DNA of 64,000 bases from Candidatus Poribacteria bacterium (GCA_965242965.1 OZ251518.1:896001-960000); one strand, 5' to 3'. Shown: positions 1 through 64,000, numbered from the stretch's first letter. The notes: generated by a model from the sequence alone, not told the origin. Translations and numbers: made by a program.

Positions 1-296
1 CCTACGGTGAAGGATGGCGTTATTTTTTTCGTATCGCGGGGGCCTGTCCCCCGCGATCTTCATCGTTACGATGTGTGTTTCCTCTCTGTAGTTTGTGATC
101 GCCTGATCACAAACGGGTCAGGATCAGGCGATCCTGACCTACAGAGCCTGGCGCGTGAACGATGGCGAGGGACAGGCCCTCGCCCTACGATGAACGGGGG
201 GGTTTCTGCCGCCGCGGCCCCGGTAGGCGAGCCGCCCTATTGCATCGAGACCGGGAGGTCTCTCCTACACGAACACATCGAAATATGAAACACCCT
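1..296. repeat. REP/REPIN mosaic cluster, cut by the window edge
   Basis: Contains GCGGGGGCCTGTCCCCCGC, a paired GTAGTTTGTGATCGCCTGATCACAAAC / GGTCAGGATCAGGCGATCCTGACCTAC, GGCGAGGGACAGGCCCTCGCCCTAC and ATCGAGACCGGGAGGTCTCTCCTAC; ends in TATGAAACACCCT. Confidence 0.9.
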
Positions 297-306
297 GAAT
301 TAAAAA

Positions 307-336
307 TTGGCATTTTCCTAGCAAATCTGCTATAAT
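307..336 (+). promoter_or_regulatory. sigma70-type promoter of the SDR gene
   Basis: TTGGCA, 18-nt spacer, TATAAT with extended -10 TGn. Confidence 0.55.
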
Positions 337-407
337 AGAGAATAGCCTATCTAGAGATGGGAAACTACGTATCTTTAAAAAGAAAAACGTTGAAAAAGAG
401 GAACACA

Positions 408-1178
408 ATGAATTTAGGACTTAAGGATAAAGTGGTGATTGTAACCGGCGCGAGCCGCGGTATCGGGCGCGCCATCGCGCACGGCTTCGCCGATGAAGGA
501 GCCCGGCTCAGCATCTGCGGCAGGACTCCCGAAACATTACAGAATGTAACGGACGAACTCATCGCGAAAGGTGCCGCGGTCTTCGCGAAACCGACAGATG
601 TAACCGACACCGAACAAGTCAACGCCTTTATGACAGCAACCGTCGAAAAATACGGCAGGATTGATGTCGTTGTGAACAATGTCGGTGGCAGCCGGAAGAC
701 ACCGTTGTCAGAGATTTCGGATACCGAATGGCACGAGGTGCTTGATTTGAATCTCATTTCGGCGGCTCGGATTAACCAACACGCTATTCCGTCGATGCAG
801 AAACAGGGAGGCGGGGTTATCTTGATGATAGCCTCGATTTACGGCAGGGAAGGCGGCGGACATATTACCTATAACGCCGCGAAAGCCGCTGAGATTAGCA
901 TGGCGAAATCGCTCGCGAAAGAACTCGCGCCGGACAATATCCGTGTGAACAGCATCGCGCCCGGGTCTATCCTATTTCCCGGTGGTGGTTGGGCGCGCCG
1001 AATGGCGGCAGACCCGGCGGCGATGGATGCTTTTGTGAAGAGTGATATGCCGTTGGGCCGCTTCGGGAAACCGGAGGAAATTGCCGACGTAGTCGTCTTC
1101 CTCGCTTCGGCGCGCGCGAGTCTTGTCACGGGTGCCTGTATTAACGTTGATGGGTGTCAGTCGCATTCCAACATCTGA
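408..1178 (+). CDS. SDR-family (FabG-like) NAD(P)-dependent oxidoreductase
   Basis: TGASRGIG Rossmann motif, NNVG, YNAAK catalytic motif; GAGGA RBS precedes ATG 408 (track start 357 is probably too long). Confidence 0.92.
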   Translation: MNLGLKDKVVIVTGASRGIGRAIAHGFADEGARLSICGRTPETLQNVTDELIAKGAAVFAKPTDVTDTEQVNAFMTATVEKYGRIDVVVNNVGGSRKTPLSEISDTEWHEVLDLNLISAARINQHAIPSMQKQGGGVILMIASIYGREGGGHITYNAAKAAEISMAKSLAKELAPDNIRVNSIAPGSILFPGGGWARRMAADPAAMDAFVKSDMPLGRFGKPEEIADVVVFLASARASLVTGACINVDGCQSHSNI

Positions 1179-1194
1179 TCCCGCGAAACCTCTT

Positions 1195-1782
1195 TAGGAG
1201 AACCCTCCCGGTCTTGATGCGCCCCGTATCGGGACAAGGATGTCCCGCCTACCGGAAGGCCTCGGGCGCACCTCTGTAGTTCGGGATCACCCGCTCCCGA
1301 ACAGTTCAGGAGCAGGCACTCTTGACCTACAGAAGAAGAGAAGGGGGGGGATCTGGTGCAATAACGATGGCAAAGGACAGGCCCTCGCCCTACGGTAAGG
1401 GGAGACGGCCCGGACAACCGTAGCGCGGGGGCCTGTCCCCCGCCATCGTTCGATCGCGCGGACGATTCGCGCCACCACATTTGTAGTTCGGGAGCACCCG
1501 CTCCCGAACGGTTCAAGAGCAGGTGCTCTTGAACTACAGTGGGGAGGGAGTCTGGCGCGCGGAACGATGGCGAGGGGAACCCGCTCGGATGCGCGTGTGG
1601 CATCCGAGGGCCCTCGCCCTACGGTAAAGGGATAGCGTTCTGGATACCGTAGCGCGGGGGACAGGCCCCCGCGCTACGGGAACATCGAGACTAGGAGGTC
1701 TCTCCTACCGAGGACATCGTTCGCATCGAGACCGGGACGGCGCGCCGACAGGGAAAAATCGAGACCGGGAGGTCTCTCCTAC
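1195..1782. repeat. REP/REPIN mosaic cluster
   Basis: Several GTAG-footed hairpin families in both orientations. Confidence 0.9.
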
Positions 1783-1946
1783 CAATCAGAACTCCTTCCA
1801 CCGCTTCCCAACCAATATCAACCCCTAAATTTTTCCTATCCCCCTATCTACTCCGGAAAAACTCACGGAATAATGACATTGTATCATTTTTGCAAATTGA
1901 ACGTTAAGATAAAAAAGAAATCGTCTCAACAAGGAGCTATTGTGTT

Positions 1947-3683
1947 ATGCAGTTAAAAATTATCAGCATCATCAGTCTAATCGCTGTCCTGCTTGCGGGT
2001 TTGTGGAGCATTGACGCGGATGCATCGGGCATCGGACATCGCGATATTTTCGTTGGAGCAAGCGCGCGCGCAGTCGGAATGGGGAGTGCTTTCACCGCCG
2101 GGCCCTCGACAAATAACGCCTTCTTATGGAACCCCTCCTCACTCGGATTCATGAACGGGTTAGAATTTGCGTTCGGTGGCGTGCCGGTTACAGGGAATAC
2201 CTCAGGCAGAGATGGCGCGTTTTCAGTGGCGGCGAGCCCGAACGCGCTGGGTATAACCGAGAAAAATGTCGGCAGTCTCTCCGTCGCCTCGTGGATCGAC
2301 GGTTGGAACACGCCTAACACTGACACCGATGTTACCCAGATTGTGCTGTTAGGTTATGGCTTCGCCATCAGCGAACAGGCATCAGCCGGCGCGAATGTCC
2401 GCTATTATCAGAATATGGATGCCATCCGGACCAACTACCTCTGGAGTGCAGACCTCGGGGTGCAGCTCACCTATCCTCTTGAAAAATGGGACGACACCCT
2501 CACAATGGGGCTGAGCCTGAACGAGGTAAGCAGCGGCATCCGGGTAGATGGACAGGTAATTGAACCGGCACCTATCGCCGCACGGTTGGGAATGACTTAC
2601 GCCTGGGGCAGTGAAACTCTGTTTTCCGCGGATTTCGCGCACTATGTGCAAAATCGACTGGACCGGACGGAACGGTTTCGGTTGCACCTCGGCGCGGAAC
2701 GGTGGCTTTTCAATGGACACTTCGGTTTGCGGACCGGGTATACCGCACTCACCGCCGCCGAGCGGTTCCAGAACGGCGAATGGACAGGCGGAGTCAGCCT
2801 CCGCAACGATTATGGACAACTAGACTACGCCTACGTCACTGGCAGGGAATTGGAGCAGAACTTGCACTGGATTTCGGCGACGGTGCGCTGGGGAGATAGG
2901 CACTCGCATTCGGTAGCGGCGAACGTGAATACCAAAAAAGTCAGCACATCAATTGAGACAAAACCTCGCGTCACGACATCACCGATTTTAATGCCGAAAA
3001 CGCTAGAAACTGAGGTTCCGGTAGAAAAAGCACGGGAACCCGTTGCTAGTCAGGTTGCACTGCGAGTCTCCGAACTCACAATTTCACCGAACAACGATGG
3101 CATCGCGGATAGCACGGCATTCCGGTTTGAAGTCGGCAAAAACGATGCATGGACATTGACAATCCGTGACGAATACACGGAAGCGGTGTGGGAACAATCG
3201 GGGAGCGGTTCGCCGCCACCGAAAGGAATTGTGTGGAACGGCACGGCGAGCACCGGCAAACCGGTAATCGCAGGAATCTACGAGGCGCGCCTGAGCGTGG
3301 GGGATGCGCAAAACGTAAGTAGCCAAAAAATCCTTGTAGACATCAAACCCCTGCCGATGAAAAAGGAAACTGTCGCCGCACCGAGAGCGGTAAGTAAGCA
3401 AAAAACTGAACTACCATTGATGAAAACGAAAGCCGCTGTCTCGCCGATGTGGTGCTTGATGGTAGGCTCCTTCGCATCACAGAATAACGCCGAATCGCTG
3501 GCGGCAGAGTTACGCCGTTTGCATCCGGGTGAGAAAGTGTCGGTCTACGCCGTGTCCATCAACGAGCAAACGATGCATCGAGTGACGATTGGGGCATTCG
3601 CTGAGCGTGCGGAAGCAGCGGTGCTCACACAAGAGATTAAAGCCGCACAGGGGGTGGAACCGGTGTTGATTGTGTTGCAATAA
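1947..3683 (+). CDS. Secreted/outer-membrane protein: PorV/PorQ-like beta-barrel + FlgD-type Ig domain + C-terminal SPOR domain
   Basis: Signal peptide; GASARAVGMGSAF..A..WNPS N-terminal motif; ISPNNDGIADS...WNG...G...AGIY FlgD-Ig motif; VGSFASQNNAE...HRVTIGAF SPOR motif. Confidence 0.7.
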   Translation: MQLKIISIISLIAVLLAGLWSIDADASGIGHRDIFVGASARAVGMGSAFTAGPSTNNAFLWNPSSLGFMNGLEFAFGGVPVTGNTSGRDGAFSVAASPNALGITEKNVGSLSVASWIDGWNTPNTDTDVTQIVLLGYGFAISEQASAGANVRYYQNMDAIRTNYLWSADLGVQLTYPLEKWDDTLTMGLSLNEVSSGIRVDGQVIEPAPIAARLGMTYAWGSETLFSADFAHYVQNRLDRTERFRLHLGAERWLFNGHFGLRTGYTALTAAERFQNGEWTGGVSLRNDYGQLDYAYVTGRELEQNLHWISATVRWGDRHSHSVAANVNTKKVSTSIETKPRVTTSPILMPKTLETEVPVEKAREPVASQVALRVSELTISPNNDGIADSTAFRFEVGKNDAWTLTIRDEYTEAVWEQSGSGSPPPKGIVWNGTASTGKPVIAGIYEARLSVGDAQNVSSQKILVDIKPLPMKKETVAAPRAVSKQKTELPLMKTKAAVSPMWCLMVGSFASQNNAESLAAELRRLHPGEKVSVYAVSINEQTMHRVTIGAFAERAEAAVLTQEIKAAQGVEPVLIVLQ

Positions 3684-3709
3684 CGCGATGCCCGATAGCA
3701 GGGTTTGCC

Positions 3710-4549
3710 TTACAACGCATAAAACGCTAAAGCATTCTGATAGAAGAGACGATTTTTCTCGGCATCGGAGGCATCGGCGACGGCGTAGAGGAGCGCGTCC
3801 ACCCACTCGCGATAGGTGGCGGCGAGGGTGCATACAGGCCAATCACTCCCGAACATGAGCCTGTCATACCCGAACGCCTCCACGAGGTGCAGGATGTAAG
3901 GCTTCAGTTCTTCCGATGTCCAATTTGGGCTGGCCATCGTCACGATGCCAGAGACTTTGCAATGGACGTTCTCAAAGGCGGCGAGTTCGCGGACGTGGGT
4001 TGCCCACGGCTCGAATTTGCCGCCTTTTACGTCCGGTCCGCCGCAGTGATTCATCGCGTGTCTCACATCGGGTGTCGCCTTCACCAATTCAATCGCCGCG
4101 GGGAGTTGCGCGTGATTTGCACAAAGTTCAAACGAGAGATTGAATTTCGGCAGCAATTTTACACCGGCGATGAGTTCGGGACTGGCATAGAAGCGATTGT
4201 CTGGGATGTGCCACGCCATGCGCCGCACGGCGACGACGAGTTCAAACGCGGCGAGTTGTTCCAAGACAGCTTCGGCGTTCGGTTTTTCGAGGGGTGCAGC
4301 GGCGGCTATCGCGCCTATCATCCCATCTTTTTCAGCGATGTCGGTTAGCCATTGAACTTCTTGGACGACTTGCGTTTCGCCCGGGTCGCCTTCAACGTGA
4401 ACGGATTTGACGACGTTCAAATCGCCGATGGCATCGCGATAATCTTGTGGGGTATACCGTTTCCGCAGCGAGTCAACATCGTCTAGCCACGGGTATTCTA
4501 GTTGTGCGGTATCCCAGAGGTGTTGGTGTGTATCAATGATTTTGCGCAT
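3710..4549 (-). CDS. Amidohydrolase_2 family protein (sugar lactonase-like)
   Basis: IIDTHQHLW, NHCGGP, CKVSG and RLMFGSDWPV motifs. Confidence 0.88.
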   Translation of the reverse strand: MRKIIDTHQHLWDTAQLEYPWLDDVDSLRKRYTPQDYRDAIGDLNVVKSVHVEGDPGETQVVQEVQWLTDIAEKDGMIGAIAAAAPLEKPNAEAVLEQLAAFELVVAVRRMAWHIPDNRFYASPELIAGVKLLPKFNLSFELCANHAQLPAAIELVKATPDVRHAMNHCGGPDVKGGKFEPWATHVRELAAFENVHCKVSGIVTMASPNWTSEELKPYILHLVEAFGYDRLMFGSDWPVCTLAATYREWVDALLYAVADASDAEKNRLFYQNALAFYAL

Positions 4550-4618
4550 ATTTTGTCCTCAGGTTTATACCAAATGAAGTTGATTTGTTTCGTCCCAGTA
4601 GTTCTGGTTTCTTTGGTA

Positions 4619-5470
4619 TTATACCGTATTGATGAAGATATCCAAATGTTCTTGGCTATCGTTTTCAGGATTGAACGTCCGTAATTCTTCGCGTTTTGCT
4701 GCTCTCACGAGCCGCTTATCGGAGCATACCAAAACCAGGTCACCTCCGGCAGCTCGCAAATTGTTTGCTTCATCAAGCGCGCATTGAAGGATAAGGGCAT
4801 CGCTACTGTTGATGGCGTGAGCCGCAATCAGTTTGCGCGCAGCAATTTTCTGATTAGGGGTTGCCTCTAATTGTACTACCTCGGCATGATTGACAACTTC
4901 CGCCTCAAATTTTTCGATGGCTTGATCGTGGTCAGGTTGAATCAGCCCTCCATCCGGCTTCCGAAGTTTTCTAGCCATAACAGCATAGACTTCGTTGAGA
5001 CTATCAACCAAACAGAGGATTCGCGAGGTGGGGATGTGCACGAAGAAATAGTTGATTAGTTGCGTGCCTTTTTCATCAACGTACCGTTTGGCGAAAGCAT
5101 TGGCATCAACCCAGAAATAAATTAGGCTATTGCGTTGCGGGATGATGCTGATTTCTTCAACTTCTCTCTTAACCGCCCTCTCATTGGCTTGTGTCCGTCG
5201 CCACTTTACGTCCTTTAACCATTCGTCACGATACCGAGTCACTAGGGGAGCATCCAATTTACGTCCAAATCCACCTGTAATTTGTGTCTGGTTATGGTGC
5301 TCAAGACAAAGAACAACGAGGTTTTCCAAAGTGTTATTGCTTGGCTCTCCATCAATGTGATGAATTTGAACGGTTTTCCCGTTTTCGCGACAGACACAAC
5401 AGGTTCTATCGGCGGCAAACATGACATCTGCCGCTAAGTCCTTTGGAATCGGTATTCGTTTTTTCTTCAT
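4619..5470 (-). CDS. HNH endonuclease - PIN (VapC-like) ribonuclease fusion
   Basis: N-terminus CCVC...IHHIDG..SNN..ENLVVLC..HH; C-terminal PIN acidic tetrad VDANA / LNEV / SSDAL / CSDKRL. Confidence 0.8.
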   Translation of the reverse strand: MKKKRIPIPKDLAADVMFAADRTCCVCRENGKTVQIHHIDGEPSNNTLENLVVLCLEHHNQTQITGGFGRKLDAPLVTRYRDEWLKDVKWRRTQANERAVKREVEEISIIPQRNSLIYFWVDANAFAKRYVDEKGTQLINYFFVHIPTSRILCLVDSLNEVYAVMARKLRKPDGGLIQPDHDQAIEKFEAEVVNHAEVVQLEATPNQKIAARKLIAAHAINSSDALILQCALDEANNLRAAGGDLVLVCSDKRLVRAAKREELRTFNPENDSQEHLDIFINTV

Positions 5471-5570
5471 GTGCGTCCTAGAAATCCCTAGAGGAAGCAG
5501 TCCTCGCGTGCATCATTTGCGCCGAAATATAGGCCGGCGACGGAAGCGGTTGTCAGTGTTTTCCGCCATC

Positions 5571-8500
5571 TCAATCATGATACTCATCGTAAAGAGTTCT
5601 TAAGAAGTCAAACCCGGCTTCCCCATAGAGATTGCAGATCCGATCGGCAATCTGCTTCTGTCCGGCACGATACAGAATGCGGACGGTTTCCTCAATATCA
5701 GTCCGATCGTAATACGGGTACGTTTCATTGGCTAGCATGTCAGATAAATCTCCCCAACTTCCGCGGGGGTTTTGGAGACATGCAGTCGCAACGCCTCAAC
5801 GAAAAATGCGACCTTGTGACGTTTGATGGAACTTATTGACAGTTTTAACCAGTTGAGAACTTCCGCGTCTATCTGATCGACTAAGGCTACCCATCCAGAC
5901 AAACGGGAGAAGACCTCCTGATATTCCGACACGTCCTCTTTTCGGGAAAGCGATTCACACAAGGCACGCCATGTCGGCCGAACCTTTTCCTTCAATTTCG
6001 CCGGGAGAGCATCCCTTTGCCGCCAGAAAAAATGAATCAGTGCGGAGAGAAGTTCCGGGGATCCGTGGTTTATCAACTGATAAATGAGGCTCGTCTCATC
6101 TTCCAGCGTCTCTGCCGAGCCAATTGCCCAACCGACACAAATGTGGGTAACGAGAGTTTCCCTTACCCCACGCGCCTCCGTCTCATTACCAAAATTTGTC
6201 TCTAAAGCCCACTGATAGTGGCCATGTTCCTTATCCTTAAGCAAGGCATAGAGATCGGAGTAGACTTGGCTGGAATAGAACAGGTATCCCGAAAAAGCGG
6301 CATGCCAATGAACGTCATTCTCCTGCGGGAAAATGCGATCGACATTGGCGATGACCCACGCCTTGTCTAGGTAAAACAGATTCGGCAAGTAGGCACCCAG
6401 CGTGAAGGAAAATTCCAAAGCGTATTCCACCCGCCGGTCTAGTCTTTTCGTGAATTCCTCACGAACGGCGTGCGGCCATCGACTACCGTCCTTTTCGGCA
6501 GTGTCGTTCGTGCGCGCGAACCGTAAGGCGTAGTTTATCATCGTCGAAAACACCTTACCTCTACCCGAATTCAGAACAGTAAAAGGCAGATTTTTCAAGG
6601 CAGTCACGCTCGGTTTCACCTTCTCTACCAGAACGAAAAGGATTTGTTCGGCGAGCGGCAAGAGATTGACATCAAACGCATGATTATCATCCTCTGTCCC
6701 GGCTGCTATCAAATCTACCGTGGCAGAAAGAATCCAGTTCCGATGACTCAAGCGAGGCATTTGTTGCTCGGCCCAGAATGTTTCGGACGAGAGGCATTGA
6801 TGGATGAATGCCAGCAACGCCTCCCAATTGACCTCCCTTTTCTCGCGCCACGCTTTCAAGAACCCTTGTAAGATCGAAGTTTGATACAGGGGAGGAACAT
6901 ATTGAAAAGACAGCAGGTTCTCCGTAAACCGTTCGGGATCCGTGGCAACGCATTCTTCAAGTGTATTCCCTAATCCGAGCGCAGTCGGTACCGACGGGTC
7001 TATCAGTGGAGTTTCTTTGAAGTTTCGCAGATATGCAGCGATTTCGGCATTAGACATCCCAGCCAGAACTTCAACTGTGATGGGACTTGTCTCTCCTACC
7101 CAGAACCCCGGAGTTGTAGAAAAATGGAGTCCAGGCATCTCAAGTTTCGCAGGATTAATCTGCTCATACTTCTCAATGGCGGTTAAAACCTTTTCGTTGC
7201 CTGTTCCTACGAGCGCGGAGAGCCACTCTCGCTTTTCGTTCGCTCGTTCTTCAGCATCCTCGGGTAACGCAGCATCCTGATATGACTCTATCCAGTGCAA
7301 AAGCTGCTCTATTTCGGCATCACTAAACGCCGTGCAGTGGGTTTGGATGAGGTCGTAAAGTCCCGGCTTCAGCAAAACCTCTTCAAGGGGATTACCTTGC
7401 CATTTCCAGAACAGCCTCTTCAAGTCCGCGTAATGGTGCTTGATTGCATTTAGTGCTATCAAACCGAAAATAGCGCGCGACTCGCGCCGCGATTCTTGGA
7501 GCAATGCCTCCACCGTTTCGGCGATGCTCTCAGGTGTAGCAAACTGAAGCAGCCTGCAGGTGAAACGGACCGCGAACTCCGGATAGTCTTCGTCAGCGTG
7601 CTTGGAAGCATCTCCTTCAACTAACTGTATCCAGAAAAACACGTGAGGGTCATCAACTATCAGCGTTTGAATGCGCTTCAGTCCTAACTGTGCTGCCTCA
7701 ACGCCACATAACCGCGCAATGGTTTGCTCCCTATTTCTCAACGCGTCCTTAAGGGAATAGGCATCAACCGACTCATCAAGAACTACTTTGAGCAGCCCGA
7801 GGGTTAACTCTTTCGCGCCGGCATCGAGAAGTTTGGGCAAAATCGTTTCGCCGACTTCTTCAATTAACAACGGGCCTACCTCTACGCCGCTGGTTTTCAA
7901 GGCTGTGCCGATAAAAGCGATATGACGCGCGTCTATCATGCCCACAGGCAATGTCCCGATAATGTCGATGAGCCGCCAAGCCGTATGACTGTTAACGATA
8001 CCCCCACTAGCGTCAGCGGCATTGACGATGTATTCAACGATGTCATTGACGATTTTCACAAGAACACCGACAGGTCTATCTGGATGCTTGGCAACCCGTG
8101 CGACGTAATTTAACGCGTACCAGGTAGGCATATGGTAGTTTCCGGGTGAACCAACGACTTCCTGCGGCGCGGGATTCCGCTCCGGATTAAACCAACCGTC
8201 TACTTTTAGGGGCTTCAACCAGGCAGGAGAATCCAACTTGGAGAAGAAATACGCGCGGCGGACATCCGATGCCAAAAGATTGGGCAACGTCTTTACGATC
8301 TGCTCGTTCGGTTCCTTAAGTTCAAGGAACCGGTCCAACCGACTAAGGAGATTGAAATGGTTTCCCACCAGATCTACCAAAACGTTCTCAAAATCGTTCC
8401 ACAGCGGCACAAAAACATCTCTTGTCCGAGGCGGTTTCCACGCACCGTGGCGATGGGCAAACTTAGCGAAGCGTTTCGCTACCTTTATCCACCTTTTAGC

Positions 8501-8944
8501 AATTGGCGAGTCTTCGTCGGTGCCAAGAAATTGCAAGATTGAATCTTTGTGTCCACCTTGCTTCTTTTTGTAACTCAACTTGACGGTCCCCGGCACATTG
8601 ATGTCAAACTCAAGGTGCTTTCCCATCTCCTGCTCGTCCGTTAATCTCCCACCGTCCGGAGTTTGAACAACGACTTCCAAGGCATCTCTTCTTTTTACCT
8701 TGAGAACATCCGTCAAGCCGCCCTCAATCTCACGCGCAATATGCGCGAGAAGATAGGGGGCAGACTCTAAATCGTTGTCGCGCAAAACCTTTATCCCGGA
8801 AAGATAAAAGGCAGCGATTTCAGGTCCGATAGCCTCCAAATTCCGGTAAATTTCCGCTTGCCGGGGAGACATCTCCAATTCGCGGTTTTGGAGACTCTCC
8901 GGCACGTGCGATAAGTCTGGTGTCTCGTCAAAATTGCTATACAT
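5571..8944 (-). CDS. Large alpha-helical protein with N-terminal HEPN-like motif; apparent 1-nt frameshift near the C-terminus
   Basis: 1070-aa ORF 5732-8944 with LLAHIARE and RFAKFAH (Rx5H). A shifted frame from about 5740 continues MLANETYPYYDRTDIEETVRILYRAGQKQIADRICNLYGEAGFDFLRTLYDEYHD to TGA at 5571. Confidence 0.7.
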
Positions 8945-9035
8945 AATTCCACCTTCCTGGTTTGACTAAAGATTGATGCACGCCGTCCGGTCCGAGTGCC
9001 GCCTGCTGTCGCGACGTTCACGAACCAACGTATCT

Positions 9036-9064
9036 AGTCTACCCTAAAAACCTCAAATTTGCAA
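9036..9064 (-). promoter_or_regulatory. Proximal sigma70-type promoter of the 8944 gene
   Basis: TTGCAA, 17 nt, TAGACT on the minus strand. Confidence 0.55.
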
Positions 9065-9105
9065 ACAAAAAACGCCGAGTGTCATCAACAATAGGTGCTA
9101 ACCGT

Positions 9106-9138
9106 ATATATGTTAACACATATTCAAGCGAATGTCAA
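9106..9138 (-). promoter_or_regulatory. Distal sigma70-type promoter with an overlapping 18-bp near-perfect palindrome
   Basis: TTGACA, 17 nt, TAACAT on the minus strand; ATATATGTTAACACATAT at 9106-9123. Confidence 0.5.
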
Positions 9139-9168
9139 ATTATTTTTTTCGCCGCATCGTGCCTGGTT

Positions 9169-9305
9169 CTGTAGTTCGGGAGCGCCTGCTCCCGAACGGG
9201 TCAGGATCAGGCGATCCTGACCTACAGGTGTGGCGGCGGCGTGCTGGCCGCCGCGCGTGTTGGGTTGCGCGAGGCATGGCGAGGGACAGGCCCTCGCCCT
9301 ACGGT
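9169..9305. repeat. REP/REPIN cluster
   Basis: CTGTAG-hairpin-GG-hairpin-CTACAG doublet plus GGCGAGGGACAGGCCCTCGCCCTAC. Confidence 0.88.
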
Positions 9306-9340
9306 GAAGAGGTGGCGTTTTTTTCACACCCTGACATTTT

Positions 9341-10126
9341 CTATCGACGCGCCTTGAGATCTCCCCAGGTTGTGGCGAGTTTATCCTGCGGTTGCACCGA
9401 AAGAAATTCGCCATCCATTACCTCTTTAATCTCGGCCTCTGATAACGCACGGTTGAAGATGTAGAATTCATCCATGAGACCATCGAACCATCTCCCATTT
9501 TTATGATGCCCGATTGCGGCTTGGACATCCCAGTTATCGGAGAGTTCCCCGTCGCCTTTCGCCTCATGCGTTTCTTTCCCATCAACGTAGGTTCGCGTCG
9601 TGCCGCCTTTGCTATCGTAGGTGCCGGTAAAGTGAACCCACTTGCCGCCTTTGATAATCGGCCCCGGATTGATGTTGAATACCTCTTTCTCGGCACCATC
9701 CCGATGAAACCACCGGAAACCGGCAGGCCGGATTTCGACGTGGTAAAGCCCACTACCGTGGTCCGTCCCGATGGCATCAAAGATACTCTGCGGTTCTGCC
9801 GAGTCGTTGTGATTCACCCAAACGGCGATAGTGATGCCTTCAAGCGGAACGTTTTCAAACTCCGGGCCATTCAGATTTACCCACGTGTTGGGCTCCAAGA
9901 CGATGGCTTTTTCGATTACCCCGTCTTCGCGGGCGGCTTTCCCTTCAATTTTCCCATCGTTGCCATAGATGGAGCCATCTTTGACGGTATCACCGTTGCC
10001 GTCAAAGTTGTAGTAGACAGACAACGTCGGATCGCTGAGGTCTGCCGCCGCTGAAAGCGCGCATGCAACTGTCATGCACACGACAGCGAGGAAAACGTGA
10101 AAGGATTTTATGGAATTGTAAGACAT
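9341..10126 (-). CDS. Secreted LamG/concanavalin-like domain protein with C-terminal VQPQDKLATTWGDLK motif
   Basis: Signal peptide; YYNFDG, WVHFTGTYD, YVDGKE, FDGLMDEFYIFNRALS. Confidence 0.88.
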   Translation of the reverse strand: MSYNSIKSFHVFLAVVCMTVACALSAAADLSDPTLSVYYNFDGNGDTVKDGSIYGNDGKIEGKAAREDGVIEKAIVLEPNTWVNLNGPEFENVPLEGITIAVWVNHNDSAEPQSIFDAIGTDHGSGLYHVEIRPAGFRWFHRDGAEKEVFNINPGPIIKGGKWVHFTGTYDSKGGTTRTYVDGKETHEAKGDGELSDNWDVQAAIGHHKNGRWFDGLMDEFYIFNRALSEAEIKEVMDGEFLSVQPQDKLATTWGDLKARR

Positions 10127-10187
10127 TTGAGCCTCCTTAAAATTGTGTCGGTTTGTATTTTTAGCGTTTCGCGTTGATTAATCGAAC

Positions 10188-10358
10188 GCTCGCGAGGGAC
10201 AGGCCCTCGCACTACGGTAAAGTAAAATCCGTTCGGGAGCAGGCGCTCCCGAACTACAGAGGGGACAGGTCCTCGCGCTACGGTAACGTTAAAATTGCGC
10301 GGTTGCATCGAGACCGGGAGGTCTCTCCTACCAGGCCCTCGCGCTACGGTAACGTTAA
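10188..10358. repeat. REP cluster
   Basis: Fragments of three hairpin families; CTCGCGCTACGGTAACGTTAA occurs twice. Confidence 0.8.
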
Positions 10359-10415
10359 CATTCCGTTGCAAACATTATAGCATTAAACCATTAAAAATGG
10401 AAATGCCATTTTTTC

Positions 10416-10444
10416 TTGACAAAATTACGCAAAAATGCTAAAAT
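10416..10444 (+). promoter_or_regulatory. sigma70-type promoter of the LRR gene
   Basis: TTGACA, 17 nt, TAAAAT with TGn. Confidence 0.65.
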
Positions 10445-10569
10445 CCTAAACGGTGTGGTTTCCATCCGCCGGAAGCCTTTTGTTTACAAAATTTTGAACG
10501 TCGGTAACTTGTCCGATAGATAATTGCTAACGGGCAAATCCCCAACGAATCCTAAAAAGGAACGATGCT

Positions 10570-13500
10570 ATGAATTTCTATATTACTTTGAAACGCGCTA
10601 TCGTTTACGCGCCGTTTACGGCGGCGCGCGCCATCGGCACCGCATATAGCCGATTTAACCCCCCCCTATCCACGTCTGTTAACCTTGCCAAGGTTAGCAT
10701 TCTTCTGGCGTTGCTGGTGATTTCGTCCGCTTGCTGCTGGCTCCCAGTCGCTTCCGCACAGAGTCCCACTGTGAACATACCTGACACCGTTCTAGCCGCC
10801 GCAGTGGGCACCCAACTCTTTAACTCGGGAATAATAATGAATCTTGGGGATACCATTACGCGAGCACACATGTCCAACATCTGGTTCCAAGCCCTCGTCG
10901 TCAACGCCCCGGCGGATCCTACGAAGAAGATAAAAGACTTAACCGGGCTAGAGTTCGCGCCGAACTTAGTGACACTGTCGATCGAGGCTCATGACATCCG
11001 CAGCCTGGAACCTATTAAAGATTTGACAACTTTGAAGTATCTTAGGTTCACGGGCAGTGAGAATCTTGGCGACATTAGCCCAATCCGAGGTTTGACGAAT
11101 CTCGAGGAATTACAACTTGGGAACACAGGTATAAGCGACATTACGCCGCTCGCAAACTTGACAAACTTGGAGCACCTAGACCTGAAAAATAATGAGATTC
11201 ACGACATCTCTGCCCTTGCAAACTTGACAAAGTTGACGTTTCTCAACCTCTGGAACAACGCACCTCGCGACCAGCCGGAACTTAAGGGGAACAATCAGGT
11301 CCGCGATATCGGACCGCTCGCAAACTTGACAGCACTGACGCATTTGTATCTTGATGGGAATCAAATCAGCGACCTGACACCCCTCGCAAACTTGACAGAA
11401 TTGATACTCTTAGAAATTCAGGATAATCAAGTTCGCGACATCTCACCGATCACGGGAATAGCGCACAGGTTGAGGACTTTATTCCTTGATGGGAACCCAC
11501 TCAGTTATCGCTCGATTTACACGCATCTCCCAACCATCCGATCCAGAATAATCCCATCCAGAATAAACTTTGTCACGTTTGAGACTCCATCAGGGGATGC
11601 TACCCGAATTCCAGGGGGCCTTGTATCAATTTCTGGCGATGAACAAACCGGCATGTCCGGTGCGCCGCTGGCAGCACCGTTCGTTGTTGAAACGCGCGAC
11701 AGCGAAGGCGCACTCTTTGCCGGTGTCCCTTTGACTTTCACCATCACCGAGGGCGGCGGGACACTTAACCCCGTCCCTACGGAAACGGATGACGATGGGA
11801 GAGCTGAGGCGACGCTCACGCCGGTGACAACACTCGGAAGGCACACCGTGGCGGTAACCGTGATTCATGAAGGGACGACGCTAAGGACCGCGTTTACTGC
11901 GGATGTGCTGCCTGTCGCGCTGGCAGCACCCACGTTGGAGGATGCATTGCCTACGACACTGCAGGTGAGTTGGCCTGCGCCGGCGTATCCTGTTGAAGGC
12001 TACGAGGTCCGCTATCGGGTTAAGGACAGCGAGGCATGGACAGATGCAACCCATGAGGGGACAGGCACCAACATCACGCTCACCGATTTAATTCCCGGCA
12101 CGGCTTATGAGGCGCAAATCCGGGCGCAGACTACGGCGGGACCTAGTCCCTGGTCACCTTCGGTGAGCGGTATGACAGCGTATGTGCTGTTGACAACGCG
12201 GGAGTTAGCCCCTTCGCCTGTCGCCTCGGATCGCCTCGTTTTTAACGAACTGCGCAACGCCAATGATGATAAACACGATTGGCTGGAGGTGAAAAACATC
12301 AGCGATGCGGACATCCCACTTGCCGGTTGGGAAATCAGCATCGTCGCATCGGCAGGCGGTGCAGCCGATCAGGATGTTGACATCATCACGTTTCCGGCAT
12401 ACACGTTGCCTGCGGGGGAAGTCTTGCTCATCGTCAACACGTCGCCGAGTCAGACGGACCTGGCGAGTGGTGTGAACATTGCAACAGGCACCGGGAAGAA
12501 AGGCGCGAAACACCGGTATCTCGTCTCAGGCAAACTGAAGTTACCGCAGACATCCTATCTGTTACTATTGCGCAGCGTCACCGATAAAAATGGCACCGCC
12601 GAGGCGTTGGAGGATGTCGCGGGGAATTACTTCCGAGAAACCGGGGACCTCTTATTTGGTGACGAGGGAACGCAAGTATGGCCCCTTCAAGATACGGAGC
12701 GTCCCAGTCCCGCCGATGCCGCGTCGTTGGCAGTGGGTGAAGCCTGGGCGCGGATTTCAACGGAGCAGCGAGGTTACTTCGCCGCCGCCTGGTCCCGGAG
12801 TGGGTATCAAGCCGGGCTCGGGTATCGACCTAACGCCGTGACAGAGCCCACGAGTGTCGGCACACCAGGGTATGCAAATACGGCTGTCACTGGGGAGGCA
12901 CCGAGCGGCCGCGTCAGTATCAGCGAGTTGATGTTCTCTACCAAATCCGGTCGCCGCACGGTGCCGCAGTGGCTGGAGCTCTACAATAATTCCATGACGG
13001 AGGCAGTGAAGTTAGAAGGCTGGCGGTTGGAGGTGGAATACCTGACTGGGAAACCCGCGCGTCGGCATCGGTTCGATGCCGTTTCGCTCACGCCGCTCAC
13101 CGTGTTGCCGAATCAGACGGTCTTGCTGGTGACATGGCGTGCGGAGACATCCGGGCATTTTCCAGAAGGGAAACTCTACAACCTCTACTTTGAGCATCCG
13201 ACTGCATTTAACCAACGCGAGCGGCGGAATGACGTGTTGAATGCGGCGGGGTTCTCGGTGCGGCTCTTGGATGCAGGTGGCACTCTTGTCGATAGTGTTG
13301 GGAACTTGGATGGCGTGGCGCGCACGAAAGATGCACCGACTTGGGACGTGCCATCGGGAACAACCGCCGATGGCGCGCGGGTGTCTCTCCTCCGAAAATA
13401 TGAAGACAGCGCGCCGCTGCCGGGCACCGAGGCAGACAGTTGGGTGAGCGCATCGGAGGTGAAACTCGCAGTGTCCACCTATTATGGATGGGAGTCAGAC

Positions 13501-13899
13501 CTCGGGACACCTGGGTATCGGGACGGCGGTCCGCTGCCGGTTGTGTTATCGCACTTCCAGTCGGTTCGGACAGATGCGGGGGTTGTGATTCGTTGGACAA
13601 CCGAGTCGTCGTTGGAGAATGCGGGGTTTAACCTGCTGCGCGGGGAGAGCCGCCCAGGTCCGTTTACGCAAATCAACCGTGGTTTGATTGCCGGTGCCGG
13701 CACGACAGGCGAGCGTCGGACGTATACGTTCACGGATAGTGCTGCGAAACCGCGCGTGAGTTATTATTATCGTTTGGAGGAGGTTTCGTTTGGTGGTGTG
13801 CGTCAGGTGCTTGCGACGACGCGCGTAAGAGGGTCCGTGATGGCGAGTGGTAAACTTACTATGCGGTGGAGTCAGCTTAAGTCTCCCTCAGGCCCGTAG
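10570..13899 (+). CDS. Surface protein: internalin-like LRRs, Ig-like (Big) domain, FN3, two lamin-tail-like domains, PLPVxL Ig-like C-terminal domain
   Basis: Repeated ISDITPLANLTNLEHLDLKNN LRRs; ISGDEQTG..GAPLAAPFVVE; VSWPAP..GYEVRYR; FNELRN..DWLEVKN and ISELMF..QWLELYN; PLPVVLSHF..IRWTTES; ends GKLTMRWSQLK. Confidence 0.85.
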   Translation: MNFYITLKRAIVYAPFTAARAIGTAYSRFNPPLSTSVNLAKVSILLALLVISSACCWLPVASAQSPTVNIPDTVLAAAVGTQLFNSGIIMNLGDTITRAHMSNIWFQALVVNAPADPTKKIKDLTGLEFAPNLVTLSIEAHDIRSLEPIKDLTTLKYLRFTGSENLGDISPIRGLTNLEELQLGNTGISDITPLANLTNLEHLDLKNNEIHDISALANLTKLTFLNLWNNAPRDQPELKGNNQVRDIGPLANLTALTHLYLDGNQISDLTPLANLTELILLEIQDNQVRDISPITGIAHRLRTLFLDGNPLSYRSIYTHLPTIRSRIIPSRINFVTFETPSGDATRIPGGLVSISGDEQTGMSGAPLAAPFVVETRDSEGALFAGVPLTFTITEGGGTLNPVPTETDDDGRAEATLTPVTTLGRHTVAVTVIHEGTTLRTAFTADVLPVALAAPTLEDALPTTLQVSWPAPAYPVEGYEVRYRVKDSEAWTDATHEGTGTNITLTDLIPGTAYEAQIRAQTTAGPSPWSPSVSGMTAYVLLTTRELAPSPVASDRLVFNELRNANDDKHDWLEVKNISDADIPLAGWEISIVASAGGAADQDVDIITFPAYTLPAGEVLLIVNTSPSQTDLASGVNIATGTGKKGAKHRYLVSGKLKLPQTSYLLLLRSVTDKNGTAEALEDVAGNYFRETGDLLFGDEGTQVWPLQDTERPSPADAASLAVGEAWARISTEQRGYFAAAWSRSGYQAGLGYRPNAVTEPTSVGTPGYANTAVTGEAPSGRVSISELMFSTKSGRRTVPQWLELYNNSMTEAVKLEGWRLEVEYLTGKPARRHRFDAVSLTPLTVLPNQTVLLVTWRAETSGHFPEGKLYNLYFEHPTAFNQRERRNDVLNAAGFSVRLLDAGGTLVDSVGNLDGVARTKDAPTWDVPSGTTADGARVSLLRKYEDSAPLPGTEADSWVSASEVKLAVSTYYGWESDLGTPGYRDGGPLPVVLSHFQSVRTDAGVVIRWTTESSLENAGFNLLRGESRPGPFTQINRGLIAGAGTTGERRTYTFTDSAAKPRVSYYYRLEEVSFGGVRQVLATTRVRGSVMASGKLTMRWSQLKSPSGP

Positions 13900-14166
13900 G
13901 GCGAGGGCCTGTCCCTCGCCATGCACCGATCGCCAGGCTCTGTAAGTCAGGATCGCCAGATCCTGACCCGTTTGTGATCAGGCGATCACAAACTACAGAG
14001 GGGAAACACACATCGTGACGACAGAGATCGCGGGGGACAGGCCCCCGCGCTACGATAAAACGCCCCTTCGCTAACCAACGATCGCGGGGGACAGGCCCCC
14101 GCACTACGATAAAAAACGCCTCTTCGCTAATCCAACGATCGCGGGGGACAGGCCCCCGCGCTACGG
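13896..14166. repeat. REP/REPIN cluster; the GTAG foot supplies the upstream gene's TAG stop
   Basis: GTAGGGCGAGGGCCTGTCCCTCGCC starts at 13896; three tandem ATCGCGGGGGACAGGCCCCCGCRCTAC copies. Confidence 0.9.
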
Positions 14167-14215
14167 TAACACAGCGGAAGGAACGGAATCTCCCTGAAAA
14201 ACAACGCAAAATCTC

Positions 14216-14244
14216 TTGACATTTGCATCTATATTTGGTATCCT
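14216..14244 (+). promoter_or_regulatory. sigma70-type promoter, likely giving a leaderless mRNA
   Basis: TTGACA, 17 nt, TATCCT; ATG 8 nt downstream with no SD. Confidence 0.55.
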
Positions 14245-14252
14245 ATAGATAT

Positions 14253-15440
14253 ATGGAAAACGCAATCACAACTGATACCACAACATTAATGCTCCCACCG
14301 ACGGTGATTACCGGTCCCGGTGCATCCGATACCGTCGGCGAACAAGCGAAGCGGCTCGGCGCAACTTGCGCGCTAATTGTTACCGACCCGGGTATCGCAA
14401 AGATTGGATACGCGGACAAGATCTCGCAGCATTTGCGTGCCGCGGGGATAGGCACAACGTGCTTCGCCGATGTCACCCCAGATCCGACGTTGCAGAACGT
14501 CACGGTTGGACTCAAGCAGTACCGAGAGGTATCGTGCGATGTGATTGTCAGCATCGGCGGTGGCAGCGCGATTGACTGCGGCAAAGGCATCGCGATGAAG
14601 TTGACGAACGATGGCGATTTCGCCGATTACATGGGGATAGATAAAATTCCGAACCCCGGCGCGCCGCTGATTGCCATCCCGACTACCGGCGGCACGGGCA
14701 GCGAAGTCTCGAAAGTCACCGTGATTACGGACACTGAACGAAATGTTAAGATGATGCTCAGTAGTCCGTGTTTGCTTGCGCGCGTGGCAATCGTCGATGC
14801 GTTGCTTTCGCTCACAACGCCGCCGCACTTGACATCGGCAGTCGGCGTTGATGCGTTGACGCATGCGATAGAGGCGTTCATCTCCAAACGCGCGCAGCCG
14901 ATAACCGACGCGCTAGCATTGAAAGCGATTGCGTTGATTTCCGGTTCGCTGCGGCAGGCGTGGGCAGATGGCACCAACGTATCGGCGCGAACGGATATGA
15001 TGCTCGGCGCGTCTATCGCGGGGATGGCGTTCAGCAACTCCTCTGTCGCCTTAGTCCACGGCATGTCCCGTCCGATCGGTGCTTATTTTCATATTCACCA
15101 CGGGTTATCAAACGCTGTTCTGCTTCTTGACGTGATGGAGTTTAGTGTTGTCGGCGCGCCGTCACGCTTCGCAGCCATCGCGCGCGCGATGGGTGAACCT
15201 GTTGACGGTTTATCCCCGATGTCGCAGGCGGATACCGCCATTTCGGCTGTGGAACGACTCGTCACCGATATCCAGATGCCGCGCCTCGGTGACATCGGCA
15301 TTTCAAAAGATAAGTTTGATGCAGTCGTTGAACAGATGGCACGAGATGCGCTGGCGAGCGGCAGTCCGGCGAATAACCCGCGTCAGGCCACCGCGGAAGA
15401 GATAGTCGCTTTGTATCAGAAGTGCTACGCGCCGCGCTAA
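14253..15440 (+). CDS. Iron-containing alcohol dehydrogenase
   Basis: GGGSAIDCGK, PTTGGTGSE, GVDALTHAIE, VHGMS..HHGLSNA. Confidence 0.93.
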   Translation: MENAITTDTTTLMLPPTVITGPGASDTVGEQAKRLGATCALIVTDPGIAKIGYADKISQHLRAAGIGTTCFADVTPDPTLQNVTVGLKQYREVSCDVIVSIGGGSAIDCGKGIAMKLTNDGDFADYMGIDKIPNPGAPLIAIPTTGGTGSEVSKVTVITDTERNVKMMLSSPCLLARVAIVDALLSLTTPPHLTSAVGVDALTHAIEAFISKRAQPITDALALKAIALISGSLRQAWADGTNVSARTDMMLGASIAGMAFSNSSVALVHGMSRPIGAYFHIHHGLSNAVLLLDVMEFSVVGAPSRFAAIARAMGEPVDGLSPMSQADTAISAVERLVTDIQMPRLGDIGISKDKFDAVVEQMARDALASGSPANNPRQATAEEIVALYQKCYAPR

Positions 15441-15453
15441 ATCGGAGGAACTT

Positions 15454-16413
15454 GTGGACAGACTCAAAATCGTTGTTCCCGGCGATGCGCCGCCGCAAAT
15501 TCAAGGCTCGCCGCATCTGGAACGCCTGAAACCTTACGGCGATGTGGTGGTATACAACGACAGACCGGGGACTCCTGAAGAGAAACTTCGGCGCGCCGCT
15601 GATGCAGATATTCTCATCAATTCGCGCGGGTTGGTAAAGTGGCCCGCGGAAATTCTACGGCAGCTGCCCAAACTGAAACTCATCTCGCTGTGCTCTATTG
15701 GCACAGACATGATTGCGCTAGACGCGGCGAAAGAGCGAGGCATTGTCGTCTGTAATCAACCGGGCCGCACCGCGCCTGTCGTCGCCGAGCACAGTTTCGG
15801 GCTCATGTTCGCGCTGGCTAAACGCGCGGCATTCCTGACAGCGGCAGTGAAAGCCGGTGAATGGCCGCGCAGGGATAACGTCTATTTGCAAGGGAAGACG
15901 CTCGGCGTTATTGGCACGGGGCATATCGGTTCAGAAATGGCGCGCCTCGGCACCGCAATCGGCATGAACGTTATCGCATGGACATATCACCCCTCTGAAG
16001 AACGCGCGAAGCAGTTGGGTGTGCAATTCGTTGCGTTTGACGAGCTGCTCCGCGATTCGGATGTCGTCAGCCTGCATGTCAAGTTGACAGCGGCCAGTCG
16101 GCATCTCATCGGCGAGCGCGAATTGGGGTTGATGAAACCGAACGCGCTTTTAATCAACGTCGCGCGCGGCGGTGTGCTGGACACAGATGCCCTCGTCCGT
16201 GCCTTAAATAACGGATACCTCGGCGGTGCCGCCATTGATGTCTATGATGAGGAACCGCCACCGGCAAATCATCCGCTCCTGTCATGCGAACAGGTGATTT
16301 TCACGCCGCATTGTGCGGATATGACACCGGAAGGCGTTGAATTGCTCAATGAAGGCGCGGTGGATAATGTCATCGCTTTTTTGGAAGGGGAACCACAGAA
16401 TGTGGTGGGTTGA
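15454..16413 (+). CDS. D-isomer-specific 2-hydroxyacid dehydrogenase
   Basis: GVIGTGHIG, INVARG, DVYDEEP, TPHCA; GGAGG RBS before GTG. Confidence 0.92.
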   Translation: MDRLKIVVPGDAPPQIQGSPHLERLKPYGDVVVYNDRPGTPEEKLRRAADADILINSRGLVKWPAEILRQLPKLKLISLCSIGTDMIALDAAKERGIVVCNQPGRTAPVVAEHSFGLMFALAKRAAFLTAAVKAGEWPRRDNVYLQGKTLGVIGTGHIGSEMARLGTAIGMNVIAWTYHPSEERAKQLGVQFVAFDELLRDSDVVSLHVKLTAASRHLIGERELGLMKPNALLINVARGGVLDTDALVRALNNGYLGGAAIDVYDEEPPPANHPLLSCEQVIFTPHCADMTPEGVELLNEGAVDNVIAFLEGEPQNVVG

Positions 16414-16415
16414 GT

Positions 16416-16897
16416 GAGGGTGTCTCATATTTCGATGCGTTTCGGTAGGAGAGACCTCGGGTCTCGATTTCTTCGGATAGGCGCGCCCTCCTGGTCTCAA
16501 TGTGTTTCGTATCGGGACAAGGATGTCCCGCCTACCGGAAGGCATCGGGCCCATCTCTGTAGTTCGGGAGCGCCTGCTCCCGAACGGGTCAGGAGCAGGC
16601 GCTCCTGAACTACAGAGGAGATGCGCTCTGCCCGCCAAACGCATGGCGAGGGACAGGCCCTCGCCCTACGGTGAAAGGGGGCTTTCCTCCACCCGTACCG
16701 CGGGGGCCTGTCCCCCGCGATCGTTGGGTTGCGCGTGCATGAACGCTGGCGAGGGACAGGCCCTCGCCCTACGGTAACGCACGCCGTTTTTTATCGTAGC
16801 GCGGGGGCCCTCGGATGCCATACGCGCATCCGAGAGGGTTTCCCCCGCGATCGTTGGAGTGCGCGGACGATATTGAGACCGGGAGGTCTCTCCTACG
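16416..16897. repeat. REP/REPIN mosaic cluster beginning with a GAGGGTGTCTCATA end
   Basis: At least five hairpin families. Confidence 0.9.
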
Positions 16898-16954
16898 GGG
16901 ACGCACATTCACAAAATGCGCGGGTGGAAACCGCGCCACCTAATAAAAAGAAAA

Positions 16955-18970
16955 ATGGAAAAACAGCACGGAAATCCAAAAATCGGCGTTGATACCGGTG
17001 GCACCTTCACAGACATCGTTATGTTCGTCGATGGAACGCTCATGACGCATAAAGTCCTCTCCACGCCGCTGAACCCGGCGCACGCCGTGATACGAGGTGT
17101 CCACGACATCGTGGAAAGGCTTGCGCCGCGCCAAAATGCCGATATTGTGCACGGTTCGACGGTTGCCACCAACGCGCTTCTTGAACGGAGAGGTGCCAAA
17201 ATCGCATTGGTTACCACGAAAGGGTTTGAAGATGTCCTAGAAATTGGGAGGCAGGCGCGCCCAAGCCTTTATGATTTCTGGGTGGAACGCCCGGCTCCCC
17301 TCGTGCCAGCCGAAAGACGATTCGGAGTTGCCGAAAGGACACTCCACACCGGTGTCACCGAAACCCCGATTGACACGGAGCAGTTAGACACGCTCGCAAA
17401 ACATCTCGCGACGTTATCACTCGATGCGATTGCTATCTGCTTCCTCTTCTCTTACGTGAATCCGCAGAACGAACAGATTGCCGCCGAACACCTGGCCACG
17501 CTCAACATTCCGATTTCGTGCTCTCACGAAATTTTGCCGGAATACCGCGAGTATGAACGCTTCAGCACCACAGTGGCGAATGCTTATATCCGGCCCACTT
17601 TGGAACGCCACCTCTCCACGCTGAGCGAATCTCAGCGGTTTCCAAAGTCTTTCCGTTTGATGCTGTCCAATGGGGGCAGTATTTCGGCGAGGAATTTCCA
17701 CGCTGCGGGTATCCGGACTGTGCTTTCTGGACCCGCGGGTGGTGTTATCGGCGCGTATCACGTCGCGAAAACCGCCGGTTATCAGAAAATCATCACGTTT
17801 GATATGGGCGGCACCTCCACCGATGTCAGTCTGTGCGATAACGGCATATCCATGACCACCGAGAGCACTATCAGCGGGCTCCCCATCAAAGTGCCGCTCA
17901 TTGATATCCACACCGTCGGCGCGGGCGGCGGCTCCATCGCGAGTGTGGATGCCGGCGGTGCCCTGCGCGTCGGACCGGAAAGTGCAGGCGCAGACCCGGG
18001 CCCCATCTGTTATGGAAAGGGAGAAGAGATTACCGTTACCGATGCGAACCTCTTTTTAGGTAGGATTGAACCGAATCGGTTTTTAGGCGGGAAGATGCAA
18101 CTCGCATCCGACGCGACCCGGGAGCATCTGGAAAAATTCAGTGTTGGACTTGGAATGTCGCCGGTGGAAGCCGCCGATGGCATTCTGAAAGTGGCGAACG
18201 CGACGATGGAGCGCGCCATCAAAGTCATCTCTGTTGAGCGCGGTTTTGACACGCGCGATTTCACGCTGGTTTCCTTCGGCGGCGCGGGCGGTTTGCACGC
18301 CGCATTCTTGGCAGAAAACCTCGGCATTCAAACAGTGCTTATTCCACCGAACGGCGGCTTACTCTCCGCCTACGGCATGCTCTTCGCCGATGTCGTCAAA
18401 GATTATTCGCAAACGGTGCTGTGGACGTTCCAAAGCACGGGTGACACTCCAACGGAACAACTCACTGCCGGTTTTACGACACTCCTCGCCAGGGCGGAGA
18501 ACGAAATGCAAACGGAGGGGTTCGCGCCGCATCAACTCAACATCGCGTGTTCACTTGACATGCGATATGAGGGACAATCTTATGAGTTGAATATCCCTTA
18601 CCTTGAGACAGATTTCATCGCCAAATTCCACGCCGCCCACGAACAGCGGTTCAGTTATGCGCGTCCCGAAGCAGCAGTAGAAGTCGTCAACCTCCGTCTC
18701 ACTGCCATCGGCGAAACCGAAAAGCCGGCGATTCTTCCTGAACGCCTTACCGATTCCGAGGTTTCTCCAAGTGCCCGCGTCGCGACAATGCCTGTCGTTT
18801 TTGAAGGGAAAGCGCGCCCAACCGATTTCTATCGCCGCGAGGCATTGTGTCCGGGTAACGAGATTGAAGGACCGGCTATCATCACAGAATTCAGTGCGAC
18901 TACCGTCGTGCCGCCTGATTTCCGCGCCACCGTCGATGCCTATCGGAATCTCATTTTGCGGCATCAGTAG
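16955..18970 (+). CDS. Hydantoinase/oxoprolinase A subunit family protein
   Basis: GVDTGGTFTD, HGSTVATNALLE, SGPAGG, DMGGTSTD, GAGGGS, GPESAGADPGP. Confidence 0.92.
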   Translation: MEKQHGNPKIGVDTGGTFTDIVMFVDGTLMTHKVLSTPLNPAHAVIRGVHDIVERLAPRQNADIVHGSTVATNALLERRGAKIALVTTKGFEDVLEIGRQARPSLYDFWVERPAPLVPAERRFGVAERTLHTGVTETPIDTEQLDTLAKHLATLSLDAIAICFLFSYVNPQNEQIAAEHLATLNIPISCSHEILPEYREYERFSTTVANAYIRPTLERHLSTLSESQRFPKSFRLMLSNGGSISARNFHAAGIRTVLSGPAGGVIGAYHVAKTAGYQKIITFDMGGTSTDVSLCDNGISMTTESTISGLPIKVPLIDIHTVGAGGGSIASVDAGGALRVGPESAGADPGPICYGKGEEITVTDANLFLGRIEPNRFLGGKMQLASDATREHLEKFSVGLGMSPVEAADGILKVANATMERAIKVISVERGFDTRDFTLVSFGGAGGLHAAFLAENLGIQTVLIPPNGGLLSAYGMLFADVVKDYSQTVLWTFQSTGDTPTEQLTAGFTTLLARAENEMQTEGFAPHQLNIACSLDMRYEGQSYELNIPYLETDFIAKFHAAHEQRFSYARPEAAVEVVNLRLTAIGETEKPAILPERLTDSEVSPSARVATMPVVFEGKARPTDFYRREALCPGNEIEGPAIITEFSATTVVPPDFRATVDAYRNLILRHQ

Positions 18971-19245
18971 GAGAGACCTCCCGGTCTCGATGCGCGCCCA
19001 GTAGGAGAGACCTCCCGGTCTCGATTGCCCCCGTATCGGGACAAGGATATCCCTCCTACCCACACCCGTTCGGGACAAGGATGTCCCGCCTACCCAAACG
19101 CATATCGGGACAAGGATGTCCCGCCTACCCAAACGCGATGCCCCCAGTAGGAGAGACCTCCTGGTCTCGATGCAATTCCCGTATCGGGACAAGGATGTCC
19201 CTCCTACCCACACGCATTCGGGACAGGGATGTCCCTCCTACCCAC
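18967..19245. repeat. BIME-like array of GTAGGAGAGACCTCCYGGTCTCGAT and CGGGACAAGGATGTCCCKCCTAC
   Basis: 3 + 5 copies; the first GTAG supplies the stop codon of the hydantoinase gene. Confidence 0.9.
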
Positions 19246-19269
19246 ACGCGGAGGAGAGCCCTTCCTGCC

Positions 19270-20181
19270 TCACCAATTCGTATCATAATCCCAATTCACG
19301 CGTTGTCTACCGTAGCGTTTACCCGCAATTTCAGTCTGGTGACAATCAAAACATCGATGGAAATCCCCAACGCCGTGCAATTCGTGCGCTTCTTGAATTT
19401 CGGGCGTGTTATGCACGTGGCAGACAATGCACGTATAACTGCGATAGGCATTATCGGCGTAGATGCCGAGTTTTGCGTTGTTTTCGCCCGCGCTGACATG
19501 ATAGACGCGCCCACTTTTTTCATCGGTAATTTTCCACGCGCGTCCCTCCGTTTTCACGGCAACCGGCGAAGTCTGCGAGATGTTAATGCCGTGTTGCAAA
19601 AGCCACCAATGAATATCGTCAGGGACAACTCCCGCGGTATCCAACTCTGGCTGAACAGCTGCATCGACGTGGAACAACAGCGGTTCGGAGGTATGACACC
19701 TCGCGCACGGGACATCGTGGACATCGGTGAGCGGGAAAAATGCGTCGTGCTCCAACTTTTTCTGTCCATGGAACACAATGCCGATTAATAGCACCGGCGC
19801 GAGGATGAGATGACACCGTAGCAGGATCTGCCGCGTGCGGCGCGTTGTGAAACTGACAGCGAGCCCTGTCCCTAAATTCGCCATCGCCAGCAAAAAGGTC
19901 AGCCACGAATGCCACTCAAGCGGTTGGAAAGCGGAGTGGATAAGCACTAAGCACAATCCTAATGAGGCGAAGCGTTGATGGTATCTCAACCAGACTTGTC
20001 TACTTCCCCAGCGAATCCATCGCACTCTAAAGAAATAGAGCGCGGCGATGACAATGGCGATAGCACCGATGATGCTTAGCGGGTGTCTCGCCTCGCCGAA
20101 ACTGCCATACCGCCAGATGCAGAGTATTGAGATGAGAACGGCACCGATAACGCCGTGCGCGATGTTGATGAAAACTTTCAT
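19270..20181 (-). CDS. Membrane-bound multiheme cytochrome c (3 CxxCH) with a His-containing transmembrane (TM) domain
   Basis: CARCH, CIVCH, CFDCH; about 5 hydrophobic helices carrying YHQR, IHS, CHL and FHG. Confidence 0.75.
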   Translation of the reverse strand: MKVFINIAHGVIGAVLISILCIWRYGSFGEARHPLSIIGAIAIVIAALYFFRVRWIRWGSRQVWLRYHQRFASLGLCLVLIHSAFQPLEWHSWLTFLLAMANLGTGLAVSFTTRRTRQILLRCHLILAPVLLIGIVFHGQKKLEHDAFFPLTDVHDVPCARCHTSEPLLFHVDAAVQPELDTAGVVPDDIHWWLLQHGINISQTSPVAVKTEGRAWKITDEKSGRVYHVSAGENNAKLGIYADNAYRSYTCIVCHVHNTPEIQEAHELHGVGDFHRCFDCHQTEIAGKRYGRQRVNWDYDTNW

Positions 20182-20257
20182 GAGATAAACGTTATCACAA
20201 ATCGTTCGTGAACGCAAGAAAAAAGTTCTTTACGGTGACAAAACGCTGCCCCTTCAC

Positions 20258-20818
20258 GTAGGGCGAGGGCCTGTCCCTCGCCATCGCTCGCACTACGGAA
20301 AAAACGTCTCTGGTTCTCTTCAGGTCCGTAGGACCTGCATGTCTATAGCACGTGAGGCTGCGAAGAACGCTAAGGTCCTTTAGGTCCTTAATAGATTTTG
20401 CCAGGGCCGCGCGTATTTTTTATTAAGGACCTAAAGGACCTTGAAAACGGGACGACACGTGTTTCTATAGACATTAAGGACCTAAAGGACCTAAAACGAT
20501 GCGTAGGAAAAAAAAACGGCGTGCGTTACCGTAGGGCGGGGGCCTGTCCCTCGCCATCGTCCGTGCACTCCAACGCTCGCGGGGGACAGGCCCCCGCGAG
20601 CTCCATCGTCATGAGGTGTGCTTTCCCCTCTGTAGTTTGTGATCGCCTGATCACAAACGGGTCGGGATCAGGCGATCCCGAACTACAGGGTCTGGCGCGA
20701 GAACGCTGGCGAGGGACAGGCCCTCGCCCTACGATGAAAGGGGGGATTTCTGCCGCCCTATTGCATCGAGACCGGGAGGTCTCTCCTACTGGGAAGACAT
20801 TGAGATATGAAACACCCG
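20258..20818. repeat. REP mosaic including the AGGTCC-n3-GGACCT / ATGTCTATAG family
   Basis: Inverted pair of CTATAGACAT-linked hairpins plus GTAG families; ends in TATGAAACACCC. Confidence 0.9.
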
Positions 20819-20829
20819 CAATTATTTTC

Positions 20830-20859
20830 TTGACATATCTCCGCGAAATTTGCTAAAAT
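20830..20859 (+). promoter_or_regulatory. sigma70-type promoter of the sulfatase operon
   Basis: TTGACA, 18 nt, TAAAAT with TGn. Confidence 0.6.
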
Positions 20860-20919
20860 GAAAAAAGCATTCAGGAAATTGGAAAATTGCTTGACGCACG
20901 ATGGATTGAGGAGAAATAT

Positions 20920-22284
20920 ATGGCAAATACACAAAAACCTAACGTCCTTGTCTTTTTTACAGACCAGCAGCGGTGGGATACTTCTGGATTACACGGCAAT
21001 CCACTGGATCTGATGCCGAACTTTGACCGGATGGCGCAGCGGGGGACGCACGTTCACCGTGCCTTCACGTGTCAGCCGGTGTGCGGACCGGCGCGTTCCT
21101 GCTTGCAGACAGGGCTCTATGCTACGCGCACCGGATGCTTCCGCAACGGCATCCCGTTATCGCCAAACCTGAAAACGCTCGCGCACCACTTCGGTGAGGC
21201 AGGATATGCCACCGGCTATATCGGCAAGTGGCACCTCTATAGTGGGCGCGGCAAGGGCCCGGGACCTGTCCCTGCCGGGCATCGCGGCGGGTATGATTAC
21301 TGGTTAGCCTCCAACACGCTGGAGTTCACGTCCGATGCTTACCAGACGACGCTTTACGATAACGACGAACAGCCGGTGGATTTGCCCGGCTATCGCGTAG
21401 ACGCGCTCACCGATGCCGTGATCCGGTATATTGATAACCATAAGCAGGAGCCGTTTTATCTGTTTACCTCTTACATTGAGCCGCATCACCAGAACCATTT
21501 GGACGATTATCCGCCGCCAGATGGATATCGGGAACGGTATACGGGGAAGTGGATTCCGCCGGACCTCGCCGCGCTGGGCGGCTCAACGCACCAGCACCTC
21601 GGCGGCTACTACGGCATGGTGAAACGGCTCGATGAAGCATTGGGACGCATCTTGGACGCGCTCAAGAGTCTCAACCAGCTTGATAACACGATTCTCCTCT
21701 TCACGTCAGACCACGGGTGTCACTTCAAAACCCGCAACGGCGAGTATAAGCGTTCGTGCCACGAAAGTTCCATTCGCGTGCCGACAGCGTTTCACGGGCC
21801 GGGGTTCATCAACGGCGGGCAAATCCAAGAACTAGTTAGCCTCGTCGATCTGCCGCCAACGCTGTTAGATGCCGCGGGCTTGGAAGTGCCGGGTGAGATG
21901 CAGGGACGTTCCATCATGCCGCTCCTAAGTGGTGATAACACTGAGTGGCCGGAAGAGGTCTTCGTGCAAATTAGCGAGGCGCAAGTAGGACGCGCGGTGC
22001 GAACACAACGCTGGAAGTATGGCGTTGATGCACCGGAGAAAAACGGCGGCAGGGACGCAGGTTCGTCGCATTATGTAGAGCAATACCTCTACGATTTGCA
22101 GGCGGATCCTTATGAATTGCGGAACCTCATCGGTTTGCAATCACATGAGATTGTGACGGAGGTGATGCGGGAACGGCTCATCCGCAGGATGCTTGAGGCG
22201 GGTGAAGAGGCACCGACAATCGGAAAGGCACCTACGCAGCGAAGTGGGCAACGCAGCGTTACTGAAGCAGAGGCAAGGAGTTGA
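20920..22284 (+). CDS. Formylglycine-dependent sulfatase
   Basis: PNVLVFFTDQQR, CGPAR (CxPxR), GYIGKWH, TSDHG; GAGGAG RBS. Confidence 0.93.
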   Translation: MANTQKPNVLVFFTDQQRWDTSGLHGNPLDLMPNFDRMAQRGTHVHRAFTCQPVCGPARSCLQTGLYATRTGCFRNGIPLSPNLKTLAHHFGEAGYATGYIGKWHLYSGRGKGPGPVPAGHRGGYDYWLASNTLEFTSDAYQTTLYDNDEQPVDLPGYRVDALTDAVIRYIDNHKQEPFYLFTSYIEPHHQNHLDDYPPPDGYRERYTGKWIPPDLAALGGSTHQHLGGYYGMVKRLDEALGRILDALKSLNQLDNTILLFTSDHGCHFKTRNGEYKRSCHESSIRVPTAFHGPGFINGGQIQELVSLVDLPPTLLDAAGLEVPGEMQGRSIMPLLSGDNTEWPEEVFVQISEAQVGRAVRTQRWKYGVDAPEKNGGRDAGSSHYVEQYLYDLQADPYELRNLIGLQSHEIVTEVMRERLIRRMLEAGEEAPTIGKAPTQRSGQRSVTEAEARS

Positions 22285-22285
22285 T

Positions 22286-23431
22286 ATGAAAATTACAGAT
22301 GTCAAAACCCTCGTGATGGGGACGAGTTGGCGCAATCTTACCTTCGTTAAGGTAGAAACCGATGAAGGCGTGACAGGCATCAGCGAAGTGCGGATGAATA
22401 ACCGCACCGATGCGCTCGTCGCTTATTTAGACGGCGTGAAGAAACGGCATGTCATTGGCTGCGATCCGTTCAATACGGAAGACCTTTATCAACGGATGTT
22501 TCGCAACGACTATGGCCGCGCCGGTGAAATCGTGGCTACCGGCATTAGCGTTGTGGAAATCGCTTGTTGGGATATTATCGGCAAGGTGCTTAATCAACCT
22601 GTCTATCGCCTGCTCGGCGGCGCGTGCCGCAACGAGATCAAGGCGTATGCAAACGGCTGGTATCGCGTTGAACGCGAGCCGGCAGAGTTTCACGCCGCCG
22701 CGAAAAGGGTGCTGGAGAAAGGCTACAAGGCACTTAAGTTCGATCCGTTCGGTGCGGGCTACTACGAACTCTCTTATGAAGAGAAGTTGAAGTCGGTATC
22801 CCTCGTCGAAGCGGTGCGCGATGCCGTCGGTGCTGACGTTGAGATTCTGGTTGAGATGCACGGCAGGTTTAGTCCCTATACCGCCATCGAAATCTCGGCG
22901 GAATTGGAGCAGTTCAAGCCGAGTTGGGTAGAGGAGCCGGTGCCGCCGGATAATATTGCCGCGCTCGCAAAGGCGGCGGATAAAATTAATCTACCTGTCG
23001 CTACCGGCGAACGCCTCCACAACAAGTATGAATACCGCGAGCTGATTAACCTGCAGGCGGCGGACATCTTGCAACCGGACATTACGCAGACAGGCGGCTT
23101 TTCTGAAACCAAGAAAATCGCGGCGATGGGGGACATGTGCTATATGACTGTGGCACCGCACAACGTCGGCGGGCCTGTCTCTACAGCGACGGCTCTCCAT
23201 TTCGCCGCGTCCACGCCGAATTTCAAGATTCAGGAGCATTTCAACGATTTCTCCGAGGCGTGGGTGAAGGAGGCGGCGACCGGCTGTCCGGAAGTCATTG
23301 ACGGCTATTTCAGTCTTCCCGACGGACCCGGCCTCGGCATGGAATTGAACGAGGAGCTCATCGCTGAGCATCCTTATCGCGAGGGTTCGTTCAATCTCTG
23401 GGAAGAGGATTGGCATAAGCGGGAGTATTAA
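22286..23431 (+). CDS. Mandelate racemase/galactonate dehydratase-like enolase superfamily protein
   Basis: YANGW, KFDPF, EMHGR, WVEEP, TGER, QPDI, APHN; AAGGAG RBS, 1 nt after the sulfatase stop. Confidence 0.9.
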   Translation: MKITDVKTLVMGTSWRNLTFVKVETDEGVTGISEVRMNNRTDALVAYLDGVKKRHVIGCDPFNTEDLYQRMFRNDYGRAGEIVATGISVVEIACWDIIGKVLNQPVYRLLGGACRNEIKAYANGWYRVEREPAEFHAAAKRVLEKGYKALKFDPFGAGYYELSYEEKLKSVSLVEAVRDAVGADVEILVEMHGRFSPYTAIEISAELEQFKPSWVEEPVPPDNIAALAKAADKINLPVATGERLHNKYEYRELINLQAADILQPDITQTGGFSETKKIAAMGDMCYMTVAPHNVGGPVSTATALHFAASTPNFKIQEHFNDFSEAWVKEAATGCPEVIDGYFSLPDGPGLGMELNEELIAEHPYREGSFNLWEEDWHKREY

Positions 23432-23438
23432 TGTGAGC

Positions 23439-24197
23439 GTGCCTATTCCGTGCCTATTCCGTAGGGCGAGGGCCTGTCCCTCGCCATCGCTCGCACAATC
23501 CAACAATCGCGGGGGACAGGCCCCCGCGCTACGGTGAAAAAAACGGTTTTTATTACCGTCGCGGAGGACAGGCCCCCGCGCTACGATGGAAAAACGCCAC
23601 CCTTCACCGTAGGGCGAGGGCCTGTCCCTCGCCAGGCCGGGTCACAAAGACAATGTTAATTATCGTAGGGCGAGGGCCTGTCCCTCGCCATGCCTAATGT
23701 CCCCAAACCCCGTTTTGACTGTTTTTCCGAAACGGAATTATTTCGGTTTCCGCGGCGATCGCGGCACGACGAGGGACAGGCCCTCGTCCTACGGTTAAAA
23801 GCAGCCATCTCGGTTTCCCCGGCGCGCGGCACGACGAGGGACAGGCCCTCGTCCTACGGTTAATTGAGGGTGTTTCATAAATCCGCATCGGGCCCACCTC
23901 TGTAGTTCGGGAGCGCCCGCTCCCGAACGGGTCAGGATCAGGCGATCCTGACCTACAGGGGGTGATGCGGTCTGACAGCAAAAACGCACGACGAGGGACA
24001 GGCCCTCGTCCTACGGTGAAGGGCAGCGGTAGGAGAGACCTCCCGGTCTCGATTTTCGCGGCGATCGCGGCACGACGAGGGACAGGCCCTCGTCCTACGG
24101 TTAATTGAGGGTGTTTCATAAATCCGCATCGGGCCCACCTCTGTAGTTCGGGAGCGCCCGCTCCCGAACGGGTCAAGATCAGGCGATCTTGACCTAC
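23439..24197. repeat. REP mosaic containing a ~131-bp direct repeat (about 23826-23956 and 24067-24197)
   Basis: Local variant GACGAGGGACAGGCCCTCGTCCTAC x4; two GAGGGTGTTTCATAA ends. Confidence 0.9.
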
Positions 24198-24217
24198 GAA
24201 GGGCCGCGCCAATTTGA

Positions 24218-25513
<1,296 letters not shown>

Positions 25514-25521
25514 TTGCCTGG

Positions 25522-26070
25522 AGCAGGATTTGAAGCAGGATTTTCAAGATTTCGCACGATTTCGCAAGATTATAGGTTTTGATGGGTCGAATAGCTCGTG
25601 GCGTGCCAAAACCGCGCCGGCGCATCGGAGACCTAATCCTGGTAAATCTTGTATAATCGTGAGAATCCTGCTCCGGATTTGCAAGATTAGGGGTTTTTAT
25701 TCCGCCGAAACGTCTCTTTAGGTCTGTAAGACCTTAATGTCTATAGCGCGCAGCGACGCGAAGATGGCTAAGGTCTGTAAGACCTTAATGTGTTTGTAGT
25801 TATCCAAATCGCGCCGCCTTCACCGTAGTGCGAGGGCCTGTCCCTCGCAAGGCGGATAGCCAGAGCCGCCCCCTTCCACCGTAGCGCGAGGAGAAGGCGC
25901 GCCTACTGCATCGAGACCGGGAGGTCTCTCCTACCGCTCCATTCCACCGTAGTGCGAGGGCCTGTCCCTCGCAATGCAGATGGCCAGAGCCGCCCCCATT
26001 CCACCGTAGCGCGGTGGGAAAACCTGTCCCTCGCAATGCGATGAGTTCACGGGGGACAGGCCCCCGTGCT
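25522..26070. repeat. Repeat cluster: CAGGATT/AATCCTG 9-mer-type repeats, CTATAG family and GTAG REPs
   Basis: Direct inspection of repeated motifs. Confidence 0.82.
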
Positions 26071-26094
26071 GTGTTCAAGGAAATCTCGCTCATC

Positions 26095-27102
26095 TTACAA
26101 CCACTTCTCCAAAAACGCAATCCCGGGCTCTACATCAATCTCATGCTCACCAAGGAAATGATCGAGGACGAGATTCTCCCGTTTGCCAGAGGCGGCGTAG
26201 ATACCGTCTAAATGCCCGAACGCCGCCACCGCATCTTCGACAATAAAACATTTATCATAAGAGCCGACTTGCACCATGCAAGGACGCGGTGCGATGAGCC
26301 CTGCCACATCGGCGATGTCACCGTGCTTTCGCAGCCCGAACATAAACTGCGAGCCGCACGTATTGCCGCGGCCCCTGTCGTTCAGCGCATCTGTCAAAGT
26401 GCTCAGATAGCAGACGATTACCGCCGCCTTGACGCGCCGATCCAGCGCGGAAATATAGGTTGTCATCGTGCCGCCGAAGGAGCAGCCCATGCATCCCAAA
26501 CGCTTGCTGTCTACTTCTGGCATCGATTGCAGATAGTCAAGGCATCGCTGTCCATCGGAGATGTGGAGTTGGAGCAACTGATATCCAAAATAGCCGAGTG
26601 CGAGATAGGCGATGTTGCATCCGTCGCGTCCGGGGCGGCGTGCCCATTCGTCTCTATCCTTTCGTTCGCCGAAGCACCGCCAATCTGGTGCCATCGTGAC
26701 GAAGCCGCGCTTAGTCAGTTCCACGGCGTATTGCTTCTGATAATCCTCGACAATGCCGACTGCGCCATCTTTGCCAACGCCGTGTCCGTGTGCGCAAAGC
26801 ACTGCGGGTGCCGGGTTCGCCGCGCTCGCGCCATCAGGAATTAAGACATAGGCAGGGATAGAAGAGAACGCATCTGGGTTAAAGATAATCTTCTCCCGCG
26901 TGTAGCCGTCAAGTTGCGTCCGTTCCAGCGTTTCCACTTTGAGCGGCACCGCTTCCGGTTTCGGTCCCAGATGTTTCACTAGGTTGCGTCGGAATTTCCT
27001 GCGCCAGTCCTGCCATTCGGATTGCGTTGTGCCGTTGAAGTGGAGGGGTGGCGTTGTTTTGAGGAGGTGTTGGACGCTTTGTTCTGTGGTTAGGAATCTC
27101 AT
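26095..27102 (-). CDS. Alpha/beta hydrolase (dienelactone hydrolase/acetyl xylan esterase-like)
   Basis: LCAHGHG, GCSFGG nucleophile elbow, LIAPRP, GEH. Confidence 0.85.
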   Translation of the reverse strand: MRFLTTEQSVQHLLKTTPPLHFNGTTQSEWQDWRRKFRRNLVKHLGPKPEAVPLKVETLERTQLDGYTREKIIFNPDAFSSIPAYVLIPDGASAANPAPAVLCAHGHGVGKDGAVGIVEDYQKQYAVELTKRGFVTMAPDWRCFGERKDRDEWARRPGRDGCNIAYLALGYFGYQLLQLHISDGQRCLDYLQSMPEVDSKRLGCMGCSFGGTMTTYISALDRRVKAAVIVCYLSTLTDALNDRGRGNTCGSQFMFGLRKHGDIADVAGLIAPRPCMVQVGSYDKCFIVEDAVAAFGHLDGIYAASGKRENLVLDHFLGEHEIDVEPGIAFLEKWL

Positions 27103-27139
27103 GGGGTTTGTCTCCGTGTTGATTTTCGTGATTGTCTGG

Positions 27140-27757
27140 AGCAGGATTTCCAAGATTTCCAGGATTTGCAGGATTAGAGGGCTCTTGGCGAGGCAAATCA
27201 GCTTTCCTACCGTAGCGCGGGGGCCTGTCCCCCGCGATCTACCAACCTATGCGGAAAACGTCCGCAACCCAGAGACTACGGATGTTTGCTGCTAAGATCG
27301 GCGCATGGCGAGGGACAGGCCCTCGCACTACGTACCATGCGGCGATTGCCTATTTCTTACCGTAGCGCGGGGGCCTGTCCCCCGCGAGCCTCTTGTTGTC
27401 TGGAGCAGGATTTCCAAGATTTACACGATTTACACGATTATCTCCCGCGCAACGAGCATTCCTTTTGCAATGGATGCCTCTTAGGTCCTTTAGGACCTAC
27501 ATGTCTATAGAAAAACAGACATGCCCCCGTTTTCAAGGTCTGCTAGGACCTTAATGAAACGAGACATACGGCACAACTACACATTAAGGTCCTACGGACC
27601 TTAGGTTCATCGTGTCGCGAGGAGCTATAGACATTAAGGTCTTACAGACCTTAGGCATAGCGAGGGACAGGCCTTCGCCCTACGTGAAAGGGCGGCGTTT
27701 TTTCACCGAATCGCAGGTGCCTGTCACCGCGACGTTGAGCGAATTATGAAACACTCG
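27140..27757. repeat. REP mosaic cluster
   Basis: CAGGATT repeats, GTAG REPs and CTATAG hairpins; ends in TTATGAAACACTC. Confidence 0.85.
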
Positions 27758-27829
27758 CAATTAACCTGAATCGTTCGGGCTCGCTCAATGCCGAACTAGA
27801 GGCGCGAGACGTATCAAGTTAATTTCATA

Positions 27830-28231
27830 TCACACAGTGCCATCCATAGGTTCTAAGGCAAGCATGTCCTCGGTATACGCATTGACATCGTCGTTGACAA
27901 CGGCGCGATCTACGCAGACGCGGGTGTGAAACCCTAACCCCGTGAGAATTTCAAATAAATTATCTAGGGACAGCGCGTGCTTTGCCTCAAGCGTTCTGTA
28001 GAGACGTTGCAAGCTGCCATTTGTGCGCGCTGCCAATTTCTCAACCCCGCCCTGTGCTTCAACTACCGTGCGGATGGCGTTGGCGAGGATTTCGGTATTG
28101 CCGTCCTTCTCATATTCCTCTAGAGAGACTTCCAGATAGTGCTTTGCAGACTCTGGGTTTGCGAGGAATTTGAGGAGGAAGTCGCTGAAGTTTCCGGTGC
28201 GCCGAAGAATGAAGTCATTGTTCATCAGCAT
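27830..28231 (-). CDS. Addiction-module antidote protein (HTH antitoxin)
   Basis: YLEVSLEE...LANAIRTVVEAQGGVEKLA...LYRTL...SLDNLFEILTGLG; overlaps the toxin stop; start is 28231 or 28225. Confidence 0.82.
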   Translation of the reverse strand: MLMNNDFILRRTGNFSDFLLKFLANPESAKHYLEVSLEEYEKDGNTEILANAIRTVVEAQGGVEKLAARTNGSLQRLYRTLEAKHALSLDNLFEILTGLGFHTRVCVDRAVVNDDVNAYTEDMLALEPMDGTV

Positions 28232-28556
28232 TTCTCCTAAATTCATTCCAATAGTTTTGGGCTCTTGCAATATCGCGATGCTGCGTTCCTTTTGTTCCGC
28301 CGCAAAGCAAGATCACAACGTTGTTGCGAAAAACCCCGAAATAGATTCGATAGCCGGCCCCATAGTGGATCCTCAATTCATATAAGTTGCTATCTAACCT
28401 CTTGTAGTCGCCACGGTGTCCTTGCCGCAGACGCTCAATCCGCTCGGTAATGAGAGCCTGCACTTTGGTATCGCGAAGCTGCATGAACCATTGTTCAAAA
28501 GGATTGCGCCCCGCGGGTGTAAGATAGTAGAGGATCCTTCTCCGTTTCATTTGCAT
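28215..28556 (-). CDS. RelE/ParE-family addiction-module killer toxin
   Basis: PFEQWF..LRD...RIERL..G..GD.K....LYELRIHYGAGYRIYF.....VILLCGG.K..Q..DI..A. Confidence 0.9.
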   Translation of the reverse strand: MQMKRRRILYYLTPAGRNPFEQWFMQLRDTKVQALITERIERLRQGHRGDYKRLDSNLYELRIHYGAGYRIYFGVFRNNVVILLCGGTKGTQHRDIARAQNYWNEFRRNADEQ

Positions 28557-28562
28557 GTTTTA

Positions 28563-28591
28563 AGTATAAAATATTTTTAGCAAATTGTCAA
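28563..28591 (-). promoter_or_regulatory. TA promoter (leaderless) with AAAATATTTT palindrome in the spacer
   Basis: TTGACA, 17 nt, TATACT; ATG 6 nt downstream. Confidence 0.6.
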
Positions 28592-28628
28592 ACGAGGTCC
28601 GGAGGCGGCATCGCGGCTGTTGTCTGAA

Positions 28629-28940
28629 TCAGGATTTGCAGGATCATGTCTACAGTAAAGACATTTCTGCAGGAAGAAGGACGATTAGGAAAACCTGATT
28701 GTCTTGACAGGCGTAACCCTGCAGAGATGACCATTTATAGGATTTGCAGGATTAGGGGTTTTGTTGAAGCAAACTTCCTTCCCTCGTAGAGCAGGAGCCT
28801 GTCTCCGGTGCCCGTAGTCACCTTGCGAGGGACAGGCACTCTCGCTACGAGGCTGAGGGACGGTTTCAGCAACGCAATTTTCTCTCGCGTAGTTTCGGGC
28901 TCTCCCGATTTCAGTCAAGTCAGGCTCAGGAAGTCTTGAC
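28629..28940. repeat. Degenerate REP cluster
   Basis: Decayed GCGAGGGACAGGCACTCTCGCTAC, GTAGTTTCGGGCTCTCCCG and CAGGATT repeats. Confidence 0.6.
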
Positions 28941-29000
28941 TTATAAATGAATTTGATATAACCGCCCACGAACTAATAGGAAAAGTGCAACGATTTTCAT
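28941..29000 (-). CDS. 19-codon small ORF MKIVALFLLVRGRLYQIHL (peptide or truncated gene start)
   Basis: GGAGG RBS 6 nt upstream of ATG; hydrophobic N-terminus. Confidence 0.35.
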   Translation of the reverse strand: MKIVALFLLVRGRLYQIHL

Positions 29001-29051
29001 GATAATCCTCCGTGATAGTCAGCAGGAATCCGCACCTGCCCCTATCAGATG

Positions 29052-29086
29052 TGTCATGCAGGGACATCCGTGTGTCCCCGCATGAC
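29052..29086. terminator. Stem-loop downstream of the 29345 gene
   Basis: GTCATGC-AGGGACA...TGTCCCC-GCATGAC inverted repeat; no clear U tract. Confidence 0.4.
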
Positions 29087-29103
29087 TGACTAGAGCAACT
29101 TCG

Positions 29104-29345
29104 TCAGTGGTGAAGAAGTTTATTCAACTCTTCAGTTGCCGAGAGGATCGTTTTTTCGTTTTCACGAATCGCCTTATCCAACTCAATTGCTGTCTCGGCA
29201 GAACACTCCTCGGCGTAGAATTTTTTTTCTTGAGGAGTTCGTTCCGCTTTTCGGCTTCATCAATAACGCGCTGAGCATTCTTACGAACATCATCGCGTAT
29301 TTCACCAGCCTCTTTTATGAGCTGGTTCATCTGACTGCGTCCCAT
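29104..29345 (-). CDS. Small coiled-coil protein with an apparent frameshift at an A8 tract
   Basis: AGAGGT RBS; adding one A at 29221-29228 gives ...LLKKKKFYAEECSAETAIELDKAIRENEKTILSATEELNKLLHH*. Confidence 0.5.
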
Positions 29346-29547
29346 GAGTTTACCTCTTTTTGAATTTCTTGGAGTTGATCGGTATTGTTCAATTGCAAGT
29401 TCCGGGTTTGACGCGAATAAAATCGGCGCGTCATGATTTACTAAGCGCGATACGGCACGTTCATTCGCGCGCCGCTATAAGTCCGAGTGCCGCCCCGACG
29501 ACGCGACAGAGGCGATTCACGAACTCGCACTATTGACAACAGTTAAT

Positions 29548-29576
29548 AGGATACCACAAAAAACACAATTTTGCAA
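29548..29576 (-). promoter_or_regulatory. sigma70-type promoter, homologous to the one at 9036-9064
   Basis: TTGCAA, 17 nt, TATCCT with TGn. Confidence 0.55.
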
Positions 29577-29649
29577 ACAAAAAATGTTCGCGAGATTTTG
29601 TTGACAGGATTTTCGAGAAAACTCTCCGGTCTCAAGTGAAGGGAGTTTG

Positions 29650-29895
29650 TCATTCTTCTCCCCGTATCGCCTTCCCCAATTCCCGGACCCTGTCCAATAT
29701 GAACTGCCACAAAATTTTGGGAATCAGGATAACATGTACCAAAAATGCGGCGAAGATTGCAAAGGCAAAATGTTTACCTTCAAGATCACTAGAATAATTA
29801 TTTGCATCGGCAATCAACAGGACCAAAATAAAAATTGCTATTGATCCTACAATTGCGGTAACAATCCTTTTGTTGCTATAGAACCTATTGTTCAC
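29650..29895 (-). CDS. Small two-TM membrane protein (81 aa)
   Basis: Two hydrophobic helices, GAGGA RBS, own promoter. Confidence 0.6.
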   Translation of the reverse strand: MNNRFYSNKRIVTAIVGSIAIFILVLLIADANNYSSDLEGKHFAFAIFAAFLVHVILIPKILWQFILDRVRELGKAIRGEE

Positions 29896-30035
29896 GTTTT
29901 TACTTCCTCGCTATTCTGAAAAGTGAGGAATAGGCCTTGCCACCCCGTTTCCCCTTCGTCAACCTCACTTAATCATTAAGCGAGGTTCTGCGGAAAACCC
30001 GTCCTTAAACGGTTTCGCCATCGGCGATTTTTAAT

Positions 30036-30064
30036 AAGATACCATGTGATAACAAAAAAGTCAA
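30036..30064 (-). promoter_or_regulatory. sigma70-type promoter of the 81-aa membrane protein
   Basis: TTGACT, 17 nt, TATCTT with TGn. Confidence 0.5.
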
Positions 30065-30071
30065 CCGTTTT

Positions 30072-30680
30072 TTAGACAATCTCATCAATCGCTTCACAAA
30101 CGTCTTCAATGAAATCGACCGCCTGCTCCGAATCAGCAGCAGAAATCGGCCAACGAATCGCAGGCTGACCTGGGGAGCTCGGGGCCCAGTCTGCCTCATG
30201 CGCAATCTGATTTCGGCGATCGACGATGGCAAGGAGCCGATTTTTTACCTCTGGAACGGTTGAATTAAGTTTCGCAGCGACAGATGGCCACAACTCACAT
30301 CCGGAAAAGAGCCGCACTGCATCGGCTATCTTGTCGGGGCGTTGGAATGCCTGATATCCATGCTTTTCGCGAATCTCCTCCTCAAGCCACTCATTACGTC
30401 CCGGTCGGACAATTGCTTTTATCACTGCATCCATGGCGACTTGGAAGCGCGAGAAGGCGTTCGTCTGCGGACGTTTCCCATCGTATCCCTCTAACATACC
30501 GATGCGTGTGATTTCGTGGATGTAGAGATCCATCGCGCTGACGGCCAAAACGATTTGCGAGCGGAGGAGATCTGTCAAATCCACAGCAGGGGTTGTCAAT
30601 TGCCCGAAGGCGTGATAGAGACCGCCGAGGGCGCGAACCCGTTCCATATTTTCTCTGAATTGCTTGATAGGGTTATTCAT
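30072..30680 (-). CDS. HEPN-domain protein (RiboL-PSP-HEPN-like), putative RNase
   Basis: LRSQIVLAVSAMDLYIHE helix and RRNQIAH (Rx4H) motif. Confidence 0.8.
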   Translation of the reverse strand: MNNPIKQFRENMERVRALGGLYHAFGQLTTPAVDLTDLLRSQIVLAVSAMDLYIHEITRIGMLEGYDGKRPQTNAFSRFQVAMDAVIKAIVRPGRNEWLEEEIREKHGYQAFQRPDKIADAVRLFSGCELWPSVAAKLNSTVPEVKNRLLAIVDRRNQIAHEADWAPSSPGQPAIRWPISAADSEQAVDFIEDVCEAIDEIV

Positions 30681-31779
30681 CTTTTGTTAGTGCGATGATC
30701 CGCTCCGCGCCTGCAGCGAAGAGTTCGCGAAACTTCAGCATCGCCTCCTTGGTATTTTCGAGAGCGTTTCCAGTTCGTCCGATTTGCGCATCAGTCAAAT
30801 CGAAAACCGGGGCTTTATGCTCTTGTGAAAGCGCGATGAGACTGTTGAAGTCTGACATCTGAAGGAGCGGCCGTGCTATGACCAGATTCGGAAATAGAAG
30901 CGGTAATAAGAGAGGGATAGGTTCTTCGGCATCTGAGGCAATCTGGCTTGCCTCTTCATATCGTTCTACCGGAAGTAGCATGTCGTTTTCCCTTAACGCA
31001 GGGATGAGTTTTGTCTCAATTCCATCTCTGATTTTGTCAATCCACCTTTGAAAGGCGGCAGCAGGAATCCCCTCCCTGACGCGATAATTCTGGATTATCG
31101 TTCCGAGAAACTTGGGCGACTTATCAGGGAACGGATAAATCGCATCTTGTAAGAGAGATGAGGCTTTCACGTGCTTTGCCCACCCTGACCACTTCGGCAG
31201 GAAAGAGGCGAGGCTCTCCGTTGCCATGGCAGAGAAGTAGTCCGGAAACATTGGCACGATGAAATAGTCGCATGTCATGAGCAGATTCTGGTTCATCGGT
31301 CCCACGCTTGGGCTCATGTCAACCAAGATAAAATCGGCATCATATTCTTCCGCGGTTTGCTGGAAAAGATAGTGAAGAGAGCCCGGCAAATTCTTGAGGG
31401 TGACGAGAGAGCCAGACAGTTCTTGGGCAATGCCCAAAGTGACTTCGTATTCGGCGAGCCTGATGTGCCCTGGCAGCAGATACATGTTCGGTTGAGATTT
31501 AACCTGCGCGCAGACTACCGGTTTAATGACCACTGGCCGCGATTCAAAAGCGGGGGAAAGTCCATCGCGGATATCCCGAACCTCTTCGGACTCGTAAATC
31601 AATTCAAAATCTCTGGCACCCCTGAAACCGAGCACCATGCCGGTGAGGTTACACTGCGGATCGCAGTCAACGATGATAACCTTCTTTCCTTTGTTGGCGA
31701 GCATCCAGCCGAGGTTGAAGGTAGTCGTCGTCTTGCCGACTCCGCCTTTATGGTTGAAAAGCGCGATCTGTTTTGCCAT
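30673..31779 (-). CDS. ParA/AAA_31-family ATPase
   Basis: NHKGGVGKTT deviant Walker A, VDCDPQCNLT, ILVDMSPS; 8-bp overlap with the HEPN gene. Confidence 0.88.
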   Translation of the reverse strand: MAKQIALFNHKGGVGKTTTTFNLGWMLANKGKKVIIVDCDPQCNLTGMVLGFRGARDFELIYESEEVRDIRDGLSPAFESRPVVIKPVVCAQVKSQPNMYLLPGHIRLAEYEVTLGIAQELSGSLVTLKNLPGSLHYLFQQTAEEYDADFILVDMSPSVGPMNQNLLMTCDYFIVPMFPDYFSAMATESLASFLPKWSGWAKHVKASSLLQDAIYPFPDKSPKFLGTIIQNYRVREGIPAAAFQRWIDKIRDGIETKLIPALRENDMLLPVERYEEASQIASDAEEPIPLLLPLLFPNLVIARPLLQMSDFNSLIALSQEHKAPVFDLTDAQIGRTGNALENTKEAMLKFRELFAAGAERIIALTKDE

Positions 31780-31812
31780 TGCAATTCTCCGATTGAGAGT
31801 TGTTTTGTGTTA

Positions 31813-31841
31813 ATTTTATCATGAATTGTTGTTGATGTCAA
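31813..31841 (-). promoter_or_regulatory. sigma70-type promoter of the ParA-HEPN pair
   Basis: TTGACA, 17 nt, TAAAAT with TGn; GGAG RBS downstream. Confidence 0.65.
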
Positions 31842-31861
31842 GGGAAAATTGTGAATTAATA

Positions 31862-32560
31862 GAGGGCGTTTCATATCTTGATGGCTTCCCCGTAGGAGAG
31901 ACCTCCTGGTCTCGATGCAATACCGTAGGAGAGTCCTCCTTGTCTCAATATCGTCCGCGCAACCCAACGATCGCGGGGGACAGGCCCCGCGCTACGAAAA
32001 AAAACGGTACTTCACCGTAGGGCGAGGGCCTGTCCCTCGCCATCGTCCGCGCACTCCAACGCTCGCAGGGGAAACCCGCTCGGATGCGCGTGTGGCATCT
32101 GAGCCCCCGCGCTACGATAAAAAAACGGTACTTCATCGTAGTGCGAGGGCCTGTCCCTCGCCATTGCTCGCTCGCCAGGCCCTGTAACTCAGGATTGCCG
32201 GATCCTGACCCGTTTGTGATCAGGCGATCACAAACTACAGAGAGGAGAACGAAAAAACGTCTCTTGTTCTCTTCAGGTCCTAAAAGACCTAAAACGCCAC
32301 CGCTTGCTGATGGCCAACGCGGGGGACAGGCCCCCGCGCTACGGGAACATCGAGACCGGGAGGTCTCTCCTACCGGGAAGGCATCTATTCCGAGAGGGCT
32401 CTCCTACCGGGAATTGGCTCTCTATTATTAAGGTCCTAGCAGACCTTGATAGGGGTTGATACTTTTTCTATAGACATTAAGGTCCTACGGACCTAGAGGA
32501 GGCGTTTGGTTGCAAACAATCCCTAATTTTGTAATTCCTGCTAATCTTGTCCGTCCTGAT
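31862..32560. repeat. REP mosaic cluster
   Basis: Starts GAGGGCGTTTCATA; most hairpin families present; AATCCTG-type repeats at the right end. Confidence 0.88.
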
Positions 32561-33703
32561 TCAGACAGTCAGAAAACGAAATGTCTCACACCTTGTCAGC
32601 GCGACTTCTCCCACCGTCAGTCCTGCCTCAAGAAGCGCGCGCACCTCTTCAATATCAGAGGCGAGTTCGACAGTTGTGCCTTCTTTTGCAGGTTTAAGCA
32701 TTAGCACCTCCCGTCCATCAATACCAGCATCAGTCAGGAGCGCGTCGCTGTGGGTGCTGACGAAAACCTGCTGGCATCGGCCGTTTTTCTGCATCCGCGA
32801 GATCAGCGGCGCGAGTTGGGAGACGATACCGGCGTTTAAGGATAATTCCGGTTCCTCCAACAGAAGCACCGAGTTGCTTTCAAGGAGAGCCCACAGAAGT
32901 CCGAGCAGCCGGAGAGTGCCGTCGGAAAACTGGTCTTCCTGTTGCCAACCGCCTTTTGAACGCCAGTGTTCATAATTTGCCCGCAAGTGCGGCCGTCCCA
33001 CTTCGTCACGGAGGAATTCCAACTGTTGGAGTTGAGGCACAGCGATTTTGAGGGCATTTTCGATTTTCTTGAGGCGGGAGCGGCGCGTTCTTTCATGAGC
33101 CTTCGCGATGCGTTCTAGAAAGCCTTGTCCGAAAGGATCTGCCTCGACGACATTCCCTTGAATTGAATCTGCAAAGCGCAGCAACTGCGGCACGAGGTGC
33201 AGATAGGTAACGTTCCGAAAGAACTGCGCTATCTCCCGAAACTCGGCATTGACGTTAATCTGTTCCAGAAACGTTTGGGTGAGCCGCTCCGGGTCCTTTT
33301 CGTCTTCAGCATCTGGGCGGTTCAGAATCTGCTCCCTGTTTTTCCAGACGCGTTCGTACGTGAGCAAAGGTCGGCGGTATCCACGTGGTTCTTGGCGAAA
33401 CTCCAAAGCGTACCGCCATGTGGGAAATGCATCAGGGGTATCCGCGAGGTGGATTTCAATGCCCACTTCTGGATCTTGTCTCGCTGCCAAGCATCGGATT
33501 TTGGAAACACCCCTGCGGTCCTTCACTGCCTTTTGGAAGCTGCCGCCATCGATTTTGACGATATCGCGGAGGAAACGGACGATGTCCAGCAGATTGGATT
33601 TCCCTGAGGCGTTCGGGCCGACGATGAATTGGCGTTCCCGGAGGAGGACATCCGCCTGTTGGAAATTCCGCCAATTTTTCACAATGAGCCGTTTGACAAT
33701 CAT
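32561..33703 (-). CDS. AAA_21 / ABC-type (RecF/SMC-like) ATPase
   Basis: VKNWRNF, GPNASGKSN Walker A, FSDGTLR signature, LLEEPE Walker B, STHS H-loop. Confidence 0.88.
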   Translation of the reverse strand: MIVKRLIVKNWRNFQQADVLLRERQFIVGPNASGKSNLLDIVRFLRDIVKIDGGSFQKAVKDRRGVSKIRCLAARQDPEVGIEIHLADTPDAFPTWRYALEFRQEPRGYRRPLLTYERVWKNREQILNRPDAEDEKDPERLTQTFLEQINVNAEFREIAQFFRNVTYLHLVPQLLRFADSIQGNVVEADPFGQGFLERIAKAHERTRRSRLKKIENALKIAVPQLQQLEFLRDEVGRPHLRANYEHWRSKGGWQQEDQFSDGTLRLLGLLWALLESNSVLLLEEPELSLNAGIVSQLAPLISRMQKNGRCQQVFVSTHSDALLTDAGIDGREVLMLKPAKEGTTVELASDIEEVRALLEAGLTVGEVALTRCETFRFLTV

Positions 33704-33741
33704 TTTTTCTCTATCCTATCAAATCAAAAGTTAAGGTTAAT

Positions 33742-34223
33742 TGAGGGTGTTTCATATCTCGATGGCTTCCCCGTAGGAGAGACCTCCCGGTCTCGATGCA
33801 ATAGGGCGGCGCGCCTACCGGGGCCGCGGCAGCAGAAAGCCCCTTCACCGTAGTGCGGGGGCCTGTCCCTCGCCATTGCTCGCTCGCGGGGGACAGGCCC
33901 CCGCACTACGGTAAAAAAACGCCGCCTCTTCACGTAGGGCGAGGGCCTGTCCCTCGCCATCGTGCGTGCGCCAGGCCCTGTAAGTCAGGATCGCCTAATC
34001 CTGACCCGTTTGTGATCAGGCGATCACAACCTACAGAGGTGGAAAAACACCTCGTGACGATGGAGATCGCGGGGGACAGGCCCCCGCGCTACGATAAAAA
34101 ACGGTGCTTGAACCATCGCGGGGGAAACCCGCTCGGATGCGCGTGTGGCATCCGAGGGCCCCCGCGCCACGGGAACATCGAGACCAGGAGGTCTCTCCTA
34201 CGGGGAGTTATGAAACACCCTCA
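33742..34223. mobile_element. MITE-like REP cassette bounded by 15-bp inverted repeats
   Basis: TGAGGGTGTTTCATA (33742-33756) and TATGAAACACCCTCA (34209-34223); interior is REP hairpins; no clear target-site duplication. Confidence 0.6.
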
Positions 34224-34381
34224 GGTTGATTAACGATATTATACACGCTGTTTCTCTATTTGTCAACTTAACCAGAATCCCGTAAATCCTGATTCAGACA
34301 ATATTCAGACAAAATTTTTCTTGACATATTCCGAGAATTTCTATAAGATATGTCCACAGAGTCAAAAACGAGGAGAAAATA

Positions 34382-35164
34382 ATGGACAACCTAGAGATGC
34401 TCCAATATCTGTTCGACCTGCAGGGATACATCGTCATTGAAGATGTGCTGACACCTGCCGAGGTCGCGGCGTTGAATAGCCGCATTGACGCGCAAGAACT
34501 GCCGCCGCCCGGAAAAATCCGACGCTTCGGCGGTGCAGCAGGCGGCGCGCCCGAAGGCTCCGGATTTCTGGAGTGGGGACAACCCTTCTGCGAACTACTC
34601 GATCATCCCCGCATCCTGCCGATGCTCCGGTTTATGCTCGGCGATAGCATCCGGCTTGACAGGATTTACGGCATGTATATGGAGGCAGGCATGTCCGCCG
34701 GCGCACTGCACGGCTCAAACACGCCGTATTCACCCGGCGAATTCTATCACGTCCGAGATGGCAGGATTCATAACGGGTTCACGGTGGTGACGTGGAATTT
34801 GGCGGATACGGGACCGGACGCGGGCGGATTCTGTTGCATTCCGGGCAGCCATAAGAGCAACTTTAAACTGCCACAAGAAGTCTTTGAAGCACCGGAAAAG
34901 GCGAGCTGCGTTACGGTGCCAGTGGCGAAAGCCGGCTCGGCAATTCTCTTCTCGGAGGCATTGACGCACGGCACGGCGAGGTGGACAGCAAAGCATCAGC
35001 GGCGTTCGCTTTTGTATAAGTATTGCCAATCGCAGATTGCATGGGGTTCCGGGCGCGTCAGACCGCCGTCCAACGTTGAATTAACCCCGCGCCAGAAATT
35101 GCTCTTTTTGGAACCGGCGAATCCGGGGAATTTCTATCCGTCCCTTTTCGCCGCAGTTTCGTAG
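34382..35164 (+). CDS. Phytanoyl-CoA dioxygenase (PhyH) family protein
   Basis: FDLQGYIVIEDVL, LHG, GGFCCIPGSHK, FSEALTHG, RRSLLYKY; GAGGAG RBS; TTGACA at 34321. Confidence 0.88.
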   Translation: MDNLEMLQYLFDLQGYIVIEDVLTPAEVAALNSRIDAQELPPPGKIRRFGGAAGGAPEGSGFLEWGQPFCELLDHPRILPMLRFMLGDSIRLDRIYGMYMEAGMSAGALHGSNTPYSPGEFYHVRDGRIHNGFTVVTWNLADTGPDAGGFCCIPGSHKSNFKLPQEVFEAPEKASCVTVPVAKAGSAILFSEALTHGTARWTAKHQRRSLLYKYCQSQIAWGSGRVRPPSNVELTPRQKLLFLEPANPGNFYPSLFAAVS

Positions 35165-35187
35165 AATCAGTAACGTCCTAGTAAGGT

Positions 35188-35420
35188 GAGGGTGTTTCAT
35201 AAATCGCTCAACGTCGCGGTGCCAGGCACCGCGCTGCGGTGAAAAAACGTCTCCCCTTCCCGTAGGGCGAGGGACAGGCCCTCGCCATCGTTCGCGCGCC
35301 AGGCCCTGTAGGTCAGGATCGCCTGATCCTGACCTGTTTGTGATCAGGCGATCACAAACTACAGAGGGGAAACACACATCGGGCCGATAGAGATCGCGGG
35401 GGACAGGCCCCCGCGCTACG
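35188..35420. repeat. REP/REPIN cluster
   Basis: GAGGGTGTTTCATAA end plus GTAG hairpins. Confidence 0.88.
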
Positions 35421-35490
35421 GGAAGGGGACCCGGTTTGGGACATAACCCGATTAAATCTTATCCGCAACGAGTAACATAGGAGAATCGCG

Positions 35491-36369
35491 ATGCCGAAAC
35501 GAGTGAACAAGGCAATTGAACTGCTTGAAGCAGACCAGCCTGTCTTTTACACGGGCAGCCACACCGGCGCAAACTTGAATTACGATGCCGGCCGCGCCAT
35601 GGCGCAAACATGGGCAGATTATATCAACATCGGCATGGAGCACGGCAGCTTCGACCTGGGTGGGTTGGATAACTTCATGCGCGGGCTCGCCGATGGAGGC
35701 CCGACAAACAGCGGACACCAGACCCCGGCGGTTATCGTTGAATTGCCGGTAGACGGAATTAGTGCTGACGTAATCCGTGCCAACGGATGGCAGATACGGC
35801 AACTGCTCGCTCGCGGCGTGCATGGACTGCTCCTCTGCCACGCAGAATCACCGGAGGCGGTGAAGGCGTTCGTCGAAGCGTGCCGCTATCCATTCCAGAC
35901 TATCGGTGTCGGCACGCAGTTAGATGTCGGCAGACGCGGCTCCGCTGGACAAGGCTCCGCCGCGCCTATCTGGGGCATCTCCGTTGACGAATACTTGGAC
36001 AAGGCAGACCCGTGGCCGTTGAACCCCAACGGCGAACTGCTGCTGGGGTTGAAATTTGAGAACAAGCGCGCCTTGGCAAACGTGGAGATAACCGCGCAGG
36101 TGCCGGGCATCGCCTTCGCTGAATGGGGACCGGGGGATATGAGCATGTCGTTCGGGTATAAAAACCCGCCGAACCCTCGGCCGCAAGAACTGCAGGATGC
36201 GCGCGACCGCGTCTTTACGGCGTGCAAATCGGCTGGTATTAAGTTCCTTGAAAGCGCGTCAGCGGACACGATCGAGGCGCACATTGATGCAGGCGTGCGG
36301 ATTTGCGGCTCCGGCGAAGAATGTGCCCGCATCGGGCGCGCCTATGCAGGCAGAACTATGCCTGTTTAG
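35491..36369 (+). CDS. HpcH/HpaI aldolase/citrate lyase family protein
   Basis: MEHG, LLARGVHGLLLCHAES, KFEN..AL, EWGPGDMSMS. Confidence 0.8.
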   Translation: MPKRVNKAIELLEADQPVFYTGSHTGANLNYDAGRAMAQTWADYINIGMEHGSFDLGGLDNFMRGLADGGPTNSGHQTPAVIVELPVDGISADVIRANGWQIRQLLARGVHGLLLCHAESPEAVKAFVEACRYPFQTIGVGTQLDVGRRGSAGQGSAAPIWGISVDEYLDKADPWPLNPNGELLLGLKFENKRALANVEITAQVPGIAFAEWGPGDMSMSFGYKNPPNPRPQELQDARDRVFTACKSAGIKFLESASADTIEAHIDAGVRICGSGEECARIGRAYAGRTMPV

Positions 36370-36391
36370 CAGAAGGACTTCATAAACCCCG

Positions 36392-36418
36392 GTAGGCGCG
36401 CTCGCAAAGCGCGCCTAC
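36392..36418. repeat. Isolated hairpin GTAGGCGCGCT-CGCAA-AGCGCGCCTAC
   Basis: Perfect 11-bp stem; a related hairpin lies at 46072-46094. Confidence 0.7.
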
Positions 36419-36435
36419 AGCATGAGAGGTGAATT

Positions 36436-37170
36436 ATGGCATTAACCGAACAAGAAATGTTGGCAGAATTGCGTCAATTTGATACCCCGTCAATCACGAA
36501 TGTGGTTGCCACTTATCCAAACAGCCCCCTCTGCCTCGGACTTTACAATCCGTGGTCGGAAAATTGGTATACCGATACCTCGCTCCGTTGCATGTATCCG
36601 GACCTCGGCGCGATGGCGGGGTATGCGGTGACATGCGTCTACGGCTTGCCCGACCCGAATTTCTCGCGGCTCTCCTTTATGGATGTCATCGACGCGCTCG
36701 GTGCCTCGCCGCAGCCGACGATTCTGGCGTTTCAGCAGAAATTCCCACCAGAAATCGCCGATAAGGTGGGATTAGCCGGCGGCAACATGACCGCGGCGAT
36801 GAAGGCTGTGGGCTGCTTGGGCGCAATCTCCAACGGGCCCTCGCGCGATATTGACGAAATCCGTCCGATGGAGTTTCAGTATCTGTTGAGCGGTATCACG
36901 CCGGGCCACGGCGATATGGCAGTTCATGCTGTCAACGTCCCTGTCACAATCGCGGGGATGGATGTGGCCCCCGGCGAAATTATCCACATGGATGAGAACG
37001 GCGCGTGCAAGTTTCCGGGCGATAAACTGGAGGCGGTGCTGACGAATGTTAAGGCACTGCTGAAGGAAGAAGGAGACCGGATTGGGCAGTTGTTATCTGG
37101 GCCGAAAACGGCGAAGCAGGTGCGCGCTATTTTCAGCGGGCATTCTTACGCCGAGGATGATGAGGAATAG
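36436..37170 (+). CDS. RraA/HMG-aldolase family protein
   Basis: FDTPSITN, GYAVT, GGNM, GPSRDIDE, VAPGEIIHMDENG. Confidence 0.82.
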   Translation: MALTEQEMLAELRQFDTPSITNVVATYPNSPLCLGLYNPWSENWYTDTSLRCMYPDLGAMAGYAVTCVYGLPDPNFSRLSFMDVIDALGASPQPTILAFQQKFPPEIADKVGLAGGNMTAAMKAVGCLGAISNGPSRDIDEIRPMEFQYLLSGITPGHGDMAVHAVNVPVTIAGMDVAPGEIIHMDENGACKFPGDKLEAVLTNVKALLKEEGDRIGQLLSGPKTAKQVRAIFSGHSYAEDDEE

Positions 37171-37193
37171 TCTAAATCCCGGTCTGGTTTTTC

Positions 37194-37806
37194 GTAGTGC
37201 GAGGGCCCTCGCATGCCACCCGCGCATGCGAGCGGGTTCCCCTCGCCATCGCTCGCGCACCGGAAAAACCGTCTCTTGTTCTCTTCAGGTCTGTAGGACC
37301 TGAATGTCTATAGCTCGCGCGTCTGCGAAGAACCCTAAGGTCCTTTAGGTCCTTAATATGCTTTGCCAGGTCCGCGTGTTTTCCTATTAAGGTCCTAAAG
37401 GACCTTGCCGTGGGCTAGCACGTGTTTCTATAGACATTAAGGTCCTAAAGGACCTAAAAACGCCACCGGTTGACGATGGTGATCGCGAGGGACAGGCCCC
37501 CGCCCTACGAAAAAAAAACGCCACCCCTTACCGTAGCGCGAGGGCCTGTCCCTCGCCATCGTTTGCACTACAGAAAAAACGTCTCTGGTTCTCTTCAGGT
37601 CCTAAAGGACCTAAAAACATAACTTGACGATGGCGATCGCGGGGGACAGGCCCCCGCGCTACGATGAAAAAAACGCCACCCCTTACCGTAGCGCGAGGGC
37701 CTGTCCCTCGCAAATTTTACGCAGATTCATTTGAATTGATTCTCCAAACGTTCTTGACCCGTTTGAGACTAGTTTGACAACGCGGGGGACAGGCCCCCGC
37801 CCTACG
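37194..37806. repeat. REP mosaic cluster
   Basis: CTATAG-family inverted pair plus GTAG REPs; closely similar to 20258-20520. Confidence 0.88.
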
Positions 37807-37839
37807 AAAAAAACGGCTACAGATGAGCATTTATCCCAA

Positions 37840-39072
37840 TTAGTTTGCATTGCGCCGCGTTTGCCATAATCCCCACAGCAGTGCCGGTATCAGCGGCAAT
37901 CCCGACATGCCCCACAGGACGAAACGGATATCCGGAAACACATCAAGCATCACGCCGACGATCATTGTCCCGATGCCGCCCATTAACGTGAAAAGCGCGA
38001 ACTCCGTGCCAAAGACGCGGCCTCGGATTTCATTTGGTGCGTTTTGGAGGAGCAGCTGCGTTGAAAATACCCACACAATCCCGCCGCCGATGCTCCGAAC
38101 AAACCCACCGAGTAGCACCATCGGCAAACTCAAAAGTGGCGCGGCGATAGCGAGGCCAACGCCTCCAATCAGGTAGCCGAGGGTGATAGTGCTGCGGAGG
38201 GATTTGTCCCTGTCGCCTGTCCAACGGCGCGCGAAAACCGGGCCGAGCCCGCTGCCAACGCCGTTCACGGCATACATCCAGCCTAAACTAATTGCGCCGC
38301 CCACACCGATGACAAAGTGCTCTTTGGAGATTGCGACTTGGGCTACTTGGAATCCGGCGGATAGCATGAGCGCAATCGCCGCCTTGTGCATCGCGATGAA
38401 CAGCATGTCAGGATGCCGCAGCAGGTAAACGAGTGCTTTGGTTTTGGGACGCGCGCGAGCCTCGGCAGGGTTCGCGCGGTTGCCCGGAAGGCGAATGCCA
38501 AACAGGAAAAGCGTTGAGACGATAAAGGTGAACCCATCGATGATAAACGCAGTCTGGATGCCAAAAACCCCGGTTGTTAAACCGCCGATAGCGGCACCGA
38601 GGGCAAGCATCACAGACCAGGTTGAGGCCCCCAGTGCGTTTGCCGTGCCGAGTTCTTGGGGCGACGTTATGTCCGGTAGAATCGCGCTTCGGGCCGGACT
38701 GAAAAAACCGCTGATTGCGAAGAGCAGCGTTGTGAGAGTATAGAGGAGCCAGATGTCGCTTTCGTTGCGCACAAGTAGGAACGCAAAAACGACGAAGACC
38801 CGCGCGATATCCGTGATGATTAAGAGATGCTTCCGATTGAACCGGTCGGCGCATATTCCGGCAAGCGGTGCCACCGTAAACGGCGCAAGCATCCGAACCG
38901 TAAACAGAATGCCCACGGCAAGTCCGGATCCCGTTAACTCGGCAATCAGTGCCGCGGATGCAATGAGGTTAAACCAATCGCCTAAAAGGCTGACAACCTG
39001 CGCCGCCCAGAGCCAGCGAAAGTTTCTATTTTGGCGGATGAGCGCGCCATAGCCGACCGGATTTTGGTTCAT
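37840..39072 (-). CDS. MFS transporter
   Basis: RNFRWLWAAQVVSLLGDWF, GICADRFNRK motif A, about 12 TM helices. Confidence 0.9.
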   Translation of the reverse strand: MNQNPVGYGALIRQNRNFRWLWAAQVVSLLGDWFNLIASAALIAELTGSGLAVGILFTVRMLAPFTVAPLAGICADRFNRKHLLIITDIARVFVVFAFLLVRNESDIWLLYTLTTLLFAISGFFSPARSAILPDITSPQELGTANALGASTWSVMLALGAAIGGLTTGVFGIQTAFIIDGFTFIVSTLFLFGIRLPGNRANPAEARARPKTKALVYLLRHPDMLFIAMHKAAIALMLSAGFQVAQVAISKEHFVIGVGGAISLGWMYAVNGVGSGLGPVFARRWTGDRDKSLRSTITLGYLIGGVGLAIAAPLLSLPMVLLGGFVRSIGGGIVWVFSTQLLLQNAPNEIRGRVFGTEFALFTLMGGIGTMIVGVMLDVFPDIRFVLWGMSGLPLIPALLWGLWQTRRNAN

Positions 39073-39240
39073 TAGTGCAATGTTCCTTAACTTTTGTTCA
39101 CGTGGCATCGCGCAAGCCACAACCACCACAGCAGTGCCGGTATCACCAGCAATCCTGCCATTTCCTTTCTCTGAATCAGATTGCTGAGGATAGGATACCA
39201 CAGATTCTGTTTTCTGGCAAATTGTGCTTTCGGAAACAAT

Positions 39241-39270
39241 TTGACACCAAACCGCAATTGATGATATATT
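39241..39270 (+). promoter_or_regulatory. sigma70-type promoter, likely leaderless
   Basis: TTGACA, 18 nt, TATATT; ATG 6 nt downstream. Confidence 0.5.
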
Positions 39271-39276
39271 CGTCAC

Positions 39277-40014
39277 ATGATGACTTCACCAACGCCAAAA
39301 ATCGAGATTGCCCAAACAGATGCAATCGTCACCATCACACTCAACCGGCCGGAGGTGCTGAACGCCATTGACAGGGAGATGTTAGATGGGCTGGAGACAA
39401 TCGTCACGCGACTTCACAGCGATGCCTCCGTGCGCGTCGTGATACTCACCGGGAGCGGCGAACGTGCGTTCTGCGTCGGCGCGGATTTGAAACACATCGC
39501 CACTTTCAAGGCAGACGATATTCGGCAGTGGGTTATTGATGGAAACCGCATTTTCAGCAGAATTGCAAGTCTGCCGGTACCGGTGATTGCCGCGATTAAC
39601 GGCTACGCTATCGGCGGCGGCTTGGAATTGGCGATAACGGCTGACCTGCGGTTTGCATCCGACGATGCCAGTTTCAGTATGCCTGAAGTGACGCACGGTT
39701 GGGTCCCAGGGTGGGGCGGCATGCACCGGTTACGCCACCTTATCGGCGAAGCGAAGGCGAAAGAACTTATCTTCCTCGGCGAACGGATTGATGCAGAGAC
39801 TGCGTGTCAACTGCATCTTGTCAATAGGATTGTCAATAAAGCAGACCTGATGGCCGCGGCACTTTCGGTGGCGGAATCTCTCGCTAGCAAGAGCCGGGTT
39901 GCATTGCAAGCGGCGAAAGCGGCATTGACGCGTAATCCGCTCGCAGAGAATGGGTTTGAGGTGAATTATGAGGCGTTCGCATCGTCAGTTTGTTTCACCG
40001 ATTTAAAATCGTAG
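39277..40014 (+). CDS. Enoyl-CoA hydratase/isomerase family protein
   Basis: ITLNRPEVLNA, AFCVGADL, AAINGYAIGGGLEL, PEV..G..PGWGG. Confidence 0.92.
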   Translation: MMTSPTPKIEIAQTDAIVTITLNRPEVLNAIDREMLDGLETIVTRLHSDASVRVVILTGSGERAFCVGADLKHIATFKADDIRQWVIDGNRIFSRIASLPVPVIAAINGYAIGGGLELAITADLRFASDDASFSMPEVTHGWVPGWGGMHRLRHLIGEAKAKELIFLGERIDAETACQLHLVNRIVNKADLMAAALSVAESLASKSRVALQAAKAALTRNPLAENGFEVNYEAFASSVCFTDLKS

Positions 40015-40098
40015 AGATAAAACGCTAACCTCCGTAGTTCGGGCTCGCGCGCCCTCGAACAAGGCGAGACCAGGCGGTCTCGCACTACAGATTGAAAG

Positions 40099-40697
40099 GA
40101 GAGTGTTTCATATTTCAATGTGTTCGGTAGGGGAGTCCTCCTGGTCTTGATTTCCGGTAGGAGAGACCTCCTGGTCTTGATGTGCCCGTAGCGCGGGGGC
40201 CCTCGGATGCCATACGCGCATGCGAGCGGGTTTCCCCCGCGAACTCCATCGTCATGATGTGTGTTTACCCTCTGTAGTTTGTGATCGCCTGATCACAAAC
40301 AGGTCAAGATCGCTTGGCAAATGCCAGAGCTTCAGACGATCTTGACCTACAGAGCCTAGCGCGCGAACGCTGGCGAGGGACAGGCCCTCGCCCTACGGTG
40401 AAGGGAACCGTTTTTTACCGTAGCGCGGGGGCCTGTCCCCCGCGATCGCTGCATGGCGAGGGACAGGCCCTCGCCCTACGTGAAGGGGAAGCGTTTTTTG
40501 CATCGTAGCGCGGGGGCCCTCGGATGCCATACGCGCATCCGAGCGGGTTTCCCCCGCGATCGTTGGAGTGCGCGGACGCTGGCGAGGGACAGGCCCTCGC
40601 CCTACGATGAAATCAAGACCAGGAGGTCTCTCCTACGGGGACACCGCTTGCATCGAGACTGGAAGGGCTCTCCGAGATAGATTTATGAAACACGCTC
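40099..40697. mobile_element. MITE-like REP cassette with degenerate inverted ends
   Basis: GAGAGTGTTTCATA ... TATGAAACACGCTC; interior is REP hairpins. Confidence 0.55.
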
Positions 40698-40766
40698 AGT
40701 AAAATGGCACAAAAACCGAAAACGGCGAGACAGGGTGCTCTCGCACTATAGATTTGAAACGCAAAA

Positions 40767-42317
40767 ATGGCACAAAAACCGATTATCACCGCCGATGCGG
40801 CGGCACAACTTGTGGAGAACGGGGATACCCTCGTCATCGGGGGAAGCGGCGCAGGGCACGCAATCCCCGAAACGCTCATCGAGGCACTCGGCAAACGTTT
40901 CCGGGCATCACTTCAGCCGCGCGACTTGACGGTTGTCCACGTCAGCGGCATGGGGGACCAGGGTGAACGCGGCCTCGGTCACCTCGCCGATGCGCGTCTG
41001 ATTAAACGCGACATCGGTGGGCATTGGGGAATGTCGCGCGTGATGACAGAATTGGCTGTCGCTAACCAGATTGAGGCGTATAACCTTCCGCAAGGCGTGC
41101 TGTCGTGTTTGATGCGGAGTATCGCCGCCGGCGCGCCGGGTTACATCACGCATGTCGGCTTACATACCTTCGTCGATCCTCGCTTGGAAGGAGGCAAACT
41201 CAACCCTCGCACGACAGAGGAGTTGGTGGAGGTTGTCACCTTGCGCGGGAAGGAATACCTCTTTTATCCCAGTTTTCCGGTGGATATCGCCTTCGTGCGC
41301 GGGACAACGGCGGATGCTGAACGGAACATCTCCATGGAGGAAGAGGTTGCGTATTTCGAGATGCTTTCGGTTGCACAGGCGGCGAAAAATTCGGGTGGCA
41401 AGGTTATCGCCCAGGTCAAACGGACGGTGCCGAGGCGCGCCCTCGATCCGCGCAGCGTAAAAATCCCCGGTATTTTTGTCGATGCCTTAGTCCTCGCACC
41501 AGAGCAACGGCAGACTTACCAGATCGACTATAACCCGGCATTGTGCGGCGACGCGCGCGAGGGGGAACTCAGCATGGGCATTCTTCCTTTTGACGAACGC
41601 AAAGTGATTACCAAGCGCGCCGCCATGGAATTGCGTCCGTATGCCGTTGTCAATCTCGGCTTTGGGATGCCGTTCGGTGTCGGTATGATAGCCGAGGAGA
41701 GCGGGATTCGGGACAGAATTACGTTGAGCATTGAGCAAGGCAGTTTAGGCGGTGTCCCTGCGGGCGGCTTGGATTCCGGGGCGATGTTCTATCCGGTGGC
41801 AATCCTCGATCAGCCGTATCAATTCGATGCCTATCAAGGCGGCGGCATCGACATCGCCTTCTTGTCGCATGCGCAGGTGGATAGACACGGCAATGTCAAC
41901 GTTAGCAAGTTCGGGAATCGCATTCCCGGCTGTGGCGGTTTCATTGACATTTCACAAAATGCGAAAAAGGTAGTCTTTTGTGGCACCCTCGCCGTGAAAG
42001 CGGCGTTATCGATTTCCGACAGAAAACTCTGCGTGCTGAAGGAAGGCATCCCCAAATTTGTCAACGATGTTGAGCAAATCACGTTTAGCGGCCGGTATGC
42101 GCGGGAGACAGGGCAGTCAGTCTTCTATGTAACAGAGCGCGCCGTATTTCAGTTGACTGAGTCAGGCATTGCCTTGCGCGAAGTCGCGCCGGGTGTGGAT
42201 ATCCGACGCGACGTTTTGGATGCGATTGAATTCGCTCCGATTGTTGGAGATGATGTTGGGATAATGGATGCGCGAGTCTTTGCGGATGTGGCATTGGAGT
42301 TCCGGGATTTTTGTTGA
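40767..42317 (+). CDS. Acyl-CoA:acetate/3-ketoacid CoA transferase (YdiF/propionate CoA-transferase type)
   Basis: IEAYNLPQG, GLHTFVDPR, VNLGFGMP, IEQG (catalytic Glu), GNVNVSKF, GGFIDISQ, TERAVF. Confidence 0.9.
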   Translation: MAQKPIITADAAAQLVENGDTLVIGGSGAGHAIPETLIEALGKRFRASLQPRDLTVVHVSGMGDQGERGLGHLADARLIKRDIGGHWGMSRVMTELAVANQIEAYNLPQGVLSCLMRSIAAGAPGYITHVGLHTFVDPRLEGGKLNPRTTEELVEVVTLRGKEYLFYPSFPVDIAFVRGTTADAERNISMEEEVAYFEMLSVAQAAKNSGGKVIAQVKRTVPRRALDPRSVKIPGIFVDALVLAPEQRQTYQIDYNPALCGDAREGELSMGILPFDERKVITKRAAMELRPYAVVNLGFGMPFGVGMIAEESGIRDRITLSIEQGSLGGVPAGGLDSGAMFYPVAILDQPYQFDAYQGGGIDIAFLSHAQVDRHGNVNVSKFGNRIPGCGGFIDISQNAKKVVFCGTLAVKAALSISDRKLCVLKEGIPKFVNDVEQITFSGRYARETGQSVFYVTERAVFQLTESGIALREVAPGVDIRRDVLDAIEFAPIVGDDVGIMDARVFADVALEFRDFC

Positions 42318-42338
42318 TAGGCAGAGACCGTCCCCATA

Positions 42339-42945
42339 CCGTAGGGCGAGGGCCTGTCCCTCGCCGTGCATCGATTTCCCCAAGCAATGCGGCTGCGGCT
42401 GGTTTTCTATATGACCGAGCGATCGCGGGGGACAGGCCCCCGCGCTACGATGAACAGAGACTGTCCCGTTACCGTAGGGCGAGGGCCTGTCCCTCGCCAT
42501 GCTGCGATCTGCCCAAGCAACGTCTGTAACCGCGTGGCTGCGGCTGGTTTTCTATATGACCGAGCGATCGCGGGGGACAGGCCCCCGCGCTACAGGTAGG
42601 CGGAGACCGTCTCCTTACCGTAGGGCGAGGGCCTGTCCCTCGCCATGCTGCGATCTGCCCAAGCAACGTCTGTAACCGCGTGGCTGCGGCTGGTTTTCTA
42701 TATGACCGAGCGATCGCGGGGGACAGGCCCCCGCGCTACGATGAATAGAGACCCTCCCTTCACCGTAGGGCGAGGGCCTGTCCCTCGCCATGCATCGGTC
42801 GGAACGAGAAATAGCCTGGGTCTGCGTGCCCGGGGCACGCCACAGCCGCGCCGACGCACCAGAGATCTAATCCTGTGAAATCCTGTTAATCTTGTAAATC
42901 CTGCTCATCTCTTGCTAATCCTGCTAATCGTGTAAATCCTGCTCC
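42339..42945. repeat. Three tandem ~140-bp REPIN units followed by AATCCTG repeats
   Basis: Unit = GTAGGGCGAGGG..CCCTCGCC + spacer containing GGCTGCGGCTGGTTTTCTATATGACCGAGCG + ATCGCGGGGGACAGGCCCCCGCGCTAC. Confidence 0.92.
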
Positions 42946-42950
42946 AAAAT

Positions 42951-42979
42951 TTGACATTTGCCCCAAAATGTGGTAAAAT
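42951..42979 (+). promoter_or_regulatory. sigma70-type promoter of cimA
   Basis: TTGACA, 17 nt, TAAAAT with TGn. Confidence 0.65.
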
Positions 42980-43019
42980 ATAATCAATAGTAACCAAAAG
43001 GAGACACCCAACTGCAAAA

Positions 43020-44609
43020 ATGGTCGACTTTTATGACACAACACTCAGGGACGGCAGCCAAGCGGAAGGTGTCGCGTTCTCTGTCGAAGATAAACTTATC
43101 ATCATTGAGGCACTGGACCGGCTCGGTATCCGCTATATTGAAGGCGGATATCCCGGCTCCAACCCGAAAGATATAGAATTTTTTAAGCGAGCGAAGGGAC
43201 TGGCGTTGGAAAACGCCACGGTTGTCCCGTTCGGAAGCACGCGGTATCCGACATTCGCGCCTGACGAAGATCCGAACTTGTCCGCGCTGCTTGACACCGG
43301 CGCGCGCACCGTCACGATTTTTGGCAAAACGTGGCGGCTCCACGCCACGGAAGTCCTCCGCGTGACAGCGAAGGCGAATCTGGAACTAATCGAGAGTTCA
43401 GTGCGGTATCTTCGCGAAAACGGCAGAGAAGTGATTTACGACGCGGAGCACTTCTTCGATGGCTACGCCGATGACTCGGCATACGCGCTGGAGACGCTAC
43501 ACGCAGCGGCAGCAGGCGGCGCGCAATGTATCGTCCTCTGTGATACCAACGGCGGCAGACTGCCTTTTGAAATTCAGGCAGGGGTGCATGCGGCGAAGGA
43601 GTCAGTGGTGCCGCTGCCTATCGGCATCCACGCGCACAACGACGCGGGCATGGGCGCGGCGAACTCTGTCTTGGCAGTGCAAGCCGGCGCAACTCACGTG
43701 CAAGGCACGTTCAACGGATATGGCGAACGGTGCGGCAACGCGAATCTCGCATCTATCATCCCAACAATTCAACTGAAATTGGGGAGAGCATGCCTCACGG
43801 AAAACCAATTGAAAGGGTTAACGGGTGTCTCGCGGTTGATTAGCGAACTGGCGAACCTGCCGCATGACGAACGACAGCCTTACGTCGGACGTTCCGCGTT
43901 CGCGCACAAAGGCGGATTACACACGGATGCCATCCGAAAAAACCGCTTGACTTACGAACACATCGAACCGGAACGCGTCGGGAATACGCAACGCATCCTC
44001 GTGTCAGACCAGGCGGGACGCGGCACTATCATCAAAAAGATTGAGAAGGAATACCCGAACTACGACAAAAATTCGCCTCAAGTCTTGGAGTTGTTTGAAA
44101 AGGTCAAGCAGGCGGAACGCGCCGGGTATCAGTATGAAGCCGCGGAGGCATCGTTTGAACTCCTCGCGCGCAAGGTGTTTAACGGGCATGCACCCTTCTT
44201 TGAATTTCTCGGTTATCGTGTCATCATCGAGAAATTCAGTGACCACACGATGCGCGCCGAAGCGACGATAAAAGTCGCCATGCCGCAGGGACAAGAAGTG
44301 CATACCGCCGCCGATGGCGATGGCCCTGTCAACGCGCTTGACAACGCGCTTCGGAAAGCATTGGAATATGCCTATCCATCGTTGCAGGTGGTGAGGCTCA
44401 TCGATTACAAAGTGCGCGCGCTGGATACCAAAGCCGGAACCAGCTCAAAAGTGCGCGTGCTTATTGAAGTCAGCGATGGCGAGGCGACCTGGCGTACCGT
44501 CGGGGTTTCGGAGAATAGCATCTCCGCCAGCTGCGAGGCGTTGATTGATAGTTTTGAGTATAAACTCTACATGGACAAGGATGCCACGGAGGCCGCGGGA
44601 GTCAAATAG
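43020..44609 (+). CDS. cimA: Citramalate synthase (LeuA family, CimA type)
   Basis: YDTTLRDGSQAEG, GGYPGSNPKD, HAHND, GYGERCGNANL, AFAHKGGLH, GDGPVNALD regulatory domain. Confidence 0.85.
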   Translation: MVDFYDTTLRDGSQAEGVAFSVEDKLIIIEALDRLGIRYIEGGYPGSNPKDIEFFKRAKGLALENATVVPFGSTRYPTFAPDEDPNLSALLDTGARTVTIFGKTWRLHATEVLRVTAKANLELIESSVRYLRENGREVIYDAEHFFDGYADDSAYALETLHAAAAGGAQCIVLCDTNGGRLPFEIQAGVHAAKESVVPLPIGIHAHNDAGMGAANSVLAVQAGATHVQGTFNGYGERCGNANLASIIPTIQLKLGRACLTENQLKGLTGVSRLISELANLPHDERQPYVGRSAFAHKGGLHTDAIRKNRLTYEHIEPERVGNTQRILVSDQAGRGTIIKKIEKEYPNYDKNSPQVLELFEKVKQAERAGYQYEAAEASFELLARKVFNGHAPFFEFLGYRVIIEKFSDHTMRAEATIKVAMPQGQEVHTAADGDGPVNALDNALRKALEYAYPSLQVVRLIDYKVRALDTKAGTSSKVRVLIEVSDGEATWRTVGVSENSISASCEALIDSFEYKLYMDKDATEAAGVK

Positions 44610-44621
44610 GGGGAGTGAAAC

Positions 44622-45164
44622 ATGGGGAATTTGGCACAGATTGAGCAGGCGGCGACGAAGATTATCGCGCTCTGTCAAAAGGAAAAACCGACGAAAACCG
44701 ACAAGCAGAAGATGCTCACGCTGCACGCCGACATCTTTAACGGCATCGAAAAACTTGCAGAATGCGAACGCTGTGGCGCGATTAGCGAGATGATTGTCAC
44801 GATGACGCTAGCGGAAGTGACAGCGAAGTTGTGCAAGGAGTGCGGTGTGAAGGCGTTGGAAACAGGGCAAATCCAGAAAACTGCCCCCCGGCGGCGGACG
44901 CGCCGCACGATGACATCAAAGCCGAAAGCCGAAACCGAAGCGCAGCAACCCGTATCTCCCGCGGAGTTGCACACCCGCGTTGAAGCGGAAACCGGCATTA
45001 AGAAGGCAGATGTCAAGCGCGTGCAGAAAATTTTAAACGACATCGCCACGCCGATGAGTCCAACGCACACCCTCACCTACGTCAAACGCGAGGTAGACAA
45101 CGCGAAGTTGAAGGTGGAGGCGGGGGCATTGGAAAAAGCGGTTGAGATGCTGATGGCGGGGTAG
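44622..45164 (+). CDS. Hypothetical protein with CxxC...CxxC (putative Zn ribbon) and an Arg-rich linker
   Basis: CERC, CKEC, PRRRTRR; GGGAG RBS right after cimA. Confidence 0.65.
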   Translation: MGNLAQIEQAATKIIALCQKEKPTKTDKQKMLTLHADIFNGIEKLAECERCGAISEMIVTMTLAEVTAKLCKECGVKALETGQIQKTAPRRRTRRTMTSKPKAETEAQQPVSPAELHTRVEAETGIKKADVKRVQKILNDIATPMSPTHTLTYVKREVDNAKLKVEAGALEKAVEMLMAG

Positions 45165-45218
45165 TCATCGTGTTCTTCGCAGGATACCGTTCCCTTGGAC
45201 AGCCATCGTTGTGTTCAC

Positions 45219-45588
45219 CGTAGGGCGAGGGCCTGTCCCTCGCCATGCCGTAGCGTCCATTTTTATCGTAGGGCTTGGGCCCTCGCATGCCACACGTGCA
45301 TGCGAGCGGGTTTCCCTCGCCACAACGATCGCGGGGGACAGGCCCCCGCGCTACGGTAGCGTGAAGTGTTCTTGCCTCGCGGGGGACAGCCATCGTTGTC
45401 ATCTTCGTAGGGCTTGGGCCCTCGCATGCCACACGCGCATGCGAGAGGGTTTCCCTCGCCATGCAGCGATCGCGGGGGACAGGCCCCCGCGCTACGGGCC
45501 GCGTGGGGTTTTTGCCTCGCGGGGGACAGGCCCCCGCGCTACGGGCCGCGTGGGGTTCTTGCCTCGCGGGGGACAGGCCCCCGCCATG
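45219..45588. repeat. REP mosaic cluster
   Basis: Tandem duplications of GTAG hairpins. Confidence 0.88.
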
Positions 45589-45638
45589 CAACGATCTAGC
45601 GGAATGTGCTTGGAAAAAATGCCCCGCGATAAAAAAAT

Positions 45639-45667
45639 TTGACAAATAAGATTCTATGTGGTATTAT
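45639..45667 (+). promoter_or_regulatory. sigma70-type promoter of the ferredoxin gene
   Basis: TTGACA, 17 nt, TATTAT with TGn. Confidence 0.62.
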
Positions 45668-45805
45668 TAATAATGTCCCTGAATCGCAACTCAGCTGACA
45701 GCGCGGTTTTCCGCAAATCCGACACCGTTTTTTGTATGTCCTTCATCAAGCCACCGGTTTGATGAAGGTTCTGATTCTAAACCGAGCGACAAGGAGTTTT
45801 CTCTC

Positions 45806-46063
45806 ATGACGTATGTAATTTGCGAACCTTGTGTTGACGTGAAGGACAGTGCATGCGTTGATGTGTGCCCTGTTGACTGCATTCACCCGCTGCCGGATGC
45901 CGAAGAGTTTGAAAAAGAAAAACAGCTCTTCATCGATCCGGAGGAGTGCATTGACTGCGGCGTTTGCGAGCCGGAATGCCCCGTGGAGGCAATCTTTATG
46001 GAAGAAGATGTGCCCGAGGAATGGGAGCATTTCATCGACATCAACGCCGACTACTTCGAGTAA
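45806..46063 (+). CDS. 4Fe-4S dicluster (FdxA-type) ferredoxin
   Basis: MTYVICEPC..VKD.ACVDVCPVDCI...IDPEECIDCGVCEPECPVEAI; AAGGAG RBS. Confidence 0.93.
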   Translation: MTYVICEPCVDVKDSACVDVCPVDCIHPLPDAEEFEKEKQLFIDPEECIDCGVCEPECPVEAIFMEEDVPEEWEHFIDINADYFE

Positions 46064-46071
46064 CGCTAACG

Positions 46072-46245
46072 AGGCGCGCTGCAAGAGCGCGCCTCGCATC
46101 ATCGGTTATCGTCGCGCGCTGAAAAGCGCGCTCACGGTAATCGGTTGTCCCGCACCATGTAGCAATCCCAACGAGACCGGGAGGGCTCGCATACTGTCGA
46201 GACCAGGAGGTCTCTCCTACCGTCGAGACCGGGAGGGCTCGCCTA
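46072..46245. repeat. Small REP cluster
   Basis: Three CGAGACCRGGAGGKCTC copies plus a GCGCGC hairpin. Confidence 0.75.
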
Positions 46246-46274
46246 CTGCGCGCCCGAACAGGTTGTCCCACACC

Positions 46275-46598
46275 ATGCAGCAATTCCAACCTACCGAACT
46301 CAAAAGAACGAGCGACGGTTTGGCTGTGAGCTGGAAAGATTCGCGCCACAGCAAACTCTCCTACCAGCTCCTCCGGGAGAAATGCCCGTGTGCCCGGTGT
46401 GAAGCGACACGCACCGGAAAAAACCCACTCCACATTTTGCCGTCCGCAGTTTTCTATGAAAACCTCACACTTGTGGACATTCAGCGGGTGGGACGTTACG
46501 CCGTGCGCCTTATCTGGAACGATGGACATCGCACCGGCATCTATACCTTTCAGTTTTTGCGCGAACTCGCCGATGCTAACAGCGAACGGACGACGTAG
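46275..46598 (+). CDS. DUF971 / GBBH-like N-terminal domain protein
   Basis: VSWKD...LREKCPCARC...VGRYAVRLIWNDGHRTGIYTFQFLR. Confidence 0.85.
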   Translation: MQQFQPTELKRTSDGLAVSWKDSRHSKLSYQLLREKCPCARCEATRTGKNPLHILPSAVFYENLTLVDIQRVGRYAVRLIWNDGHRTGIYTFQFLRELADANSERTT

Positions 46599-47137
46599 CA
46601 ATTCGGCGTTTTTCGGGTGGCACCCAGTGCCGCACTGAGCTCCCTGCACTGCCGCCAATAGTGCGCGTAATTGAGCGGCTTATAGTCGCGCCGCTGCCCG
46701 ATGAACGTTTTGTGGCAGCACGCCAATTCTCTCCCGTTATCCATCGGATAGCCCCAGACGCGACAGATAACCGGCCGGTGTTCATAGACGGCGCACACTC
46801 CACCGAGCAACATTGGACATTCTGCCTCAGGAGTGCCTCGAATTGTCTCTAGCACCGTCATGCCCGATGCCGGTGTGGCATTTGCCTCGTCGTAACCGAG
46901 TGCCTCAAGCCGGCTGATAGTCCGTTCCGCTTTCTGATGAATATGCGCGCGAATTTCGGCAGGCAGTGCATCCAAACCTTCTTGCAGATGGCGTGCCTCA
47001 ACCTCGCTGATTGCCATTGTCGCGGTGTTCTTGCAACAGTCAAAGCAGTTTGCAGGGCACGGCAATCTCCCATATTCTCCGCGGAGCCGCTGCACGTCTC
47101 GCGTAATTTCGGTGACAAGTTCGCGATAAGTTTGCAT
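46550..47137 (-). CDS. YkgJ-family cysteine-cluster protein
   Basis: CPANCFDCC ... CPML..GVCAVYEHRPVICR; 3' end overlaps the DUF971 gene. Confidence 0.85.
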   Translation of the reverse strand: MQTYRELVTEITRDVQRLRGEYGRLPCPANCFDCCKNTATMAISEVEARHLQEGLDALPAEIRAHIHQKAERTISRLEALGYDEANATPASGMTVLETIRGTPEAECPMLLGGVCAVYEHRPVICRVWGYPMDNGRELACCHKTFIGQRRDYKPLNYAHYWRQCRELSAALGATRKTPNCYVVRSLLASASSRKN

Positions 47138-47150
47138 GATAGTCCCCGAA

Positions 47151-48098
47151 TTAGAACTCTCCGGTGGCACGGAGTGCCTTGAAATCGTAGAGCGCGTGCT
47201 GGAAGACGACGACCTTGGCACCGTTCTCCAAGATGAGTTTAATCTCGTAGGGGCTCACCCAGTCTATCGTCCCGCGAAAGATTTCACCCTCGCGAAGCGT
47301 CACCTCAATCACCTCACCGTTTTTGCGAGCGTTCCGCACCTGTTCTGCATCCAGCGCATACCCTTTTTCACTGGACTCAACTGGCTGCAATTGCTGTGCC
47401 TTGACACCCGCGTCTATGTCCATCGATGCCTGCACTTTCACGGCATCAATGTCTTTGTAACAGAATTTCACGTCTGTCTTGGCGAAAACCTGTTCCTGCC
47501 CGTTGCAGTTCAGCGTGAAACTGGTGAGCGTCATTTCCAAGACGATAGCCGGGAGCTCCCTCTGGTTATACAACGCAAAAAACATGGAGGTTTCAAGGTT
47601 AATCTGCTTCAGGATGTAAAGATCACCGAAACTCAGCTGCTTATTTGCGGCCTGTTCAGGAGACTGCGCGCGCGGCGATGCATCGCGCGGTTCTGCCCGC
47701 TCTTTCGGTGCAGGTGCCGCGGCTTTTTCTGCCTTCGGTTGCCGCCGCTGTGCAGAGGGTTGCCGCTGCCCGGATGACGTTCCGGCGTTCGTTTCCTCTT
47801 CCGCGAAGAATCCCTGGTTCTGGCCAGGAAAGCCGGCGTAACCGCGCGGAATAATCGCCTTCCCTTGCCGCAGCCAACGGCGTTCTGTCGGCGTAAGCAG
47901 CACCTCAACGTCTTGAGCAACGAGCCCCTTCTCGCCTTCAACAACGTTATACCGCACGCGCTGCCCGATGCGCAACTCTTCGTATTCCGGCCGCTGAATC
48001 GCCGAACTGTGTAAGAAGACATCCGCATCGCTGCTATCCTGCGCGATGAAACCGAAGCCCTTATCAAAATTGTAATACTTAATCCGTCCTGTAGGCAT
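47151..48098 (-). CDS. Cold-shock domain fused to two predicted Sm/Hfq-like domains
   Basis: GRIKYYNFDKGFGFI..DVFLHSSAI (RNP1/RNP2); C-terminal IEVTLREGEIFRGTIDWVSPYEIKL...VVVFQHAL resembles Hfq. Confidence 0.75.
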   Translation of the reverse strand: MPTGRIKYYNFDKGFGFIAQDSSDADVFLHSSAIQRPEYEELRIGQRVRYNVVEGEKGLVAQDVEVLLTPTERRWLRQGKAIIPRGYAGFPGQNQGFFAEEETNAGTSSGQRQPSAQRRQPKAEKAAAPAPKERAEPRDASPRAQSPEQAANKQLSFGDLYILKQINLETSMFFALYNQRELPAIVLEMTLTSFTLNCNGQEQVFAKTDVKFCYKDIDAVKVQASMDIDAGVKAQQLQPVESSEKGYALDAEQVRNARKNGEVIEVTLREGEIFRGTIDWVSPYEIKLILENGAKVVVFQHALYDFKALRATGEF

Positions 48099-48202
48099 AA
48101 TCGACTCCTGTGTTCCTCCTCCACTTCAGGAAGGTGCCTATCGTCGTTTGCACGTTGCAAACCGCGTGCGCCCGCACCTGCAACGAGCCGGTCTTTTTTT
48201 TC

Positions 48203-48230
48203 TTGACATAAACCATTTTTCTGGTAGAAT
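48203..48230 (+). promoter_or_regulatory. sigma70-type promoter
   Basis: TTGACA, 16 nt, TAGAAT with TGn. Confidence 0.55.
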
Positions 48231-48321
48231 AAGGCAAAGGAGAGTATCCTATTCCTCTACAAACTATTTTAACCGATTTTGCCTTAATTGTCAACTAAAA
48301 TCTGCAAAGGAGAATTTTATC

Positions 48322-49608
48322 GTGACTGATTTGACGCATCACATTCAGACTATCCGTCTCGTTGACACACATGAACACATGCGCCGAGAGAACGACTGGG
48401 TAGAAAACGGACCCGATATTCTGCAGGACTTGTTCGGTAACTACGTCCCCGCTGATCTCCACACGGCGGGTGCATCCCCTGAAGCGATGCGGAACCTGAT
48501 GGACGCGTCGCAGGATGTCGCCGAGCGGTTTGATGGCATCCGTGACGCATGGGAGGCGACACAATTCACCAGCTACGGCGAAGCCGTGCGCATCATCGCC
48601 AAGGATATCTATGGGCTCGATGAACTCACTCGCCAGGGACTCGCCGATGCCCAAGATAAGTCAAAGGCTCTCCGAAGCCCAGGCGAACGTTACCGTATTC
48701 TCCACGATGTTGCCAATCTGGACCAGGTTCAAACCGACGATTTCAGTTGGCAGTGTCTTCCTGATACATCCGGGCTCGATTTTTTCCTCTACGATTTGTC
48801 GTGGGCGACGTTCTGCAATGGACAAGTCGACCCGGGTGCTATCCACGCCGAGACAGGTATTGATGTCACCGACCTCGGTTCGCTTAAGCGTAGCATGGAG
48901 GCAATTTTTGCCAAACACGCGCCCCTGGCCATTGCCGTGAAATCGCAACACGCCTATAACCGCACGCTCAATTGGATCGAACGCAGCGATGACGAGGCGG
49001 CGCGGGCACTCAACGCTGTGCTGACACGCGATGCCTCTGAGATTGACGAAGCGACGCGCCTCTGTCTCGGCGATTGGTGTTGGGCGCGCGGCGTGGAACT
49101 TACCATTGAGCACAATCTCCCGTTCAAGATTCACACCGGGTATTACGCTGGCAATGACAGGATGCCGCTCCGCCGCATTCCCGCGGGGAATATGTGCGCC
49201 TTGTTTGCCCGGTATCTCGATGCGAAGTTTGTCCTAATGCACATCGCCTATCCTTACAATGACGAACTCGTCGCGCTGGCGAAGCATTACCGCAATATCT
49301 GGGTAGACTTCTGCTGGGCGTGGAGCATCGATGCCTATAGTTCGCGCGATTTCCTGCGGCGATGCATCCATGCCGTGCCGTCAAACAAGTTGTTCGCCTT
49401 CGGCGGCGACACCGGCTGGCCCACGAGTGCGATGGCTTACGCAATTCAGGCGAGAAACGGAATCCGTCGCGCCTTGGAGGCAGAAATCGCTGACGGCTAC
49501 CTCACCGAAAAACAGGCGATGGCGTTTGCAACCCGCATCATGCACACGAACCAGTATGCCTGCTTTGATGTTGAAGGCACGCGTGCCAACATCCAGAAAG
49601 CCGCGTAG
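48322..49608 (+). CDS. Amidohydrolase family protein
   Basis: LVDTHEH, KIHTG, FVLMH.AYP, FGGD; AAGGAG RBS before GTG 48322. Confidence 0.85.
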   Translation: MTDLTHHIQTIRLVDTHEHMRRENDWVENGPDILQDLFGNYVPADLHTAGASPEAMRNLMDASQDVAERFDGIRDAWEATQFTSYGEAVRIIAKDIYGLDELTRQGLADAQDKSKALRSPGERYRILHDVANLDQVQTDDFSWQCLPDTSGLDFFLYDLSWATFCNGQVDPGAIHAETGIDVTDLGSLKRSMEAIFAKHAPLAIAVKSQHAYNRTLNWIERSDDEAARALNAVLTRDASEIDEATRLCLGDWCWARGVELTIEHNLPFKIHTGYYAGNDRMPLRRIPAGNMCALFARYLDAKFVLMHIAYPYNDELVALAKHYRNIWVDFCWAWSIDAYSSRDFLRRCIHAVPSNKLFAFGGDTGWPTSAMAYAIQARNGIRRALEAEIADGYLTEKQAMAFATRIMHTNQYACFDVEGTRANIQKAA

Positions 49609-49629
49609 CATCCGATACCGCCTTGGCCC

Positions 49630-49923
49630 GTGGCGCGGGGGCCTGTCCCCCGCGTCGCCGATGCCGTCTTGGCCCGTAGCGCGGGGGCCTGTCCCCCGCG
49701 ATCGTTGCATGCGAGAGACATGCCCTCGTCTTCCCGTAGGAGAGACCTCCCTGTCTCGATTGTCCTCCGCGTCGCCGATGCATGGCGAGGGAAACCCGCT
49801 CGCATGCGCGGATGGCATGCGAGGGCCCAAGCCCTACGCAGAAGGGACCGTTTTTTTCCGTAGCGCGGGGGCCTGTCCCCCGCGATCGTTGGCACGGCGA
49901 GAGACAACCCCTCGCCCTACGGT
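49630..49923. repeat. REP mosaic between convergent genes
   Basis: Multiple GTAG hairpin families. Confidence 0.88.
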
Positions 49924-49934
49924 AAGAGAACCGG

Positions 49935-50969
49935 TTACTGAAACGCTCCCAGGCTCTCTATATAAGGCGGCCGCGCCACCCCCTTCTCCGTGATAATCGC
50001 CGTAACCAACGCTGCAGGCGTGACATCAAACGCAGGACTGTAAACCTTCACGCCTTCCGGTGCAGTCATCTTGCCGAATCCTTCCGTGATTTCTTCCGCT
50101 GCGCGCTGCTCAATAGGAATCTCGTCCCCGGTTTTCAGCGCGAAATCCAGTGTAGAGGTAGGCGCGGCAACATAGAACGGAATCCCGTGTGCTTCGGCGA
50201 GGATAGCGACGTTGTAAGTGCCGATTTTGTTTGCCGTGTCGCCGTTCGCGGCGATTCTGTCCGCCCCGACGATAACGCATTGGATCTTCCCCTCTTTCAT
50301 CACCTGCGCTGCCATGTTGTCACAGATGAGCGTCACGTCGATGCCTGCCTGCATCAGTTCCCATGTCGTCAGGCGCGCGCCTTGCAAGAGGGGCCGCGTC
50401 TCATCGGCGAAGACGTGGATGTTCTTCCCTGCTTCGTGCGCGCTGAACATGACTGCCAACGCCGTGCCGTAGTCGGATGTCGCCAACCCGCCGGCGTTGC
50501 AATGCGTCAAAATCGTGTCGTTTTCATTCAGTAATGCCATGCCGTGCTGGCCGATGGCGCGACACATCGCCTTATCTTCCTCAATGATTTCCTGTGCTTC
50601 AGCGAGGAGCCGTTCTTTGAGCGCGGGGATGTCAAGGTGGCTGTTTTCCGCCGCCGTGCGATTTATCCGCTCTAGTGCCCAGAACAGGTTAACGGCTGTC
50701 GGGCGCGAGGTTGCGAGATAGTCAGTTGCGGATTTCAGTTCCGCGGCAAATTCATCGTAGGTTGTAGCCGTGGAATCCCATGTGCCGAGGACTGCGCCTA
50801 GCGCGGCAGCGATGCCGATAGCCGGTGCACCACGGACGCGCAAGGCTTTAATCGCCTCCCACACCGATGCGATGTCATCGCAATAAATCTGTTTAAATTC
50901 AGTAGGCAGCAGCGTCTGATCGATCATCCGGATTCTGCCATTTGCCCATTCAATAGTTGAGACTGCCAT
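49935..50969 (-). CDS. mtnA: S-methyl-5-thioribose-1-phosphate isomerase
   Basis: DQTLLP, VRGAPAIG, SRPTAVNL, LTHCNAGGLAT, DETRPLLQGARLT, GADRIAANGDTANKIGTY. Confidence 0.95.
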   Translation of the reverse strand: MAVSTIEWANGRIRMIDQTLLPTEFKQIYCDDIASVWEAIKALRVRGAPAIGIAAALGAVLGTWDSTATTYDEFAAELKSATDYLATSRPTAVNLFWALERINRTAAENSHLDIPALKERLLAEAQEIIEEDKAMCRAIGQHGMALLNENDTILTHCNAGGLATSDYGTALAVMFSAHEAGKNIHVFADETRPLLQGARLTTWELMQAGIDVTLICDNMAAQVMKEGKIQCVIVGADRIAANGDTANKIGTYNVAILAEAHGIPFYVAAPTSTLDFALKTGDEIPIEQRAAEEITEGFGKMTAPEGVKVYSPAFDVTPAALVTAIITEKGVARPPYIESLGAFQ

Positions 50970-51030
50970 AGTCGTTTCTATTTCCTTTCTTGTATTCTAG
51001 CATTGCCGCTTGCAGTTTTGCAAGACAAGT

Positions 51031-51431
51031 TTAGATAGGACAAGTTAAATTCCCGAGTTCCTCTGTCAAACGCAGGTTTTCGGCGTAATTGACAGGGCAA
51101 TCAATCACAGAGGGAACCGGCTGTTTGAAGGCATCCGTGGGGATTAGCACCAATTCATCGCTGCTTTGGACCCGGTATCCTTTCGCACCGAATGCTTGGG
51201 CGTATTTCACGAAATTCCGAGTGTAGCGCGGCAGACATCGGCTTTACCGGTGAGCCGGCCGTGGACATTTGCCATGAAGGCTGCACCGCGTTCATCGCGC
51301 GTCTGAATAAACTGGATTTTGGATTCTAATAGCGCGTCCATTAAATCCAGATTTTCTTCGCCCGGTATCCCGAAAATATAGTCAACGTTCTCATTTTCGA
51401 GACATTTGATAGCGAGTTCTGATGCTTTCAT
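51031..51431 (-). pseudogene. Acetolactate synthase large subunit with a large internal deletion
   Basis: N-terminus FGIPGEEN...RDERGAAFMA...GRLTGK...ATLG joined out of frame to C-terminus FVKYAQAFGAKGYRV...VIDCPVNYAENLRLTEELGNLTCPI*. Confidence 0.88.
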
Positions 51432-51451
51432 ACGAGGGCTCCGTTTATTTT

Positions 51452-51838
51452 TCAGGGATTTTTGCCGCCAATGATGATCAGGAAAACGCTATCTTCGTTG
51501 GCTTCCACAGCGTGAAGGACATCGGCGGTGAATACAACTGCCTCTCCCTGCTCAAGCGTGATGTTCTCAGTGCGTGATGAAAACACAATGCTTCCGTTCA
51601 GGGTAACGACAGTCGCCGAGCCGGGTGCCCGATGCTCGTGAAGAACAGTGCCGGCAGTCATCGCTGTAAGAACGACAGTCAAATCATCGCCGCGTGCAAG
51701 TGTAAGTGCTGCGCGTCCGGCCGAGGCCGCTGTGGCTTCTTCTAGGAGTTGTTCACCCATTGAATTAAGGGCAAACCCCTTCGTTATCGATGTGTCTAGA
51801 GCCACAGGCCTGTAGGGATGTTCAAATACTGTATGCAT
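51452..51838 (-). CDS. Cupin-domain protein
   Basis: LHEHRAPG...TLNG.I.F...L.QGE....ADVLHAVEA.EDS.FL. Confidence 0.8.
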   Translation of the reverse strand: MHTVFEHPYRPVALDTSITKGFALNSMGEQLLEEATAASAGRAALTLARGDDLTVVLTAMTAGTVLHEHRAPGSATVVTLNGSIVFSSRTENITLEQGEAVVFTADVLHAVEANEDSVFLIIIGGKNP

Positions 51839-52009
51839 TGAAATACCACCGTGAGTCTTGATTAACTAAAGTTTATCATACACGAGGAGAAATGGAATTG
51901 CCTTCTCAGCGTGCATCTGATATATAGTATATCATATCCACGTTAACATTGCAACTTTTTTCTTGATTTCTATCAAAACAATTGAGTTCTCGCATGAAAA
52001 TGCTTGGAT

Positions 52010-52038
52010 TTGACAAAAGTCTCCAAATGTTGTATCCT
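52010..52038 (+). promoter_or_regulatory. sigma70-type promoter
   Basis: TTGACA, 17 nt, TATCCT. Confidence 0.55.
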
Positions 52039-52148
52039 ATTATCATGAATCTGTTGGATAAGCACTCCACTTACACATTTTTATGTTGGTGTGATTTCCG
52101 AGCGCGTGCGTCGGTATCCAAACAGAAATATCCAAGAAGGAGCCATTC

Positions 52149-52574
52149 GTGGCAAATACGCAAAAAAGTAGAATATTTGGAAACATTGCGCGGCACCTAG
52201 AAAACAGTGGAGGCCCCATTCTGGCATTTGTCGCCTTACTTGCCTTTATTGTTTATCTTGTCTACGCGCATTTTTATCCGAATGCAGTCGTTGTGAAAAC
52301 ACTGCAGGTGCATGGCAGCGCGGCTCAAGTTGTCTCTGTTGCAGTTGTTTTGTTCGTTGCATTCACGATGTGGGGAGTTGAGAAAATGTTGTTCAAAATC
52401 GCAGAGCGTGAGCAGTTAAGAAACCGCAACGCCGAACAGGCATCGCGCATCGCCGAACTGGAAATCCAAGCTGCAAAAATCCCAATCCTGGAACGGCTTA
52501 ACGCCGAACAGGCGGCGCGCATTGCCGAACTGGAAAACGAGAAGAAGCAGCAGAACGAGGAAGAACGTCAATAA
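52149..52574 (+). CDS. Two-TM protein with a C-terminal coiled coil (NAEQAxRIAELE x2)
   Basis: AAGGAG RBS before GTG; two hydrophobic helices. Confidence 0.7.
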   Translation: MANTQKSRIFGNIARHLENSGGPILAFVALLAFIVYLVYAHFYPNAVVVKTLQVHGSAAQVVSVAVVLFVAFTMWGVEKMLFKIAEREQLRNRNAEQASRIAELEIQAAKIPILERLNAEQAARIAELENEKKQQNEEERQ

Positions 52575-52625
52575 CCCGATGGAAACCTATCGGGACGTTT
52601 GGCGAACTACCTCCGTTGCCTCACA

Positions 52626-52673
52626 ACAGCCCCGCCGCGCGCGGGGCTGTCGCGCGCGGGGCTGTCGTTTTTC
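52626..52673 (+). terminator. Intrinsic terminator with a duplicated 3' arm
   Basis: ACAGCCCCGC..GCGGGGCTGT hairpin, 15-bp tandem repeat CGCGCGCGGGGCTGT, then a T run. Confidence 0.55.
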
Positions 52674-52687
52674 TGAAAAAAAGAACG

Positions 52688-52716
52688 TTGACTTTTCAGT
52701 TGAAATGTGGTAGACT
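52688..52716 (+). promoter_or_regulatory. sigma70-type promoter directly upstream of the inserted cassette
   Basis: TTGACT, 17 nt, TAGACT with TGn. Confidence 0.6.
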
Positions 52717-52726
52717 ATGTTATATC

Positions 52727-53174
52727 AGGGTGTTTCATAACTCCGTTTCGGTATTTATCCCGCCTTGGAAGGAGGGAGAATACCTGAAGGCATCGGGCCC
52801 ACCTCTGTAGTTTGTGATCGCCTGATCACAAACAGGTCAGGATCCGGCGATCCTAACCTACAGGGGTGATGAGGTTTGATAGCCAAACGCCTGGCGAGGG
52901 ACAGGCCCTCGCGCTACGGGGTAGAAGATTTTCCGTGCCACCGTAGGGCGGGGGCCTGTCCCCCGCCATGCTGCGGTCTACCAAAAACCTCTTTTAGGTC
53001 CGTAGGACCTACATGTCTATAGAAAAACGTGCCGCACCCTATCAAGGTCCGTAGGACCTTAATAAGGGTTATAGTGTTGCATCGAGACCGGGAGGGCTCT
53101 CCTACGGGCTGATCGCGGGGGACAGGCCCCCGCGCGACGGTAACCGGACGGTTTCTTGAGTTATGAAACACCCT
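52727..53174. mobile_element. MITE-like REP cassette with perfect 17-bp terminal inverted repeats
   Basis: AGGGTGTTTCATAACTC (52727-52743) and GAGTTATGAAACACCCT (53158-53174). Confidence 0.65.
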
Positions 53175-53202
53175 CATATTAAATCATCCGAATGCAGTCA
53201 TT

Positions 53203-53499
53203 GTGAAAACATTGCGTGCAGCCCAAGTTGTCTCTGTTGCAGTTGTTTTACTCGTTGCATTCACTATATGTAGAGGTAAAAAAATGTTATTCAAAAACGC
53301 AGAGCGTGAGGAGTTACTAAAACGCAACGCCGAACAGGCAGCGCGCATTGCCGAATTGGAAGTCCAGGAGGTAAAACTCCAAATCCGAATCTTGGAACGG
53401 CGCATTGCTTACTTAGAAGCGCGGGATGTCGAAAAGACAGCGCGCATCGCCGAACTGGAAAACCAGAAGGCACAGCAGAACGACGAAGAACGTCGATAA
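53203..53499 (+). CDS. 5'-truncated paralogue of the 52149 protein; probable start at ATG 53284 (coiled coil only)
   Basis: DNA similarity to 52276-52574 begins at 53186; AGAGGT RBS before ATG 53284. Confidence 0.6.
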   Translation: MKTLRAAQVVSVAVVLLVAFTICRGKKMLFKNAEREELLKRNAEQAARIAELEVQEVKLQIRILERRIAYLEARDVEKTARIAELENQKAQQNDEERR

Positions 53500-53514
53500 G
53501 CCAGAGGTAACAAC

Positions 53515-54270
53515 GTGAGCAACCAACCTGAAAATGTTATCACCGCCGAATTAGTCCGCATCCTAAATCGGATGAGCCCTAGATGGAAATTGGAACAACA
53601 CCAACGTCCCTTCCGCGGCAGCCAGAAGAACCCCGATATTTTTATCACCCGACCGGGGTATGAACCTGTCGCCATTGAGGCGAAATACGTCGATTCTGCC
53701 GATGACGTGGTGGCGCAAGCACAAAAACATGTCGGCCGTGAATTGGAAACAGAATATGCCACGCGGACCGGAACGCTACACACCGTCATGGCGATTCGGT
53801 ACCCGGCGTGGTTCAAGGATGTTGCAGGCAGGGAGATTGAGGAGAAACTCTGCCGTGCCGCTGATCTTCAATATCTGCTCAAGGGCAAAAGCGGCGGCGA
53901 GGCTTACCAATTTCCGCGCAACGGCTGGGCAACCGGCACCGTTGCAGACATCGCAAACGCCGTGCATGTCGGGACAGTGCCGAGCGAGAGGATTGACGAT
54001 GCCGCTGAGCAACTGGAGCGCGCCGTGAACATCGCCGCCCAACAACTAGACGAAACCGTCACCGCGCGGCCCGCTATTGGGGATAGCCTTGAACACATTT
54101 TGCATCAAGAACGAGGCACGCAGACTTCGCGAATGGCATGTCTTATCATCACCGACGCGTTTGTCTTCCAATCGTCACTCGCCGGCAAAGATTTGCAGGA
54201 ACTCGCCGGTGATAACACACAGGCATTGAAGACGGGGTTAACAGACGTAAATCGAAGAGGGGGGGGGTAA
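53515..54270 (+). CDS. N-terminal PD-(D/E)xK endonuclease part of a type IIG-like R-M enzyme; stops at the G9 tract
   Basis: NPDIFI......VAIEAK; GAGGT RBS; ends AGA GGG GGG GGG TAA. Confidence 0.72.
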   Translation: MSNQPENVITAELVRILNRMSPRWKLEQHQRPFRGSQKNPDIFITRPGYEPVAIEAKYVDSADDVVAQAQKHVGRELETEYATRTGTLHTVMAIRYPAWFKDVAGREIEEKLCRAADLQYLLKGKSGGEAYQFPRNGWATGTVADIANAVHVGTVPSERIDDAAEQLERAVNIAAQQLDETVTARPAIGDSLEHILHQERGTQTSRMACLIITDAFVFQSSLAGKDLQELAGDNTQALKTGLTDVNRRGGG

Positions 54271-54301
54271 ACTCGCCGGTGACAACACACAGGCATTGAA
54301 G
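54200..54301 (+). repeat. 32-bp direct repeat flanking a 38-bp segment containing G9
   Basis: AACTCGCCGGTGAYAACACACAGGCATTGAAG at 54200-54231 and 54270-54301; G9 at 54259-54267. Confidence 0.95.
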
Positions 54302-56572
54302 GCACTCGAAAATCGGAAGCCGGTCTGCTCTCTCGGACAGCATCTCCGCAAAATGGATTTTGCAGACGTGCTGACAGACTGGGAAACCCTCCTGAAAGTC
54401 AATTACCAACCCATCTTCGCCGATGCGGTGCAAATGGTAACGGCAATCGCTACCGATGACAGGTTGATAAATGAACTACTCAGCATTTTGTGCAAGGCGG
54501 CAAATGACCTGGTGAAGACGCGCCTCGCGCAAATCCACGAATTAGCAGGCGAAGTATTCCAAAAACTCATCGTTGACAGGAAATATGTCAAGGCAAACTA
54601 CACGCTACCTACTTCGGCTGCACTGCTGTCAACGTTAGTTTGTCCTGAACTGCCTGAAGGCCGCCTGCCGAAAGTTGCCGACTTCGCTTGCGGGACAGGT
54701 TCGCTGCTCAACGGGGTTTACAAACGGGTGCAACGGCTTTATGAACAGCAGGGAGACAAGGACAGCGCGGACATCCATAAGGAGATGTTGGAGGACAATC
54801 TTGCCGGGAGTGACATCATGCCGAATGCAACGCACCTAACGTTCGCAAGTCTTGCGAGCGCGCAGCCGGAGATACCCCTCGGCGCGACTCGCATCGTCAC
54901 TGCTCCTTATGGGAAGCAACCTGATAAAACCTTTGCAGTAGGCGCGCTGGAACTCCTTGATGAAGAACTGCTGCTGCCAACGATAGACACTGAGGCAGTC
55001 CAACTCGGCGGCGAGGAAAGTGCCGCTGTTGAGATAAAACGGCTGTTCCGCAACGGCGAGATGGACATCGTTATCCAAAATCCGCCGTTCAGAAAGCATA
55101 GTGCCGATGCAAATACAGGCATTCCCAAGGTCGCGTTTCAAGGAACGCAAACCCCGGAAGAAGAGAAGAAAGAGCTCCAGCGGGCCCTCAAACGGAAGGA
55201 GACGCGGGTGGCTCACGGCACAGCCGGTCATCATTCCCACTTCGTTGAGCTCGCTGACAGGAAACTCAAGGCAGGTGGCACGATGGGTGTGATTCTGCCG
55301 GCGACAATTCTCGCCTCTGCCTCCATGCAAAAAGTGCGCGATATGTGGGCGGCAGAATACCACAACGTTTATGTCATCACCATCGCCGGTGCGAAGGGAA
55401 AGGACAACGCATTTTCGTCGGATACCGACATGGCAGAATGCATCGTCGTCGCCACAAAGGGAATTAGCGACAACACAGGCACTGCAACGTTTGTCTCGTT
55501 AACCAAACGTCCGAATAGCCTGCTAGAAGCCACAGAGGTTGCGAATCGCATTCTCCGCAGCGATGGTGATGAAGAGACGCTTATCATCGGTGAGGATGTC
55601 GCAGGCAAGCGTGTAGAATGCCCTGTGATTGTTGGACAGACTTGGGGTGCCTCACGCGTCAAGTCCGTTTCTGTGCTACAGACTGCCTACAAACTTGCAA
55701 ATTCGGTGTTGTCGCTTCCACGCCTCACGACATCGCTGTCCCTTCCGATGGCGCGGGTTGAAGACATCGCTGTTGTTGGATTCACTGAACCTACTATTAA
55801 AGGGAAGAACGGTGCATTCACGGTGGTGAAAGGCTATGAGAAGACGAGCGATGGTTACCCCGCGCTTTGGCACGCGAAGTGCGAACAGCAGCGCGCAATG
55901 GTTGTTTTTCCGGACTCGCATGCCAAAATTCGATCTGGCAAGGAAGTGCAGGCGCAGCGCATCTTGGAACGCATCAGCCGAGTGCACTACTACCTGTCAC
56001 CGACGTTCAGCGCAACCTCGGCTATCGCCATGTTTACCGAAGAACCGAGCATCGGCACCTGTATTATTACAAACGTCGCTTTTCAAGAAACGCGTCATGA
56101 AATCGCGTGGACGCTGTGGTGCAATTCAACGCTGGGGGTAGTCTGCCACTGGCTGCAGTGTGGAAAGCAACAACCGGGACGAGGCAGGCTGACGCACACA
56201 ACGCTCAAAACTATGCCGACGTTGGATGTCCGTCAACTCTCTGATGATGCGTTATCAAACGCCGCGGCAATTTTCGAGCGGTTAAAATACGAACGGATGC
56301 TGCCGCTGAATGAATGCGCCGCAGACGAAATTCGGCACGAATTAGATGCAGAATTGCTGACAAACGTGTTGGGTATTCGGGATATCGATGTGCTTGCCTC
56401 AATGCAGACGTTGCGGGAGTTGCTTTGCGCAGAACCAAGCATTCAGGGTGGAAAGCAGTCGACGTGCGATCTGGATGCGGAATTGGAGAAGTTGTCTGCG
56501 CAGGGTGTCGTGCTGCCGGGGATGTCGGCGGCAGCGACGGTGCGGGAGCAAGCGGTTTTGGATTTCGCGTAG
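54296..56572 (+). CDS. Gamma-class N6-adenine methyltransferase + target recognition part of the type IIG-like R-M enzyme
   Basis: ADFACGTGSLL (motif I) precedes VIQNPPF (motif IV); LKAGGTMGVILP. Confidence 0.85.
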   Translation: MKALENRKPVCSLGQHLRKMDFADVLTDWETLLKVNYQPIFADAVQMVTAIATDDRLINELLSILCKAANDLVKTRLAQIHELAGEVFQKLIVDRKYVKANYTLPTSAALLSTLVCPELPEGRLPKVADFACGTGSLLNGVYKRVQRLYEQQGDKDSADIHKEMLEDNLAGSDIMPNATHLTFASLASAQPEIPLGATRIVTAPYGKQPDKTFAVGALELLDEELLLPTIDTEAVQLGGEESAAVEIKRLFRNGEMDIVIQNPPFRKHSADANTGIPKVAFQGTQTPEEEKKELQRALKRKETRVAHGTAGHHSHFVELADRKLKAGGTMGVILPATILASASMQKVRDMWAAEYHNVYVITIAGAKGKDNAFSSDTDMAECIVVATKGISDNTGTATFVSLTKRPNSLLEATEVANRILRSDGDEETLIIGEDVAGKRVECPVIVGQTWGASRVKSVSVLQTAYKLANSVLSLPRLTTSLSLPMARVEDIAVVGFTEPTIKGKNGAFTVVKGYEKTSDGYPALWHAKCEQQRAMVVFPDSHAKIRSGKEVQAQRILERISRVHYYLSPTFSATSAIAMFTEEPSIGTCIITNVAFQETRHEIAWTLWCNSTLGVVCHWLQCGKQQPGRGRLTHTTLKTMPTLDVRQLSDDALSNAAAIFERLKYERMLPLNECAADEIRHELDAELLTNVLGIRDIDVLASMQTLRELLCAEPSIQGGKQSTCDLDAELEKLSAQGVVLPGMSAAATVREQAVLDFA

Positions 56573-56608
56573 GGTTGTCATTCGCATGGGTTGAGGGCGT
56601 TTTTTCAC

Positions 56609-56868
56609 CGTAGGGCGAGGGCCTGTCCCTCGCCATGCGTTTGGATGGCAAACCGCCTCACCTCTGTAGGTCAGGATCGCCTGATCCTGACCCGTTCGGG
56701 AGCGGGCGCTCCCGAACTACAAAGATGGGCCTGGTGCCTTCCGGTAGGAGGGACATCCTTGTCCCGATACGGTGGGCATCGAGACCGGGAGGTCTCTCCT
56801 ACCGGGAAGACATTGATTTATGAAACCCCCTCGGATAACTACCGAAACGGAGTTATGAAACACCCTCA
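56609..56868. repeat. REP mosaic with two TATGAAAC(A/C)CCCTC ends
   Basis: GTAG hairpin families; happens to be open in frame with the downstream protease. Confidence 0.88.
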
Positions 56869-56962
56869 ATTAAGTTTGCGATTAAGGACTTACGCACCTA
56901 AAGACGATTATCCTCTTATGCAAGCGGCGGCAAAAAACTGCTTATTTTCATTCGGCATCGCA

Positions 56963-59900
56963 ATGAAACAATCTCACGTAACGCTTCTCGCAATTCTCTT
57001 TTTTATTGTTACACAAAACGGATGGACAGAACTTACCGTTCATACACCAAGTCCTTCTGACATCACGGGGCATTATGCACCGGCAGAACTGCTCGTGCGG
57101 GTGCGCGCGGAGACTGACATGGGGAAACTCTATGGAACCGGTGTTGCCTCTGTTACCCCGGTCTTCTCACCGGATACGCGTGCAGGAAAGCATCCGCTTC
57201 TTCGGCGGAGTTATCTGGTTCGGTTTCACCCGGTAGACGCGCCTACGCTGTCTCGATTGGAACAACTGCGCGAACGATATGAAAACTATCCGTGGGTTGA
57301 AGCGGTTCAGTTTAACAGACTCAACAGATTTTGTGCGGTTTCGGATGAGGAGGTTGTGCCCACCGAGCCCCGTTATGAAGAGCAGTGGAATCTGCGCGCG
57401 CTCAATCTACCAAAGGCGTGGGCAGTTGAGCAAGGAACGCCTGAAGTCATCGTCGCTGTTGTGGATAGCGGGATAGACAGCCAGCATCCGGAACTCCGTT
57501 CGCAACTCTGGCAGAACCCCAACGAAATTGCCGGTAACGGCGTTGACGATGACAGGAATGGTTACGTTGACGACATCAACGGCTGGGATTTCAGCGATGC
57601 GCCGACGATGCCAGGGCGCGGGGATTGGACTGAACGTGACAACTCCCCCGATGACGAAAGTGGACACGGCACGCATGTCGCCGGTATCATCGCCGCGGAA
57701 CCGAACAACGGTATCGGCATTGCCGGCATCGCGTGGGGCTGCCGCTTGATGCCCCTGAGAGCCGGTTTTATTTCCGGTGGGGGTGCGTTTTTACAGAGTG
57801 ACGATGTCGCCGCCGCGATTGTCTACGCCGCCGACAACGGCGCGCACGTCATTAACCTCAGCTTGGGGGATACGGTGAACGTTTTCGTCGTCCAAGATGC
57901 TGTCGCATACGCCTATCAACGTGGTTGTGTGTTGGTAGCCGCCGCCGGCAACGATGCAACCGCCGGTTCCTATTACCCCGCCGCGCTTGATACAGTCGTC
58001 TCTGTTGCCGCGATGGGAGAAAATGGCCGGCTATCGGGTATCTCCAATTTCGGAGCGACGATTGATATTGCGGCACCCGGTGATAACATTCTCAGCACCG
58101 ATTTAGATGGACAATTTCAGGTGAAATTCGGTACCTCGATGGCGGCGGCGCATATTTCGGGGGTGGTGGCGTTGATGCTCTCTGCCAATCCTGCCTGCAG
58201 CAACGCCGAAATTCGGCAGACGCTCACGGCGAGTTCGTTAGTCCCGGAAAATGTCCTCGTCGGTGCCGGCGTGCCGGATACGCACCTCGCGCTTACCGCT
58301 TCAACGGGACTTGTGGCGCAACTCGCTGTCACCTATCGGATGCCTGTTATCGCAATTTACGGTAGCGCGGGCGGTGCTAACTTCGCTGAGTATCAGTTAG
58401 ATTTCGGACGCGGTGAAACGCCGGATGCCTGGGGTCCCGTGCTTCCACCGCGAACCGAACCGAAGTTTAACGCACTCCTGCACGAATGGGATGTCTCAGG
58501 CTTAGCAGATGATACCTACACGCTGCGTTTGCGCGTTATACCAGACAAGAGAGGCTATGTGAGTCAAAATCCGAAGTTGAAACAGCGCGTCACTGCTGAA
58601 CAGCGGAGGCCCGTTACTGAAAAAATTGTCGTTGAGATAAGCAACAAGGCACCGACTTTTTCCAAACATGATGCAAGCGCGTGGTTTGCAGGCGACAAGG
58701 TTGAACCTGTCATCACGTGGCAAACGGAGGCGTTGACTATCGGAGAGGTGGAAATCTTCTCACTAGGCGCGAGGGCTCCGTTGCGCATCGCTCGCACCGA
58801 TTCTGTCAACCATCGGCATCTTGTCTATCTCTCCGAACTGGGTTTGCCGTCTTCGGCGTTCGCCTATCGTCTCATCGCAAAAAACCGTTCTGACGTGCAA
58901 ACCGTTGACGACAACGCGGGAAATTTATATCGGATTGAGAGCATCGATGCGCGCATTCCGACTTCGCGCCTCACACAAATCGCATCGGCGGAACGCAGTT
59001 TGCACGCAATCTTCGCCGCCGCGGATATGAACGGCAATGGCAAGCAAGAACTCATCGCCGTGGAGACAGAGGCAAGCGGCTGGTTCTCACCGCATCTCTT
59101 TGAAACCGATGCCGACGGCACCTACCGGCAAGTCTTTACGTTATCAGAACCGATGCGTCCATGGGACGCTGCGGACACCGATGGCGATGGACTTATTGAC
59201 ATATTAGGGCACGCTTTGTCGGGGACATTCCTGCTGGAACAACCCGCACCCGGCGAATTTCCATCGGTGCGCACCTGGGAAGCACCGGCGTTATGGGGCG
59301 GAACCATTGCAGACTTGGACAGGGACGGCACTCCCGAAATCTTCTCTCGCGATGCCGCTGCATCTGCCATTGCCGTTTATGAGGCAATCGGAAATAACAG
59401 CTATCGCAACATCGCAATGCTTGAAAATCCGACGGATGGCGATAATAGCATGAGCACCAGTTTTGCAACCGGCGATTTTGACGGTGATGGACGCATGGAG
59501 ATTTTGGCTGGCGATGCAGATGGCGCGCTGTTCATTTACGAGGCAATCGGGGATAACCGATATGAGTCGGTGTGGCAAAGCACGCTCCCGGAGGGCCGCC
59601 CACAACTCTTCGCTGCAGGCGAACTCAATGGCGATGGCAGTGCAGAATTCGCTGTCGGCGCGAAAATGTGGACAGAAGATTCTGACCCGGGGCGTTACCA
59701 CTGGCTCATCACAATCTTCTCCGAAACGGGCGACAATGCCTACCGCGCGGTATGGCATCAACGGATTCGCAACGCACGCGATGGAGGAAACGGGTTAACC
59801 ATCGCCGATGCTGACAACGATGGCAGAAATGAATTGTGCATCGCTGTGTCGCCAAATTTCTATCTCGTTCAATATGATGGTTCTGATTACGTCCCAGTCT

Positions 59901-60616
59901 GGCATCATCCGGCGAATAGCACCGCCAACCCTATTGTCGCCGATGTTGACAGCAATGGCGCGAATGAATTGCTGTTTAACAGTGATGGTAGGTTGTCTGT
60001 TTTTGCGCAGGACTCGGAAGCGGAAAAGGCTGTTGAAATCGCGCAAGGAACGTTGTCTGCACCGCCGCGGTTAACTTCCGCCACCTATTCCCCACCGAAT
60101 CAACTGCTGCTGGATTTTGACAAACCGATGGGCACCTCTGCAACGCAGGTTGGCAGATACCAACTTCTGCATCTGGATGCTGCAGCTGCTGACGCACCGC
60201 AATCTGCAATCCTCGACAGGACGCAGCAGCGAGTTGTGCTGACGTTCCCTCCCGCCACTTTTCAATCAGGGAGCCGTTATCAACTTGAAACCTTTCAGAT
60301 TACCGACATCCACGGCACCCCCATCGCCGAGGATGCGAGGACGCTCACCGTGGTTTTCGCCGTTCCGACGCTAGCAGACGCGATTGTCTACCCTAATCCT
60401 AGCCGGTGCAACCAGGTTACGTTTGCGAATCTGCCTGCAGCCACGCGCATCAGCATCTACGATGTCATCGGTAACCGCGTCGCCTTCCTCACCACGACGG
60501 CATTTGACGCGGGCAAAAAGAGCTGGTATGTTGCGGGTATCAGCAGCGGCGTTTATATCTATCTACTTGAGACAGATACAGAACAGCGTATCGGCAAAGT
60601 CTCCATCGTCCGTTAG
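56963..60616 (+). CDS. Secreted S8 subtilase with FG-GAP/VCBS repeats and a T9SS type-A-like C-terminal domain
   Basis: Signal peptide from ATG 56963; VAVVDSG, HGTHVAG, GTSMAAAH triad; DxDGDG repeats; VYPNP...IYDVIGNRV...SGVYIY...KVSIVR. Confidence 0.88.
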   Translation: MKQSHVTLLAILFFIVTQNGWTELTVHTPSPSDITGHYAPAELLVRVRAETDMGKLYGTGVASVTPVFSPDTRAGKHPLLRRSYLVRFHPVDAPTLSRLEQLRERYENYPWVEAVQFNRLNRFCAVSDEEVVPTEPRYEEQWNLRALNLPKAWAVEQGTPEVIVAVVDSGIDSQHPELRSQLWQNPNEIAGNGVDDDRNGYVDDINGWDFSDAPTMPGRGDWTERDNSPDDESGHGTHVAGIIAAEPNNGIGIAGIAWGCRLMPLRAGFISGGGAFLQSDDVAAAIVYAADNGAHVINLSLGDTVNVFVVQDAVAYAYQRGCVLVAAAGNDATAGSYYPAALDTVVSVAAMGENGRLSGISNFGATIDIAAPGDNILSTDLDGQFQVKFGTSMAAAHISGVVALMLSANPACSNAEIRQTLTASSLVPENVLVGAGVPDTHLALTASTGLVAQLAVTYRMPVIAIYGSAGGANFAEYQLDFGRGETPDAWGPVLPPRTEPKFNALLHEWDVSGLADDTYTLRLRVIPDKRGYVSQNPKLKQRVTAEQRRPVTEKIVVEISNKAPTFSKHDASAWFAGDKVEPVITWQTEALTIGEVEIFSLGARAPLRIARTDSVNHRHLVYLSELGLPSSAFAYRLIAKNRSDVQTVDDNAGNLYRIESIDARIPTSRLTQIASAERSLHAIFAAADMNGNGKQELIAVETEASGWFSPHLFETDADGTYRQVFTLSEPMRPWDAADTDGDGLIDILGHALSGTFLLEQPAPGEFPSVRTWEAPALWGGTIADLDRDGTPEIFSRDAAASAIAVYEAIGNNSYRNIAMLENPTDGDNSMSTSFATGDFDGDGRMEILAGDADGALFIYEAIGDNRYESVWQSTLPEGRPQLFAAGELNGDGSAEFAVGAKMWTEDSDPGRYHWLITIFSETGDNAYRAVWHQRIRNARDGGNGLTIADADNDGRNELCIAVSPNFYLVQYDGSDYVPVWHHPANSTANPIVADVDSNGANELLFNSDGRLSVFAQDSEAEKAVEIAQGTLSAPPRLTSATYSPPNQLLLDFDKPMGTSATQVGRYQLLHLDAAAADAPQSAILDRTQQRVVLTFPPATFQSGSRYQLETFQITDIHGTPIAEDARTLTVVFAVPTLADAIVYPNPSRCNQVTFANLPAATRISIYDVIGNRVAFLTTTAFDAGKKSWYVAGISSGVYIYLLETDTEQRIGKVSIVR

Positions 60617-60629
60617 TTTTTTTTGATAG

Positions 60630-60875
60630 GTAGGCGCGTCTCCTTAGGGAGCGGGTGCTCCCGAACTACAGTCACTATCGGGACAAGGACGCCCCTCCTA
60701 CCTGTCTCGATTTCTCTTCGGTAGGCGAGACCTCCTGGTCTCGATGCAACACCGTATCGGGACAAGGATGTCCCTCCTACCTGTCTCGATTTTTCTTCAG
60801 TAGGAGAGACCTCCTGGTCTCGATGCATTTTGTTGATGTGGTGTATCGGGACAAGGATGTCCCTCCTACCTGTCT
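60630..60875. repeat. BIME-like alternating array of two REP families
   Basis: CGGGACAAGGAYGYCCCTCCTAC x3 alternating with GTAGGMGAGACCTCCTGGTCTCGAT x2. Confidence 0.9.
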
Positions 60876-60908
60876 TGATGCCTTCTAAAAAAACATCCCT
60901 CACGCTGC

Positions 60909-62873
60909 CTACGAACGGAAATTAAGATGCACAAACGCCGGTTCCAACTTCAACACATTCCGAATTGCTTCCAACGCCTTCGTCCGTTCGTTCGCCTTCA
61001 AAGCAACCAGGGCGAGGTGATAGTGCGCGTTGACATAATCACGCTGCAGACGAATGGCGCGGGATAGCGTGTTCATTGCGCGTTGCGTATGTCCGCGTTT
61101 TGCCAAGATCGAACCGAGTGTTGCGTGATACGCTGCGACATCTGGGTTGAGCGTCACCGCCTTGGCTGCCAATGCCTCGGCGAACCGCAGTTTCTGGCAG
61201 TACCGGCTGGCATTATCCGCAACGCTTTCGGAGCCGTGCAATGAATGCGTCGCTGCTGCTGCCATGGCGCGCACGGAAACCTCCGAGAGATTTGCGTAGA
61301 GTTGCGCGAGGTGATGATATGCCTGTCCATCGTTCGGGGTCAGCGCGATGGCTTGCGTGAATGCGGCTTGCGCATCCTTGGCGCGCCCTAACTTCAGGTA
61401 TGCCGTGCCGAGTCCGTTATAGGTTCTATAATCGGGCTGCCAAGGTTCTTGCACCGCTGCCTGGGCGAGAAACGGGGAGCGAGTATTCTGGGGTTGCGCC
61501 GCAATGAAGATTTCATACGCCGATGCAGCGAGCGCGTACTGGTTCTCCTTGAGATAGGCAGTGCCGAGTTTCTTGTAGAATTCAAGTGGCACCGGACCGA
61601 GGCGGCGGCCGAGTTCATACGAGTTAATCGCTTGCCGATAATAGCCTTCTTGCATGTAGAAATCGCCTTCGGCGAGGGAGCGTTTCACCTGGTCCGGTGC
61701 TTCCGTGACAGAGATGCCCATCCGAGTGAGTTGACTTATCTCCGTGCCACTTCTGCCTTGGAATCGGATAAGGCCAAGCGTTACTGCAATGAGGGTGCAC
61801 CACAGCAAGAGATAGGCTCGCGTGCGCGATACCCACTTTTTGGAGAGGTAGGCACTTGGATGCAACAGGAGTGCGAAGACATTTGGGCGCGGCGGTTCCG
61901 GCGGCGTGTCATCCCCTATCGTGCTGTGCCAAACCGCAGGTGCGCTCGGTGCCAACACCGGCAACGTCACAGGTTGTCCGACGATGCGCGATGCGCGTGA
62001 GATGGATTCCGAGAGATTTTCTAATTCTGCACTTTCTTCCAATTCTTCCAATGCGTTTTCTGTCTCTTTTTCCAATGCGTCTTCTGCATCTTCTTCCGAT
62101 TCGTCCAAAGTGTCACTCTCTGTCTCGGCTAGCACCGGTTCATCGGACAGACTCTCAACCCATTCCTCATAAAGATAACCCTCGGTAGTCGTCGGCGTAG
62201 TCTTTTCGGCAGGTTCTGCTGTGTGCGCTTCCTGAACGATTTCCTCTGGTTGCTGTTCGTCCACCGGCGAATCGGCATGCCGCTCCGTTGTTTCTGGCAC
62301 TTCTTGAGCGGTTTCGTCTGCAGTCTCAAAATCAAGTTCCGGTAACTCGGTATCGGTGTCCGGCGCAAACACCATCTCAACATATTCAGAGGTATCCTCT
62401 TCTTCAAGGGGTTCTGTTTTCTCTGTGTGAGGCTCCTGCGTTCTTTCCGATGGTTCTATCTCCGGAGACGTAGGTTCTCCCTCCGGAAAGCGCGCCTCAA
62501 GCCGTGCGATGCTCTTCGATGCCTCCATCCGTGTGAGCAGTGAATCCACGTTCTGGAACGCTTGCAGTGCCGGGAGCACACGCGGCGTGCCGAGTTCCGC
62601 CAATGCCTCCATCATCGCCCAAGCCGTTAAGTCGTTCGGCTCCCTTTCCAACGCGTGGCGGAGTGGTTCGGTGGCAGTAGTGGCGTTCAGCTGCTGGAGT
62701 GCTTTCGTCGCCTCGCGCCGCACCGTCGAATCGGTGTCCGCGAGCGCATCAACGAAAAACGGCACCACCTTCGCATCGCCTTGCGCGACGAGATTTGCAA
62801 TAGCCGTCCGGCGCACACCACTCGGCTGCGTCGCATCTGTTAACTGTTGGATGTGTTGCTCAAAAGATGACAT
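60909..62873 (-). CDS. HEAT-repeat / acidic linker / TM / TPR protein
   Basis: N-terminal VRREATKAL HEAT repeats, Glu-rich linker, one TM helix, C-terminal TPRs (YNGLGTAYLKLG, YHATLGSILAKRG). Confidence 0.78.
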   Translation of the reverse strand: MSSFEQHIQQLTDATQPSGVRRTAIANLVAQGDAKVVPFFVDALADTDSTVRREATKALQQLNATTATEPLRHALEREPNDLTAWAMMEALAELGTPRVLPALQAFQNVDSLLTRMEASKSIARLEARFPEGEPTSPEIEPSERTQEPHTEKTEPLEEEDTSEYVEMVFAPDTDTELPELDFETADETAQEVPETTERHADSPVDEQQPEEIVQEAHTAEPAEKTTPTTTEGYLYEEWVESLSDEPVLAETESDTLDESEEDAEDALEKETENALEELEESAELENLSESISRASRIVGQPVTLPVLAPSAPAVWHSTIGDDTPPEPPRPNVFALLLHPSAYLSKKWVSRTRAYLLLWCTLIAVTLGLIRFQGRSGTEISQLTRMGISVTEAPDQVKRSLAEGDFYMQEGYYRQAINSYELGRRLGPVPLEFYKKLGTAYLKENQYALAASAYEIFIAAQPQNTRSPFLAQAAVQEPWQPDYRTYNGLGTAYLKLGRAKDAQAAFTQAIALTPNDGQAYHHLAQLYANLSEVSVRAMAAAATHSLHGSESVADNASRYCQKLRFAEALAAKAVTLNPDVAAYHATLGSILAKRGHTQRAMNTLSRAIRLQRDYVNAHYHLALVALKANERTKALEAIRNVLKLEPAFVHLNFRS

Positions 62874-63005
62874 TTTTGTATTTCGTAGTGCGTTATGAAA
62901 AACAGAATTGCTTTAAGGGCTATCGGGGGCTATCGGTTTGTGCTTCCGAGAGATGGCAAACCAATTAACAAAACGCAATTATCCCACGAAACGATACAAT
63001 TTTTC

Positions 63006-63034
63006 TTGACATTTGCACGCGAATGCTTTATTAT
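63006..63034 (+). promoter_or_regulatory. sigma70-type promoter
   Basis: TTGACA, 17 nt, TATTAT. Confidence 0.55.
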
Positions 63035-63116
63035 CTAATAAAATAGACGCAAATGCCAGAATTCCCCACAGGATTTGTTCGGCATCATAAACACATTAGC
63101 GCATAGGAGAAATTTT

Positions 63117-64000
63117 ATGAAAAACACGACACTCTTCGTCGCGATTTTCGTGGCACTGGCATGGCTGCCGATGCATGCCATGCCAAGCGGCGGCACCCTC
63201 ATTTTCGGGCGTGGCGGCGATTCCATCGGGCTGGACCCGGGACACGAAATGGACGGCGAATCCTTCAAAGTCTGCGACAATATTTACGATACCCTCGTCC
63301 AATACAAAACTGAAAATACTGAACTGGAGCCCGGCCTCGCCGAATCATGGGAAAGCACCGAGGACGGGCTCACCTGGAGGTTTCACCTCCGGCGCGGTGT
63401 GACGTTCCACGATGGCACGCCTTTCAACGCCGATGCCGTCCTCTTCTCGCTCAACCGCCAGCACGATGCAACGCATCCGTATCATAACGTCGGCGGAATC
63501 TACGGCTATTGGATTGAAACCGGTTTGGCGGAGTTGGTGGATACAATCACCGCGCCGGATGAATTCACGGTGGAAATTCGGATTAAAAAACCTTACGCGC
63601 CGTTTATCTACACGATGGCGATGACACCTTTTGCCATTGTTAGCCCGACGGCGGCGCAGAAATGGGGCGACGATTTTACCAACCACCCTGTCGGCACCGG
63701 CCCGTTTCAGTTTGCGCGATGGGACAGGAACGATAAAATCGTGCTTACCGCGAACGATGACTATTGGAATGGGCGGCCGCAATTAGATAGGCTCATTTTT
63801 CGCGCCATTCCTGATAACGCCGTTCGGTTCATCAAACTCCAGAACGGCAGTCTGCACGCGATGCAGTTTCCGAACCCCGATGATCTGGTGCAAATCCGCG
63901 ATGATGATACGCTTGAGCTCATCGCAAAACCGGGCATGAGCGTCGGGTATCTGGCGATGAACATGGATAAGCCGCCGTTTGACAACCTCAAGGTGCGGCT
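63117..64000 (+). CDS. ABC transporter family-5 substrate-binding protein (DppA-like), runs off the window
   Basis: Translated by hand: MKNTTLFVAIF...GGTLIFGRGGDSIGLDP...IYDTLV...PGLAESW...F.LR.GVTFHDGTPFNADAV...PVGTGPF; AGGAG RBS. Confidence 0.9.
   Translation, partial: MKNTTLFVAIFVALAWLPMHAMPSGGTLIFGRGGDSIGLDPGHEMDGESFKVCDNIYDTLVQYKTENTELEPGLAESWESTEDGLTWRFHLRRGVTFHDGTPFNADAVLFSLNRQHDATHPYHNVGGIYGYWIETGLAELVDTITAPDEFTVEIRIKKPYAPFIYTMAMTPFAIVSPTAAQKWGDDFTNHPVGTGPFQFARWDRNDKIVLTANDDYWNGRPQLDRLIFRAIPDNAVRFIKLQNGSLHAMQFPNPDDLVQIRDDDTLELIAKPGMSVGYLAMNMDKPPFDNLKVR

Follow-up and report, generated by a model that had tools for sequence, protein, structure and literature searches.

The Dsr1 sensor is reported to be common to Avs7 and to have been reused with many effectors, and in the sections of the 2026 Nature paper available to us (PMC13581612) the phage major capsid protein is given as its trigger, both in E. 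coli Dsr1 and in Salmonella Avs7. These sections also place the Avs7 sensor in a HEPN-like Streptomyces protein that has no STAND module, and the fusion of a HEPN-like RNase to a sensor of the Dsr1/Avs7 type is already in print there. They make no mention of a PIN or HNH-PIN partner, and the terms "HEPN", "Dsr1" and "Poribacteria" are absent from seven supplementary files of the paper.

The locus described here lies in a 64,000-nucleotide stretch of a sponge-symbiont genome, Candidatus Poribacteria bacterium (GCA_965242965.1 OZ251518.1:896001-960000), which we refer to as the window. It consists of two minus-strand genes (Table 1), a large gene and, downstream of it, a gene in which an HNH module is joined to a PIN domain. 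An earlier, sequence-only reading of this DNA had proposed the layout of a defence-associated sirtuin for the large protein, with its effector swapped, a frameshift-corrected length of ~1120 aa and a same-strand partner gene ~100 bp away. The length, the spacing and the partner all hold, and for the layout the data go further than proposed, as the body is homologous to the Dsr1 sensor itself.

Table 1. Positions of the features of the locus, counted from the first letter of the window.
Feature	Position	Strand	Basis
Cassette, 4.77 kb (~4.8 kb)	4558..9328	.	Flank matches, blastn breakpoints and G+C
HNH-PIN fusion gene, 283 aa	4619..5470	-	ORF, Pfam, PADLOC, model
PIN domain, residues 114-283, VapC/FitB-like; acidic D122, E160, D224, D251	4622..5131	-	pLDDT above 90; Foldseek; conservation
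Linker, residues 74-113 (model helix 74-108), fusion junction after it	5132..5251	-	Common to ~267-aa HNH-X family
HNH module, residues 1-68 (C24, C27, H37, H38, N46, N50, C55, H59)	5267..5470	-	Conservation; HNH_3; ZorE
Spacer between the two genes, 99 bp	5471..5569	-	No promoter-like match on minus strand
Large gene, 1124-aa Dsr1-type sensor protein with non-SIR2 N-domain	5570..8944	-	Read across one-base assembly gap
Dsr1/Avs7-type sensor body, residues 212-1124	5573..8311	-	PADLOC Dsr1 profile 305-1225; tblastn relatives
Apparent frameshift site, one base missing from window	5740..5741	.	C inserted behind 5740 in all covering contigs (4 runs)
N-terminal domain, residues 1-211, helical bundle, HEPN-like fold, candidate nuclease effector	8312..8944	-	AF2, VIA-align, hhalign, homodimer prediction
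Motif H164-R165, family consensus AHRxG	8450..8455	-	Alignment of relatives
Variable beta-strand insert in N-domain, residues 82-130	8555..8701	-	Alignments; strands 88-94, 100-106, 122-127 in model
Motif H68-I-A-R71-E72, family consensus AHxAREI[DE]GG	8729..8743	-	Alignment of relatives
Two overlapping sigma-70-like promoter matches upstream of large gene	9088..9138	-	Consensus matches only, 10/12 and 9/12 hexamer positions

PADLOC returns Dsr1 and nothing else for the large protein. The profile (PDLC04166) matches over positions 305-1171 with an E value of 2.5e-209, and its tail, positions 1172-1225, with 1.5e-17, while positions 1-304 find no match. Positions 5-301 of the profile represent its SIR2 part, since a stand-alone Vibrio SIR2 protein matches there, and neither Pfam nor NCBIfam reports a SIR2 domain in the large protein. 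The description of the protein as an effector-swapped sensor was therefore correct, the SIR2 part having been replaced by another domain. By tblastn, plasmid genes annotated "SIR2 family protein" share 22-24% identity with the sensor body across 82-99% of its length. Its relatives include a "SIR2 family protein" from Bacillus and, from Vibrio, the sensor gene of a pair in which SIR2 and sensor are encoded separately. As in EcDsr1, a single polypeptide carries the effector first and then a homologous C-terminal sensor of ~900 residues, and the occurrence is defence-island-like; unlike Dsr1, there is no SIR2 NADase but a 211-aa helical domain with H-x2-RE and HR motifs in its place, and in Poribacteria a PIN gene directly follows the sensor gene. 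The sensor is likewise shared with Avs7, by analogy with which the phage major capsid protein is the likely trigger, an analogy drawn from proteins ~22-24% identical in the sensor. In contrast to Avs7, the protein has no STAND NTPase, as Pfam finds no family at all in the 1070-aa protein read from the assembled window. The Streptomyces protein of the published sections (PMC13581612) is similar at the level of architecture class, a HEPN-like head on a Dsr1-type sensor. The large protein is thus a Dsr1 relative whose SIR2 NADase head gave way to a predicted nuclease, and the locus is a variant within a known defence family rather than a separate kind of system. The sequence-only reading had found no named system to match; for the large gene that statement does not stand, given the PADLOC name. 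As there is no SIR2 domain, NAD+ depletion is not expected, and profile-based annotation will name such genes "Dsr1" all the same.

The N-terminal domain occurs in 363 representative clusters and, among the best 150 of these, nearly all full-length members (~1050-1240 aa) have it N-terminally. Its conservation is concentrated in two motifs. In the first, H68 and R71 are each kept in 144/146 aligned relatives and E72 in 146/146; in the second, H164 is kept in 143/145 and R165 in 134/146. In the AF2 model (mean pLDDT 85.4), these residues belong to helix 2 and to the loop that follows helix 3. The sequence-only reading had placed an Rx5H motif in this domain, drawn from the segments LLAHIARE and RFAKFAH. 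Both segments are present, as residues 65-72 and 158-164, but the family does not keep the motif: of 145 relatives, just 10 have R at position 158 (K in 47, Q in 20, N and E in 15 each), while the residues above are near-invariant. Separately, R78 is kept in 129/145 relatives and is T in the window protein. Many relatives lack the beta insert or have another sequence in its place, in some cases with CxxC.

Two affiliations of this domain can be considered. By fold, modest scores suggest that it is HEPN-like. In VIA-align, 16 of the 27 top rows are HEPN proteins, some by title and others by what we take to be their identity (Z 6.3-8.2, rmsd 3.1-4.4 A, 104-128 residues), a Z range that is common for helical bundles; all Z values are ≤8.9, where according to the tool helical bundles can score by chance, and a designed protein heads the list. 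Foldseek against the PDB returns nothing at E ≤0.001, and by sequence the domain has no Pfam match, HEPN included, and no NCBIfam match. The HEPN-like N-terminus claimed earlier may hold as a resemblance of fold; no HEPN profile matches. In a comparison with HEPN RNases (MNT-HEPN toxins, RnlA/LsoA, Csm6, Las1), the up-down helical bundle of the model matches many HEPN structures at the modest Z values given, and a symmetric dimer is predicted with conserved His/Arg at its interface, whereas the defining Rx4-6H motif is not conserved. The homodimer prediction scores 0.58, against 0.00 for the best of three controls, as a measure of model confidence and not of activity. Of 30 proteins whose structures were solved as one-chain pairs, 20 attain this mark, as does 1 of 23 known as single chains. 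In our runs, which took our own alignment as input, at least 75% of contacts agree and partner pLDDT is at least 65. The predicted interface is formed by residues 39-80 and 163-172, including 68-69 and 72. Natural variants carry two N-domains in tandem, as two-HEPN proteins do.

A remote relationship to pP_pnuc_1 (PF18165, "predicted pPIWI-associating nuclease", which matches PADLOC Aga_Nuclease) is moderately supported by profile comparison. In Poribacteria, Dsr1-sensor proteins of ~1200 aa form a sister family that has, where the N-domain would be, a pP_pnuc_1-like domain, with a match above the Pfam cut-off in 6 of 101 genomes searched. With hhalign, the two N-domain families align at a probability of only 66% (E 5.6e-5), pairing AHxxRE and xH[HR] between them, and ESM Atlas features point to pP_pnuc_1 too (score 0.92). 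Unlike that family, the window domain has no direct PF18165 match, nor do 34 relatives scanned at E ≤5, and it has the additional beta insert. Our literature search found no experimental data on pP_pnuc_1. The domain is a widespread, uncharacterised candidate effector head with a candidate catalytic signature, H-x2-R-E ... H-R, unlike the canonical HEPN motif.

On balance, and with moderate confidence, we favour a reading in which the product of the large gene is a single-chain sensor-effector against phage, belonging to the class with a Dsr1/Avs7 sensor, with a nuclease head that is activated by dimerisation and with the HNH-PIN gene as a linked companion. The C-terminal ~910 residues would form a helical sensor which, judging from its homologues, is triggered by phage major capsid protein. 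The N-domain would replace the SIR2 NADase and be inactive as a monomer. On triggering, assembly of the sensor would bring two N-domains together, and at the two-fold interface their conserved His, Arg and Glu residues would make up a composite nuclease site in the manner of HEPN. Cleavage of RNA (or DNA) by the paired domains would stop phage growth, and this would be the defence phenotype. The HNH-PIN gene would travel with the sensor gene as a genetically linked companion. Its PIN half probably goes back to a VapC-type toxin whose usual place in Poribacteria is immediately after the sensor gene, and the HNH head was presumably gained by a recent fusion.

The second gene was correctly recognized as encoding HNH and PIN. 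Its PIN half has a VapC-like fold: Foldseek returns FitB and VapC chains at E values from 9e-5 to 1e-3, among them 2h1c_A, 2bsq, 7vwo and 3tnd (9e-5 to 4e-4, probability 1.00), and the Pfam PIN score of 23.4 bits falls barely short of the 23.6 cut-off. For the HNH module, Pfam HNH_3 is also near its cut-off (E 5.5e-5, 23.2 bits against 24.8), PADLOC matches ZorE-HNH at E 1.1e-6, and the ZorE and IscB HNH regions of NCBIfam match far below cut-off. The module is modelled poorly, with pLDDT 40-60, so the HNH fold is not confirmed; the residues listed in Table 1, each found in 31/31 HNH-bearing sequences (alignment A5), would supply the catalytic His, the Asn residues and the Cys/His zinc ligands of an HNH core. 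Membership in ZorE, the HNH endonuclease of type II Zorya, was rejected: like other small HNH nucleases, ZorE has in common with the module only a weakly matching core of ~40 residues, and there are no Zorya genes nearby. The source of the HNH head is a distinct HNH-X family of ~267 aa. The fusion is found only in close relatives, in 17 listed clusters at 64-93% identity (P0270-P0286), most over full length, and the HNH part is present in 0 of 77 related loci.

The PIN half is more widely linked to the sensor. Within a 61-genome family sample, PIN lies directly downstream of the sensor gene, on the same strand, at 15/17 unsplit loci, and it is found behind the sensor gene in 23 related loci with three different flank contexts and 40-59% PIN identity. 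Outside this genome, each of the nine top-scoring PIN matches adjoins a sensor gene. At 13 split-type Poribacteria loci no PIN was found, and tblastn at E 1e-3 detects none in sensor loci outside Poribacteria, where the relatives (Bacteroidota, Alteromonas, Limnohabitans, Cloacimonetes and archaeal MAGs) are single genes without PIN nearby. Since these relatives are single genes, HNH-PIN is probably not needed for sensing. The co-occurrence of the two genes expected from the sequence-only reading thus recurs within Poribacteria and at no locus outside it; its "dual nuclease partner" is real as a gene, but a PIN partner is confined to Poribacteria, the HNH part to close relatives, and PIN also occurs in an ordinary toxin-antitoxin pair. 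This pair is a paralogue in the same genome (locus L079), in which a small antitoxin-like gene, c9, precedes and overlaps the PIN gene, as is typical of antitoxin and toxin; gcvT and gcvH flank the pair. In fold and in its four acidic residues the cassette PIN resembles the toxins of type II VapBC/FitAB systems; it differs from them in having no antitoxin gene before it, in its fusion to HNH and in its position behind a gene for a 1124-aa sensor. The window has no c9-like sequence (best tblastn E 1.9), the upstream neighbour being the sensor gene.

The tight linkage in unsplit loci would also fit an obligate partner. In such a two-component system, the large protein would serve as sensor and gatekeeper and HNH-PIN as the real killing effector; the sensor gene, in the position of an antitoxin, would silence the toxin and release or activate it on sensing a phage protein. 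Indeed, 18 of the 23 PIN-bearing loci have no c9 between sensor and PIN, whereas the stand-alone paralogue has c9 directly upstream. Joint gain or loss of the two genes at the G000/G001 site, the absence of a promoter-like match in the spacer, and intact catalytic residues of PIN and HNH in the conservation alignment point the same way. We nevertheless consider such a system rather unlikely. Besides the sensor loci that have no PIN, ~53 of ~68 full-length PIN matches in the 61 genomes lie away from any sensor gene, and c9 occurs in 12 loci and at times separates sensor and PIN genes, the arrangement that an ordinary toxin-antitoxin insertion would leave. A strongly conserved N-domain with catalytic-looking residues would be superfluous for a mere gatekeeper, and because the related genomes are kin, the linkage may reflect shared descent.

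A more speculative scheme, which we put forward tentatively and hold to be unlikely, is that a Dsr1-type capsid sensor captured the toxin of a toxin-antitoxin pair. In Poribacteria, the sensor gene would have replaced the antitoxin before an orphan VapC-type PIN, in this lineage further armed with an HNH DNase head, and the sensor would both carry its own nuclease head and gate a second nuclease. If true, this would be a sensor-guarded two-effector toxin system, which is not described for Dsr1 or Avs7. With a recurrent PIN neighbour that sometimes has no antitoxin gene, these loci are well suited to the question of whether toxins of toxin-antitoxin pairs are recruited by immune sensors.

We regard as improbable the converse idea that HNH-PIN is unrelated to the sensor. 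It would then be a selfish or addiction module, left over from a toxin-antitoxin pair that landed behind the sensor gene, which stabilises the island or hitch-hikes on it and has no part in phage sensing or killing. The classic c9-PIN pair between gcvT and gcvH agrees with it, as do the tandem and decayed copies of c9/PIN that follow the sensor gene at several loci, a PIN family commoner than the sensor gene (45/61 versus 29/61 genomes) and the foreign origin of the HNH head. Against it, the linkage holds across divergent PIN sequences and flank contexts, an orphan VapC-type toxin with no adjoining antitoxin gene stays intact in many loci, and the fusion has been kept in the clusters listed above. 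With HNH-PIN as the linked companion of a single-chain sensor-effector, the reading that we prefer, we turn to the setting of the two genes.

The two-gene cassette is mobile. A genome of the same genus (G001) has, at the syntenic site, an unrelated 239 bp in place of the 4.77 kb, and blastn places the breakpoints where window positions 4326-4557 and 9329-9558 match that genome at 88%; in a third genome (G007), an Eco57I-type methylase gene of restriction-modification occupies the site. The region is indeed AT-richer, as had been noted, with a G+C of 0.46-0.51 across 4501-9000 compared with 0.53-0.61 in the flanks. The window genes immediately beside the cassette are non-defence genes; in other genomes, Eco57I-type and type III restriction-modification genes adjoin the sensor gene. 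Together with its patchy occurrence in the family genomes, these neighbours and the methylase gene agree with the defence-island setting suggested earlier, and the locus behaves like defence cargo. Presence, absence and replacement at one site are the mark of a defence hotspot in sponge symbionts, for which, to our knowledge, no phage-host experiments exist. Of the two upstream promoters proposed for the large gene, two sigma-70-like matches are present (9138-9110 and 9116-9088), but the number of such matches in the region is not above chance (6 versus 5.0 ± 2.0 in shuffles).

Finally, the large gene as assembled is broken into a 1070-aa ORF (5732-8944, minus strand) and 55 codons (5570-5738) in another frame. 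The break is one absent base in CTG(G)AC at 5740/5741. The extra base is present in every covering contig of four public runs from three studies, one contig being otherwise identical, and one of these runs may be the sample from which the window was assembled. Because the covering contigs carry the missing base, the large gene is intact at 1124 aa, and the frameshift is an assembly gap. It is accordingly highly improbable that the gene is decaying as a pseudogene, or that it has no defence role and encodes a helical repeat protein with another cellular function, as the frameshift 55 codons before the end, the fragmented copies in some relatives (e.g., G033 and G013) and the non-defence neighbours might suggest: the contigs are free of the frameshift, conservation is strong over the full length, and Dsr1 homology, restriction-modification neighbours, patchy distribution and hotspot behaviour point to defence. 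Full-length homologues of 1090-1145 aa read uninterrupted across the same point, where they have LDML, LEML or LGML.

The large protein matches no family in Pfam or NCBIfam, but its residues 212–1069 match the PADLOC model PDLC04166 for Dsr1 (defence-associated sirtuin 1, a SIR2 head joined to a sensor) with an E value of 2.5e-209, over profile positions 305–1171. In a split sensor on a Vibrio plasmid, a stand-alone SIR2 protein matches positions 5–301 of this profile and the adjoining sensor matches 311–1213. Because the Vibrio SIR2 protein covers positions 5–301, the part of the profile missing from the window protein is exactly the SIR2 NADase. The SIR2-bearing relatives were taken from a plasmid collection; Bacillus plasmid genes annotated as "SIR2 family protein" are 22–24% identical to the sensor body (residues 212–1124) over 82–99% of its length. 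A region-restricted homologue search for such relatives was filled by close Poribacteria relatives. The sequence-only reading had proposed an effector-swapped sensor, and the profile match, which begins past the SIR2 part, bears this out. We conclude with high confidence that the large gene encodes a Dsr1-type phage sensor in which the SIR2 head has been swapped for a predicted nuclease domain. Effector exchange on the Dsr1-type sensor, a HEPN-like head included, is already described in part of a 2026 Nature article (PMC13581612), where a modelled example represents the class that joins a HEPN-like head to a Dsr1-type sensor. The same part of that article reports that SeAvs7 (Avs7 is a STAND relative sharing this sensor) assembles with capsid protein and EF-Tu into a large complex. 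The terms HEPN, Dsr1 and Poribacteria are absent from the part of its supplementary files covered by a term search of seven supplements.

The large gene is intact at 1124 aa, in line with the roughly 1120 aa that had been reached by correcting a frameshift. The 55-codon continuation in another frame, immediately after the stop codon of the large ORF, matches the last 54 positions of the PADLOC profile that covers that ORF, and more than 100 full-length homologues (1090–1145 aa) read straight through the junction. The break is a single base absent in CTG(G)AC at position 5740. Every covering contig from four public runs (three studies, aligned to window positions 5300–6300) carries the extra base, and one of these contigs is otherwise identical to the window; one of the four runs may be the window's own source sample. 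Since the public contigs all carry the extra base, the frameshift is an assembly error. On the same observation we reject a pseudogene, as well as a programmed frameshift at position 5740. Over window positions 5300–6300, which span the 3′ end of the gene, two variants co-exist in runs X1–X3, one identical to the window and one with 29 differences over 330 nt, which points to two strains or two copies of the gene in those samples.

Open reading frames of the sensor gene and of the HNH–PIN gene downstream of it
Feature	Position	Strand	Basis
1070-aa ORF of the large gene	5732–8944	minus	ORF call
55-codon continuation of the large gene	5570–5738	minus	PADLOC and homologues
283-aa HNH–PIN ORF	4619–5470	minus	ORF call

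One Poribacteria subclade has the sensor gene divided between two ORFs, of ~546 and ~573 aa (for example, L031:5938–9317). This arrangement is conserved in 17 loci (L011, L012, L026–L028, L030–L032, L034–L037, L039, L040, L050, L052 and L054), and L059 and L062 are split loci that are further broken. The first ORF ends in QWIESTQY and its stop codon, and the second starts at the ATG in CAATGG, ~25 nt upstream and in another frame; the split lies within the variable loop that connects the halves of the sensor.

The N-terminal domain (N-domain, residues 1–211) is unmatched in Pfam, NCBIfam and PDB sequence searches. When residues 1–215 were scanned in full with HMMER against 1.84 billion representative proteins, the domain turned up in 363 clusters at E ≤ 0.001. 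Among the best 150 of these, nearly all full-length members are 1050–1240 aa long and carry the domain at the N-terminus, which indicates that the domain goes with this sensor. Near-invariant residues in 150 aligned sequences are H68 (144/146), R71 (144/146), E72 (146/146), H164 (143/145), R165 (134/146) and W182 (142/142). The Rx5H motif, from which the sequence-only reading had derived a HEPN-like head, did not hold up: R158 is an arginine in only 10 of 145 relatives, and canonical HEPN membership through this motif is ruled out. The AlphaFold2 model (mean pLDDT 85.4) shows a bundle of helices into which three strands are inserted at residues 82–130, an insert missing in many relatives. For the proposed HEPN fold, Foldseek gives no PDB fold match at E ≤ 0.001. 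In an exhaustive VIA-align search HEPN proteins account for 16 of the 27 top rows at Z 6.3–8.2; since helical bundles often reach Z-scores of this size, the HEPN likeness is a lead, not proof. The rows counted as HEPN, by title or as known members of the superfamily, include the SO_3166 toxin, RnlA, LsoA, AF_0298, TT1696, sacsin HEPN, Las1 and Csm6.

In the ESM Atlas the domain adjoins clusters of the Pfam family pP_pnuc_1 ("predicted pPIWI-associating nuclease"). Searching 101 genomes of the phylum with pP_pnuc_1 leads to the N-termini of a second, ~1200-aa family whose members are also Dsr1-type sensors by PADLOC. When the two N-domain families are compared profile to profile (probability 66%, E 5.6e-5), AHxxRE aligns with AHxxRE and xHR with xHH. 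A literature search found no papers on pP_pnuc_1 (PF18165). Taken together, the N-domain is a predicted nuclease that resembles HEPN in its fold and, remotely, pP_pnuc_1 in its sequence. Members of the second, distant Poribacteria family (~1210 aa; N-domain pP_pnuc_1-like, sensor Dsr1-type) occur at L102:1559–5185 (genome G047) and L103:1696–5343 (genome G069), with PADLOC E values of 1.8e-15 and 2.3e-23. At L103 the gene directly upstream encodes a type III methylase, and at L102 an ORF that resembles a Res-like DEAH helicase, by motifs only, lies directly downstream.

Homodimer prediction for the N-domain gives a score of 0.58, against 0.00 for the best control. This mark is attained by 20 of the 30 proteins whose solved structure is a pair of one chain and by 1 of the 23 whose solved structure is a single chain. 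The prediction passed its controls, at least 75% of contacts are shared between runs, and the partner pLDDT is at least 65. The predicted symmetric interface is formed by residues 39–80 and 163–172 and contains H68, E72 and the H164–R165 loop. In four natural relatives (P0390, P0400, P0419 and P0424; 1238–1285 aa) two N-domains stand in tandem ahead of the sensor, an arrangement reminiscent of two-HEPN proteins. Each copy retains AHLARE and the downstream His, and in the second copy an R or K follows that His. All of this is compatible with a predicted nuclease activity of HEPN style, switched on by dimerisation and using a motif other than the canonical one. On the basis of homology, conservation and the dimer model, the most likely mechanism would be that capsid protein triggers assembly and thereby pairs the N-domains to give an active nuclease.

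The description of the small gene as HNH plus PIN is upheld for both parts. The PIN half (residues 114–283, pLDDT > 90) matches VapC/FitB toxins (Foldseek probability 1.00, E from 9e-5), and its acidic residues D122, E160, D224 and D251 are present. Over the HNH part (residues 1–68) the model is poor and the family matches in PADLOC, NCBIfam and Pfam are sub-threshold, but the HNH signature is full, with C24, C27, H37, H38, N46, N50, C55 and H59 all conserved in every one of the 31 HNH-bearing sequences (alignment A5). The first ~113 residues are 60–71% identical to the N-terminus of "HNH-X", a separate and widespread family of ~267 aa, and the PIN part starts exactly where stand-alone 160-aa PIN proteins start, which together mark the gene as a recent fusion. 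The fusion is found in 17 listed clusters (P0270–P0286) at 64–93% identity, most with full-length coverage. A search for further fusions returned only PIN-only relatives, at three loci, in genome contigs and one short HNH fragment in metagenome contigs. The HNH-X proteins (P0292–P0389, ~265–268 aa) share the HNH module and the linker helix at the identity stated; their C-terminal domain (~150 aa, no Pfam match) is unrelated, and one member, from a Desulfobulbaceae MAG, is named HNH endonuclease.

The spacer between the two genes is 99 bp and both lie on the same strand, as had been read from the sequence. A PIN gene lies directly downstream of the sensor gene, on the same strand, in 23 of 77 related loci, all from Candidatus Poribacteria and in at least three flank contexts. 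In an even sample of 61 family genomes, 15 of 17 unsplit sensor loci have a PIN neighbour, and the nine best-scoring PIN matches outside the window's own genome all adjoin a sensor gene. Because the genomes are related to one another, these counts cannot be treated as independent events. The HNH–PIN gene is a VapC-derived companion that has been inherited and moved with the sensor gene in Poribacteria. Its product may act as a second effector that the sensor protein gates, the genes forming one system, or it may be a hitch-hiking toxin module. Evidence against an obligate pair is given by the lack of a PIN match at non-Poribacteria loci (Bacteroidota, Alteromonas, Limnohabitans, Cloacimonetes, Patescibacteria and archaeal MAGs) and at the 13 split-type loci of the family sample, by the HNH part occurring in 0 of 77 related loci, by the ~53 of ~68 full-length PIN matches that lie elsewhere in the 61 genomes, and by a PIN paralogue in the window's own genome that sits behind an overlapping antitoxin-like gene, c9 (~105–110 aa), between gcvT and gcvH, the classic toxin–antitoxin layout. 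Twelve loci also have c9 copies close to the sensor gene. The order sensor–c9–PIN is seen in four loci, but in 18 of the 23 loci PIN follows the sensor gene without c9 between. That paralogous pair (L079:1166–1995, C1:480 kb) consists of c9 (110 aa, no Pfam match) and PIN (165 aa) with overlapping stop and start, and looks like a classic type II toxin–antitoxin module of the window's PIN family.

For the fused form, co-occurrence with the sensor was read from seven equal longest-contig sizes in two lists of relatives (8436, 5854 and 5357 for HNH–PIN; 5052, 7660, 4372 and 14703 for PIN-only), which is suggestive, not proof. Matched by these sizes only, sensor relatives that are 79–92% identical are paired either with HNH–PIN or with PIN-only proteins ~50–55% identical to the window's PIN, a hint that turnover is faster for the downstream module than for the sensor gene.

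As previously noted, the region has a higher AT content than its surroundings, with a G+C content of 0.46–0.51 versus 0.53–0.61 in the flanks. Of the two upstream promoters proposed, two matches are indeed present at 9088–9138, but at a frequency no higher than in shuffled sequence. In G001, a genome of the same genus, 239 unrelated bases replace window positions 4558–9328, a cassette comprising both genes and their upstream region. The sensor gene is patchily distributed: 29 of the 61 family genomes have it, and it was not found in either of the other two genomes searched in the genus. Its neighbours elsewhere include an Eco57I-type restriction-modification enzyme, type III Mod and Res genes and a Uma2 nuclease, and in Flavobacteriia relaxase and NikA mobilisation genes; its immediate neighbours in the window are ordinary genes (SDR, SPOR-domain protein, amidohydrolase, LamG protein and LRR protein). 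At the syntenic site of genome G007 (L087:1313–4365), an 875-aa Eco57I-type methylase ORF overlaps an upstream 183-aa ORF with a PD-(D/E)xK-like motif, and the two may be one frameshifted type IIG gene. In context, patchiness and site replacement, the cassette shows the behaviour of defence cargo at a variable defence hotspot. No Rfam family or tRNA was found in or near it, and it is not bracketed by direct or inverted repeats. Intergenic REP-like repeats (31–34-nt units, 66-nt spacing) flank the LamG gene at window positions 9168–9309 and 10192–10365, as does a 32-nt perfect inverted repeat (9168–9199 and 10229–10260), and the REP-like units match dozens of sites in genomes of the same genus.
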